In this document: one piece after another, positions 1 to 32,000 of the stretch | Position numbering within the stretch: position 1 is the first letter of the stretch | Layout of the letters: each line of letters starts with the position of its first letter | Source of the DNA: an uncultured Clostridia bacterium | Lineage (GTDB): Bacteria > Bacillota_I > Bacilli_A > RF39 > UBA660 | Length of the DNA: 32,000 nucleotides | Reading direction: 5' to 3' | Assembly (NCBI GenBank): GCA_947643225.1 | Contig: CANRVH010000006.1 | Span: 18,330-50,329, forward strand | The notes under the pieces: model-generated | What the model was told of the DNA's origin: nothing | What the model saw: only the letters and a program-made list of their open reading frames with translations | Database searches by the model: none | Made by a program: the position numbers and the translations under genes

Positions 1-413
1 CGGTATTCTTCAATCTGTTCTTTTGTTAAAATAAGTTGTTCATCTACCAGTTTCTTTTTTTCTTTTTCTAGATCTTTCGTGCTACGATTTTTTTTGGCTT
101 CTTCTAAGACACTATTAATATCATACACTTTATTCTTTCTATCTGAGTATAGAAAATTAAAATCATCTAATTCTTTTTTTACTTTAGGTGGTTCAACAAA
201 TCCACCATATTCTTTTATTTGATGATACCCTTCCCGTGTTCTATAGTTTTTTTTATCCGTAGTGAGTTCTATAGCATTACTATTTCTTACATCGGTTATA
301 GTTGTATATTGAGCATGATTTTCTAAAGATGAATATAATTTTTCATTTTTAGAACTTCTCGTAGAATTAGTAGAATTGGTACTTGTCATATATCTGTCCA
401 TTCTACTTCTCAT
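1..413 (-). CDS. hypothetical protein, N-terminal part; the gene runs off the left edge of the window
   Basis: Absent from the supplied ORF track because there is no stop in the window. Minus-strand ATG at 411-413 is preceded by GAAGGTGAG (418-426). The open frame MRSRMDRYMTSTNSTNSTRSS...LTKEQIEEY continues to position 1. No family recognised. Confidence 0.45.
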   Translation of the reverse strand, partial: MRSRMDRYMTSTNSTNSTRSSKNEKLYSSLENHAQYTTITDVRNSNAIELTTDKKNYRTREGYHQIKEYGGFVEPPKVKKELDDFNFLYSDRKNKVYDINSVLEEAKKNRSTKDLEKEKKKLVDEQLILTKEQIEEY

Positions 414-537
414 ATAACTCACCTTCTTTACTATCATTATTATTATTCTAACATATCTATTTCTCAATTAGAAGTCTTTTATTTTTCTTTACGTAAACTT
501 TTTTTTTTGATATGATAAATAAAGGAGGGATAACAGA

Positions 538-750
538 ATGAAAGTAAAAGTAAATCAAGATGCTTGTATTAGTTGTGGTGCATGTGAAGCTCTTTGTCCT
601 GAAGTTTTTATTTTAAATGATGAGGGATTATCTGAAGTAAAGGAAGAGAAAAAAGATACTAATCTAGAGGGAGAGTTAAAAGAACAAGCACAAGATGCTA
701 TTGATTCTTGTCCAACTAGTGCAATCTCTGAAGTAAAAGAAGAACAATAA
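538..750 (+). CDS. small 4Fe-4S ferredoxin
   Basis: 70 aa with CISCGACEALCPEVF and a distal DSCP cysteine, the typical single-cluster ferredoxin layout. Strong AAAGGAGGG Shine-Dalgarno about 8 nt upstream of the ATG. Confidence 0.85.
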   Translation: MKVKVNQDACISCGACEALCPEVFILNDEGLSEVKEEKKDTNLEGELKEQAQDAIDSCPTSAISEVKEEQ

Positions 751-758
751 AAGGTGGC

Positions 759-1373
759 TTATTTCTCCACTTTTTTTTGTTCTAATTTTTTCGAATAAAT
801 ACATCCACAATAATTTTGACGATATAAATGATATTGTTTAGATAATTCGATACTTTCTTTATAACCATTATGCTTTTTAAAATCCGAATATAGATATTTC
901 ACTTTTTTCTTTTCTGATATACTCTCACCTATTTGATTTAACCATGTTGCATTTTTAAAAGGACTTAAAGTTAAAGTTGTAGCAAAATAGTCAAAATGAT
1001 TTTCCTCTGCTACTTTTAGTGTTTCGTTTAGTCTTAATTGATAACATAAAAAACAACGACTACCTCTTTCGGGAATGTGCTCCATTCCTTTAGCTATTTT
1101 TAGAAAAGAATTGGGATCGTATTTCCCCTCTATTATTTTAATTTCGTGTTTTACTTTAAATTCTTTAATCAATCTTTTTATTTCTTCTAATCTTTTAAAA
1201 TATTCTTCTGGATCCGTAATATTGGGATTATAGAAAAATATTGTTATTTTAAAATCATTTCCTAATCTTTTTAAACATACCGATGAACAAGGAGCACAGC
1301 AAGCATGTAATAAAAGTGTTGGAGTGTAATTTAAAGAATTGATTTCTTTTTGCATTAATAAGTCATAGTTCAT
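759..1373 (-). CDS. queH: epoxyqueuosine reductase QueH (DUF208 family)
   Basis: 204 aa with the N-terminal LLLHACCAPCS motif and C-terminal CGCIYS cysteines characteristic of QueH/DUF208. Confidence 0.8.
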   Translation of the reverse strand: MNYDLLMQKEINSLNYTPTLLLHACCAPCSSVCLKRLGNDFKITIFFYNPNITDPEEYFKRLEEIKRLIKEFKVKHEIKIIEGKYDPNSFLKIAKGMEHIPERGSRCFLCYQLRLNETLKVAEENHFDYFATTLTLSPFKNATWLNQIGESISEKKKVKYLYSDFKKHNGYKESIELSKQYHLYRQNYCGCIYSKKLEQKKVEK

Positions 1374-1498
1374 CTAAATCACCTAATATTATTTTAAAAT
1401 AGTTATGTAATAAAATCAATGTATGGGTAATGAAAATAAATAATTTTGTCAAAATTTATAGGTACTTTTTATGTCTTCTTATTAATATAATGATTTAG

Positions 1499-2248
1499 GT
1501 GATTATTATTAATACAAATATTGCTTTCTTACTTACTATTATTGCTGGAAGTGCCACAATACTTGGAATGATTCCTATTTTTTTTCACTTTCAGGATCGG
1601 GATAAAATTATTATTATTTCTTTGGGTTTTGCTAGTGGAGTTATGCTTAGTGCTAGCTTTTTTGATCTTATACCAGAAGCATATCATTATTTAATTAGTG
1701 ACTATAATCCAGTACTCTCTATTTTATTTTTGTTGATATTTTTTGTAGGAGGAATTTTGGTTTCTACTTATATTGATCAAAATTTAGAGTGTAAGGATGA
1801 TAATCTTTATAAGGTTGGAATCAGTTCTATGATTGCTATTATTATTCATAATCTACCTGAGGGAATTATTACCTTTCTTACAGCCTCTGTTAATTTAAAA
1901 TTAGGACTAAGTTTAGCTATTGCTATTATGCTTCATAATATTCCTGAAGGAATTAGCATTGCTGTACCAATCTATTATTCTACTAAAAGTAAAATGAAAG
2001 CTCTTTTCTATACTATTATTGCTGCGGTAGCAGAACCATTAGGTGCAGTTCTTGCTTTTTTATTCTTAAAAAATTATATTAATAATTTTCTATTAGGAAT
2101 CATGCTTAGTCTAATAGCAGGTATTATGAGTAATATTAGTTTATATGAATTATTCCCAGAATCTTTAAAATATAAAAGAAAAAAGGTCAGTATCATTTCT
2201 ACGATAATAGGTCTTATCTTTATGTATATTAGTATTCAGATACTCTAG
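1499..2248 (+). CDS. zupT: ZIP-family zinc transporter ZupT
   Basis: 249 aa polytopic membrane protein with the repeated HNxPEG motifs (HNLPEGI, HNIPEGI) of ZIP/ZupT transporters. GTG start taken from the ORF track. Confidence 0.8.
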   Translation: MIIINTNIAFLLTIIAGSATILGMIPIFFHFQDRDKIIIISLGFASGVMLSASFFDLIPEAYHYLISDYNPVLSILFLLIFFVGGILVSTYIDQNLECKDDNLYKVGISSMIAIIIHNLPEGIITFLTASVNLKLGLSLAIAIMLHNIPEGISIAVPIYYSTKSKMKALFYTIIAAVAEPLGAVLAFLFLKNYINNFLLGIMLSLIAGIMSNISLYELFPESLKYKRKKVSIISTIIGLIFMYISIQIL

Positions 2249-2251
2249 GTA

Positions 2252-3129
2252 TTATTTTGAAACCCTGATAACTGCTTTAGCTCCACAGAAATCGTTTACA
2301 ATAGTGGTGCATAAGCCACTATTTTTACAAGAACTCCAACTATCATCCCTATAAGTCGTCGAAGATGATAATGTCCATGAAGATTCATTATTCAAATATT
2401 TTGGACAGAAATCCCTTGTACAACCCAATGCTTTTGCTTCTTGTACAGTAATCATTCTAGCTTTTGCTGTTCTACTTGAGAGGATATATCCATCATCACA
2501 ATCTAAGTTCGTATCGCACAGTGTACCAATTCCTTTTTCAGATAATGATGTTGTTCCTAATGCATAAGTTTGATTATCAACATTAATCCGTTGCATTTTC
2601 CAAAACTGGTAATACTGTAAGTGGACCTTTAGTATTATCATTCTCAGTATACCACTCTGTATCATAAATTATATTTCCTTCTTTGTATTGTCATTGTATT
2701 TCCTTCATCAAACAACACATTAAATCCTATTATATCTGTACTATTTACCTTATATTTAATAATTGTTCCAGCAGGGCAACTATTTATAGTTTTATTTTTA
2801 TAACATATTGTTCTTTTACAGGTTTCTTCTTCTCCTGTTATACATTGATTACTTCCTATTTCACTATAGTTATACGCTACCATGAAATGACCTGTTTTTC
2901 TGATATCTACCTTATTATATAATTCATCAATCGCTTCTTAAACATTCGTTGAGAAAAGTCCTGAATTAGCATTAGAATAAGTAATATTACTACCCATAAT
3001 TGTAGTTACTGCATACACTCCTCCACTAGTTAAAATCACACCTAAAATCATGCCAAAAATAAATTTATAACTACCTTGAAATATGACTTTTTTTATTTTC
3101 TTCATTACACTTACTATCTCTATTTTCAT
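2252..3129 (-). pseudogene. decayed paralogue of the surface protein gene at 11181-12110, broken into three ORFs
   Basis: ORFs 2938-3129, 2662-2883 and 2252-2665 align in order to the 309-aa protein of 11181-12110: GGVYAVTTIMGSNITYSNANSGLFSTNV / (Q->stop) EAIDELYNKV / CITGEEETCKRTICYKNKTINSCPAGTIIKYKVNSTDI / SRTAKARMITVQEAKALGC. An in-frame TAA at 2938-2940 replaces the CAA (Gln) of the intact copy. At least one frameshift lies near 2590-2665, where KGPLTVLPVLENAT is readable only in another frame. Confidence 0.75.
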
Positions 3130-3227
3130 TATATATTTCTATCATGCCCCAAGTCGATTTTGTCAATAGGCAGTTTATAATATTTTGATTTGATATATTA
3201 TACAATATAATTGTATAAAAAAAGATA

Positions 3228-3896
3228 CTATTTCTTAGCATCCATTTTATCTCCTTTTGCATAAACATTGATTTTAATTGTAAAATATCTATATGTATCA
3301 TCTAGAACATAATCACTAGAAAGCCACATTCTCAGTCTATAATAATAAGTTATTGATTCACTAGTCGTTGATTGATCCAGTATCATACTTCCAGCTGGTG
3401 CATCATATTCATCTTTTTCTTCTATTCCTTTATAAGTTGTTGGCTTCATTATTTCTTCTTCATAAGTTGGAGCATTTAAACTTCTCTCTAAGTATATTTT
3501 GATATATTTATCTGAAATTGTTGAGGTGGGATCTTTTTCTGCTACTACTTCATAAGTTACTGTACTATTCTTGTTAATATCAATACTAACAGTAAAATCC
3601 ATTAATTGTTGTGGATTTGATAAGTTCATTCCGTCTTTATCACTCATTGGTACTGCATTTTCTATACGAATACTTTTTTCTCCTTCTGTATAAGTTAAGG
3701 TAACTGTTCCGTTTTTGAAAATATTGTCTTCTCCGCCAAATATTTTATTAATAACAGAAGTTCCTGAATCAGTATATAAGTATACTTGATAGCTAACACC
3801 TATTACTAAAATAACAAGTAAAAATATTAATAATATAATCATTATTAATGTTTTTTTGTTTATATCATTGTTCCTTTTCTCTTTATCCTTTTCCAT
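3228..3896 (-). CDS. hypothetical bitopic membrane protein
   Basis: 222 aa. Charged N-terminus, one hydrophobic helix (LIMIILLIFLLVILVIGV), then a beta-rich extracytoplasmic region. No family recognised. Confidence 0.55.
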   Translation of the reverse strand: MEKDKEKRNNDINKKTLIMIILLIFLLVILVIGVSYQVYLYTDSGTSVINKIFGGEDNIFKNGTVTLTYTEGEKSIRIENAVPMSDKDGMNLSNPQQLMDFTVSIDINKNSTVTYEVVAEKDPTSTISDKYIKIYLERSLNAPTYEEEIMKPTTYKGIEEKDEYDAPAGSMILDQSTTSESITYYYRLRMWLSSDYVLDDTYRYFTIKINVYAKGDKMDAKK

Positions 3897-3951
3897 AAGC
3901 CACCTCTATTATATAATTATTTTATCAAGAAAATTTCGTTATTTCAATAAA

Positions 3952-3974
3952 TAGTCAAGTTTTTTACTTGACTA
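3952..3974 (-). terminator. putative rho-independent terminator of the 3D-domain gene
   Basis: Perfect 8-bp inverted repeat tagtcaag (3952-3959) / cttgacta (3967-3974) with a 7-nt loop. It overlaps the TAG stop and is followed on the minus strand by TTTATT. Confidence 0.45.
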
Positions 3975-4745
3975 CTTTCCAATTCTTAATATTTCAAAAT
4001 TATTGTTTTTATGAACTCCATAATATAGTCTAGCCCATTCTTGACTTTCTACAACTAAATCAAACATAAATTTTCTATCAATGCCAATATTTTTATCTCC
4101 TCTATCAAGAATAATTGCTCTATATTCTCCATCTATTGGATCATTTATTTTAATGATGGAGTATAAGGGAAAGTTTTTATCTGATGCTAATATACGAACT
4201 CTGCCATAAGTTGCATCATAATAATACATACCACTTATTTTAATATTATAACCGCTAGCTGTAATTCCTTGTCTATTTGGATCAGGACTACAGCAATCTC
4301 TTCCATATGCACTCATATTACCAGATAGTTTTGAACCTACAAAAACTTGTTCTGATGGATTGATAGTTACTGTTGTATTCCCTCCAACACTATTATTGTT
4401 ATTTTCTGTTGGATAATCTGTTGTTGCATCACTTGCTCCATCACTACTGGCCAAAGAGCTAACTTTTTCTACTACTTTTATGGGAGTTGTTACGGCCTTT
4501 TTTTCTTCTTTTCGTCTCTGTTCTTCTTTTTCTCTTAACTTTTCCTCTTCTTGTTGCCTTCTTAAGGATTCTTCTTCTTCCTTCTTCTTAGTACTTCTAT
4601 CTAATAATACCGTTGTATTAATCATCTTTTCTGCAGCATTTGTATTGGTTTTATAATTTATTGTACTATCATTACTACAGACAATGACTACAGTAGGAAT
4701 AAGAATTAAAAGCAATATATTTAAACTATAAATAAACTTCTTCAT
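3972..4745 (-). CDS. 3D-domain (RlpA/MltA-like double-psi beta-barrel) cell-wall protein with signal anchor and charged coiled-coil linker
   Basis: The C-terminus (QGITASGYNI...RVRILASDKNFPLYSIIKIND...AIILDRGDKNIG...FDL) matches the 3D-domain pattern, with the conserved Asp residues. The N-terminal hydrophobic segment and an EEEKLREKEEQRRKEEKK stretch are also present. I prefer the ATG at 4743-4745 (GAGGAG 8 nt upstream) to the TTG at 4751 in the ORF track. Confidence 0.65.
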   Translation of the reverse strand: MKKFIYSLNILLLILIPTVVIVCSNDSTINYKTNTNAAEKMINTTVLLDRSTKKKEEEESLRRQQEEEKLREKEEQRRKEEKKAVTTPIKVVEKVSSLASSDGASDATTDYPTENNNNSVGGNTTVTINPSEQVFVGSKLSGNMSAYGRDCCSPDPNRQGITASGYNIKISGMYYYDATYGRVRILASDKNFPLYSIIKINDPIDGEYRAIILDRGDKNIGIDRKFMFDLVVESQEWARLYYGVHKNNNFEILRIGK

Positions 4746-4838
4746 AAACAAAACTCCTCATATACATGATATCATGCCTATTAGGAGTTTACAATGAATG
4801 GCTAGATTTGTTTTTTTATAAATGTAAATTTTTGTAAA

Positions 4839-5654
4839 TTAGTAAGCGCGTTCTTTACAGTCATAGCCAGCTTTAATCATTTTTTGTTTAATGTCATAAA
4901 TATTTTCTTTATATTGATATTCTGGATAAGTTCCTCCTGCCTCTGTAAATTTTGTTAACTTGTTAGTATTAATTAGTCTATAATTGTAAGATTCTATCAT
5001 TGTACTTATATTATCACTAGTTGTACAACTTACATCTATTCCACTTAAATCTTTTGCACTATCCTCTATGTTCTTGCATTCATTATACTTGCTATTTATA
5101 ATCTCTTCTTTTTCACTTTCTGTTGTAATATTAAAAGTAGAAGTAATTAATTCTTTATTCTTAAATTTGAAATCCATTTCATAAGAAGTAGTTGTTTCGT
5201 CATTATCTTTATCTGTTGTACAACTTAGGGTACCACTATTTATTTGATTGTCTGTGGTGGCTCTTATTCTTCCATTTTTTAAATATTCTGAAATATTTGG
5301 TAAAAACATAATGAAGGCAAGTAGGAAGATAAAAAATACAATTAAAAGAAAGGTCTTAAATTTTCCTCCTTTAGAGTTGTCTTGATTACCATTAGTTGTA
5401 GTTGTTTTATTTTCTATGGGCGAAGGGTTAGTTTGAACAACTTGGCTAATTTGTGGTTGTCCTATATTGGTTGATGATACAGAAATATTGGGAGTTGGAT
5501 TTAGGGTTACTCCATTGTTTTGTTGTGGTGCTTTTGGATTCATATTATTGATTTTTGGCGTATTATTTACCATATTAGGATTTTGATTATTGATTTGATT
5601 TGTACCTTGGTTTTGAGGTGCATTATTATTTATATTATTATTTGATTGATTCAT
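4839..5654 (-). CDS. hypothetical bitopic membrane protein with an N/Q/P-rich low-complexity N-terminus
   Basis: 271 aa. About 95 residues dominated by N, Q, P and T, one TM helix (FLLIVFFIFLLAFIMFL), then a Cys-containing extracytoplasmic domain. No family recognised. Confidence 0.55.
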   Translation of the reverse strand: MNQSNNNINNNAPQNQGTNQINNQNPNMVNNTPKINNMNPKAPQQNNGVTLNPTPNISVSSTNIGQPQISQVVQTNPSPIENKTTTTNGNQDNSKGGKFKTFLLIVFFIFLLAFIMFLPNISEYLKNGRIRATTDNQINSGTLSCTTDKDNDETTTSYEMDFKFKNKELITSTFNITTESEKEEIINSKYNECKNIEDSAKDLSGIDVSCTTSDNISTMIESYNYRLINTNKLTKFTEAGGTYPEYQYKENIYDIKQKMIKAGYDCKERAY

Positions 5655-5667
5655 TTTATCCCCTACC

Positions 5668-6291
5668 TTATCTTAATTTATTTATTCTTTCTTGGAAATC
5701 ATCACTCTTAATAATAAAACTTCCACTAACGATTATATCGCAATCTCTACAATATTTTATTGTTTGGTCGTTAATTCCACCATCAATATTTATTACTGGA
5801 TTGATTTTATATTCTTTTAGTAATACTTTTACCTCTTTTATTTTATCTATACTTTCTTTAATGAATGCTTGTCCCCCTTCACCTGGTTCTACACTCATAA
5901 TTAGTATTTGATCAACAAGGGGTAAATAAGGAACTATTTCTTTGATGGAAGTTGTTGGATTAATCGCAATGCCTGCTTTTATTCCATAATTTTTTATCTC
6001 TAGAAGATTTTCTTTTACATTATCGCTTTCCACATGAATAGTAATATATTCACTATTGAGACTTGCATAATCTTTAATATAGTGATATGCATTTTCTACC
6101 ATCAAATGAACATCTAATCTTTTGGAAGTATATTTATCAATATTTTTCATTTCTCTAAAAGGCATCGTTTTATTTTTAACAAATTTACCATCCATAATAT
6201 CTACATGAATATAGTCTACATCTGTTTCATTTAATTTTTTGATATCTTTGGGAGGATTTTTACTGCTTAAAAATGATACTGAGATTAGCAT
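5668..6291 (-). CDS. rpe: ribulose-phosphate 3-epimerase
   Basis: 207 aa with the Rpe signatures HVDIMDGKFV, DVHLM, MSVEPG and DGGI. It sits after rsgA, as in the Bacillus prpC-prkC-rsgA-rpe cluster. Confidence 0.9.
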   Translation of the reverse strand: MLISVSFLSSKNPPKDIKKLNETDVDYIHVDIMDGKFVKNKTMPFREMKNIDKYTSKRLDVHLMVENAYHYIKDYASLNSEYITIHVESDNVKENLLEIKNYGIKAGIAINPTTSIKEIVPYLPLVDQILIMSVEPGEGGQAFIKESIDKIKEVKVLLKEYKINPVINIDGGINDQTIKYCRDCDIIVSGSFIIKSDDFQERINKLR

Positions 6292-6295
6292 ATTA

Positions 6296-7123
6296 TCACC
6301 TTTTGATAAATTTTAAATAATTATCATACCTTTCTTTAAGAATTTTTTTATCTTTTACTGCTTTTTTGACTAAACATTCTTGTTCATTTGTATGAGAACA
6401 ATCTTTATAGTAACAATGGTAATGTTTGAATTCTATAAAGGCATTTTTTATTTGTTCTTTACTATATTTTTCGAAATCTAAAGCAGAAAAACCTGGTGTA
6501 TCTAATACCTTACCATTGCAGGTTTCATAAAGTGATACTACTCTAGTTGTATGTCTTCCTCTTCCAAGTGCTTCGCTTACTTCTCCTACCTTTAGTTCTA
6601 ACTTTTGATCTATTTTATTTAATAGAGTACTTTTTCCTGCTCCAGTTTGACCAGTAAACACTGTAGTTTGATTCGTTAATAGATTTTTTATCTCTTTTAT
6701 TTGGTTATTAGCTAGTACTGGATATCCTAGTTTTTCATAATAGGAAATTTTTTTCTTTAGTTGTAATAACTCCTCTTTTTCTAATAAATCTGTTTTTGTT
6801 ATACAGATAATCGGTTTAATTCTATGAATTTCAAGAATAATTAAAAAGCGATCTAATAAGTTTATTGAAAAATCTGGATTAATTAGACTAGTAACAATAA
6901 TTCCTTGATCAATATTACTGACTCTTGGTCTATGTAATTCATTTTTTCTCGGTAATATTTTTTCAATAATGTGCTTTTCAGGGTTAAAGAGACAATAATC
7001 TCCAACTAGTGGTATAATATTTTTTTTTCTAAAAATTCCGCGACATTTACAGGGATATTTCTCTCCACTAAAACTAACTAGATGTAAATCACTAACAATT
7101 TCAATTATTTGCCCCTCTACCAT
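6296..7123 (-). CDS. rsgA: ribosome small-subunit-dependent GTPase A
   Basis: Circularly permuted GTPase motifs (TKTDL, then GQTGAGKST), an N-terminal OB fold, and a C-terminal zinc knuckle C..C.H.....C (CYYKDCSHTNEQEC). Confidence 0.9.
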   Translation of the reverse strand: MVEGQIIEIVSDLHLVSFSGEKYPCKCRGIFRKKNIIPLVGDYCLFNPEKHIIEKILPRKNELHRPRVSNIDQGIIVTSLINPDFSINLLDRFLIILEIHRIKPIICITKTDLLEKEELLQLKKKISYYEKLGYPVLANNQIKEIKNLLTNQTTVFTGQTGAGKSTLLNKIDQKLELKVGEVSEALGRGRHTTRVVSLYETCNGKVLDTPGFSALDFEKYSKEQIKNAFIEFKHYHCYYKDCSHTNEQECLVKKAVKDKKILKERYDNYLKFIKR

Positions 7124-7132
7124 ATTTTTCTC

Positions 7133-8935
7133 CTATTTCTTTTCTTGTTTTGTATACCCAGTTGGGCATTCTTCACCAGTTAATACTTTAATATCTGTAG
7201 GGTCTGTCTTTGATATACATTGATATTCTGTTTTTTTCTCTGGTACTTCCTCTTTTATTGTCGCTTTCGTACCAATTTTAATTGTTACTTCATCATTATT
7301 TTTTACTGTTGCTCCTACTGGTCTTGATTGATTAATGACTTTATCTATTAGTGAAGTATCTGTTGTTTCTTGGTATTCAATATTCAATGTAACACAATTA
7401 TTATTGGCCCAAGTAGAAACTTCATTTTGAGTTTGTCCAGAAAAATTAGGAAAATTTACAGAATTCAGCATTTTTAAACTGATAGAGTCCCCACTTTTCA
7501 CTTTAGATCCACTTGTTAAAGATTGCCAAATAATTGTATCTTGCCCTATATATTTACAATTTGTACTATCTGGATCAATTTTATTAATTGACACTTTTAT
7601 GCCATAATTATCTAATTCATTACTAACTTCGGTATAAGCTTTACCAACATAATCATCTAAAGTATACTTTTTTACTCCTAAAGATTTATAGATTGTTACT
7701 TTGGATCCTTGTTTAATTGTTCTACCAAACTCTGGATCAGTTTTTACAACATATCCCTTTTTTACATCTGAATCATACACTGTTTTAATTTTTGTAGTTA
7801 CTTCAAACCCTTTTTCTTGAAGTGTCTTTTCTGCTTTTGTTACTGTCATATTTTTAACATTTGGTACTTTCACTGATTTAGGAGTTGTTGCTTTTGGAAT
7901 AACAAAAATGATTACTAAGAAACAAATTATAATAAATGCGGCAATACTTGATAAGATAATAATTAATTTCTTGCTTCTTTTAGCTTCTTTTTCTTCTATC
8001 TTAGAAGCAATTTTTTCTGAGTCTTCTTCTATATCTTGAAGTTTTTTTATTGTTTTGGTATTTTCTTCATGTTCTGGGTAGGAATAATTATATTTTTCTT
8101 CGTTTATTCGATCATCATCTAAAGCGGTTAATAAATCAGCATGCATTTCTTTGGCATCATTATATCTATTTTTAGGATTCTTAGCTGTTGACTTTAATAC
8201 AATATTATAAACAGACATAGGTATTGATGGATTATCCTCATGAAGATTTGGAATTTTTTCCTTCATCTGTTTTAAAGCTATTTCAACAGCATTTTCTCCT
8301 TTAAAGGGAAGTTCTCCTGTTAATAACTCATAGAAAATAATTCCCATAGAGTAAATATCACTTTTAATCGTAGATCCTTTGCCTGCTGCTTGTTCTGGTG
8401 GTAAGTAATGAACTGAACCCATTACAGAGTTTGTTTGAGTAAGTTGAGTAGAATTTAGAGCCATCGCAATACCAAAATCTGTTATTTTAATTTGTCCATC
8501 ATCTTGAATCATGATATTTTGTGGTTTTAGATCTCGATGAATAATATAAGAATCATGGGCATGAGCCATTCCATCAGTAAGTTGTAACATAATATCGATA
8601 GATTCACTTAATGTAAGAGCTCCTCTTCTTTTTAATAACTGTTTTAGAGTCTGTCCTTCTATGTATTCCATGATAATATAATAGATTCCATCATCTTCTC
8701 CAACATCATACATTTCTACAATATTTTGATGAGATAGGCTTGATGCTGATAAAGCTTCTCTTTGAAAACGTCTGACAAACTTTTCATCATTGGATAAATC
8801 TCCTCTTAGTATTTTGATTGCAACATTTCTATCTAGAATTGTGTCATATCCTAAATATACGTTTGCCATGCCTCCTTCACCAATACTACGAATAATTTCA
8901 TAGCGTTCATTAATCTTCTGCCCCTTTGTTATCAC
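7133..8935 (-). CDS. prkC: PASTA-domain Ser/Thr protein kinase (PrkC/PknB type)
   Basis: Hanks kinase motifs GEGGMANVY, AIK, HRDLKPQN, DFG and PPE. A single TM helix follows, then repeated PASTA-like extracellular modules. The start overlaps the stop of the PP2C gene. Confidence 0.9.
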   Translation of the reverse strand: MITKGQKINERYEIIRSIGEGGMANVYLGYDTILDRNVAIKILRGDLSNDEKFVRRFQREALSASSLSHQNIVEMYDVGEDDGIYYIIMEYIEGQTLKQLLKRRGALTLSESIDIMLQLTDGMAHAHDSYIIHRDLKPQNIMIQDDGQIKITDFGIAMALNSTQLTQTNSVMGSVHYLPPEQAAGKGSTIKSDIYSMGIIFYELLTGELPFKGENAVEIALKQMKEKIPNLHEDNPSIPMSVYNIVLKSTAKNPKNRYNDAKEMHADLLTALDDDRINEEKYNYSYPEHEENTKTIKKLQDIEEDSEKIASKIEEKEAKRSKKLIIILSSIAAFIIICFLVIIFVIPKATTPKSVKVPNVKNMTVTKAEKTLQEKGFEVTTKIKTVYDSDVKKGYVVKTDPEFGRTIKQGSKVTIYKSLGVKKYTLDDYVGKAYTEVSNELDNYGIKVSINKIDPDSTNCKYIGQDTIIWQSLTSGSKVKSGDSISLKMLNSVNFPNFSGQTQNEVSTWANNNCVTLNIEYQETTDTSLIDKVINQSRPVGATVKNNDEVTIKIGTKATIKEEVPEKKTEYQCISKTDPTDIKVLTGEECPTGYTKQEKK

Positions 8936-9675
8936 TTTCCTTCACCTTCTTCACGAATCAAATAGCATACTGAGATATTATCAGTACCACCTCTATTATT
9001 AGCTTTATTAATTAATTTTGTCACTTTATCTTCAATCGATAGATCCTCTAGTAAAACTTTTTCTATTTGTTCTTTATCTAGCATATTAGTCAGACCATCA
9101 CTACAAAGCAATATTTCTGTAATATTCATATCACAATCAAAAACATCTACTTCTATTGGGTCATTTGCCCCTAGTGCTTTCATTAAAACGTTCTTTTTAG
9201 GGTGTTCTTTGGCTTCTTCTTTAGTTAATTCACCTGCACTTACTAATAAATTTACTAGAGTATGATCATAAGTTACTTTATGAAGATGCTCATCTTTTAT
9301 GACAAATCCTGAGCTGTCACCGATATTTCCAAATAAAATATATTCTTCTGTAATAATCGCTAGTACTAAAGTTGACCCCATTCCTTTGCTTTCTGGGTGT
9401 GCCTTCTCATGTTGAAATATTAATGTATTGGCTTCATTTACACTATTTCTAATCCAACTGACAGCCTCATTTTTATTCATATTGATAAATGTTTCTTTAA
9501 AATGCTTTCCTAAATAATTAATTGCTATACTACTAGCAACTTCCCCTGCTGAATGTCCTCCCATACCATCTGCTACTGCCATTAGGTATTCGTCATTATT
9601 ATTCTTTACGATAATTAAACTATCTTCATTATGATCACGAACTTTTCCAGCATCTGTTAAATAATATGCTTTCAT
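8932..9675 (-). CDS. prpC: PP2C-family Ser/Thr phosphatase (PrpC/Stp)
   Basis: 247 aa with PP2C motifs RDHNEDS, DGMGGH, LLCSDGL and GGTDNIS. Located upstream of prkC with an overlapping stop/start. Confidence 0.9.
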   Translation of the reverse strand: MKAYYLTDAGKVRDHNEDSLIIVKNNNDEYLMAVADGMGGHSAGEVASSIAINYLGKHFKETFINMNKNEAVSWIRNSVNEANTLIFQHEKAHPESKGMGSTLVLAIITEEYILFGNIGDSSGFVIKDEHLHKVTYDHTLVNLLVSAGELTKEEAKEHPKKNVLMKALGANDPIEVDVFDCDMNITEILLCSDGLTNMLDKEQIEKVLLEDLSIEDKVTKLINKANNRGGTDNISVCYLIREEGEGK

Positions 9676-10691
9676 AATTCCTCCTTTTTACTTCTAAGTT
9701 GACCGCAAGCTGCACTAATTTTAGAACCAAACTCTCGTCTTATAGTTACATTTATATTATTTTTCTTTAGTATATCATAAAATTTTGTTATTTGAAATAC
9801 TTCACTTCGTCTAAAGGAAATATTTTCCGTTTCATTATATGGTATTATGTTTACATAACAGTTGATTCCTTTTAATAGGGTGCTAAGTTCTTTTGCACAA
9901 GTCATACTATCGTTTATGTCTCTTAGCATGATGTATTCAAACGTTACTCGTCTATTTGTTTTATCACTATATTTTTTTACTGCTTTTATCATTTCTTCTA
10001 TAGGATAAACTTGATTAATAGGCATAATTTTATTTCTTATTTCATTATTTGGGGCATGTAGACTAATCGCTAAATTTACTTGATAGGGAAAATTCATAAA
10101 TTCATAAATTTTAGGTACAATTCCACAAGTTGAAATTGTTATATGCCTACTTCCTATCTGCAGTCCAAAGGGATTATTGATGATTTTGACAAAATTCATT
10201 ACTGCTTCATAGTTGTCAAAAGGTTCGCCTATCCCCATAATAACTACATGGCTAATCTTACTACCTAAATTTTCTTCTACTAAAAGAAGTTGAGTGACCA
10301 TTTCACTTGTTGTTAAGTTACGGACTTTTTTTCTTCTTCCTGATTCACAAAATTTACATCCCATATTACATCCTACTTGGGAAGAGACGCAAATACTATT
10401 ACCATAATCATGTTTCATTAAAACTGCTTCAATATGTTTATGATCTTTTAATCTAAATAAATATTTATTAACGTCCTTATCCTTTTCAACTTTTACTATT
10501 TTAACAGTTTCTAAGGGTAAGTCTTCTTTTAATTTATTGATTATCTCTTTTTTGATATCCGTGACTTCATCATATGAGGTTATCTTTTTTTGATAAAGCC
10601 ATTTATATAGTTGTTTTGCTTTGAATTTTTTTTCATTTATATTTAAGAAATATTCTTCTAACTCTTCTAAATTTTTGTCGTAAATATTCAT
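9672..10691 (-). CDS. rlmN: 23S rRNA/tRNA (adenine-C2)-methyltransferase RlmN, radical SAM
   Basis: CNMGCKFC radical-SAM triad, GIGEP, and the C-terminal ACGQL catalytic Cys. The ORF-track start at 10763 adds 24 hydrophobic residues with no homology logic. I prefer the ATG at 10689-10691 (MNIYDKNLEELE...). Confidence 0.88.
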   Translation of the reverse strand: MNIYDKNLEELEEYFLNINEKKFKAKQLYKWLYQKKITSYDEVTDIKKEIINKLKEDLPLETVKIVKVEKDKDVNKYLFRLKDHKHIEAVLMKHDYGNSICVSSQVGCNMGCKFCESGRRKKVRNLTTSEMVTQLLLVEENLGSKISHVVIMGIGEPFDNYEAVMNFVKIINNPFGLQIGSRHITISTCGIVPKIYEFMNFPYQVNLAISLHAPNNEIRNKIMPINQVYPIEEMIKAVKKYSDKTNRRVTFEYIMLRDINDSMTCAKELSTLLKGINCYVNIIPYNETENISFRRSEVFQITKFYDILKKNNINVTIRREFGSKISAACGQLRSKKEEL

Positions 10692-11180
10692 TTTCTCACA
10701 TCCAATATTATTATATATTAAAATGAAGAAAAACTCCATGCTAACAAAAAAGAAATTAATCATCCTCTCTTAATTCCTTGGACATTCATGTTATATATAA
10801 TTTTGGTATTAATTATTTTGATATTTCATTAAAATAATTTAACATATTATAGGAAAATATATAAAAAACAAGAATTAGTTGCAAACAAATTTATTGATAA
10901 TGGTCCATAATATACTTCCTATCAGATAACTTTAATATAAGCCTTTGCAGAAATTAAAATTATATCATTGGTGTCTGTTATTAATAAAGGGATTACTAAT
11001 AATCATACGCTATGTGCAAATTTGTCTATTATTTTAATTTGATGAGTCGAAATTTTTATCTTACAAATCCATATTTAATTTTTTTATAAAATAATTCTTA
11101 CTTTTTACGAAAATGCTAAATGCGTTTTTTACCTCTTCGTATTTTTTATTTATTATCTTTTAGATAATTTCTCCTATTCG

Positions 11181-12110
11181 CTATTTTGTTACTTCAACAA
11201 CCGCCCGCGCACCATTCTCCATGTACACGAAGTCATTTCCTAACCTACCTACCATTATATACCAAGCGTAGTTCGAGTAAGTGGAATAAGCCGAAGACGA
11301 CCAATATACACTTGCTGAAGAATCATTCTCTGTTCCTCCATTATTTGTTGAATTATTTAAATAGTTATACATCCATATTGGACATGATTGACTACTATTA
11401 TTACATCCAAAACTTGCTGCCTCCTGTAATGTGATTAATCTTGCTTTTGCTGTTCTACTTCCTAATGTATAGGTATTTTTTGTACATGAATTATAAGCAC
11501 TACATCCTGTATTTGTTCCTAAGGTATAGATTTGATTATTAACGTTACTCCATCCTGATGTTGCATTCTCTAGTGATGTTAATACTGTTAATGGCCCTTT
11601 CTTGTTATTTCCAAATGTTCCGTATTCTGCGTTTGTTCCTCCTGCTGCTATATAATCTTCTTTACTTATCCATGATGTTTCATTAATTGTATTTCTTTGA
11701 CTCTGCATCGTTATTTTACTTCCATTATCTCTCATGACATGGAAATTTACTATATCTGTATCATTTACTCTATATCTAATAATTGTTCCTACTGGACAAC
11801 TATTTTCTGTTTTATTCTTATAACACATTGTTTTCTGACATGTTTCTTCCTTTCCTGTTACACAATAATTACTCGCTCCACTTGTTTGATTATATGTATA
11901 GGCTTCTACAAAATTTCCTATTCTTACTTTATTATATAGTTCATCAATCGCTCCTTGGACATTCGTTGAAGAAAGTCCTGAATTAACATTAGAATAAGTA
12001 ATATAACTACCCATAATTGTAGTTACTGCATGCACTCCACCACTTGCTAATATTAATCCTATTATAATTCCTAATAATACTTTAACGTTTTCTTTCCATA
12101 ATCTCTTCAT
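11181..12110 (-). CDS. Cys-rich secreted or membrane-anchored surface protein with a lectin-like C-terminal module
   Basis: 309 aa. N-terminal anchor LLGIIIGLILASGGVHA, a conserved SNVNSGLSSTNVQGAIDELYNKV box, several Cys pairs, and a C-terminal ...ARLITLQEA...YWSSS...AWYIMV...ENGARAVVEVTK pattern of the DUF1566/CLec-like type. A degraded paralogue lies at 2252-3129. Confidence 0.7.
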   Translation of the reverse strand: MKRLWKENVKVLLGIIIGLILASGGVHAVTTIMGSYITYSNVNSGLSSTNVQGAIDELYNKVRIGNFVEAYTYNQTSGASNYCVTGKEETCQKTMCYKNKTENSCPVGTIIRYRVNDTDIVNFHVMRDNGSKITMQSQRNTINETSWISKEDYIAAGGTNAEYGTFGNNKKGPLTVLTSLENATSGWSNVNNQIYTLGTNTGCSAYNSCTKNTYTLGSRTAKARLITLQEAASFGCNNSSQSCPIWMYNYLNNSTNNGGTENDSSASVYWSSSAYSTYSNYAWYIMVGRLGNDFVYMENGARAVVEVTK

Positions 12111-12177
12111 CTTAATATTCTTCCTATCTTATTTTACAGTCGATTTTTGTCGTATATTCTTACCTTTATTTTCTTCC

Positions 12178-12211
12178 ATTATAAACCAACCCCCCCCCCC
12201 CACTTTGTCAA
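12178..12211 (-). promoter_or_regulatory. sigmaA-type promoter with a G12 tract inside the -35/-10 spacer; candidate phase-variable promoter of the 11181-12110 gene
   Basis: The minus strand reads TTGACA (12211-12206), a 22-nt spacer (aagt + G12 + ttggtt), then TATAAT (12183-12178). Both hexamers are consensus. The spacer is about 4-5 nt longer than optimal and consists mostly of the homopolymer. Confidence 0.5.
12190..12201 (-). repeat. homopolymeric G12 tract (C12 on the plus strand)
   Basis: Twelve consecutive C at 12190-12201 in a very AT-rich genome. Also forms the 3' arm of the hairpin CCTCCACTT-gaca-AAGTGGGGG downstream of the 12239-12991 gene. Confidence 0.95.
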
Positions 12212-12238
12212 GTGGAGGAGAAGGGTTGTTTACTTATT

Positions 12239-12991
12239 TTAATATTCTTTTTCGATTTTTTCGATTTCTCCAAATCTAGAGTAATTAATGATTAATTTAT
12301 ATTCATAAATGGATTGATCATAATAATGGAAATAATCGGTTAAATCCATATCTATTTCTGCTAAATCTCCATTTTTATCGAGTTTAGCGGTTATGGTATT
12401 TCCTTTACTATCAATATCTGTTTCTATTTGATCTAAATTTCTTAGTAATGTCGTGGTACTAATTTCATATGTATAATCTTCCTGTGAACTGTTGATATAT
12501 TCTGTTTTCGAAATATATGTTCCATGAATAAACATTTTTTTTAGATTAGTTGCTTCTAATATTTTACTAAATTCCATGGGATTTATGCTTTTTTCATAAA
12601 GTAGGGAATTCGTATTTTTTAGATAATAATTATTTCCTTGACTGTAGTAATTGATAGAAGGAGTTCCACTTTTTATAAATTTTTGATTTTCTTTATTTCT
12701 ATCCCCTTCATAAATTATTGTTTTGTTATTTTTAATTATTTTATAATTAAAATGATAATTATTATCTTCTATTTTTTTTAAATTAAAACTGATTCCATAG
12801 CCTGAATTTTTTTTTGATAATACCTGATTAGTATTTGTGAGGCTACCTCTTAATAAGATTACAATAAAAACAAAGAAGATAATGTAAAAACCAAAGAAAA
12901 GGATTTGTTTTAACTCTGGATTATCTTCGAACATTTCTTGAACCTTATTTTTTTCTCTCATGTCTTTTGGAATTTTACTCATATTTTTCAC
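12239..12991 (-). CDS. hypothetical bitopic membrane protein
   Basis: 250 aa with one TM helix (ILFFGFYIIFFVFIVILL) and an Asn/Tyr-rich extracytoplasmic domain. Overlaps the fmt stop, so the start is uncertain (alternative Met codons at 12982 and 12961). Confidence 0.55.
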   Translation of the reverse strand: MKNMSKIPKDMREKNKVQEMFEDNPELKQILFFGFYIIFFVFIVILLRGSLTNTNQVLSKKNSGYGISFNLKKIEDNNYHFNYKIIKNNKTIIYEGDRNKENQKFIKSGTPSINYYSQGNNYYLKNTNSLLYEKSINPMEFSKILEATNLKKMFIHGTYISKTEYINSSQEDYTYEISTTTLLRNLDQIETDIDSKGNTITAKLDKNGDLAEIDMDLTDYFHYYDQSIYEYKLIINYSRFGEIEKIEKEY

Positions 12992-13907
12992 CCACTAGAT
13001 TATCTTTACAACCATTTAGATAATCTTTTGCTTTCATTCTTTTTTTTCCTTCTGGTTTGATATCTGTAATCACATAAATATAGTCTTTTGTACTAACTCC
13101 TATTCCTTCTTTGTATAATTTAGTAATTATACCTGTTTCTTGATTTGATTTTTCTGTTGTTTGGTACCCATCATATATTTTTATCTTTTTATCATTTAAT
13201 TTTACAAAACAACCAGGAGTTGGCGATAGGCCTCTTACTTGATTAAAAACCTCTTTACAACTTTTATTAAAATTAAGATGTTCATCACTTGGAGTAATAT
13301 TATAGGCATAAGTTACTTTATTTTGATCCTGTTTTATTCTTTTATTTGTTCCCTTTATAATATTTGGCAGTGTTTCTAGTAATAAATCTTTTCCTAACTG
13401 ACTTAATTTATTCGTTAGTATTTCTAAGTTATCTTCTTGATTTATTGGAATTTCTTTTTGCGTAATGATATCTCCACTATCCATTAATTTATCCATATAC
13501 ATAATAGTAATACCTGTTACTTTTTCCCCTGTTATTATTGCTCTTTGAATAGGAGCTCCTCCTCTAAATTTAGGAAGAAGTGAGGCATGGACATTGATAC
13601 AACCATATTTTGGATCATTTAAAATTTCTTCTGGTATAATTTGTCCATAGGCACAGGTTATTACTATATCTGGTTTTGCATCTAGCACTTTTTGGTATTC
13701 TTTTTTTATTTTTTCTGGTTTTTCTATTGGAATATTATTTTTTTCTGCACATAAAGAAACTGGGCTAGGCGCTAATTCCTGTTTTCTACCTACTTTTTTA
13801 TCTGGTTGACTAACTACTAATACTACTTCATAATCTTGATGATTGATCAAGCTTTCTAAAATAGGAACACTAAACTCAGGAGTTCCCATAAAAACGATTC
13901 TTACCAT
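12975..13907 (-). CDS. fmt: methionyl-tRNA formyltransferase
   Basis: 310 aa with RIVFMGTPEF, INVHASLLPKFRGGAPIQ (the HxSLLPxxRG motif) and a C-terminal OB-like domain. Confidence 0.92.
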   Translation of the reverse strand: MVRIVFMGTPEFSVPILESLINHQDYEVVLVVSQPDKKVGRKQELAPSPVSLCAEKNNIPIEKPEKIKKEYQKVLDAKPDIVITCAYGQIIPEEILNDPKYGCINVHASLLPKFRGGAPIQRAIITGEKVTGITIMYMDKLMDSGDIITQKEIPINQEDNLEILTNKLSQLGKDLLLETLPNIIKGTNKRIKQDQNKVTYAYNITPSDEHLNFNKSCKEVFNQVRGLSPTPGCFVKLNDKKIKIYDGYQTTEKSNQETGIITKLYKEGIGVSTKDYIYVITDIKPEGKKRMKAKDYLNGCKDNLVGEKYE

Positions 13908-13911
13908 ATTA

Positions 13912-15108
13912 TCATCCTCCTAATTTACTGATTACAATCATCGCTGTTACTCCTATAGATATTAATAGTAATCCTGCTAACATAAAGACTGAGGCAAAGC
14001 CATAGGAAGTTTTATTTATCTTAGTTAATTTTTCTTGAATTTTAACAGGTGAAATTGTTTTTAATTCTTCAATTTCTTCTTGAGTAGTTGTTTGTTCTTG
14101 ATCAAGAATAGACTTATAACTAGGAATATCCATTATTTCAAAAGATCGTGGTGAAATTTCTTCTTCTAAATCATAACTTCCATATCTACTTTCTAAAATC
14201 ATGGCTACTGATTCTAAGATATCTTTATCTTTAGAACAAGAAATAATTTCTTCTATATCTTTTAAATAATTTCTTTTTAAATCACTTCTTTTAATAAAGG
14301 CTATACAACCATGACTATTACTAATATTATCCTCTTTCCAGATATCCATAAAATGATTGATTATCGTTATTTGTTCCTCAGTAGTCATGTTTTTATTATT
14401 CATATACTGGTCTAAATTTTTTTTAAAGAGATGAACATCTTTTGTATAAAAGCAACTTGTATCATAATCTTTATCATTAAAAATACCACTTGTTGCAAAT
14501 TTTTCTAAATAATCTGGACCTAAAAAAGCAAAGTAGCATGCTATTATAAAATTATCAGTAATATCACTTTCTACCCTTTTTATAATATCTCTTCGTTCAT
14601 ATTTTTTTAAAATTTCATTTATTTCGTCTAATCTAAAATCTAAAATAAATCCCTCTTTTTTGATTCCTGAAAAGCTGACTTCTTTCTTATTACTGCTAGA
14701 TATTCCATAATAAAAATACCCTTCTATAATGTACTTTTCATAGATATAGTGAAGAATTTTCTCTTTTGATTCATTTAGCTTATAATTGCTAATATTTAAT
14801 TGTTTAGCTACCATTTTCATAATTAGAAGATTTATTCCTTTAGATATTTCTTGGTAAGTGTTCATTTTTTTAATAATTCTTTTTAAATTCCCAATGTATT
14901 CTTCTATTAGATTTTCATCTTCTATAATGATATCAAATTTGATTAGTGCATCCATTACTAAAAATATTGCATAGTGATGATCCATAAAATAATTATTAGT
15001 AAATGGTAAAGATATTTTTAGTTTACTATAACGTTCGTTATTTAGGACTTCTTTTATTAAATATTTTGTATCACTTCGTTCCATTATTTTTGCAAATAAT
15101 TTAGTCAT
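13912..15108 (-). CDS. hypothetical protein with a C-terminal membrane anchor
   Basis: 398 aa. Helical soluble region, then a C-terminal TM helix (FASVFMLAGLLLISIGVTAMIVI). It occupies the slot between priA and fmt where def sits in Bacillus. No family recognised. Confidence 0.55.
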   Translation of the reverse strand: MTKLFAKIMERSDTKYLIKEVLNNERYSKLKISLPFTNNYFMDHHYAIFLVMDALIKFDIIIEDENLIEEYIGNLKRIIKKMNTYQEISKGINLLIMKMVAKQLNISNYKLNESKEKILHYIYEKYIIEGYFYYGISSSNKKEVSFSGIKKEGFILDFRLDEINEILKKYERRDIIKRVESDITDNFIIACYFAFLGPDYLEKFATSGIFNDKDYDTSCFYTKDVHLFKKNLDQYMNNKNMTTEEQITIINHFMDIWKEDNISNSHGCIAFIKRSDLKRNYLKDIEEIISCSKDKDILESVAMILESRYGSYDLEEEISPRSFEIMDIPSYKSILDQEQTTTQEEIEELKTISPVKIQEKLTKINKTSYGFASVFMLAGLLLISIGVTAMIVISKLGG

Positions 15109-15169
15109 AAGAGTAACCTCCTATCATCAAGATAAGTATATCATATAAACTAAATGTTTGCATAGATTT

Positions 15170-17332
15170 TTATGAAAAGTACCTAGGATTAAAATTTAAG
15201 TCTACTTTTACTTTTCTATTGCTTTTGTAAGCAGAAAGCATTTTATTTAAGACTTCTTCTAAGTTATTTTGTTTTTTGTATTTTAAAATCATTCCATAAC
15301 GATAAATATTTTTTATTTTAAAAATGGCACTTGCACTTGGTCCTAGAATCGTGGTATTATCTAGATATTTTACTAGTGACTTTTTTATTTTTAGAGCTTC
15401 TTTATAACAAATATTACTATCTTTTCCACTTATTCTAATATAAATTAAAAAGTAATATGGTGGATATTTTAATTTTTTTCTTAACATCATTTCTTTTTCA
15501 TAAAAGCCTAAATAATCGTGTTTTTTTACATCATCTATAACATAATGATCAGGATTAAAAGTTTGAATTATCACTTCCCCTATTTTACTACTTCTTCCAC
15601 TTCTTCCTGCTACTTGGCTCAGTAAAGAAAAGGTTACCTCACTACTTCGGAAATTGGGAATATTTAAGGATGTATCTGCATTAATTACTCCTACTAAGGT
15701 AACATCTTCAAAGTCTAATCCTTTAGCTACTATTTGGGTTCCTAATAAAATATTATATTTTTTTTCTTTAAAACTTGAAATAATTTTTTCATGTGCTCCC
15801 TTTTTACTTGTTGTATCAAAATCCATTCTGATTACTTTGGCTTGAGGGATATATTGAGATAGTTCTTCTTCGATTTTTTCTGTTCCCACTCCAATTGCTG
15901 AAAGAGATTTTTCTTGACACTTTGGACAAAGTTCTTTTTTTAAACTAGCATACCCACAATAGTGACATCTTAGATTATTCGACGATAAATGATAGGTTAA
16001 AGTAATATCACAATTTGGACACTTTGCTACATAACCACAGTTTTTACAACTGATAAATGAAGAATATCCTCTTCTATTCAAAAGCAGAATGACTTGTTCA
16101 TTTTTTTCAATTCTTTTATTAATTTGCTCTATTAACTCTTGAGAAAAATGTCCTTTACTCGTTCTTATTTTTTTGTTCATATCAATAATTTCTACTTTAG
16201 GAAGTGGTTTTTTATTGACTCGTTCTGTAAGATTTACTAAATGGTAAACCTCTTTCCTTGCTCTGGCAAAACTTTCTAATGAAGGAGTGGCACTTCCCAA
16301 TACTACTTTACAGCCTGGATTTAATTTACATCTTTCAATAGCCATTTCTCTAGCATCATATTTAGGATTGTAATCATCCTGTTTATAGGTATCACTATGT
16401 TCTTCATCAATGATGATGATACCTAGATTATCAACAGGACTAAATAATGCACTTCTAGCACCAATTACAATAGAGGCTTCTTTTCGATCTATTCTTCTCC
16501 ACTCATCATATTTTTCTCCCTCTGATAATGCTGAATGAATAGCAGCGATATTATGGCCAAATCTTTTGGTAAAGCGACTAATCATTTGAGGTGTCAAACT
16601 AATTTCTGGTACTAAAACAATTGCTGTTTTTCCTTCTTTTAAAACTTGATCGATTAACTCCATATAAATTTCTGTTTTCCCTGAACCGGTTACCCCATGA
16701 AGTAAATAAATTTGATCATGACTAGAATTAATTTCATTGATTACTTGTTGTTGCTTTTCTGTTAGAGGATATTTTTCTATTAAGGTATCTTGATATTCTA
16801 GCCGATAGTGCTCTTTTTTTTCGGCGATCAAAACTCCTTTATCTACTAATGTTGTTAGTCTAGTATTAGAAATATTGGTCAATTCTTTTTTACTTATTAT
16901 TTCTTGTTTCTTAAATAGATTAACGATTTCTTCTTGTTTGGAATTTAATTTTTCTGTTATTTTTCCTAGTCGATAGACTGTATCATATTTTTTATTAATT
17001 TGCACTTTCTTTTTTGCTTTTAGCGCTTTAGGTAGCATAATTTGATAACAACTAATCAAAGTAGATAGTGTTTTTTCTTGCATGATTTTTCCTAAAGTTA
17101 ATAATTCGTTATTTAAAATATGTTCATGGTCTATTATGGAAATAATTGATTTTGTATCTATTTCTGTTTTATCTTTTATCCTTACGATAAAACCCTCTAA
17201 TTTTTGCCTTCCAAATGGTACTAAAACTCTAATTCCTAGTTTAATCTCTTTTTCTAGATTGGAAGGAACGGAGTAATCAAATACTTTGTCTATATTTTTA
17301 TTGGATAATTCAACTAAAACTCCAGCTATCAT
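15170..17332 (-). CDS. priA: primosomal protein N' (replication restart helicase PriA)
   Basis: 720 aa with Walker A GVTGSGKTE, DEEH box, a CxxC...CxxC zinc-binding insert (CKNCGY..CPNCD..CHYCG..CPKC) and helicase motif VI (QVAGRSGR). Confidence 0.92.
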   Translation of the reverse strand: MIAGVLVELSNKNIDKVFDYSVPSNLEKEIKLGIRVLVPFGRQKLEGFIVRIKDKTEIDTKSIISIIDHEHILNNELLTLGKIMQEKTLSTLISCYQIMLPKALKAKKKVQINKKYDTVYRLGKITEKLNSKQEEIVNLFKKQEIISKKELTNISNTRLTTLVDKGVLIAEKKEHYRLEYQDTLIEKYPLTEKQQQVINEINSSHDQIYLLHGVTGSGKTEIYMELIDQVLKEGKTAIVLVPEISLTPQMISRFTKRFGHNIAAIHSALSEGEKYDEWRRIDRKEASIVIGARSALFSPVDNLGIIIIDEEHSDTYKQDDYNPKYDAREMAIERCKLNPGCKVVLGSATPSLESFARARKEVYHLVNLTERVNKKPLPKVEIIDMNKKIRTSKGHFSQELIEQINKRIEKNEQVILLLNRRGYSSFISCKNCGYVAKCPNCDITLTYHLSSNNLRCHYCGYASLKKELCPKCQEKSLSAIGVGTEKIEEELSQYIPQAKVIRMDFDTTSKKGAHEKIISSFKEKKYNILLGTQIVAKGLDFEDVTLVGVINADTSLNIPNFRSSEVTFSLLSQVAGRSGRSSKIGEVIIQTFNPDHYVIDDVKKHDYLGFYEKEMMLRKKLKYPPYYFLIYIRISGKDSNICYKEALKIKKSLVKYLDNTTILGPSASAIFKIKNIYRYGMILKYKKQNNLEEVLNKMLSAYKSNRKVKVDLNFNPRYFS

Positions 17333-17383
17333 ATTTTTCCCTCCTTAATTATATTATAAGGTACCTGCCTATTAAAACAAAGA

Positions 17384-17414
17384 AAAATTGTTAATGAAAT
17401 TTATTAACAATTTT
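17384..17414 (-). terminator. putative rho-independent terminator downstream of the pilin-like gene
   Basis: Perfect 12-bp inverted repeat aaaattgttaat (17384-17395) / attaacaatttt (17403-17414) with a 7-nt loop. Followed on the minus strand by the T-rich TCTTTGTTTT. Confidence 0.5.
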
Positions 17415-17451
17415 AATCTTTCACTATTTTACTTCTGAGTACTATATTAAA

Positions 17452-20121
17452 TTATGGAGTGAATGACTGTCCATTTACTGTGCAAGTAGGATTTCCCACT
17501 GTCCCAGGAGTTTTATTATTTCCTTTTTGATACCAACAGATGGCATTCGATTTATTACCTGCTAGATCTTCTGCATAATATGCTCTCCAATATTCTGATC
17601 CGCTTCCAAAGTATTTCAAATCACAAAGTGTACCACCTTCGAATCGCCAACCACTATTACACCATCCCTGTGAAGGACTATTTACCAAAGCATAAGCATA
17701 TGTAGTACCTAATCCTGAGGTTGCATCCCAATAAGAAAAGTAGAAACTTGTACCAATATTATGAGGTTGATAATTTGGTTGATGTCCAACTGCTGCAATT
17801 GGTGGAGTGGCATCTTTTTTAAATGAAGTACTTTGACATTTCCCTTCATTACCAGCTTCATCCTTAACATAACCATAAAAATTGGCACTTTTTGTATCAT
17901 TACTATAAGTCAATGATCTTTTATCATTATAGTTTTTTCTATTTGTAGTAGTTAGTCCCTTTTCAATTACTCCTCCTCCCTGATCATTAACACTTAATGT
18001 TCCTACAACGTTTTTTCTATACCAACCATTCTTTCCTTGTGGATTGTTATTAGCATTTAGACTAATACTACACGTTGGTTTTTTCGTATCATGTTTAACC
18101 GAAATATCACTCTTACTACAAGTTCTACAGTTTCCGACTGTATCACAAATTATTTGTCTTAGTGTACCACTTTTCTTAGTTACACTATTAGTTCCTTTAT
18201 ATGTTTTAACATTGTATGTATTTTTTTCACATTGACTTCCCTTATCTTTACATTTTAACTTTACAGTAACATTATTTTTTGTCCAATCATTATTTCCTAT
18301 CCACTGAACACATGTTGGTGCTTCACTATCTTGATAAATATTAATACCATCATATTTACAATCAACTGTATTTCCTGCATTATCTTGCATCTTTACTGAT
18401 ACTGTTGCTGTTTCTATAGTACCATTACTAGGCCTTTTATTTGTTAAAGTAGCTGTATAATTTGCATTTTTACATCCACTTGGTGCACTACAAGGTACAG
18501 TAATTTTCACTTGCTTATTTGTCCATGAAGTGTTTTCTCCTTTTAGCTTATTCCTTGGAGGACAAACTGGTCCTGATTTATCAACTTTAAATGGTTCGCT
18601 TTCACAGTATCCAATATTTCCTGCAGCATCTTTAACATAGCCATAATATTTTATTTCTTTTTGAGTGTTTGCATTATATACTACCTTGGTACTAGATCCA
18701 TAGGATTGAGAGTTTTTATTGGTATTCAAACTATATGTTAATCCATTACTATTCACTTGTCCTTTACTATCCTGCCCTGTTATGGTAGCCGTAACATCAC
18801 TCTTATAATAATCATTATTCCCTTTTGTGCCACTTAATTTGATTGTACATGTAGGATTTGTTTTATCTATTTGCACTTTTATTTTTGAGCATTCTGCATA
18901 ATTACCAGCTTGATCGTATACTCTTCCCGCTGATAATTCTGTATTGTATTCTTTATTAATTAAATTTCCAAAATTTTTTTGATTATTGCAACCACTTTCT
19001 TTGTCTTCACATATTGGCAATAGCATGATATTCTGATTTGTCCAATTGCTATTATAGTCTTTTTCATTTATAGATTCATCGTCACTTTTATATGTTCCTT
19101 TAGTTTGACATATTGGAGGAGTATTGTCTTGATAATATTTAATTCCTTTGGTTTCACAACTATTTCCATTTTGATCATACATTTTTACTTTTATTGTATA
19201 TTTTCCCGTTTGTTTTTCATTATAACTAATTGTTTTCTTGCCTAAAGCATTTCTAATTATTTGTTTATAACCGCTTCCATCCTGATCAATAAAGGCATCA
19301 TAGGTATACCCAGCACCTGTTACTTCTATATTGATATCGATTGCTCCATTTGTCCATGTTCCTTCTGATAATTTTTGACTTCCTTTTGTCGCTGTTATTT
19401 TTACTGATTTATCACAATTTAATGTATATTCTAAGGTATATGGTCCTCCTGATCCATGTCCTTTTTTTCCTATGGAATTATAAGCATATCCTTCAATATA
19501 AAATGTTCCTTTTTTATTTAATTTTATGGTAATTTTTTCTTTTTTATATTCTCTAAAATCAACTTTTTTGATCAAAATTTTTTTCTTATCTTTTGTTTCT
19601 TCATATACATTATAAGCATAACTTACTATTTCATTTTTTTTATCTGTTATCTTCATTTCTACTGTAATATCTTTATCTTTTACTTTTCCACTACTTGGAT
19701 TGAAAGTAATTTCTGGTGTCGATTGATTTTCTTTTTTTGTGTTATCTGTAGCACATTTTCCACAATCTAAGTACCCTGCATAATAATAGTTACTTCCTGT
19801 TACCTTAGTTGCACAAACCTTACTATTTGTTGGGTTACACAAAGCTCCTTGGTAATCTTTCATTTGTTCTATATATTTACTATTTGTTAATGTAGATAAA
19901 TCAACGCAAGTTTCTGCTCCTATTTCGAGTGGTAGTAATGTTGTTCGATCATGGAAATAATCTCTTCCAGCTACAATCATCATATCTACTTGTGATGCAC
20001 AATAATCTTCATGACTTTTATTTAATGATCCTCCTACCCCTGCTACTACTGTTCCTGATAATACTCCAATAATTGTAATTACTGCAATTACTTCTATTAA
20101 CGTGAATCCTTTTTTATTCAT
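17452..20121 (-). CDS. giant modular type IV pilin/pseudopilin-like protein: prepilin N-terminus plus tandem Cys-containing Ig-like modules
   Basis: The N-terminus MNKKG/FTLIEVIAVITIIGVL is a class III (prepilin peptidase) signal with Glu at +5. The body contains at least 7 repeats of a module ending D-x-A/N-G-N...C...D...P-x-C (YDQNGNSCE..DNTPPIC; YDQAGNYAEC..DKTNPTC; KDAAGNIGYCE..DKSGPVC; QDNAGNTVDC..DSEAPTC; CDTVGNCRTC..DTKKPTC; KDEAGNEGKCQ..DATPPIA; EDLAGNKSNAIC). GGTGA Shine-Dalgarno upstream. Confidence 0.75.
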   Translation of the reverse strand: MNKKGFTLIEVIAVITIIGVLSGTVVAGVGGSLNKSHEDYCASQVDMMIVAGRDYFHDRTTLLPLEIGAETCVDLSTLTNSKYIEQMKDYQGALCNPTNSKVCATKVTGSNYYYAGYLDCGKCATDNTKKENQSTPEITFNPSSGKVKDKDITVEMKITDKKNEIVSYAYNVYEETKDKKKILIKKVDFREYKKEKITIKLNKKGTFYIEGYAYNSIGKKGHGSGGPYTLEYTLNCDKSVKITATKGSQKLSEGTWTNGAIDINIEVTGAGYTYDAFIDQDGSGYKQIIRNALGKKTISYNEKQTGKYTIKVKMYDQNGNSCETKGIKYYQDNTPPICQTKGTYKSDDESINEKDYNSNWTNQNIMLLPICEDKESGCNNQKNFGNLINKEYNTELSAGRVYDQAGNYAECSKIKVQIDKTNPTCTIKLSGTKGNNDYYKSDVTATITGQDSKGQVNSNGLTYSLNTNKNSQSYGSSTKVVYNANTQKEIKYYGYVKDAAGNIGYCESEPFKVDKSGPVCPPRNKLKGENTSWTNKQVKITVPCSAPSGCKNANYTATLTNKRPSNGTIETATVSVKMQDNAGNTVDCKYDGINIYQDSEAPTCVQWIGNNDWTKNNVTVKLKCKDKGSQCEKNTYNVKTYKGTNSVTKKSGTLRQIICDTVGNCRTCSKSDISVKHDTKKPTCSISLNANNNPQGKNGWYRKNVVGTLSVNDQGGGVIEKGLTTTNRKNYNDKRSLTYSNDTKSANFYGYVKDEAGNEGKCQSTSFKKDATPPIAAVGHQPNYQPHNIGTSFYFSYWDATSGLGTTYAYALVNSPSQGWCNSGWRFEGGTLCDLKYFGSGSEYWRAYYAEDLAGNKSNAICWYQKGNNKTPGTVGNPTCTVNGQSFTP

Positions 20122-20183
20122 TTTTTCACCTACTAACTTTTCCCATTTTTATATTTCTTGCATTACTGTATCAATTTCTATCT

Positions 20184-21251
20184 TTAAAATAATCTTAAAA
20201 TATCATTTACTGTAATCAATAGCATTAGAAGTAAAAGTAAGTATAAACCTATAGTGTGAATTTTATTTTCAAGTTCTGGTTTTACTGGACTTCCTTTTAT
20301 CTTTTCAATGATAATGAATAAAATATGACCTCCATCAAAGGCAGGAAGTGGAATTAAGTTTAGGAATCCGACATTAATGCTTAAATATGCAATTAAATAT
20401 AAAATGCTAGAAAAACCACTTTTAGCTTGTTGGCCAACTATAGTATAAATTCCCACTGGTCCACTTAATTGATTTACACCAATACGTCCTGTAAATAAAT
20501 ATCCTACAGTTACAAACATCTGTCTAAATAAAGATCCTGTTTTAGTAACCATATATTCAAAAGCTTTCCCAATACCATACTCTTTTTTTGTCTTTAATCC
20601 TATTCCGTATTGATAACTAGTTGTTTCTTTTCCATTTTGTTTTATTATAACTTTTTTTGGTTTTACTTGGTAAGTTTTGCTTGTTTTATTCTCTTTTATT
20701 ACTTTAATTTTTGTTTTCTTATCATGTGGTGCTACAGTTAGATATAGACTAACATCGTCCATTGTTTTTATTTTATGATCATTTATTTCTGTAATGATAT
20801 CTCCTTTTTGTAAACCTATATTGTCAGCAGGATAATTTTTTACAATACTTGAAATCTTAGGAGTACTACTGGGAGCTCCCCATATTAAGGCTACCGAAAA
20901 TAAAATAATTAGGGCAAGTAGAAAATTAAAGCCTGGGCCCATGGCCATAATTAGGAATCTTTGCCATGGTTTTTTGGCTTGCAGTTTGCGATCAGCTGGA
21001 ATTTCTTTATCATCATTTTCTACGTCTTCTCCTGCTAAAGAACAAAAGCCACCAACAGGAATTACTCTAATTGAATACTCTGTTTCACTCTTTTTTGGTT
21101 TTATTCCAAAGATTTTTGGTCCCATTCCAATTGAAAATTCATAAACATAAACACCTGTTAATTTCGCAAACAAAAAATGACCAAATTCATGAATTAAAAC
21201 AATAACCCCTAGAATCAATATAAATAATATTAAATTTATTACTATACTCAT
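20184..21251 (-). CDS. rseP: RIP site-2 metalloprotease RseP/RasP (M50 family with PDZ domain)
   Basis: HEFGHF zinc motif in TM1, a central PDZ-like segment (GLQKGDIITEINDHKI), and the C-terminal NLIPLPAFDGG motif. Confidence 0.9.
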   Translation of the reverse strand: MSIVINLILFILILGVIVLIHEFGHFLFAKLTGVYVYEFSIGMGPKIFGIKPKKSETEYSIRVIPVGGFCSLAGEDVENDDKEIPADRKLQAKKPWQRFLIMAMGPGFNFLLALIILFSVALIWGAPSSTPKISSIVKNYPADNIGLQKGDIITEINDHKIKTMDDVSLYLTVAPHDKKTKIKVIKENKTSKTYQVKPKKVIIKQNGKETTSYQYGIGLKTKKEYGIGKAFEYMVTKTGSLFRQMFVTVGYLFTGRIGVNQLSGPVGIYTIVGQQAKSGFSSILYLIAYLSINVGFLNLIPLPAFDGGHILFIIIEKIKGSPVKPELENKIHTIGLYLLLLLMLLITVNDILRLF

Positions 21252-21263
21252 AATTTCTCCTCC

Positions 21264-22076
21264 TTATATCATTCCCATTACTAAGATAAATGCTAAAACA
21301 ATAAAGATTAGACTATCGAATCGGTCTAGTATTCCACCATGACCAGGAATAAAATTAGAAAAATCTTTTTTATTATAGTATCTTTTAATCATAGAAAAGA
21401 CTAAATCTCCAAGTTGTCCTACTATAGAAAACATTGTCGTAATTAATATTAATATCACTAAAGAATATTGATGATTCATAAATACATGATAAAAACTACT
21501 AGCAACAAAAACTCCCATAGCCGTTCCTACAATTGTTCCCTCTATGGTTTTCCCTGGGCTAATTTTAGGGCATAATTTTCTTTTCCCAATTAATTGTCCA
21601 GTTATAAAGGCAAAGGTATCTGTGATCGTAGATACTAACAATAAATAAATAAAGTAATTCAAATCATAGTTACGAATAATTGTCATTAAGTTAAAACTAA
21701 ATCCTAATAACAAAGTACTTCCTACTAAGTACAAGGCGTCACTAATATTGTATGTTTTATTATCACCTATTAATACTATAGGGATAATGAAGATAAAAAT
21801 AATTAGCGAAATCATCTTATAGTCCATTGTATAATGAAAGTCTATCCTATCAATGTTATTTAATGTGATAAAAACTAATAAAATATAGGCAAATATTTTC
21901 ATTATGAGAGGAATACTTTTTTCTGATTCTTTAATTTTTAATAATTCATACATACCTAATAAAGCTAATAATGCCATTAATCCTGCAAAAATTTTTTCTC
22001 CAGTAATTAATAGGGGTACAAATATTATCATCATGATAATTGCACTGAATACTCTTTTTTTCATTTTCTCCTCCAT
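21264..22076 (-). CDS. cdsA: phosphatidate cytidylyltransferase
   Basis: 270-aa polytopic protein with the CdsA C-terminal signature SxxKRxxxxKDxxxxIPGHGGxxDRxD (SMIKRYYNKKDFSNFIPGHGGILDRFD). The start could instead be the Met four codons downstream. Confidence 0.88.
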   Translation of the reverse strand: MEEKMKKRVFSAIIMMIIFVPLLITGEKIFAGLMALLALLGMYELLKIKESEKSIPLIMKIFAYILLVFITLNNIDRIDFHYTMDYKMISLIIFIFIIPIVLIGDNKTYNISDALYLVGSTLLLGFSFNLMTIIRNYDLNYFIYLLLVSTITDTFAFITGQLIGKRKLCPKISPGKTIEGTIVGTAMGVFVASSFYHVFMNHQYSLVILILITTMFSIVGQLGDLVFSMIKRYYNKKDFSNFIPGHGGILDRFDSLIFIVLAFILVMGMI

Positions 22077-22209
22077 CTTATCTAAAATTAATTATATACT
22101 AAACCATATATTTGTACAAGTGAAAGGTTAAAATATATTTACTGTCAAAATTTATTTTTTCTTATTTTCAATTTTTTTAGAAAAAGATATAATTATTTTG
22201 AGGTGTTAT

Positions 22210-23118
22210 ATGAAAAGATTAGAAAAATGTCAAATTTGTCCTAGGGATTGTCTAGTTAATCGATCAAATGGTGAGATTGGATTATGTGGTGTTGATGATC
22301 AAGTAAAAGTTGCAAGAATTGCTCTTCATTATGGTGAGGAACCTCCTATTTCGGGAAAGAATGGTTCAGGTGCTATTTTCTTTTCTGGTTGTAATTTAAA
22401 GTGTATTTTTTGTCAAAATTACTCTATATCCTCTAAAAATTTTGGAAAAAATATAACAATTCAACAATTGGCAGATCAAATGATCAGATTGCAAAAAGAA
22501 CAAGCACATAATATCAATTTGGTTACCCCAACTCATTATATTCCTCAAATCATAGAGGCAATTAAGATGGCAAAGAAAAAAGGATTAAAAATTCCTATTA
22601 TTTATAACTCTAGTGGATATGAAAAAATTGAAAGTTTAAAATTATTGAGTGGACTTATTGATATTTATTTACCTGATTTAAAATATTATGATGATTTACT
22701 AGCCATGAAATATTCTAAGGCTCCTAATTATTTTGAAATTGCTACTCAAGCGATTCAAGAAATGTATAGGCAAGTTGGTTTTCCTCAATTTGATCAAGAG
22801 GGAATTTTAAAGAAGGGGATTATTGTTAGGCATTTGCTTTTACCAGAGTGTTTAGAAGACTCTAAAAAAATTATTCATTATCTTTATCAGACATATCAAG
22901 ATAAAATTTTTATTAGTGTAATGAATCAATATACTCCTTTGGAACAGGTTAAGAAAATAAAAGAATTAAATCATAAGGTGAAAAAGAAAGATTATGATTG
23001 TTTGATTCATTATGCTTATGATTTAAATATTCAAAATGCCTTTATTCAAGATATTTCCTCAGCAAATAAGGATTTTATTCCCAAATTTGATTTAACAGGG
23101 ATAAATAAAAAGTTCTGA
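22210..23118 (+). CDS. radical SAM protein, PflA/PflX-like activase family
   Basis: CNLKCIFCQNY radical-SAM triad preceded by an N-terminal Cys cluster (CQICPRDC...C). The TTG at 22198 in the ORF track is part of a GAGGTG Shine-Dalgarno (22199-22204) serving the ATG at 22210. Confidence 0.78.
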   Translation: MKRLEKCQICPRDCLVNRSNGEIGLCGVDDQVKVARIALHYGEEPPISGKNGSGAIFFSGCNLKCIFCQNYSISSKNFGKNITIQQLADQMIRLQKEQAHNINLVTPTHYIPQIIEAIKMAKKKGLKIPIIYNSSGYEKIESLKLLSGLIDIYLPDLKYYDDLLAMKYSKAPNYFEIATQAIQEMYRQVGFPQFDQEGILKKGIIVRHLLLPECLEDSKKIIHYLYQTYQDKIFISVMNQYTPLEQVKKIKELNHKVKKKDYDCLIHYAYDLNIQNAFIQDISSANKDFIPKFDLTGINKKF

Positions 23119-23132
23119 AAAATTTCAGAACT
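23111..23132. terminator. bidirectional hairpin terminator between convergent genes
   Basis: agttctgaaa (23111-23120) / tttcagaact (23123-23132), a perfect 10-nt inverted repeat. It is flanked by A-run and T-run sequence and overlaps both stop codons. Confidence 0.55.
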
Positions 23133-23370
23133 TTTCTATTTCTATCTTAACATATTTATTATCTCTTAAAGTGCTTGCTTCCTGAATTATAGTACGAATC
23201 GCTTGGATTACTCTGCCATCTTTTCCAATTACTTTTTTCATTTCTTTTTCGTTTATTTTTATTTCGATTTGAATTGTATGATCATCTATTATTTTTTCTT
23301 CTACTGAAATATTATCGACATCTTCTACTAGAGACTGAATAATAAATTCTGTTAATTCCTTTAAACTCAT
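23125..23370 (-). CDS. khpA: KH-domain RNA-binding protein (YlqC/KhpA family)
   Basis: 81 aa with the GKDGRVIQAIRTI GxxG KH motif. Immediately downstream of rpsP, as in most Bacillota. Confidence 0.85.
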   Translation of the reverse strand: MSLKELTEFIIQSLVEDVDNISVEEKIIDDHTIQIEIKINEKEMKKVIGKDGRVIQAIRTIIQEASTLRDNKYVKIEIEKF

Positions 23371-23372
23371 TT

Positions 23373-23648
23373 TTATTTTCCTTTTTTATTTTTTTCATCG
23401 GCAAATTTTTTCATAATTCCAGCTTTGCTAAATAAACTTCTAACTGTGTCTGTAGGTATTGCCCCTGTTCTTAACCATTTTAATGCTACTTCTTCATTAA
23501 TTTTTGTTTCTGTAGCATCACATGGATAATAATTTCCAATTAGTTCTAGATATTCTCCATCACGTCTAGCACGTGAATCTGTTGCAACAATTCTATAAAT
23601 TGGATGTCTTTTTGCACCCATTCTTGTTAATCTAATTTTAACTGCCAT
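23373..23648 (-). CDS. rpsP: 30S ribosomal protein S16
   Basis: [31 protein letters not shown]... is canonical S16. GGAGGAAAAAG Shine-Dalgarno upstream. Confidence 0.95.
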
Positions 23649-23678
23649 ACTTTTTCCTCCATTTCATTTACTTAGTTG

Positions 23679-23707
23679 ATTGTACCATGTTTATAATATG
23701 CTGTCAA
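23679..23707 (-). promoter_or_regulatory. sigmaA-type promoter of rpsP-khpA
   Basis: The minus strand reads TTGACA (23707-23702), a 17-nt spacer, then TACAAT (23684-23679), about 30 nt upstream of the rpsP ATG. The -35 is embedded in an 8-bp inverted repeat tgtcaaca/tgttgaca (23702-23723). Confidence 0.6.
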
Positions 23708-23737
23708 CATTTTTTTGTTGACATGTTTTGATTCTAT

Positions 23738-24970
23738 TTATCTTCTGCTCATATAATTCTCTTCCATATTTTGATTATGATATAAGTATAATTTCTGTAA
23801 ACTGTTTTGGTCAATATAAATTACTTTTCCCCCTGGAGGATTAATTTTTATATTGCCAAATACAATCCAAATAATATCTAACTTTTTCTTTGGCATATTT
23901 GATTTTCCATCGGTAAAAATAATTTTATTTTCCACCCTTCTAGTAAAAGAAGATACTGCAACGTTGAAATCCGTTCCCCCTCCACCGATAAAATTCATCT
24001 TATCTATATCTTTTTCGTTTCTTATTTCTGTAAACCCATAAAATTCATCGTCAAAACAACCAACTTTAATTTTTGAATTTGGCAATATATTTTTACATTC
24101 TCCTAAGAAATTTCTTAATAATGTTTTCGATATTGAACCACTAGTATCAAGAAGTATTTCAGTCTCAGGTGTTGGAAATTCTTCCAGATATGGATTTAAA
24201 ACCCCATTTTCTATTGAAGCATTTCGATAGGAAAAATCAATATTATATTGAGTGGTTTCCTTTAATAATCTTCTCCAATCAATTAATTGTTTTGACGTAA
24301 CTATATTTGTTATTCTTATTTGTTGTTTTTCTGCTCCATAGGATTTTCTTGCTAATTCTTCCATTAATTCATTTGCTTTTCTTTTTTTTTCGATCTTATT
24401 TTGTTTAAATGTATCTATTTCCCCCATTTCTGTTAATTTTTGAATTGTATCTTCTTTCCAGTTAGTAGATTGTGATTGATCCTTATTTAAAGTTTCTTCA
24501 CTTTGTTTATTTTTTCTTTCTACTACTTTATCCCATAGACTATGATCATCTTGCCCTTGTCTATTATTTTTTGGTTGTTCTATTTCTTTATTTAATAATT
24601 TTTCATACATTTCTTCTGCTGTATAATTAATTGCTATGGGAATATCAATAACTCCTTTTATTAATTTTAATCCATCATTTTTTAAAAGGGCATTAATTAC
24701 TGAGTCTGTTGCAATATTCCAAAGCTCTTGATTTTTTCCTTCACTTCTTAAAATATGATTAAACGCAATATGGCAAATTTCATGTACAAAGGTAAAAACT
24801 TGTTCCTCATCGTCTAATTTGCTTAGAAAATTTTTATTATAATATATGTTGTCTCCATCTGTACTTGCCGTTTTGGTATTGTTATCTTCTATTATGTTAG
24901 TTGAGGCTACTATGCTTCCAAAAAGGGGATATTTAATTAATAATTTTCTTTTTATTGTTTCAATATTCAT
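23738..24970 (-). CDS. putative zinc metallopeptidase-vWA protein (DUF2201/COG3864 type, MoxR partner)
   Basis: The N-terminal domain carries HExxH (FVHEICHIAFNH) and ATDSVIN. The C-terminal domain has the vWA MIDAS motif DxSxS (LLDTSGSIS) and GGGGTDF. The ATG lies 1 nt after the stop of the preceding small ORF. Confidence 0.8.
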   Translation of the reverse strand: MNIETIKRKLLIKYPLFGSIVASTNIIEDNNTKTASTDGDNIYYNKNFLSKLDDEEQVFTFVHEICHIAFNHILRSEGKNQELWNIATDSVINALLKNDGLKLIKGVIDIPIAINYTAEEMYEKLLNKEIEQPKNNRQGQDDHSLWDKVVERKNKQSEETLNKDQSQSTNWKEDTIQKLTEMGEIDTFKQNKIEKKRKANELMEELARKSYGAEKQQIRITNIVTSKQLIDWRRLLKETTQYNIDFSYRNASIENGVLNPYLEEFPTPETEILLDTSGSISKTLLRNFLGECKNILPNSKIKVGCFDDEFYGFTEIRNEKDIDKMNFIGGGGTDFNVAVSSFTRRVENKIIFTDGKSNMPKKKLDIIWIVFGNIKINPPGGKVIYIDQNSLQKLYLYHNQNMEENYMSRR

Positions 24971-24971
24971 G

Positions 24972-25382
24972 CTATTTTCTTTCTATATGAGCAACTAGCG
25001 AATATATTTCTTCAGTAATGTTTTTTTCCTTTAAATTAGAGCATGTTACAATAATTATACAATTTTCTGGTAAGTGAAATGTACTTATTTTTTTATATTT
25101 TAAGATTTCAATAAATTTTTTTTGTTCTGTTTCATCGATTTTATTTATATCTTTAATTACTAAGATTGGTATTCGATTTTTACTTTTTTGTTGTAATTCT
25201 TCGTACCACTTGGGAGCCTTAAAGTCTATTCCTTCATAATGACCATTAAGATACGAATCATCGCAATCTGAAGATATTACTACCTCATCTTTTATTAATT
25301 CAGTTGGAGTATTTTCAAGTAATATGGGAGAGACGTTTATCTTTATATATTCATTTAATATTTCTAATTGTTCTTTTATCAT
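24972..25382 (-). CDS. small hypothetical protein, translationally coupled between the AAA+ gene and the vWA gene
   Basis: I prefer the ATG at 25380-25382 (MIKEQLEILNEY...), which forms an ATGA overlap with the TGA stop of the upstream gene. AAGGAGG lies 9 nt upstream. The longer ORF-track start at 25463 would overlap the AAA+ gene by 85 nt. No family recognised. Confidence 0.6.
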   Translation of the reverse strand: MIKEQLEILNEYIKINVSPILLENTPTELIKDEVVISSDCDDSYLNGHYEGIDFKAPKWYEELQQKSKNRIPILVIKDINKIDETEQKKFIEILKYKKISTFHLPENCIIIVTCSNLKEKNITEEIYSLVAHIERK

Positions 25383-27412
25383 ACTCTCATTCCTCCTTGT
25401 TGTTTTTCTTCCATAATCAGTTCTGCTAATTTTTCTAATCTTTCTTCGTCTTGGTGAGCCCAAATACTTTCAAAAGTAGCACAAGGTTCTGCACCTAGTT
25501 TCTTTACAAAACTTCTAACTACTATTAAATTTTGGTCATCAACAGAGGATAATCCAACTGCAGTGGCGAATTTTTCTGCTATATTCATTCTTCTTATTTC
25601 TTCTTCACTATATTCTCCATTTAGCACATCTTCTATTGTAATTACCTTTTGTTTTACAAAGGCAACAAAATCTCTTGTTAATTCTTCACCAATCAAGGCT
25701 CTTAACATTTCTGGTTTTTTTGTTTGATATAAAACTTTAGAAGCCATTTCCCACTTTCTTGGATCAGCATTGGGTTTTTCTCCGTTAAAAGGAGTTCTTA
25801 ACACGTCTTCTCCTGTGTAAGATCTATATGCAATGTAAGCATAAATCGATGGGTGAATTGTTAACATCACTTCTGGAGTAGTATATTTTAATCTTTCATA
25901 TTGACCTTTTGGTGTTGTAGCCCATTTTAACCAATTATCTACTGTTGTATTAATATAAACATGAGCAAATCGATTAAATAGGGGCTCTGCCATTGTGTTT
26001 GCTGCTAAACTATCATTTAGGTCATTTCCTGCTGCAACTATTCTTGCGTTTTCTGGTAATTTCCAAATACCATTTACTTCTTTATCTAAAACAATATTAA
26101 ATGCCATTCCTTGAATTGATGGGAGTGCATTAGTTATTTCGTCAAAAAAGACAATATGAATTTTATCAGGTTCTTCTTCACATTTTTTCTGTACTTTTTG
26201 TAACCAAGTAGGTGGAATATCTAACATATGACCAGGTTTTACTTCAACACTTTCATAAGTATATTCTATAACTTCTTTTTTTGTTTGGGTTTCCTGGTCT
26301 ATTTCTAATTTTATGTGTGGTACTTTTCTTTGTTCATATATTGGTTGTACATAAACACTTTTACCATTTAAACTATCTGGAGTAGCATTTCTTAGATAAA
26401 TGATTTCACAATCTGGGTCATATTGTTTTACTCTAGCACTTTTTCCTTCACTGCTTCTTCCATGCAAAAGAACTGGAATATCACTTACTAGTGCTCCTCT
26501 TATAATTTCTTCTTCTGATACAAAATTAAAGTTAAATTGATAAGGATTTTGTTTTCTTTTTATTAACCTTTGTTCTTCTAAAGTAATTTCTTCTTTGGTT
26601 TGAGAATAGGTTAATCCTTCTTCAATTTCTTTTGCAAAAGGACCATTCATAAATTGATGCATATCTGTTTTTGAAAAGTCGCCTTTATAATCCCTTTTAT
26701 TTTTAAATTGCACTCCTGAAAATAATAATTTTTTCGAAATTGCTATATCTTTTTTTTCATCTATTATCCATTTTATTGGTTCTACTTTAATCCAAATAAC
26801 ATCATTTTCTTTTATTATCTTATTATTAGATAGTTTCTTTGATACACAATTTTTATCTGCTATTATACGAATATATTTTTTTCCATTATATTGATATTCT
26901 AAATGTTCTCTTTTTTGAAATGTTTTATCATATGCATCAATCTCTCTTGAATCTGTTGTGTAACTTTTTCCTGTCAATTCTAAACTGTTTTCTCTATATT
27001 TTCTTTCTAATTGTTCTGCTATAACATCATGTTCAACTGTTTGTGGGTATTCCCCGTATTCTATCTCTAACTCTCTTTTTTTCCCTCTCACTCCGTTCGA
27101 GGAGAAGGAAGAGATTGATGAGAACGTTAAAGCTGGGCGAGCACCTCCAAAACGGCTTAGAACAATGCTGCTATCACTACCACCATTCCAGCCCACAACG
27201 CGGGCGTCATTATCACCATCATCAGTTTTTGTCCACCAATATCCTGTACGATCCTTTAAATCGTTACTGTCTTCCAAATAACAGTCTGAGACATATGCTC
27301 CTAATACAATTGCAAAGTCAGTAAGAGCAGCACGTGTACCTATTTTTTTAAATATTTCTAATTGATTTTGACCAAAGATTTGATCCTCGGCTAAAAACGT
27401 AAAGTTATTCAT
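25379..27412 (-). CDS. DGR target protein: N-terminal variable lectin-like module fused to a MoxR-type AAA+ ATPase
   Basis: The N-terminus has GYWWTKTDDGDNDARVVGWNGGSDSSIVLSRFGGARPAL (the YWW...G.RPAL module of Firmicute lectin-like domains), and this stretch contains the VR. The central and C-terminal parts carry Walker A LLHGRSSEGKSA, Walker B IHIVFFDEITNA, then LPSIQGMAFNIVLDKEV, RIVAAGND and EPLFNRFAHV, which fit the MoxR/AAA_5 pattern. No signal peptide or TM helix seen. The ATG at 27410-27412 has AGGTGA 5 nt upstream. The ORF track uses the GTG at 27421. Confidence 0.8.
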   Translation of the reverse strand: MNNFTFLAEDQIFGQNQLEIFKKIGTRAALTDFAIVLGAYVSDCYLEDSNDLKDRTGYWWTKTDDGDNDARVVGWNGGSDSSIVLSRFGGARPALTFSSISSFSSNGVRGKKRELEIEYGEYPQTVEHDVIAEQLERKYRENSLELTGKSYTTDSREIDAYDKTFQKREHLEYQYNGKKYIRIIADKNCVSKKLSNNKIIKENDVIWIKVEPIKWIIDEKKDIAISKKLLFSGVQFKNKRDYKGDFSKTDMHQFMNGPFAKEIEEGLTYSQTKEEITLEEQRLIKRKQNPYQFNFNFVSEEEIIRGALVSDIPVLLHGRSSEGKSARVKQYDPDCEIIYLRNATPDSLNGKSVYVQPIYEQRKVPHIKLEIDQETQTKKEVIEYTYESVEVKPGHMLDIPPTWLQKVQKKCEEEPDKIHIVFFDEITNALPSIQGMAFNIVLDKEVNGIWKLPENARIVAAGNDLNDSLAANTMAEPLFNRFAHVYINTTVDNWLKWATTPKGQYERLKYTTPEVMLTIHPSIYAYIAYRSYTGEDVLRTPFNGEKPNADPRKWEMASKVLYQTKKPEMLRALIGEELTRDFVAFVKQKVITIEDVLNGEYSEEEIRRMNIAEKFATAVGLSSVDDQNLIVVRSFVKKLGAEPCATFESIWAHQDEERLEKLAELIMEEKQQGGMRV
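27133..27206 (-). repeat. DGR variable repeat (VR), inside the target gene (ORF-track codons 72-97)
   Basis: 62/74 identical to 28742-28815. There are 12 mismatches, 11 of them where the TR has A on the minus strand. See finding 1. Confidence 0.88.
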
Positions 27413-27465
27413 ATTTGTCACCTGTAATTATTATATCATAAAATGGAATATTATGGAAAATAAAA

Positions 27466-28491
27466 TTAATTTTTTGTGGGATTCGTCCAATTCTTTAGCT
27501 TTCTACTTTCCTTAGTATTTTTTATGTGATGATAAAAAGCATTTTTTCTAATATAGATATATTCATCATCTATAATGTTCATCTTTTTTAATTTAGATAA
27601 ATTTTTCAAGTGTTGATATAGTCTTCTTTTAGAAGATGATCTAAGTTTTTTTATTATCTTTCCACTTTTCAATAAAATATGACGATATCCTAAAAAATCA
27701 ATACCATTTTCGACTTTTCCTATTTGAGTTTTATTATTTAATGATAAATGCAATTTATTTTGACATATATTCCCTATTTCTTTTTGGCATACTTGTAAAA
27801 ATTTTTTATCTCTATGAATTAAAATCATATCATCCATATATCTAATATATCCTTTTACTCTTAATTTTTCTTTAATATATCTATCTACTAAATTCAAATA
27901 TAATAACGCAAACCATTGACTAGACTGATTTCCTAATGGTAAACCTATTTTACAGTGATTAGGTTGTTCTTTTATTATTTTTTCTATAAACCATGTCTCT
28001 TCTTCAGAAAATTCAATTTTTTTCAATAATTGAAGTAAGATGTTATGATCTATACTAGAAAAATATTTACTAATATCACACTTTAGAAAATATATTTCAT
28101 TGTTTTTTTGTTTATTATATTCTATTCTTAAAAATTTTTCTAATCTTTTTATTGCAAAATCAGTTCCTTTTTCTTTTCTACAAGCAGCATTATCGTAAAT
28201 TAACTTTTTTTCTATTTTTGGTTTTAAGGACACTTCACAGAAACATCTTATGATTACACGATCTTTATAAGGCAATGCTTCGATTATTCTTTTTTTTGGT
28301 TCATATATAGAAAACACTTTATATTTGTTAAATTTGTATTTTTTCGTTATGATTTCTTTTCTTATATTATGTAAATTGTATGATAAATTTGTTTCAAATC
28401 TAATTACTTCTCCTTTTTGTTGCTTTGATTTTCGACAATTTTTATGTGCTTCATATAAATTTTCAAAAGTGAAAATTTCTGATAATTTCAT
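27466..28491 (-). CDS. DGR-type reverse transcriptase
   Basis: 341 aa with the RT motifs IYEPKKRIIEALPYKDRVI, FLKCDISKYFSSIDH, GLPLGNQSSQWFALLYLN (the [ILV]GxxxSQ motif that separates DGR RTs from retron and group II RTs), RYMDDMILI (YMDD) and FLGYR. AGGGAG Shine-Dalgarno. The TR lies 250 nt upstream on the same strand. Confidence 0.88.
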   Translation of the reverse strand: MKLSEIFTFENLYEAHKNCRKSKQQKGEVIRFETNLSYNLHNIRKEIITKKYKFNKYKVFSIYEPKKRIIEALPYKDRVIIRCFCEVSLKPKIEKKLIYDNAACRKEKGTDFAIKRLEKFLRIEYNKQKNNEIYFLKCDISKYFSSIDHNILLQLLKKIEFSEEETWFIEKIIKEQPNHCKIGLPLGNQSSQWFALLYLNLVDRYIKEKLRVKGYIRYMDDMILIHRDKKFLQVCQKEIGNICQNKLHLSLNNKTQIGKVENGIDFLGYRHILLKSGKIIKKLRSSSKRRLYQHLKNLSKLKKMNIIDDEYIYIRKNAFYHHIKNTKESRKLKNWTNPTKN

Positions 28492-28893
28492 TATATTCTC
28501 CCTAAATTATAAGTTTTTATTGATTTATTTCATCATAAGAAAAGACACCTCTTATAACCTTCAAAGTTTTTTAACGTTGAAAAGTGTAAGTGTCTATATT
28601 TTTCCATCGCACTAATTTCTTTTAGCGATTAGAAAAGAGAAAGGTTCCTTCACTTTATCGTATAGATATGTTTTTCTTAAAACATATTTTTCTAACGCGT
28701 TTTTTAGATTCACATTTAGTAAAATCTCTTCAAAAGTGAATCTGGGCGAGCACCTCCAGAACGGTTTTGAACATTGTTGTTATTACTATTACCATTCTAG
28801 TTCACAACGCGGGCGAACGAGGAGAGGGGCTCAACACAAACAGGCCTAAAAATTAACCTTTTCCCTTAATTAAAAGCCTTTCAGCTTAAAATC
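28492..28893 (-). ncRNA. DGR RNA region: non-coding leader, TR, and a 250-nt structured spacer between TR and RT
   Basis: No credible minus-strand ORF between the avd stop (28894) and the RT start (28491). Contains the TR plus inverted repeats at 28706-28713/28736-28743 and 28666-28674/28679-28687. The true RNA ends are unknown. Confidence 0.55.
28742..28815 (-). repeat. DGR template repeat (TR)
   Basis: Minus-strand sequence CGCCCGCGTTGTG AAC TAG AAT GGT AAT AGT AAT AAC AAC AAT GTT CAA AAC CGT TCT GGAGGTGCTCGCCCAG. It is AAY-rich, has a stop in the VR frame, is intergenic, and sits between the avd-like gene and the RT. Confidence 0.88.
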
Positions 28894-29478
28894 CTAATTT
28901 CTTTTTTTAAATCTTTCATCATCACTTTTTTTCCAAGCTGTTGTTAGATTTATTGCTTCTGCTATTTGTTTGGCAATCTGTTTATATTGTTTTTTTAATA
29001 TACATCCTGAACTTTCTGCTACCATGGAAATATATCCTAGTAATTTTAGTTTTATAATTGCTTCTTTTTGATATTCTTCCCTTTTTTGTTTATGCTCTAT
29101 GCTATCTACTCTAATGAAATTGGCTTGTAATAAGTCTTCTAATATTTCTAAACAGTAGTTTTGCATTCTGTTAACAAAAACTCCTCTAAACTTTTTGGGA
29201 GATTTTTCTGTTATTGTGATCATATAAGCTCCTAATTTTTTCACTACGGTTATTACAATTAGTTCGCTTGAATTAAAAGGGATTTTTGATATTATTTCCA
29301 ATTCTTGATCTTCTTCTTTTGCTAATTCTTTTAATTTGGATATATTTATTTTTTTATGATTAGCTATTGCTATCGATTTTTTTACTTCAATTTTATCTTC
29401 AATGTTATTAATTGTATTTTCAAATTGTTCTATTTTTTTTGGAATTTTTAAATTATGATCTCTACTAACTTGAATCAT
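28894..29478 (-). CDS. avd: Avd-like accessory variability determinant (four-helix-bundle family) with an N-terminal extension
   Basis: The C-terminal ~130 aa (SPKKFRGVFVNRMQNYCLEILEDLLQANF...REEYQKEAIIKLKLLGYISMVAESSGCILKKQYKQIAKQIAEAINLTTAWKKS, basic tail) fits the Avd / 23S-rRNA-IVS four-helix-bundle pattern, including the terminal x-x-x-W-x-K motif. Located immediately upstream of the TR. At 194 aa it is longer than typical Avd. Confidence 0.65.
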   Translation of the reverse strand: MIQVSRDHNLKIPKKIEQFENTINNIEDKIEVKKSIAIANHKKINISKLKELAKEEDQELEIISKIPFNSSELIVITVVKKLGAYMITITEKSPKKFRGVFVNRMQNYCLEILEDLLQANFIRVDSIEHKQKREEYQKEAIIKLKLLGYISMVAESSGCILKKQYKQIAKQIAEAINLTTAWKKSDDERFKKRN

Positions 29479-29532
29479 TTAGCACCTTCTAACTAATCAT
29501 ACTTTTTGGAGAAAATATTTCTCTCTTTGTTT

Positions 29533-29561
29533 ATTCTAGTATAGACAAGTTTTTTCGTCAA
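29533..29561 (-). promoter_or_regulatory. candidate sigmaA-type promoter of the avd-TR-RT-target operon
   Basis: The minus strand reads TTGACG (29561-29556), a 17-nt spacer, then TAGAAT (29538-29533), about 55 nt upstream of the avd ATG (Shine-Dalgarno GAAGGTG). Confidence 0.5.
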
Positions 29562-29607
29562 GAATTATTTTCAGCTGAGTTAAATTACTTCTTTCATATA
29601 AAAAGAA

Positions 29608-30135
29608 TTATATAGTTTTATCTTCTTCTATATAATTCTCTTTTACTTCCTCTTCAATTTTATCTCCTACATCATCTAATATCTCGTCCCAAGGATCTTC
29701 CTCTTCACTTGTTTCTATTTTTACTTTTTCGTCGCCAACAAGCTCAATTCCTAATTCTTTTTCTATTGTATAAACAATATCATTTCCTTCGATATCCACT
29801 TTTATACAACTTGGTTGTTTTAGACTTCTAACAATAATTTCTTCATTTACAACATCTCTATTATTTTTAATTGTTACTATCTCGTTGTAATTATCTGTTT
29901 GCTTAATCACATCAGTTTTTGTATCATTATCATATGAATACCAAATATTAACATCATAATTTCCAGTAATATTTACTTTTTCACCGACTTTTTGTCCTTG
30001 AAAGTTATGATTGATTACCCAGCAACCAAGAATTGTTGATGGAGTATTTTCTACAGTTTTTTTATTTGTAGTAGTAAAAGTTTTTTTGCCTTTACCAATG
30101 ACCGTTTTCGTTACAATTTCACGATAATTTGCCAC
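29608..30135 (-). CDS. cotE: outer spore coat morphogenetic protein CotE
   Basis: MANYREIVTKTVIGKGKK...STILGCWVINHNF...NITGNYDVNIWYSYDNDTKTDV... with an acidic C-terminal tail closely parallels Bacillus CotE (YREIITKAVV..SSILGGWIINH..YDINVWYSY). It lies next to ymcA and miaB, as in Bacillus. Confidence 0.82.
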   Translation of the reverse strand: MANYREIVTKTVIGKGKKTFTTTNKKTVENTPSTILGCWVINHNFQGQKVGEKVNITGNYDVNIWYSYDNDTKTDVIKQTDNYNEIVTIKNNRDVVNEEIIVRSLKQPSCIKVDIEGNDIVYTIEKELGIELVGDEKVKIETSEEEDPWDEILDDVGDKIEEEVKENYIEEDKTI

Positions 30136-30256
30136 TATAATCCCTCCTCTAGTTTAGTTTATGCTTTAGAGAGGGAAAACTACACAAAAAAAGTTATTAA
30201 ATATTATTTATAAGATGTGGGTATATTTTTTAATCTTTACTTTTGGTAGTTATTCA

Positions 30257-30607
30257 TTATTCAGATTCGAAAGATGTTACTTGTTTAAAATAGTCATTCA
30301 ATTCCTCTTTGATTATTTCTATTTGAATATTGACTTTTTCTAAATAATAATTATACAAAGTATATAATTTATGATTATTTAATTCTTCTACTTTTTGATC
30401 AAGTTCTTTCTTTATTAATTGATCATGATTATTTCTAATATATTTTTTTTGTATTTTTTTTACTTCTTCTATTAAATCTAATAATTGTTGATCTTTTTTC
30501 ATTTTTTCTTTTAATTCATTACATTTTATATATTCTTCGCTATTTTTTATATAATTAATTATATCCATCAAGGACTTTTTGCTTTCTTTACTTAGATAAC
30601 TTTCCAT
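30257..30607 (-). CDS. YmcA/YlbF-family (RicA-like) regulatory protein
   Basis: 116-aa helical protein lying between miaB and cotE, the position of ymcA in Bacillus. The call rests mainly on synteny and helical, charged composition. Its start overlaps the miaB stop region by 20 nt. Confidence 0.55.
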   Translation of the reverse strand: MESYLSKESKKSLMDIINYIKNSEEYIKCNELKEKMKKDQQLLDLIEEVKKIQKKYIRNNHDQLIKKELDQKVEELNNHKLYTLYNYYLEKVNIQIEIIKEELNDYFKQVTSFESE

Positions 30608-32000
30608 CTAAACTCCACGTTTTGGCATCGGTAATTGTAACTGATACTAAATCTCCTTCTTTTATATTTTCTCCAGTAAAATTAACTAATTTATTTGTTT
30701 TTGTATATCCATAATATTGGTTTTCTTTTTTGATAGACTTTCCTTCTACTAGAACTTCTACTGTTTGATTTTCTAACTTTTTATTATTTTCTAGAAAATA
30801 ATAATTTACTAAGTTATTTAATTTTTGTAATCTTTCTTCTTTTATCCTATATTCTATATTATCTTTTAGTTTAGCTGCTGGGGTATTTTCTCGTGGTGAA
30901 TAAATAAACGTAAAAGCATTATCATACTTACAATGATTTACTACATCTAGTGTTTCTTTAAAGTCTTCTTCAGACTCTTGAGGAAATCCCACTATGATAT
31001 CGGTTGATATACTCACATCAGGAATCTTTTCTTTCATTTTATCAAATAATTCTAAATAGCTTTCTTTTGTATAACGTCTACCCATTAATTTTAATATTCT
31101 GCTACTTCCTGATTGTAGGGGTAGATGAATACTTGGCATGATATTGGAATATTTACTGATTACATCAATCATTTTATCTGTAAAGTCCCATGGATGAGAA
31201 GTTGTGAATCTAATTCTAGCAATCTTTGTTTTACTTACATCTTCTAAAAGTTCTCCCAATCCATATTCTTCATATAAATCTTTTCCATAGGCATTAACGT
31301 TTTGACCTAGTAGAGTTACTTCCTTATAACCATCTTGTACTAACTCTTTTATTTCCTTTAAGATATCTTCTTTTTTCCTACTACGTTCTCCTCCTCTAGT
31401 AAAAGGAACAATACAATAGGTGCAAAATTTATCACATCCATAGATAATATTTACATATGCTTTATAATTATTTTCTCTTCTTACTGGGATATTTTCTATT
31501 AAATCACCCTCTTTAGAAAATACTTCTATTTCTTGTTTATTTTCTGTTAAGGCTTTATCAATAATTAATGGTAGACGATATAGATTGTGTGTTCCAAATA
31601 CGAAATTTACAAATTTATATTTTTTTAAGATTTCTTCTACTACTCCTACTTCTTGGGCCATACAGCCACAAAGTCCAATGATTAAGTCTTTCTTTTGTCC
31701 TTTTAGGTGTTTTAGTCTTCCTAACATTCCAAATGCTTTATTATGAGCATTTTCTCTTATGGAGCAGGTATTTAATAATACTAAATCGGCTTTTGTATAA
31801 TCTTCTTGTTCACTAAATCCTATACTTTCAAGCATTGCTTTTATATTTTCACTGTCATGTTCGTTCATTTGGCAACCATATGTTTTTAAAAAATAAGTTT
31901 TACCACTATATTTACCAATATAGTTATCATCCAAATTGTATTCTACTCGTTTATATTTCTTATTTCTTACTTTTGCTTCTTTGTAATTGGGCAATTGCAT
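30588..32000 (-). CDS. miaB: tRNA-2-methylthio-N6-dimethylallyladenosine synthase MiaB
   Basis: N-terminal UPF0004 cysteines (TYGCQMN...NTCSIRE...GCMA), radical-SAM triad CDKFCTYCIVP, and a C-terminal TRAM domain. The ATG sits exactly at the window edge (31998-32000), so the true start could be further upstream. Confidence 0.9.
   Translation of the reverse strand: MQLPNYKEAKVRNKKYKRVEYNLDDNYIGKYSGKTYFLKTYGCQMNEHDSENIKAMLESIGFSEQEDYTKADLVLLNTCSIRENAHNKAFGMLGRLKHLKGQKKDLIIGLCGCMAQEVGVVEEILKKYKFVNFVFGTHNLYRLPLIIDKALTENKQEIEVFSKEGDLIENIPVRRENNYKAYVNIIYGCDKFCTYCIVPFTRGGERSRKKEDILKEIKELVQDGYKEVTLLGQNVNAYGKDLYEEYGLGELLEDVSKTKIARIRFTTSHPWDFTDKMIDVISKYSNIMPSIHLPLQSGSSRILKLMGRRYTKESYLELFDKMKEKIPDVSISTDIIVGFPQESEEDFKETLDVVNHCKYDNAFTFIYSPRENTPAAKLKDNIEYRIKEERLQKLNNLVNYYFLENNKKLENQTVEVLVEGKSIKKENQYYGYTKTNKLVNFTGENIKEGDLVSVTITDAKTWSLDGKLSK

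Follow-up and report, generated by a model that had tools for sequence, protein, structure and literature searches.

The window, by which we mean the whole 32,000 nt stretch of DNA analysed, has a G + C content of 28.1% and is asymmetric between its strands: 25 of its 27 ORFs of at least 120 aa lie on the minus strand, and the plus strand carries 13661 T versus 9337 A and 5224 C versus 3778 G. A tRNA scan and an Rfam search of the 32-kb window found no tRNA gene and no Rfam family, and comparison of the window with phage DNA gave no match. The locus described here lies on the minus strand, between a gene for a protein of 247 aa and a gene for a Cys-rich protein of 309 aa, and has the following features.

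12239..12982, minus strand: upstream gene, 247 aa, no assigned function (ATG at 12982; a GTG start gives 250 aa), from the ORF list
12181..12233, minus strand: RNA hairpin, intrinsic-terminator-like, 3′ of the upstream gene, from scan and MFE fold
12206..12211, minus strand: putative -35 hexamer TTGACA, in and adjoining the hairpin loop (perfect consensus; homologous TTGACA in the paralogues L001 and L090)
12184..12205, minus strand: putative promoter spacer of 22 nt, AAGT + G12 + TTGGTT (4 + 12 + 6); 20 nt in contig L002
12190..12201, minus strand: G12 homopolymer (C12 on the plus strand), candidate hypermutable repeat, from direct reading and run count
12178..12183, minus strand: putative -10 hexamer TATAAT (perfect consensus)
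12111..12177, minus strand: predicted 5′ UTR with an RBS-like AGGAAG at 12125..12120, from the sequence
11181..12110, minus strand: gene for the 309-aa Cys-rich protein, predicted exported, from the ORF, homologue alignment and AF2 model
10780..12230, minus strand: lineage-specific segment of ~1.45 kb (hairpin/promoter, 309-aa gene and 400 nt), absent in the syntenic fmt-247aa-rlmN loci of the nearest relatives

Read along the minus strand, the tract and its flanks are CAACCCTTCTCCTCCACTTGACAAAGTGGGGGGGGGGGGTTGGTTTATAATGG, and the promoter region is CAACCCTTCTCCTCCAC-TTGACA-AAGT-G12-TTGGTT-TATAAT-GG. An earlier note on this DNA had described the G12 as the sole G/C homopolymer of an AT-rich window, set between TTGACA and TATAAT 22 nt apart. 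Both points held: no G/C run other than G12 exceeds a length of 5 in the 32 kb, and the coordinates of the two hexamers were confirmed on the minus strand. GGGGGGG has 6 overlapping matches in the window versus 0.24 expected, with as many in 0 of 100 shuffles, and a C12 would arise from composition alone at an estimated ~1e-5 per window. A perfect TTGACA/TATAAT pair 14-24 nt apart was found once in the window; such a pair alone is not significant (0.29 expected, and at least one in 25 of 100 shuffles). The ATG of the 309-aa ORF lies 79 nt downstream of the tract. A rival start site within 12111-12170, raised in the same note, found no counterpart, as a scan of the minus strand from the tract to the ATG revealed no alternative promoter with a 16-18-nt spacer. 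A G-quadruplex was ruled out, there being one G-run alone and no four-run arrangement.

The 5′ UTR contains a block, ACGACA-AAAATCGACTG-TAAAAT (12131-12153, minus strand), which is conserved in L090 (L090:2436-2460), a 55%-identical paralogue from another species. MAFFT aligned this block of the window to the poly-G promoter of L001, TTGACA-AAACGACT-G8-TGG-TAGAAT. The spacer of the ACGACA...TGTAAAAT block is just 11 nt. To judge by its sequence, the block resembles a relic, a second copy of the promoter in which only one G of the G-run is left.

The 309-aa product had been called a Cys-rich, lectin-like surface protein, and the structural predictions are compatible with this. Its N-terminus is a predicted hydrophobic helix ending in a signal-peptidase-like, AXA-like site (VHA/V, and VYA/A in relatives); neither a lipobox Cys nor an LPXTG motif was present in the protein. 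Alignment of the family revealed 9 invariant Cys and a conserved N-terminal motif, SGLSSTNVQGAIDELY (residues ~44-60). In the Pfam search the protein gave nothing above threshold, its sole sub-threshold match being Neprosin_AP, and the PDB search by sequence gave nothing significant. The AlphaFold (AF2) model is confident, with a pLDDT of 86.9 and a pTM of 0.78. In BFVD, a viral fold library, it matched DUF6273, DUF1566 and receptor-binding proteins, modestly (best E = 7.5e-6, for DUF6273; TM ~0.33-0.39), and its fold matches in the PDB were the Thomasclavelia ramosa IgA peptidase (E = 4e-3), the C-terminal domain of Legionella Lcl (E = 0.12) and CTLD structures (E > 0.4). The Pfam models do not support membership of DUF6273 or DUF1566, and among the 120 homologues listed PF19789 was found in P0030 only. 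The predicted fold of the body (residues 65-309) resembles phage DUF6273/receptor-binding proteins and the T. ramosa IgA peptidase; taken with SGLSSTNVQGAIDELY, this suggests that the bacterial surface family is connected with phage or host-binding modules. It is reasonable, on the model, to regard the product as exported, Cys-rich and C-type-lectin-like.

The transcript of the upstream gene would fold into a hairpin that begins 6 nt past the stop codon of the 247-aa gene. That the tract forms the 3′ arm of a hairpin after the upstream gene had been noticed before, and this was borne out with a longer helix than described: 19 pairs by the consensus scan (12228..12187) and 24 pairs by the MFE fold (12233..12181), with the loop GACA. 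The MFE is -36.3 kcal/mol (z = -7.1). The 5′ arm holds exactly 12 pyrimidines, CCCTTCTCCTCC (12225..12214), and the 3′ arm is AAGT + G12 + TTG; the pyrimidine run and G12 form 7 G-C and 5 G-U pairs. A T-rich tail, GTTTATAAT, with the U-rich portion GUUUAUAAU, follows on the 3′ side. All elements that define an intrinsic terminator (stable G + C-rich stem-loop, U-rich tract, location 3′ of a stop codon) are present in the sequence, and no other terminator-like site was found in 10500-13500. Folded as DNA, the same structure is far weaker (-15 kcal/mol), and because the RNA fold is so much stronger the hairpin probably acts in RNA, in termination of the upstream fmt-247aa transcript. Refolding with G4-G14 placed the optimum exactly at G12, with values at or below -21.9 kcal/mol over G7-G14; as stability is kept over this range, insulation would survive a change in tract length. 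The element looks like a terminator that would insulate the 309-aa gene from fmt-247aa read-through.

The tract might then be the G-rich arm of a Rho-independent terminator and nothing else, with coincidental hexamers and a 309-aa gene transcribed from elsewhere. The 12 pyrimidines of the 5′ arm, which make the stem perfect at G12, favour this explanation, as do the G-U wobbles, which imply selection at the RNA level, the energy and T-rich tail of the only terminator-like site in 3 kb, its start so close to the upstream stop codon, and a hexamer pair that is not significant by itself. However, the minus-strand scan from the tract to the ATG found no other promoter-like site with a 16-18-nt spacer, and the relatives speak against it more broadly.

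Homologues of the 309-aa protein number 337; nearly all are unnamed, and in many cases several share a contig. A scan of species-representative genomes gave 80 loci in 17 MAGs, labelled uncultured Bacilli, Tenericutes or Erysipelotrichaceae and derived from human, mouse, rabbit and rumen hosts; 10 of the 17 MAGs bear tracts. The family HMM detected 132 family ORFs in the 440 kb of family loci (28.4% GC), which contain 90 G/C runs of at least 7 (89 unique), versus ~1 expected from composition (an estimate). Every one of the 90 reads as G on the family gene's strand, with no C run among them. A family gene follows within 250 nt for 77 of the 90, and 77 of the 108 family genes with an assessable start have a tract no more than 250 nt upstream; the remaining tracts mostly precede other signal-peptide proteins or sit at locus ends. 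Among the paralogues the shortest tract is G7, the longest G12 and the commonest length G9, and most tracts lie between -35-like and -10-like hexamers, with spacers mainly of 17-19 nt. A scan of JGI metagenomes for the family added 3 further tract-bearing promoters, the matches there being mostly long paralogues whose starts lie beyond the 600-nt flank. The promoters of the relatives take the following forms, in which numbers between elements are nucleotides.

MAG CANRPE: TTGCAA-10-G9-TATAAT, spacer 19 nt (52 tracts of this form among 57 G9 tracts)
L017: TTGACA-9-G8-TATACT, spacer 17 nt
L021: TTGACA-9-G10-TATACT, spacer 19 nt
L032 and L056: TTGACA-9-G9-TAGAAT, spacer 18 nt
L069: TTGACA-9-G10-TAGAAT, spacer 19 nt
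L014, L094 and L095: TTGATT-9/10-G9-(0/1)-TATAAT, spacer 19 nt
L056, other genes: TTGACC-1-G9-9-TATAAT, spacer 19 nt, preceding non-family genes
MAG CASRZP: TTAACT-0/1-G10/11-6/8-TAAAAT-like, spacer 18 nt
L001, the closest paralogue (61%): TTGACA-8-G8-3-TAGAAT, spacer 19 nt

Most relatives lack a C-rich arm complementary to the poly-G and have a distinct AT-rich terminator directly upstream of the promoter, an order that matches the terminator-then-switch layout of the locus described here. Each CANRPE tract of the form listed comes after its own terminator, ATTACAC-TTCG-GTGTAAT-T6, and is followed by GGTGA and ATG. L001, like the window, has a C-rich 5′ arm that pairs with the tract as a hairpin (z = -3.3). 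Across some 10 MAGs it is the downstream family gene, and no upstream gene, that the tract accompanies, and syntenic loci that lack the family gene have no poly-G. We consider it unlikely that the tract serves as a terminator arm only.

The host MAG of the CANRPE tracts (rabbit, Lapin-018 bin61; L025-L083) carries family genes in tandem with near-identical units of terminator, TTGCAA-10-G9-TATAAT, 5′ UTR and GGTGA, for example at L025:2947, 3965, 5060 and 6156. Poly-G was also observed in promoter-like contexts before unrelated signal-peptide or membrane-anchored proteins (L056:5306 and 6498; L066:2356; L075:4584; L076:2179), which indicates that the repeat system reaches beyond one protein family.

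In MAG CAKPLP, from the Hadza human gut, the tract takes a different position: AGGAGG-N4-ATG, with a strong RBS, opens an 8-codon leader that runs into it (L004:2957-3000, L006:2943-3000 and L007:2943-3000). The leader ORF of L004 has G7 and would be fused in frame to the full protein at G5 or G8; that of L006 has G9, with in-frame fusion at G8 or G11, and that of L007 has G11, with fusion at G10 or G13. None of the 3 is in frame in the assemblies. L009, L010, L013, L019 and L054 share this leader cassette, which is followed there by 77 nt with a separate RBS and ATG. By its sequence the CAKPLP leader tract is a putative translational version of the switch, an independent use within the same family.

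Interrupted G-rich sequence occupies the homologous position in L005 (GATGAGGGGTGGT, ~2900-2930), L116 (GGGGAAGGG, ~540-575) and L090 (GGACGTAGCGGTAGG, L090:2389-2425). These are candidates for 'phase-locked', stabilised alleles. The spacers of L090 and L116 are 19-20 nt, so the ON length is not safely taken from a 17 ± 1 rule.

Hexamer sequences and the place of the tract in the spacer vary from one of these promoters to another, yet each has a G-run, which points to selection for such a run between the hexamers and not to simple inheritance. The G-run could instead be a fixed promoter element and no switch: a binding site for a family-specific regulator, a structural, A-form-like spacer, or part of the palindrome CCACTT-GACA-AAGTGG, which might act as an operator at the -35. 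This palindrome does recur in L001 and L090, the overall spacer length is the same in interrupted tracts, and 57 of 57 CANRPE tracts are G9. Yet the length varies, from G7 to G12 among paralogues and between G12 and G10 at the window locus; homopolymers of at least 9 are intrinsically unstable (PMC3401435); and the tract changes its place in the spacer and in CAKPLP lies in a coding leader, a mobility that fits a need for repeat instability and not a defined binding site. A fixed element is similarly improbable in our judgement. As for the 57 unique CANRPE tracts, their uniform G9 reflects either homogenisation, through assembly or gene conversion, or a mutational equilibrium at G9; assembly collapse, gene conversion or a non-switching role could each produce it.

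The earlier note had proposed a comparison of tract length in raw reads or across isolates; at this locus two assemblies could be compared. Contig L002 (ENA ERZ14651017), an independent 1471-bp contig of the same locus, was found via the 247-aa protein read from its ATG start; look-ups with the exact 309-aa, 250-aa and fmt proteins, and with P0001 and P0006, gave no contig. Across the 1471 nt, 2 substitutions and a 2-nt deletion in the tract (G10 versus G12) are the only differences from the window; coverage of L002 is only ~2x, and G10 could be a homopolymer sequencing error. The difference is consistent with tract instability, short of proof. Contig L003, from an fmt relative, ends before the tract, and a search of JGI metagenomes with the tract flanks and a variable gap as pattern gave no match.

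That the tract itself is a sequencing or assembly artefact, for example from the no-signal G calls of two-colour Illumina chemistry, is effectively refuted. Four contigs do begin exactly with the G-run (L023:1-12, L031:1-9, L049:1-9 and L054:1-9), as such an artefact might predict. However, the tract of the window is internal to its contig with unique sequence on either side, it was recovered in a second assembly, and independent studies (human, mouse, rabbit, rumen, squirrel) all show homologous tracts, always on the sense strand and at the same promoter position. Other contigs start 20 nt upstream, and scaffold L016 has an N10 gap (~2950) where a poly-G promoter is expected; MAG assemblies of this lineage appear, from these ends, to break at tracts, an indirect hint of instability.

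The surroundings of the locus are conserved in relatives L085 and L086, whose 247-aa protein is 78% identical, and L087-L089 (66%), with the order priA-398aa-fmt-247aa-rlmN-PP2C-PknB. None of these five syntenic loci carries a family gene or a G/C run as long as 6, and where they have a terminator it is an ordinary one. In L087 just 3 nt separate the 247-aa gene from rlmN (L087:3314-3318). Homology between L085 and the window ends at ~12231 and resumes at ~10779 (L085:3745-3935), which marks the hairpin/promoter and 309-aa gene as a lineage-specific segment. By this sequence comparison the family gene and its switch are a presumptive lineage-specific insertion of ~1.45 kb into a conserved priA-PknB cluster.

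We think it likely that G12 is a contingency repeat in the spacer of a sigma-A-type promoter, and that slippage alters the spacing and hence transcription of the lectin-like gene. The spacer optimum of sigma-70/sigma-A promoters is 17 ± 1 nt. Slipped-strand mispairing at replication would add or remove G's in the tract, and each gain or loss would shift the distance and rotational phase between TTGACA and TATAAT and so change transcription. With the 22-nt spacer of G12 or the 20-nt spacer of G10, the predicted state of the promoter is OFF or weak; tracts shortened to ~G7-G9 (spacers of 17-19 nt) would switch it ON, and the canonical optimum lies 3-5 G's away. Both alleles of the window locus exceed the spacers of most relatives (17-19 nt). 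In the upstream fmt-247aa transcript, tract and 12-pyrimidine run would form the terminator-like hairpin over G7-G14 and so insulate the switch. We infer that slippage is frequent and reversible, that these are the ON lengths and that the hairpin terminates transcription. The optimum of the hairpin exactly at G12 hints that the window copy may be held at this length for its terminator role.

The locus has several of the features by which switching simple sequence repeats are recognised. G12 exceeds the repeat length of about 7-8 or more; the length is polymorphic, in G12/G10 (the latter from the ~2x contig) and in the G7-G12 of the paralogues; and the product is predicted from its hydrophobic helix and AXA-like site to be exported. 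An exported lectin-like protein is the usual type of cargo for such switches.

Promoters of this geometry are known from several bacteria. In Neisseria, the length of a spacer tract sets the spacing and hence the transcription level of the surface-protein genes porA (poly-G), fetA/frpB and opc (poly-C) (PMC5320596, citing van der Ende 1995 and Carson 2000). The likeness is a G/C homopolymer between the -35 and -10 of a surface-protein gene. The window differs in its host, a Gram-positive-type, 28%-GC uncultured gut bacterium, in having a large paralogous family instead of a single gene, and in a tract that is also the stem of an upstream terminator, and length-dependent expression is here only proposed. 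In Mycoplasma hyorhinis, each gene of the vlp lipoproteins has a poly-A in its promoter spacer and switches independently. The vlp system shares with ours a surface-protein multigene family, a low-GC, reduced-genome, Mollicutes-like organism and one spacer homopolymer per gene; unlike vlp, the family described here has poly-G and not poly-A, its proteins are not lipoproteins and are unrelated in sequence, and it is known from sequence alone. In Bordetella fim2/fim3 and Haemophilus hifA/B, repeat length sets the promoter geometry of fimbrial or surface genes. The Bordetella C-stretch sets the distance to the site of an activator (BvgA), whereas no activator is evident at the window; in Haemophilus the repeat is a TA dinucleotide of divergent promoters, whereas no divergent gene is evident here. 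Campylobacter jejuni is likewise AT-rich; its G/C runs of at least 7 are rare and concentrated in surface-related genes, and their modal length, G9, has been attributed to a length-dependent insertion/deletion bias (PMC3401435). The modal G9 is shared by the MAGs related to the window, one of which has intragenic frameshift tracts; the C. jejuni tracts are mostly intragenic, whereas those described here lie mostly in promoter spacers and with one protein family.

No relevant paper on the protein family, or on phase variation among RF39 or other uncultured gut Mollicutes/Bacilli, came up in the literature search. The type of mechanism is known; as far as the literature search shows, the lineage, the protein family, the number of gated paralogues, the dual transcriptional and translational use and the role as terminator stem are undescribed. 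Repeat-driven phase variation is textbook knowledge for a few cultured pathogens and essentially uncharted in uncultured gut commensals. We give about even chances to the wider reading that uncultured low-GC gut Bacilli carry Mycoplasma-style antigenic variation, with up to at least 57 poly-G-gated lectin-like genes per genome, the tract lying in the promoter or in a leader, and with the repeat of the window doubling as a terminator stem. If true, this would be an undescribed 'phasome' in abundant commensals, with a bearing on evasion of IgA and phage and on MAG assembly quality. Were the tracts to switch, dozens of independently gated lectin-like proteins would diversify the surface and could also serve niche adhesion, and the fragmentation of MAGs at family genes in this lineage would be explained.

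The tracts also affect annotation. In the public gene calls P0015, P0067 and P0090 the start codon is the TTG of the -35 or a GTG within the poly-G; gene callers that start inside the promoter tract produce spurious N-terminal extensions containing GGG(G), and such read-through of promoters yields false N-termini in the family.

What the first reader, a model, noticed from the sequence alone, without database searches (positions are those of the whole stretch)
23738..27421. The DGR diversifies the N-terminal sensor module of an apparently cytoplasmic MoxR AAA+ ATPase, operonic with a metallopeptidase-vWA protein
Known DGR targets usually carry the VR at the extreme C-terminus of secreted, surface or phage receptor-binding proteins. 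Here the VR covers codons about 72-97 of a 680-aa protein with no visible signal peptide or TM helix. The rest of that protein is a MoxR/AAA_5-type ATPase (Walker A GRSSEGKS, Walker B VFFDE, DEITNALPSIQGMAFNIVLDKEV, RIVAAGN, LFNRF). It is coupled by an ATGA overlap to a 136-aa unknown protein. One nt further on begins an HExxH metallopeptidase-vWA (MIDAS DTSGS) protein of the DUF2201 type, the canonical MoxR partner. The hypervariable residues sit at the C-terminal end of a YWW...GGARPAL lectin-like module, as in ordinary DGR ligand-binding domains, but that module is fused upstream of an NTPase. My inference is a hypervariable intracellular ligand sensor that gates an AAA+ remodeller and a vWA-tethered protease. 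That would be a diversifying, NTP-dependent conflict or anti-phage surveillance system, or alternatively a tunable regulatory switch. To my knowledge this DGR + MoxR + vWA-peptidase combination has not been characterised experimentally.
Basis: partly seen in the sequence, partly recalled or inferred. Interest (0 to 1): 0.95.

Follow-up and report, generated by a model that had tools for sequence, protein, structure and literature searches.

The report
Retroelement-diversified sensor on AAA+ ATPase
A gut Bacilli chromosome carries a retroelement that rewrites about a dozen codons in the front-end binding module of a cytoplasmic ATP-driven motor protein partnered with a protease; this is probably a programmable intracellular recognition machine, a concept already proposed for other bacteria, but in an undescribed architecture and family.

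Summary
All genes lie on the minus strand: Avd (29478-28894), TR (28815-28739), RT (28491-27466), then a 677-aa target (27412-25379), a 136-aa ORF and a DUF2201 zinc-peptidase/vWA protein. TR and VR (27206-27130) differ at 13 positions, 12 of them TR adenines (P=3e-6). The ATPase half is MoxR/AAA_5-like only by indirect evidence: weak hits in all 33 homologues, above-threshold AAA_5/AAA_3 hits in distant relatives, and AAA+-only weak fold matches. The "lectin" module matches only the C-terminal half of DUF6273, and a confident model has no fold match. The 136-aa ORF is a degenerate fragment of the ATPase core. The cassette occurs in 337 species-level genomes, mostly gut Bacilli. Of 57 informative loci, 18 have an intact adjacent RT (16 with a detected TR), 9 have RT remnants and 30 have none, and RT co-diverges with the target. 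Near-identical relatives vary almost only in the VR. The ATPase plus DUF2201 core also occurs, without a sensor, in lytic phages. DGR+MoxR+vWA systems are already described computationally, with the variable domain at the C-terminus of the vWA protein. This is a new variant of a known kind; its function remains inferred.

The parts
28894..29478 (-). Avd-like DGR accessory protein (194 aa)
   Evidence: phrog_3206 'Avd protein of DGR' 2.8e-17. NCBIfam DivGenRetAVD 2.1e-7, below its cut-off. Pfam bAvd 2e-3. Found in the same position in 16-18 related loci.
28739..28815 (-). Template repeat (TR), 77 nt, in the Avd-RT intergenic region; 8 AAY codons and an in-frame TAG
   Evidence: Local alignment and adenine-restricted scan. 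Codon table.
28492..28738 (-). TR-to-RT spacer, non-coding; presumed part of the DGR RNA
   Evidence: No ORF. No Rfam match. Its role is inferred from characterised DGRs, not tested here.
27466..28491 (-). DGR reverse transcriptase (341 aa), YMDD present
   Evidence: RVT_1 5.9e-16. PADLOC RT 2e-35. phrog_1423 9.8e-94. 41.5% identical to the RT of gut Phage nd12, a DGR phage.
25379..27412 (-). DGR target: 677-aa sensor-AAA+ fusion protein (coordinates include the stop codon)
   Evidence: ORF. More than 2,892 homologues. Alignment A1.
26618..27412 (-). N-terminal sensor module (aa 1-265). aa 1-100 resemble the C-terminal half of DUF6273; aa 110-265 form a beta-rich subdomain of unknown type
   Evidence: AF2 model with pLDDT 86 and pTM 0.85. 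DUF6273 and Fib_succ_major hits in homologues. No Foldseek match.
27130..27206 (-). Variable repeat (VR); variable codons 74-86 plus 94 in 677-aa numbering
   Evidence: The equivalent stretch is hypervariable in homologues.
25943..26515 (-). AAA+ ATPase core (aa 300-490): Walker A GRSSEGKS, Walker B FFDE, sensor-1 AAGN, Arg finger NRF
   Evidence: The motifs are invariant in 33 homologues. AAA_5 hits 33/33 weakly. phrog_1297 2.5e-36. Distant relatives score above the Pfam cut-offs for AAA_5 and AAA_3. The weak Foldseek hits are all AAA+ proteins.
25382..25942 (-). Family-specific C-terminal helical domain (aa 491-677), includes the PNADPRKWEMASK motif
   Evidence: Conserved in A1. Helical in the model, with pLDDT 70-89. 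Partly covered by the phage ATPase matches, which reach aa 642.
24972..25382 (-). 136-aa degenerate AAA+ fragment (Walker B-to-Arg-finger region, catalytic residues lost), ATGA-coupled to the target
   Evidence: BLASTP against target aa 401-485, E=3e-4. hhalign family against family, 94.7% probability, E=5.6e-8. Present directly downstream in at least 52 of 57 loci.
23738..24970 (-). 410-aa zincin metallopeptidase (aa 7-238, HEICH) plus vWA domain (aa 272-387, MIDAS DTSGS...T...D)
   Evidence: DUF2201_N 5.4e-29 and DUF2201 3.9e-14. phrog_1314 1.9e-64. HExxH and MIDAS residues at least 95% conserved in 69 homologues. Weak match to the minimal metallopeptidase MJ1213.
29533..29561 (-). Promoter-like site upstream of avd (TTGACG-17-TAGAAT)
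   Evidence: Consensus scan only; site counts are not above the shuffled expectation. Weak evidence.

Best explanation
This is a chromosomal cassette of six parts: avd, TR, RT, sensor-ATPase, mini-AAA and peptidase-vWA.

Diversification step. The DGR copies TR RNA into cDNA with errors at adenines and writes it over the VR. That rewrites about 12 codons (roughly 6e11 possible peptides) in the N-terminal ligand-binding module of a cytoplasmic MoxR-like AAA+ ATPase.

Proposed working mechanism (inferred):
- The ATPase forms a ring with the variable modules on its N-terminal face, the position where AAA+ unfoldases carry their substrate or adaptor domains.
- The vWA protein docks on the ring through its MIDAS site, as vWA partners of MoxR ATPases do. 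This brings an active zinc peptidase into place.
- The degenerate AAA+ fragment acts as a non-catalytic subunit or regulator.
- Binding of a matching ligand, most plausibly a protein of an invading phage or other mobile element, is coupled to ATP-driven remodelling and cleavage.

Shown computationally: the DGR anatomy and its adenine signature, intact catalytic motifs under purifying selection, translational coupling, VR-confined population variation in relatives, and long-term co-inheritance of RT and target. Inferred: ligand binding, ring assembly, vWA docking, proteolysis and the defensive role.
For: - TR/VR: 12 of 13 differences are at TR adenines, P=2.7e-6. Pooled over 16 related loci, 183 of 237 mismatches are at A, where A makes up 32% of the TR.
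- RT, Avd and TR are intact.
- Within a >=90%-identity cluster of 12 full-length relatives, 14 of the 23 variable columns lie in the VR. Twelve of those have 4-8 residue types.
- Walker A/B, sensor 1 and the Arg finger are invariant in 33 homologues. HExxH and MIDAS are at least 95% conserved in 69.
- AAA_5/AAA_3 relationship. Foldseek hits are only AAA+ proteins of the MCM, MoxR, dynein, PspF and related kinds.
- The model shows beta-hairpins at the helix-2 and pre-sensor-1 positions.
- No TM segment or signal peptide was seen.
- The cassette is conserved in at least 52 of 57 loci.
- RT and target identities correlate, r=0.64, Mantel 0/2000.
- Some genomes have two sensor modules, tandem paralogues or two loci.
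- Precedent for DGR-diversified sensors coupled to MoxR-vWA and other NTPases: PMC7159879 and PMC10907252.
Against: - There is no experimental datum for any member of the family, and no solved structure of any relative.
- PADLOC has no match for the target, the small ORF or the vWA protein.
- The flanks are housekeeping genes, not a recognisable defence island.
- The ATPase plus DUF2201 core is also carried by lytic phages such as N4-like nACB1 and jumbo PA5oct. A virion-assembly or processing role has been proposed for a MoxR plus metallopeptidase-vWA pair in group 2.2 jumbo phages.
- 30 of 57 loci have no RT nearby and 9 have only RT remnants, so hypervariation is dispensable for keeping the cassette.
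- The sensor module has no detectable structural relative, so ligand binding rests only on the DGR analogy.
- No VR variation could be shown for this particular species.
Confidence: 0.5

Rival explanations
1. A tunable chaperone or regulated-proteolysis module for the cell's own needs, not defence. On this reading the variable domain recruits changing endogenous or diet- and host-derived ligands to a MoxR-vWA chaperone, in line with the classical maturation and assembly roles of MoxR-vWA pairs.
For: The flanks are housekeeping genes. There is no PADLOC match. MoxR-vWA pairs are classically chaperone and co-chaperone (as described in PMC7159879). The cassette is retained without an RT in about half of the species.
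Against: Massive anticipatory diversification of a cytoplasmic binding site is hard to explain for a fixed endogenous client. VR sequences differ between near-identical strains, which fits arms-race targets. Paralogue expansion and repeated gain or loss across close relatives are typical of conflict genes.
Confidence: 0.2
2. A module derived from phages or mobile elements that works for the element rather than the host. Possible roles are assembly or processing, host takeover, or superinfection exclusion. It would have been inherited from the phage ATPase plus DUF2201 pair and a gut-phage DGR, and would now be resident in the chromosome.
For: phrog_1297 (2.5e-36) and phrog_1314 (1.9e-64) match strongly. 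The same gene order is found in phage nACB1. The RT is closest to gut-phage DGR RTs such as nd12. DUF6273 VR domains are typical of gut-phage receptor-binding proteins. The cassette sits at different chromosomal positions in different genomes.
Against: There are no phage structural, integrase or replication genes next to the cassette in the window or in the inspected loci. The phage ATPases lack the sensor module. The sensor fusion is confined to a coherent bacterial family in which RT and target co-diverge.
Confidence: 0.15
3. An ordinary extracellular or surface DGR target that leaves the cell by a non-classical route. The variable domain would bind external ligands, as in most cellular DGR targets.
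For: Most cellular DGR targets are membrane-anchored or secreted (PMC8144416). DUF6273 domains in phages bind external receptors.
Against: The maximum 19-residue hydropathy is 1.33, and the N-terminus is acidic and conserved as part of the fold. The protein is fused to an ATP-dependent AAA+ domain with intact motifs, which only makes sense in the cytoplasm. The partners also lack TM segments.
Confidence: 0.03
4. In this particular genome the DGR is a recently silenced fossil and the VR is frozen. This is compatible with any of the functional readings above.
For: RT loss and decay is frequent and recent in close relatives. The only other public copy of this protein has an identical VR. Two metagenome scans found no variants.
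Against: RT (341 aa, YMDD), Avd (194 aa) and TR are all full length compared with intact relatives. The VR differs from the TR at 12 adenines, including the obligatory TAG>TGG change, so at least one round of mutagenic homing has occurred.
Confidence: 0.12

Closest known systems
DGR-associated MoxR-vWA 'VMAP ternary' conflict systems of cyanobacteria and gammaproteobacteria (Kaur et al. 2020, PMC7159879; Dore et al. 2024, PMC10907252)
   Same: A DGR diversifies a putative intracellular binding domain that works with a MoxR-type AAA+ ATPase, a vWA protein and a peptidase. Both are proposed invader sensing with NTP-dependent thresholding.
   Different: In those systems the variable CLec/FGS domain sits at the C-terminus of the vWA protein, the MoxR is a separate protein, and a VMAP protein is the third component. 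The peptidases are trypsin- or caspase-like, and the hosts are multicellular bacteria. Here the variable module is at the N-terminus of the ATPase itself. The third component is a degenerate AAA+ fragment, the peptidase is a zincin fused to the vWA domain (DUF2201), no VMAP domain was detected, and the hosts are small-genome gut Bacilli.
CLec-AAA ATPase DGR targets of CPR bacteria (Paul et al. 2017, as summarised in PMC10907252, and the 'Midasin' UVR4 targets in PMC5758913)
   Same: The DGR variable domain is fused in one polypeptide to an AAA-type ATPase.
   Different: [quoted passage not shown] The RT clade and the phylum are also different. No DUF2201 partner is mentioned in the passages read. 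I did not compare the sequences directly.
Phage MoxR-like ATPase plus metallopeptidase-vWA pair (phrog_1297 plus phrog_1314; Iyer et al. 2021, PMC7824862)
   Same: Both the ATPase half and the DUF2201 protein are homologous (tblastn 9e-16; BLASTP 7e-34; PHROG 2.5e-36 and 1.9e-64). Phage nACB1 has the same gene order, with a small ORF of about 137 aa in between.
   Different: The phage ATPases are about 370 aa with no N-terminal sensor module, and no DGR was seen in the two phage loci inspected. The proposed role is virion assembly or processing. The phage small ORF is not detectably similar to the window's.
Tentaclins and other DUF6273 DGR targets of gut phages (PMC10743442; bioRxiv 10.1101/2024.10.15.618418)
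   Same: [quoted passage not shown] The RTs are related: nd12 is among the best phage hits at 41.5% identity.
   Different: Those are virion receptor-binding proteins with Ig-like domains downstream, and their full DUF6273 domain has a C-type lectin fold. Here only the C-terminal half of the DUF6273 profile matches. The rest of the module is a different beta-rich domain, and what follows is an ATPase.
Avs/STAND NTPase antiviral sensors
   Same: This is a functional analogy only: an NTPase coupled to a variable sensor domain and an effector (discussed in PMC10907252).
   Different: The NTPase clade differs (STAND rather than the helix-2-insert AAA+ clade). In those proteins the sensor is C-terminal and its diversity is germ-line encoded, not retroelement-generated.

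Membership tests
Diversity-generating retroelement (DGR) | TR/VR pair whose differences are almost all at TR adenines | tested here: met
   12 of 13 mismatches are at A, P=2.7e-6. The same holds in 16 related loci, 183 of 237.
Diversity-generating retroelement (DGR) | Reverse transcriptase with an intact catalytic motif next to the TR | tested here: met
   RVT_1 5.9e-16, PADLOC RT 2e-35, phrog_1423 9.8e-94. YMDD and the LGNQSSQ motif are present in the translation.
Diversity-generating retroelement (DGR) | Accessory variability determinant (Avd) | tested here: met
   phrog_3206 'Avd protein of DGR' 2.8e-17. NCBIfam DivGenRetAVD 2.1e-7 (31 bits, below the 80-bit cut-off). Pfam bAvd 2e-3.
Diversity-generating retroelement (DGR) | Ongoing mutagenic homing (VR variation within a population) | tested here: inconclusive
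   Clear in near-identical relatives. For this species there are only two records, with identical VRs, and two metagenome scans found nothing.
Diversity-generating retroelement (DGR) | VR carried on a C-type lectin fold | tested here: inconclusive
   Sequence matches cover only the C-terminal half of DUF6273 (profile positions 77-168). They are above the cut-off in P0001 and P0064 and below it in the window protein; Fib_succ_major hits 2 of 33 members. A confident model (pLDDT 86) has no significant Foldseek match in PDB or BFVD.
MoxR family of AAA+ ATPases | Sequence membership in Pfam AAA_3 or AAA_5 | tested here: inconclusive
   The window protein scores 12.7 bits for AAA_5 against a cut-off of 22. 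All 33 homologues hit weakly. Distant relatives found with the ATPase half score above the cut-off (AAA_5 up to 40.8 bits, AAA_3 up to 38.7). The phage homologue scores 25.6 bits for AAA_5. Membership is therefore by transitive homology only.
MoxR family of AAA+ ATPases | Intact Walker A, Walker B, sensor 1 and arginine finger | tested here: met
   GRSSEGKS, FFDE, AAGN and NRF are invariant across 33 homologues.
MoxR family of AAA+ ATPases | Helix-2 insert and pre-sensor-1 beta-hairpin (AAA+ clade 7 topology) | tested here: inconclusive
   The AF2 model has beta-hairpins at both positions (E351-399 and E445-451), but pLDDT there is only about 60-78. Foldseek hits (MCM, MoxR 2r44, dynein, PspF and others) have E>=0.013.
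MoxR family of AAA+ ATPases | Genomic pairing with a vWA protein that carries a MIDAS motif | tested here: met
   DUF2201 vWA with DxSxS...T...D, at least 95% conserved. It lies directly downstream in at least 52 of 57 loci.
MoxR family of AAA+ ATPases | Hexameric ATPase that physically binds its vWA partner | not testable with these tools
   Needs biochemistry or complex modelling, which was not available here.
VMAP ternary conflict system (Kaur et al. 2020) | [quoted passage not shown] | tested here: not met
   No VMAP family is hit by any of the three proteins at E<=0.1. The third gene is a degenerate AAA+ fragment.
VMAP ternary conflict system (Kaur et al. 2020) | Variable FGS/CLec effector fused C-terminally to the vWA component | tested here: not met
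   The vWA protein ends with the vWA domain. The VR is in the ATPase gene, and there is only one VR in the window.
Known anti-phage defence systems (PADLOC-DB v2) | Match of the core proteins to a catalogued defence family | tested here: not met
   No hit for the target, the small ORF or the vWA protein. Only the RT matches generic RT models.

The most novel reading that the evidence does not exclude
A retroelement-programmed, antibody-like recognition domain sits directly on an AAA+ unfoldase and steers a tethered zinc protease to arbitrary intracellular proteins. That would be an adaptive, targeted-proteolysis immunity of unicellular gut Bacilli, assembled from a phage ATPase-peptidase pair and a phage-type DGR. 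The sensor scaffold would not be a recognisable C-type lectin fold.
Probability: 0.25. Interest if true: 0.9.

Novelty: new variant of a known kind. Interest (0 to 1): 0.62.

Why it matters
If the mechanism holds, it extends DGR-diversified intracellular sensing in two directions. It moves from multicellular cyanobacteria and proteobacteria to abundant, streamlined, unicellular gut Bacilli (337 species-level genomes). It also moves from vWA-borne C-terminal lectin domains to a variable module mounted on the ATPase motor itself.

The system is compact, about 5.9 kb with five genes. It has natural DGR-plus, DGR-decayed and DGR-minus versions among near-identical strains, which is an unusually clean natural experiment on what hypervariation buys the cell.

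The shared ancestry with a widespread, uncharacterised ATPase plus DUF2201 pair of lytic phages means that solving one would probably explain the other. A ligand-programmable AAA+/protease would also be of interest for targeted protein degradation tools.

Tried and rejected
- PDB sequence searches with the target protein and with the family profile found no AAA+ or any other meaningful hit. Searches with the distant relative P0210 and the phage ATPase gave nothing or only marginal PspF and midasin hits.
- Foldseek on the full-length model (pLDDT 68) gave no hit at E<=1e-3. I used it only as a weak indication that the fold class is AAA+.
- Foldseek on the confident sensor-module model gave nothing significant against PDB or BFVD, so I do not call the module a C-type lectin fold.
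- I tested whether the sensor module is a circularly permuted DUF6273 (C-half followed by N-half). In homologues with two modules the DUF6273 profile maps only positions 77-168 onto the start of a module, and the preceding region does not match the N-terminal half. The idea is unsupported and was dropped.
- PADLOC and NCBIfam have no match for the three effector proteins.
- Rfam has no match in 23000-30300.
- The hairpin downstream of the VR is no better than shuffled sequence, z = -0.38. Promoter and terminator scans are not above expectation.
- An exact look-up of the window protein's contig found nothing on record.
- Two metagenome scans for VR variants of this species found no matches.
- The supplementary table of Wu et al. 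2018, which would name the three known N-terminal-VR DGRs, is not held.
- A literature search for DUF2201 found nothing relevant.

Full report
ANATOMY

All relevant genes lie on the minus strand in one tightly packed array:
- Avd-like protein, 29478..28894.
- A 402-nt non-coding gap that holds the template repeat.
- Reverse transcriptase, 28491..27466.
- After a 53-nt gap, the target, 27412..25379.
- A 136-aa ORF, 25382..24972, whose ATG overlaps the target's TGA (ATGA).
- One base further on, a 410-aa protein, 24970..23738.

The target most likely starts at ATG 27412, which has AGGTGA 5 nt upstream. That gives 677 aa, the length of the identical public protein P0121, rather than 680 aa from GTG 27421.

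The flanks are housekeeping genes of a spore-forming Bacillota. Upstream are CotE, YmcA/YlbF and MiaB. Downstream are ribosomal protein S16, KhpA, a radical-SAM protein, CdsA and RseP. G+C content is 24-32% throughout, with no compositional break at the cassette.

THE DGR IS REAL

TR (28815..28739) and VR (27206..27130) align without gaps over 77 nt with 13 mismatches. Twelve of these are at TR adenines (9 A>G, 2 A>T, 1 A>C), and all fall at codon positions 1 or 2. With 26 adenines in 77 positions, the chance of at least 12 of 13 mismatches falling on adenines is 2.7e-6. No second VR exists in the window.

The TR has eight AAY codons plus TAG, AGT, CAA and GAT. That makes 12 variable codons and roughly 6e11 possible peptides. 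Oddly, the TR carries an in-frame TAG where the VR has TGG (Trp75), so an unmutated copy would truncate the target.

Component support:
- The RT matches RVT_1 (5.9e-16), PADLOC RT (2e-35) and phrog_1423 (9.8e-94), and contains YMDD.
- The upstream ORF matches phrog_3206 'Avd protein of DGR' (2.8e-17), and more weakly NCBIfam DivGenRetAVD and Pfam bAvd.
- Among the RT's best phage relatives is the gut Phage nd12 (41.5% identity). Its DGR also diversifies an N-terminal DUF6273 module (PMC10743442).

THE TARGET PROTEIN

The ATPase half. Pfam does not give a significant AAA+ call for the window protein: AAA_5 scores 12.7 bits against a cut-off of 22, and Sigma54_activat has E=0.018. Neither the protein nor a 33-sequence profile finds any solved AAA+ by sequence. 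The assignment rests on converging indirect evidence:
- AAA_5 is hit weakly by all 33 aligned homologues and Sigma54_activat by 29.
- The ATPase half (aa 285-677) retrieves 3,809 representatives at 50% identity. Among its distant members, several score above the Pfam cut-offs for AAA_5 (up to 40.8 bits) and AAA_3, the MoxR model (up to 38.7 bits).
- It matches phrog_1297 'ATPase' at 2.5e-36. It also matches phage proteins, one annotated 'MoxR-like ATPase', which itself scores above the AAA_5 cut-off.
- The weak Foldseek matches of the full-length model are AAA+ proteins of several kinds: MCM, the MoxR-family 2r44, dynein, PspF, ORC, Hsp104 and BrxL.
- Walker A, Walker B, sensor-1 Asn and the Arg finger are invariant in the family.
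- The model shows beta-hairpins at the helix-2 and pre-sensor-1 positions.

I therefore accept 'MoxR-like AAA+ of the AAA_5 type' as a good working description. Strict family membership stays unproven.

The sensor module. Residues 1-275 fold confidently as one body when modelled with 97 homologues (pLDDT 86, pTM 0.85). That model has no significant structural match in PDB or BFVD (best E 0.1-0.2). At sequence level only residues about 1-100 resemble a known domain. They match the C-terminal half of DUF6273 (profile positions 77-168). The match is above the cut-off in homologues P0001 and P0064, and below it in the window protein. Two homologues also hit Fib_succ_major.

DUF6273 is a C-type-lectin-like DGR target domain of gut phages. 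What is shared is the VR-bearing segment (WW...G...RPAL). Residues 110-265 form a beta-rich subdomain of unknown type. My idea of a circular permutation found no support. I could not compute surface exposure of the variable residues.

A crude hydropathy scan shows no transmembrane segment and no signal-peptide-like N-terminus in the target, the small ORF or the vWA protein. No dedicated predictor was available.

THE PARTNERS

The 410-aa protein is a DUF2201_N zinc metallopeptidase (5.4e-29) fused to a DUF2201 vWA domain (3.9e-14). HExxH and the full MIDAS motif (DxSxS...T...D) are at least 95% conserved in 69 homologues. The HExxH region weakly matches the minimal metallopeptidase MJ1213.

The 136-aa 'unknown' ORF is a degenerate paralogue of the ATPase core. 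Its residues 55-133 align with target residues 399-485, which run from Walker B through sensor 1 to the Arg finger. BLASTP gives E=3e-4. A family-against-family hhalign comparison gives 94.7% probability and E=5.6e-8. It has no Walker A and has lost the catalytic Glu.

DISTRIBUTION AND LINK TO THE DGR

The target has more than 2,892 relatives in the 90%-identity catalogue. Relatives are encoded by 337 stretches in the species-representative genomes, nearly all uncultured animal- and human-gut Bacilli. The order target, small ORF, vWA is kept in at least 52 of 57 loci that have enough downstream sequence.

Of 57 loci with at least 2.5 kb of upstream sequence:
- 16 have a full RT, an Avd and a TR in the same layout.
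- 2 more have a full RT and an Avd, but my ungapped method did not call a TR.
- 9 have only RT fragments.
- 30 have no RT within 3 kb.

Pooled over the 16 intact loci, 183 of 237 TR/VR mismatches are at adenines, which make up 32% of the TR. DGR-positive, decayed and negative loci are interleaved on the target tree. Near-identical targets differ in DGR state. RT and target identities correlate (r=0.64, Mantel 0/2000). The DGR is therefore an old companion of this cassette that is often and recently lost.

Population-level variation is clear in relatives. In a >=90%-identity cluster of 12 full-length proteins, 14 of the 23 variable columns lie in the VR, and twelve of those have 4-8 residue types. 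For the species in the window I found no variants: the only other record has the same VR, and two metagenome scans were empty.

Some homologues carry two sensor modules in tandem. Some loci have tandem target paralogues. Coprobacillus sp. CAG:605 has two loci.

PHAGE CONNECTION

The ATPase half matches 306 phage records. In the N4-like Acinetobacter phage nACB1 the order is a 374-aa ATPase with no sensor, a 137-aa ORF, and a 404-aa DUF2201_N/DUF2201 protein. The last is homologous to the window's over its full length (E=7e-34). The jumbo phage PA5oct has the ATPase, with a DUF2201_N protein nearby. The vWA protein matches phrog_1314 at 1.9e-64; the PHROG label 'HNH endonuclease' looks wrong.

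Iyer et al. 2021 noted a MoxR plus metallopeptidase-vWA pair in jumbo phages and proposed a role in virion assembly and processing (PMC7824862). The bacterial cassette thus looks like this core with a DGR-diversified module added at the front of the ATPase.

COMPARISON WITH WHAT IS KNOWN

- DGR-diversified, NTPase-coupled putative intracellular sensors are already in the literature. Kaur et al. 2020 reported that about 80% of cyanobacterial and gammaproteobacterial VMAP-ternary MoxR-vWA systems are DGR-linked. Dore et al. 2024 extended this and proposed that the DGR targets are antigen sensors relaying through MoxR. They also cite CLec-AAA ATPase fusions as the commonest DGR target architecture in CPR bacteria.
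- In the VMAP ternary systems the variable lectin domain is at the C-terminus of the vWA protein, and the MoxR ATPase is a separate protein. For the CPR fusions the same paper places the variable domain C-terminal to the ATPase.
- N-terminal VRs are rare but known: 3 of 372 in Wu et al. 2018, and the tentaclins.
- Roux et al. 2021 found most cellular targets to be membrane-anchored or secreted. A term search of that paper returned no occurrence of AAA, ATPase or MoxR.
- No paper I could find describes this Bacilli family, the DUF2201 pairing with a DGR, or the degenerate AAA+ fragment.
- PADLOC does not list the three effector proteins.

MECHANISM AND VERDICT

The best-supported reading has two layers. 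The first is well supported: the DGR supplies variants of a ligand-binding surface on the N-terminal face of a MoxR-like ATPase. The second is inferred: the ATPase works with its MIDAS-bearing, zinc-peptidase-carrying vWA partner and a non-catalytic AAA+ fragment, and couples recognition of a changing intracellular ligand to ATP-driven remodelling and cleavage. The ligand is most plausibly a phage or mobile-element protein. The domain order resembles AAA+ unfoldases with N-terminal substrate domains, which is why I favour 'ligand-directed remodelling or proteolysis' over pure signalling.

The defensive role is inference, with a probability of about one half. The main rivals are a non-defensive tunable chaperone or regulator, and a phage-derived module that serves a mobile element.

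This is a new architectural variant, in a new host group, of a kind of system that has been predicted computationally but never tested experimentally.

Noticed in passing
window 28797-28799 (TR) and 27188-27190 (VR), minus strand: The TR has an in-frame TAG at the codon that is TGG (Trp75) in the VR. A faithful, unmutated TR copy would therefore truncate the target, and only A-mutated copies can give a full-length protein.
   Followed up: partly
hhalign gives 94.7% probability, E=5.6e-8.
   Followed up: yes
window 26228-26350 (target aa 355-395): A beta-hairpin insertion of about 40 aa lies between strand 2 and Walker B of the ATPase. It is present in the window protein and a minority of homologues, and absent from most.
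   Followed up: no
L082 4004-6787 (Acinetobacter phage nACB1); L083 3944-8816 (Pseudomonas phage PA5oct): Lytic phages carry the same ATPase plus DUF2201 peptidase-vWA core without the sensor module. In nACB1 the gene order is the same, including a 137-aa ORF in between. 306 phage records match the ATPase half.
   Followed up: partly
PHROGs family phrog_1314 (matched by window 23738-24970): The PHROG family is labelled 'HNH endonuclease', but it matches the DUF2201_N/DUF2201 peptidase-vWA protein over its full length (1.9e-64). This is probably a mislabel that propagates into phage annotations.
   Followed up: no
P0001, P0018, P0051, P0120; loci L038, L063, L081; L017 and L078: Some homologues have two tandem sensor modules before the ATPase. 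Some loci have tandem target paralogues. Coprobacillus sp. CAG:605 has two separate loci.
   Followed up: partly
L047 vs L037, L044 vs L055, L065 vs L067, L010 vs L006/L007: Nearly identical target genes differ in DGR state (intact, RT fragment or none). This indicates frequent, recent loss of the RT/Avd/TR part while the three-gene cassette is kept.
   Followed up: yes
L084 4283-5304: On the contig that carries P0074, the RT is called as two ORFs (135 and 185 aa). Yet the 90%-identity cluster of this protein shows the strongest VR hypervariation. This may be a frameshift, an assembly error or very recent RT inactivation.
   Followed up: no
window 17452-20121 (minus strand): An 889-aa protein has an N-terminal prepilin-type methylation motif (N_methyl, 2.3e-6) and a weak Ig-like domain hit. 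It is an unusually large pilin-like protein, with no VR copy in it.
   Followed up: no
window 28492-28738 (minus strand): The 247-nt TR-to-RT spacer has no Rfam match. It is the expected place for the DGR RNA priming element, and conservation across the 16 intact loci was not analysed.
   Followed up: no

What the first reader, a model, noticed from the sequence alone, without database searches (positions are those of the whole stretch)
27133..28815. TR/VR pair with adenine-specific substitutions: a DGR, not a retron
The 74-nt intergenic segment 28742-28815 is repeated inside the downstream gene at 27133-27206, with 62/74 identical. Eleven of the 12 mismatches fall where the upstream copy has A on the minus (RT-coding) strand: plus-strand T at 28765, 28768, 28774, 28777, 28780, 28784, 28789, 28790, 28798, 28801 and 28802. 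So 11 of 22 template adenines differ, against 1 of 52 non-adenine positions (28759). In the frame of the coding copy the template reads AAC TAG AAT GGT AAT AGT AAT AAC AAC AAT GTT CAA AAC, which is AAY-rich and contains a stop. The coding copy reads GGC TGG AAT GGT GGT AGT GAT AGC AGC ATT GTT CTA AGC (G W N G G S D S S I V L S). Both ends of the repeat are invariant and GC-rich in an AT-rich genome: CGCCCGCGTTGTG at the 5' end and GGAGGTGCTCGCCCAG at the 3' end, the latter IMH-like. Homology stops abruptly after the 3' element. Together with an RT carrying LGNQSSQ and an Avd-like gene, this is the signature of mutagenic retrohoming.
Basis: seen in the sequence. Interest (0 to 1): 0.9.

Follow-up and report, generated by a model that had tools for sequence, protein, structure and literature searches.

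The report
DGR diversifying a cytoplasmic AAA+ ATPase
This is a genuine diversity-generating retroelement in a gut Firmicute chromosome, unusual because it rewrites a small binding domain at the front of a cytoplasmic MoxR-like ATPase and because its template carries a stop codon that can switch the gene off.

Summary
TR 28742-28815 and VR 27133-27206 (minus strand) are 62/74 identical, and 11 of 12 mismatches sit at template adenines (Fisher p = 1.7e-6).

The interpretation, a DGR and not a retron, is supported.
- The RT (LGNQSSQ, YMDD) matches Bordetella phage bRT far better than any other solved RT.
- The upstream gene is a divergent Avd.
- The avd-RT spacer is a covariation-supported RNA. 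Its helices mirror the template:primer and cPRT-Stop duplexes of the BPP-1 DGR RNA.
- Eleven orthologous cassettes show the same adenine-only spectrum: 149/321 A sites changed against 9/639 non-A sites.
- Two metagenomic copies of one ortholog differ at 14 nt, all inside the VR.

What is unusual is the target. The VR lies at residues 70-95 of a DUF6273-like N-terminal domain fused to a MoxR-like AAA+ ATPase. This gene sits in a conserved operon with a degenerate AAA+ fragment and a DUF2201 metallopeptidase/VWA protein. All are predicted cytoplasmic, and the context is chromosomal.

Most TRs of the family encode in-frame stop codons (TAG here), and a third of assembled VRs are null.

Verdict: a new variant of a known kind, of moderate interest. 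The target's function is unknown.

The parts
29533..29561 (-). Promoter-like site (TTGACG-17-TAGAAT) upstream of avd. Suggestive only.
   Evidence: Consensus matches occur at near-chance frequency in this AT-rich region (42 found, 35 expected).
28894..29478 (-). Avd-like accessory gene (194 aa). The four-helix-bundle-type C-terminal part spans about aa 75-185, preceded by a conserved N-terminal extension of about 65 aa.
   Evidence: NCBIfam NF033474 DivGenRetAVD E = 2e-7 (31 bits, cut-off 80), covering profile positions 3-103 of 104. Pfam bAvd E = 2e-3. All 12 orthologs hit NF033474. A profile search found no PDB sequence hit.
28868..28893 (-). 5' stem-loop of the DGR RNA (helices H1/H2, GAAA tetraloop), immediately after the avd stop codon.
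   Evidence: 100% of cells paired; 2 pairs with compensatory change.
28855..28866 (-). Upstream strand of long-range duplex H3, which pairs with 28636-28646 and brackets the TR. Analogue of the avd:Sp 'cPRT Stop' duplex of BPP-1.
   Evidence: 11 pairs, 98.5% paired, 3 pairs with compensatory change. In the window the helix needs a one-nucleotide bulge (my reading of the sequence). BPP-1 reference.
28742..28815 (-). Template repeat (TR): 74 nt, 22 adenines, with an in-frame TAG at 28797-28799.
28742..28757 (-). GC-rich 3' element of the TR (GGAGGTGCTCGCCCAG), identical in the VR (27133-27148). IMH-like.
   Evidence: Conserved as GGTGG(N)GCTCGCCCAG in the relatives.
28733..28741 (-). A28741 is the predicted first template nucleotide. 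TTCACTTT (28740-28733) is the template strand of helix H4.
   Evidence: H4 pairs with 28649-28656. It has 8 pairs, 100% paired in 12 sequences (6 invariant, 2 vary on one side only). The start-site assignment is an inference by analogy with TR G117 of BPP-1.
28543..28732 (-). Structured spacer (Sp-like) RNA. H5 is 28723-28727/28706-28710. H6 is 28679-28687/28666-28674. The H4 3' strand AAAGTGAA is 28649-28656, with the predicted priming A at 28649, followed by a GG linker at 28647-28648. The H3 3' strand is 28636-28646. H7 is 28625-28635/28601-28610, followed by an A-rich run. H8/H9 is 28543-28595, followed by a U-run.
   Evidence: Alignment A3. 70 pairs, 97.6% paired, 21 pairs with compensatory change, 0 of 500 shuffles reach this, and slid controls pair at 44-58%. 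Window coordinates. No Rfam family matches. Single-sequence z-score is -3.0.
27466..28491 (-). DGR reverse transcriptase (341 aa), with LGNQSSQ at aa 186-192 and YMDD at aa 218-221.
   Evidence: Pfam RVT_1 E = 6e-16. bRT 8ub7_A E = 3e-35. Closest phage RT is that of DGR phage nd12, 41.5% identity. Motifs.
25379..27412 (-). Target gene (677 aa). N-terminal DUF6273-like domain (about aa 1-110), beta-rich middle region (about 115-260), then a MoxR/AAA_5-like ATPase (Walker A GRSSEGKS at 318, Walker B IVFFDE at 420, sensor 1 IVAAGN at 458) and a helical C-terminal part.
27133..27206 (-). Variable repeat (VR), encoding residues 70-95 of the target.
24972..25382 (-). Small ORF (136 aa). Its ATG overlaps the target's stop codon (ATGA). 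It is a degenerate AAA+ fragment covering Walker B to sensor 1, with no Walker A.
   Evidence: BLASTP against target residues 401-485, E = 3e-4. Syntenic in most relatives.
23738..24970 (-). DUF2201_N (HExxH, HEICH at aa 63) plus DUF2201 VWA-like domain (MIDAS-type DTSGS at aa 275).
   Evidence: Pfam E = 5e-29 and 4e-14. Motifs. Syntenic in about 70 loci.

Best explanation
The segment 23738-29561 (minus strand) is a chromosomal diversity-generating retroelement joined to the operon it diversifies.

**Proposed mechanism**
1. A transcript starts upstream of avd. It contains the TR flanked by a 5' stem-loop and a structured spacer of about 200 nt.
2. The spacer folds back on both sides of the TR. 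AAAGTGAA (28656-28649) pairs with TTCACTTT directly 3' of the TR. Two nucleotides further on, AACCUUUCUCU (28646-28636) pairs with AGGGAAAAGGU(U) upstream of the TR.
3. By analogy with the BPP-1 bRT-Avd ribonucleoprotein, the RT-Avd complex primes cDNA synthesis from the spacer adenosine at 28649. It begins copying at A28741/G28742, misincorporates opposite template adenines, and stops at the upstream duplex.
4. The cDNA replaces the VR (27133-27206), guided by the shared GC-rich ends.

**Consequence**
This recodes up to 12 codons (about 21 adenines in first or second codon positions) in residues 70-95 of a DUF6273-like, C-type-lectin-like domain. That domain sits at the N-terminus of a cytoplasmic MoxR-like AAA+ ATPase. 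The ATPase is co-translated with a degenerate AAA+ fragment and a metallopeptidase/VWA (DUF2201) partner.

**Shown**
- The TR/VR spectrum.
- The affiliations of the RT and Avd.
- RNA covariation.
- The same spectrum in 11 orthologs.
- VR-confined polymorphism between two copies of one ortholog.

**Inferred**
- The priming and start nucleotides.
- Current activity of this particular copy.
- The biological role of the target. My best guess is a diversifiable ligand sensor that gates an ATPase/VWA module, probably in a conflict or defence setting.
- That the TAG in the TR makes roughly half of homing events produce a null allele.
For: - **Spectrum in the window:** 11 of 12 mismatches at TR adenines, p = 1.7e-6.
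- **Spectrum in the family:** 149/321 A sites changed against 9/639 non-A sites, p = 4e-71, with A>G/C/T of 50/45/43 in the relatives.
- **Activity in an ortholog:** L079 and L080 come from different samples. Their 1935-nt target genes differ at 14 positions, all within nt 219-257 of the gene, and 13 of them at TR-A sites.
- **Protein alignments:** the family is near-invariant except for the patch ARVVxxxGxxxWxxVxxRxGG.
- **RT:** bRT is the best PDB hit at 125 bits; the next best is 39.5 bits. LGNQSSQ and YMDD are present. The nearest phage RT is that of published DGR phage nd12.
- **Avd:** DivGenRetAVD is hit by 12 of 12 orthologs.
- **RNA:** 70 pairs, 97.6% paired, 21 compensatory pairs, 0 of 500 shuffles reach this. 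The topology (template:primer-like helix, 2-nt linker, TR-bracketing duplex, stem-loop, A-rich run) matches the BPP-1 description and the pattern reported for 207 DGRs, including Bacillota.
- **Target domains:** DUF6273 is hit by 16 of 34 family members and AAA_5 by 23 of 34. Foldseek matches dynein, MCM, NorQ and phage AAA_5 ATPases. tblastn matches phage and plasmid genes annotated as MoxR ATPases.
- **Localisation:** no hydrophobic segment in any of the five proteins.
Against: - No close relative of this exact element exists in the collections searched. Diversification of this copy itself is therefore not shown.
- One non-adenine mismatch (C>T at 28759) shows at least one ordinary mutation since the last homing event.
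- The window's substitutions are skewed to A>G, 9 of 11 (p = 0.003 against the relatives).
- Avd scores lie below curated cut-offs, and a profile search found no PDB sequence match.
- The window's own N-terminal domain does not reach DUF6273 in Pfam. Its fold could not be confirmed: the domain-only model has pLDDT 48 and the full-length model pLDDT 66.
- No convincing hairpin or cruciform lies just downstream of the VR.
- The window's single-sequence MFE prefers a local hairpin that competes with H4.
- The target's function is unknown, and there are no PADLOC hits.
Confidence: 0.88

Rival explanations
1. A DGR relic. The cassette was once active and left the TR/VR signature, but it no longer performs retrohoming in this genome.
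For: There is one non-adenine TR/VR mismatch (28759). No population data exist for this lineage. In the wider family, most species carry the target operon without an adjacent DGR, so loss or absence is common. Inactivated DGRs with intact TR/VR pairs are documented (PMC3521204).
Against: The RT and Avd ORFs are intact with their catalytic motifs. All nine RNA helices are preserved in the window sequence. 51 of 52 non-A positions are identical between a non-coding and a coding copy, whereas orthologs differ by about 35%. The VR has converted the template TAG to TGG, so the allele is functional. An ortholog shows recent VR turnover.
Confidence: 0.1
2. A retron, a group II intron or a defence-type RT (DRT/Abi), with the repeat being incidental.
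For: NCBIfam gives sub-threshold hits to group II RT/maturase (85 bits, cut-off 300), Drt3a and retron St85. PADLOC lists many DRT models. One phage homologue is annotated 'retron-type'.
Against: All those hits lie far below their cut-offs and below the bRT match. Rfam finds no group II intron or any other RNA family in 26900-29600. The RT has no maturase or endonuclease domains and is only 341 aa. None of these systems predicts an adenine-specific TR/VR pair, an Avd, or the conserved TR-bracketing RNA.
Confidence: 0.01
3. An ordinary duplicated segment, or gene conversion between a coding sequence and an intergenic copy, with the mismatch pattern arising by chance.
For: None beyond the existence of a repeat.
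Against: Fisher p = 1.7e-6 in the window and 4e-71 across the family. The same arrangement recurs in 11 orthologous cassettes.
Confidence: 0.005

Closest known systems
Bordetella phage BPP-1 DGR (mtd-avd-TR-brt), the prototype
   Same: - An RT of the same clade (E = 3e-35 to bRT) with the I/LGxxxSQ and YMDD motifs.
- An Avd-type accessory protein.
- Adenine-specific TR-to-VR transfer.
- A GC-rich shared 3' element.
- An RNA with a template:primer-like helix, a 2-nt linker and a duplex joining sequences upstream and downstream of the TR.
   Different: - Gene order is avd-TR-RT-target, with the VR downstream of the RT.
- The VR lies near the N-terminus of the target, not the C-terminus.
- The target is a cytoplasmic AAA+ ATPase, not a phage tail-fibre protein.
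- The Avd carries an extra N-terminal segment of about 65 aa.
- The TR contains an in-frame stop codon.
- The element is chromosomal, not on a phage.
- No obvious hairpin lies next to the IMH.
DGRs of gut phages nd4/nd12 ('tentaclins', PMC10743442)
   Same: - The nd12 RT is the closest phage RT (41.5% identity).
- The target gene lies directly downstream of the RT.
- The variable domain is DUF6273. [quoted passage not shown]
   Different: There the DUF6273 domain is followed by Ig-like domains and acts as a phage receptor-binding protein. Here it is fused to a MoxR-like ATPase in a cellular operon. Direct sequence similarity between the two variable domains is only at motif level.
DGR-associated MoxR-vWA 'VMAP ternary' conflict systems of cyanobacteria and gammaproteobacteria (PMC7159879, PMC10907252)
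   Same: A DGR-diversified lectin-type domain is coupled to a MoxR-like AAA+ ATPase and a vWA protein. The components are predicted cytoplasmic. The variable protein is proposed to act as a sensor.
   Different: - In those systems the variable CLec/FGS domain is C-terminal and fused to the vWA protein or to STAND NTPases. The MoxR ATPase is a separate gene and a VMAP protein is present.
- Here the variable domain is N-terminal and fused to the ATPase itself.
- The vWA partner is DUF2201 with a metallopeptidase-like domain.
- The third gene is a degenerate AAA+ fragment.
- No recognisable effector is present (TIR, caspase, trypsin).
- The hosts are unicellular, spore-forming gut Bacillota.
MoxR/AAA_5-VWA pairs such as NorQ-NorD, and CobS-like phage ATPases
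   Same: Fold-level similarity of the ATPase to NorQ in the NorQD complex (9qhg_E, probability 0.94) and to phage AAA_5/CobS-like ATPases. The ATPase is genetically paired with a VWA-domain protein that has a MIDAS motif.
   Different: Those ATPases have no variable lectin-like domain and no DGR. Their clients are specific metalloenzymes. Sequence identity is only about 25%.

Membership tests
Diversity-generating retroelement (DGR) | TR/VR repeat pair whose differences are confined to template adenines | tested here: met
   11 of 12 mismatches at TR adenines, p = 1.7e-6. Family-wide, 149/321 A sites against 9/639 non-A sites.
Diversity-generating retroelement (DGR) | RT of the DGR clade, with I/LGxxxSQ in motif 4 and YxDD | tested here: met
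   LGNQSSQ at 186 and YMDD at 218. bRT is the best PDB match at 125 bits; the next best is 39.5 bits. The nearest phage RTs are DGR RTs. No formal phylogeny was built.
Diversity-generating retroelement (DGR) | Accessory variability determinant (Avd or HRDC) adjacent to the TR/RT | tested here: met
   NF033474 DivGenRetAVD covers the profile end to end in 12 of 12 orthologs (E down to 4e-8), but below the 80-bit cut-off. Pfam bAvd E = 2e-3. The match is divergent and the protein has an N-terminal extension.
Diversity-generating retroelement (DGR) | Invariant GC-rich 3' element (IMH) shared by VR and TR, with divergence beyond it (IMH against IMH*) | tested here: met
   GGAGGTGCTCGCCCAG is identical in both copies. 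Beyond it, the TR reads ATTCACTTT and the VR reads CTTTAACGT. The same arrangement is conserved in relatives.
Diversity-generating retroelement (DGR) | Hairpin or cruciform just downstream of the VR | tested here: inconclusive
   Only an imperfect hairpin about 45 nt downstream, in a peptide-constrained stretch (SSNGVRG). The region's z-score is -0.25.
Diversity-generating retroelement (DGR) | DGR RNA in which spacer sequences pair with the 3' end of the TR and with sequence upstream of the TR | tested here: met
   Helix H4 (8 bp, no compensatory changes) and helix H3 (11 bp, 3 compensatory pairs) are separated by a 2-nt linker. For the whole structure, 0 of 500 shuffles reach the observed values. 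Compared.
Diversity-generating retroelement (DGR) | VR inside a C-type-lectin-fold ligand-binding domain, usually C-terminal | tested here: inconclusive
   The family hits DUF6273 (16 of 34 members, best E = 1.5e-5), which PMC10743442 reports as CLec-like. The window protein itself gives no Pfam hit. The AF2 models are too weak to confirm the fold. The position is N-terminal, not C-terminal.
Diversity-generating retroelement (DGR) | Ongoing diversification: VR polymorphism at A-templated sites within a population | not testable with these tools
   No near-identical copy of this element was found in any collection. It is shown only for an ortholog whose target protein is about 65% identical (L079 against L080: 14 of 14 differences inside the VR).
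VMAP-type MoxR-vWA ternary conflict system | A separate MoxR ATPase, a vWA protein and a VMAP protein with an effector or adaptor domain | tested here: not met
   An ATPase and a VWA-like protein are present. The third gene is a degenerate AAA+ fragment. No effector or adaptor domain was found by Pfam, NCBIfam or PADLOC. No VMAP model was available, so that part is untested.
Retron | Retron-clade RT with an adjacent msr/msd RNA | tested here: not met
   Retron RT models score 48 bits against a cut-off of 235. PDB chains deposited as retron-type RT score 33 and 30 bits against 125 for bRT. No Rfam retron RNA was found.
Group II intron | Intron RNA domains plus an RT with maturase and DNA-binding/endonuclease domains | tested here: not met
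   TIGR04416 scores 85 bits against a cut-off of 300. No group II Rfam match. The RT is 341 aa with no extra domains.

The most novel reading that the evidence does not exclude
The DUF6273-AAA+/DUF2201 operon is an intracellular sensing or defence module of gut Bacillota, and a phage-type DGR keeps its recognition domain hypervariable. That would make it an anticipatory, antibody-like receptor fused directly to its ATPase motor. The stop codons conserved in the template repeat would be a built-in ON/OFF switch that lets lineages silence a costly or self-reactive variant at each homing event.
Probability: 0.22. Interest if true: 0.8.

Novelty: new variant of a known kind. Interest (0 to 1): 0.5.

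Why it matters
DGRs are the only known natural machines for targeted protein hypermutation in prokaryotes. Most characterised targets are surface or phage-tail proteins with a C-terminal variable lectin domain.

Here the variable domain sits at the front of a cytoplasmic MoxR-like ATPase. That ATPase belongs to a three-gene operon found in dozens of uncultured gut Bacillota species. This extends the recently proposed idea of DGR-diversified intracellular sensors beyond multicellular cyanobacteria and proteobacteria into the gut microbiome.

The family offers a compact system for asking what a hypervariable cytoplasmic binder is for: one ATPase, one VWA partner and one DGR. The target operon, though not necessarily the DGR, also occurs in cultured strains such as Zhenpiania hominis BX12.

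The recurrent stop codons in the templates, and the frequent null VR alleles, run against the accepted design rule that DGR templates avoid stops. They suggest that hypermutation and phase variation may be coupled. The covariation-supported RNA gives an independent, non-proteobacterial test case for the bRT-Avd priming model.

Tried and rejected
- **Finding this element elsewhere.** An exact look-up of the RT found nothing. Scans of genome contigs and metagenome contigs with the two invariant repeat ends also found nothing.
- **N-terminal domain alone.** It gave no Pfam hit even at E = 10. A word-indexed homology search with it returned only 18 mostly truncated proteins.
- **Structure prediction.** AlphaFold of the N-terminal 124 aa gave pLDDT 48, which is unusable.
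- **Avd.** An Avd family profile against PDB sequences found no bAvd match.
- **Defence databases.** PADLOC gave nothing for the target, the small ORF, DUF2201 or Avd.
- **Rfam.** Only two chance-level hits.
- **Hairpin downstream of the VR.** Not significant.
- **My own errors.** The first count of RNA pairs used a structure string shifted by 4 columns (48% paired). It was wrong, was redone correctly, and incidentally served as a negative control. The first regex scan for VR equivalents was too strict and found nothing; it was redone.
- **Alternative genetic code.** I considered this as an explanation for the stops in the TRs and VRs and rejected it. TAA and TAG are not reassigned in the known bacterial codes (my knowledge), and long ORFs are intact under table 11.
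- **Retron, group II intron and chance repeat.** All rejected (see rival explanations).

Full report
**1. The observation**

Read on the minus strand, 28815..28742 and 27206..27133 align without gaps at 62 of 74 positions. Eleven of the 12 mismatches are at positions where the upstream copy has A: nine A>G and two A>T. The twelfth is C>T at 28759. That is 11 of 22 adenines against 1 of 52 other bases (Fisher p = 1.7e-6).

The repeat is unique in the window. A pattern made only of the two invariant ends finds exactly these two sites, and none in shuffles.

The upstream copy is intergenic. The downstream copy encodes residues 70-95 of the protein that starts at ATG 27412.

**2. The cassette**

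The genes on the minus strand run in this order.

| Element | Coordinates |
|---|---|
| cotE | 29608-30135 |
| Avd-like gene | 28894-29478 |
| TR | 28742-28815 |
| RT | 27466-28491 |
| Target gene | 25379-27412 |
| Small ORF | 24972-25382 |
| DUF2201_N/DUF2201 gene | 23738-24970 |
| rpsP | 23373-23648 |

- **RT.** It has LGNQSSQ and YMDD. Its best match among all solved structures is chain 8ub7_A (125 bits, E = 3e-35). Residues D138, D215 and D216 of that chain coincide with the catalytic residues reported for Bordetella phage bRT. The next best chains are 8bgj_A, an RNA-directed DNA polymerase (39.5 bits), a group II maturase RT (35 bits) and chains deposited as retron-type RT (33 and 30 bits). 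Among annotated phage genomes the closest RT is that of phage nd12 (41.5% identity), a published DGR phage. Bordetella, Faecalibacterium and Bacteroides phages are also among the hits.
- **Avd.** The Avd-like protein matches NCBIfam DivGenRetAVD end to end (E = 2e-7), as do all 12 orthologs. The scores are below the curated cut-off, and the protein has a conserved extra N-terminal segment of about 65 residues.
- **Context.** The surroundings are ordinary Firmicute chromosome: MiaB, YlbF-like, CotE, S16, CdsA, RseP, PriA, a PASTA kinase and RlmN. It is not a prophage.

**3. Relatives**

The target protein has more than 2,500 homologues at up to 67% identity. They are near-invariant along 640-680 residues except for the patch ARVVxxxGxxxWxxVxxRxGG, which corresponds to the VR.

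In one genome per species (GTDB), 78 loci encode it. Nearly all come from uncultured gut Bacilli and Clostridia, plus Zhenpiania hominis BX12 and Coprobacillus sp. CAG:605. The triad of target, small ORF and DUF2201 is syntenic almost everywhere. An Avd-RT cassette lies directly upstream in only about 14 loci. More distant members have a VR-equivalent stretch without GC-rich flanks and without a TR. I infer that a DGR was recruited onto a pre-existing operon in one sublineage.

In 11 orthologous cassettes a homologous TR/VR pair is present. Pooled with the window and L079 (13 pairs in all), 149 of 321 template adenines differ from the VR, against 9 of 639 other positions (p = 4e-71). The relatives show an even A>G/C/T spectrum of 50/45/43.

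Two contigs from different samples (L079, L080) carry the same 1935-nt target gene. They differ at 14 nucleotides, all between nt 219 and 257 of the gene, which is inside the VR. Thirteen of them are at TR-A sites. It is passed by an ortholog. It could not be run on the window's own lineage, which is absent from every collection searched.

**4. The RNA**

The 370-400 nt between avd and the RT are conserved at nucleotide level across elements whose proteins are only about 65% identical.

The RNAalifold consensus, after removing helices internal to the TR, has 70 pairs in nine helices. 97.6% of cells are paired and 21 pairs show compensatory changes. None of 500 shuffles reaches the observed percentage paired, compensatory-pair count or covariation score. 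Slid controls pair at 44-58%.

In window coordinates, the elements are as follows.
- A 5' GAAA-capped stem-loop at 28893-28868.
- Duplex H3 joins 28866-28855, upstream of the TR, to 28646-28636.
- Helix H4 joins TTCACTTT (28740-28733), directly 3' of the TR, to AAAGTGAA (28656-28649). It is paired in all 12 sequences but shows no compensatory changes.
- Only GG (28648-28647) lies between the H4 and H3 strands on the spacer side.
- Two hairpins (H5, H6) lie inside H4.
- A stem-loop (H7) followed by an A-rich run comes after H3.
- A long terminal hairpin (H8/H9) plus a U-run precedes the RT ribosome-binding site.

This is the topology described for the BPP-1 ribonucleoprotein: a TR:Sp template:primer duplex, two linker nucleotides, an avd:Sp 'cPRT Stop' duplex, then a stem-loop and adenosines. 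The same paper predicts it for 207 other DGRs, including Bacillota (bioRxiv 10.1101/2023.10.23.563531).

By analogy, I infer that priming occurs from A28649 and copying starts at A28741/G28742. That would explain why TR/VR identity ends at CCCAG. These nucleotide assignments are inference, not data.

No Rfam family covers this RNA. In the window alone, the MFE prefers a local hairpin (AGAUUCAC/GUGAAUCU) that competes with H4. This may be an alternative conformer or may mean nothing.

**5. The target**

- **N-terminal domain.** About 110 residues belong to a family in which 16 of 34 members hit Pfam DUF6273 (PF19789; best E = 1.5e-5) and two hit Fib_succ_major. The window sequence itself does not reach threshold. 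DUF6273 is a published DGR target domain of gut phages. [quoted passage not shown] My models were too weak to confirm the fold. The full-length model does place two short strands (70-73 and 79-82) within the VR.
- **ATPase.** Residues about 300-640 form an AAA+ ATPase with Walker A, Walker B and sensor 1. It is AAA_5-like in 23 of 34 members. It is similar in fold to dynein, MCM, NorQ and phage AAA_5/CobS-like ATPases. It is about 25% identical to phage and plasmid genes annotated as MoxR ATPases.
- **Small ORF.** Its start overlaps the target's stop codon. It is a degenerate copy of the Walker B to sensor 1 segment.
- **Last gene.** It has an HExxH metallopeptidase-like domain and a VWA-like domain with a DxSxS motif.
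- **Localisation.** None of the proteins has a hydrophobic segment.

DGR-diversified lectin domains linked to MoxR and vWA proteins have been described as putative conflict-system sensors in cyanobacteria and gammaproteobacteria (PMC7159879, PMC10907252). There the variable domain is C-terminal on the vWA or STAND protein, and VMAP and effector domains are present.

In the library I could search, I found no description of a DUF6273-AAA+ fusion, nor of DUF2201 together with a retroelement. Large DGR catalogues may nevertheless already contain these loci.

**6. An unexpected feature**

The window's TR has an in-frame TAG, and the VR has TGG there. Nine of the 11 distinct TRs in the family carry TAA, TAG or TGA at recurrent codon positions: the second variable codon and the Trp codon, or, in the L012/L065 template, two codons after the Trp position. 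Four of 12 VRs from other assembled contigs (L005, L007, L008, L012) still have a stop there.

Truncated ORFs ending inside the VR are present in the protein database.

The accepted view is that DGR templates use AAY codons precisely to avoid stops (PMC12875486). With about 46% of adenines changed per VR, roughly half of the homing events from the window's TR would leave a stop codon.

Whether this is tolerated sloppiness or a selected ON/OFF switch is open. Consensus chimeras in metagenome assemblies are a caveat.

**7. Verdict**

As a retroelement it meets the tested defining features. It is a variant in four respects: gene order, the position of the VR, the nature of the target, and the stop codons in its template. 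The function of the target operon remains inferred. Interest is moderate.

Noticed in passing
window 28797-28799 (TR, minus strand); L005, L007, L008, L012 VRs; P0142, P0144, P0145, P0147-P0149, P0151: Most TRs of this DGR family encode in-frame stop codons at recurrent variable positions. A third of assembled VRs still carry a stop, and truncated ORFs ending inside the VR are in the protein database. This runs against the usual rule that DGR templates avoid stops.
   Followed up: partly
window 27133-27206 against 28742-28815: The window's A-substitutions are 9 A>G out of 11, whereas the relatives show an even G/C/T spectrum (binomial p = 0.003). L008 and L011 are similarly G-rich.
   Followed up: partly
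window 24972-25382 (-): The small ORF between the ATPase and the DUF2201 gene is a degenerate AAA+ fragment, homologous to the Walker B to sensor 1 part of the target (E = 3e-4). It lacks a Walker A motif and is conserved in synteny.
   Followed up: partly
L001-L078: The AAA+/small ORF/DUF2201 operon occurs in about 78 species, but only about 14 have the DGR next to it. L003 has a VR with DGR-type GC-rich flanks and no RT within 6 kb upstream, so the DGR may act in trans or have been lost.
   Followed up: partly
L080 1-1100: In one metagenomic ortholog the same cassette lies next to Mob_Pre (plasmid mobilisation) and HTH genes. This hints that the module can sit on a mobile element.
   Followed up: no
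window 28710-28742 (-): In the window (and in L005), the 3' flank of the TR can form a local hairpin, AGAUUCAC/GUGAAUCU, that competes with the conserved template:primer-like helix.
   Followed up: no
window 2419-3067 against 11402-12084: There is a degenerate second copy (76-82% nt identity) of the 309-aa gene at 11181-12110, which has no Pfam family. Only a 137-aa ORF remains at the second site, so it is probably a pseudogene.
   Followed up: no
window 17452-20121 (-): An 889-aa ORF carries an N-terminal prepilin-type methylation motif (PF07963) and has no other recognised domain.
   Followed up: no
P0001, P0002 (909-914 aa homologues): [quoted passage not shown] They may therefore have two VRs.
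   Followed up: no
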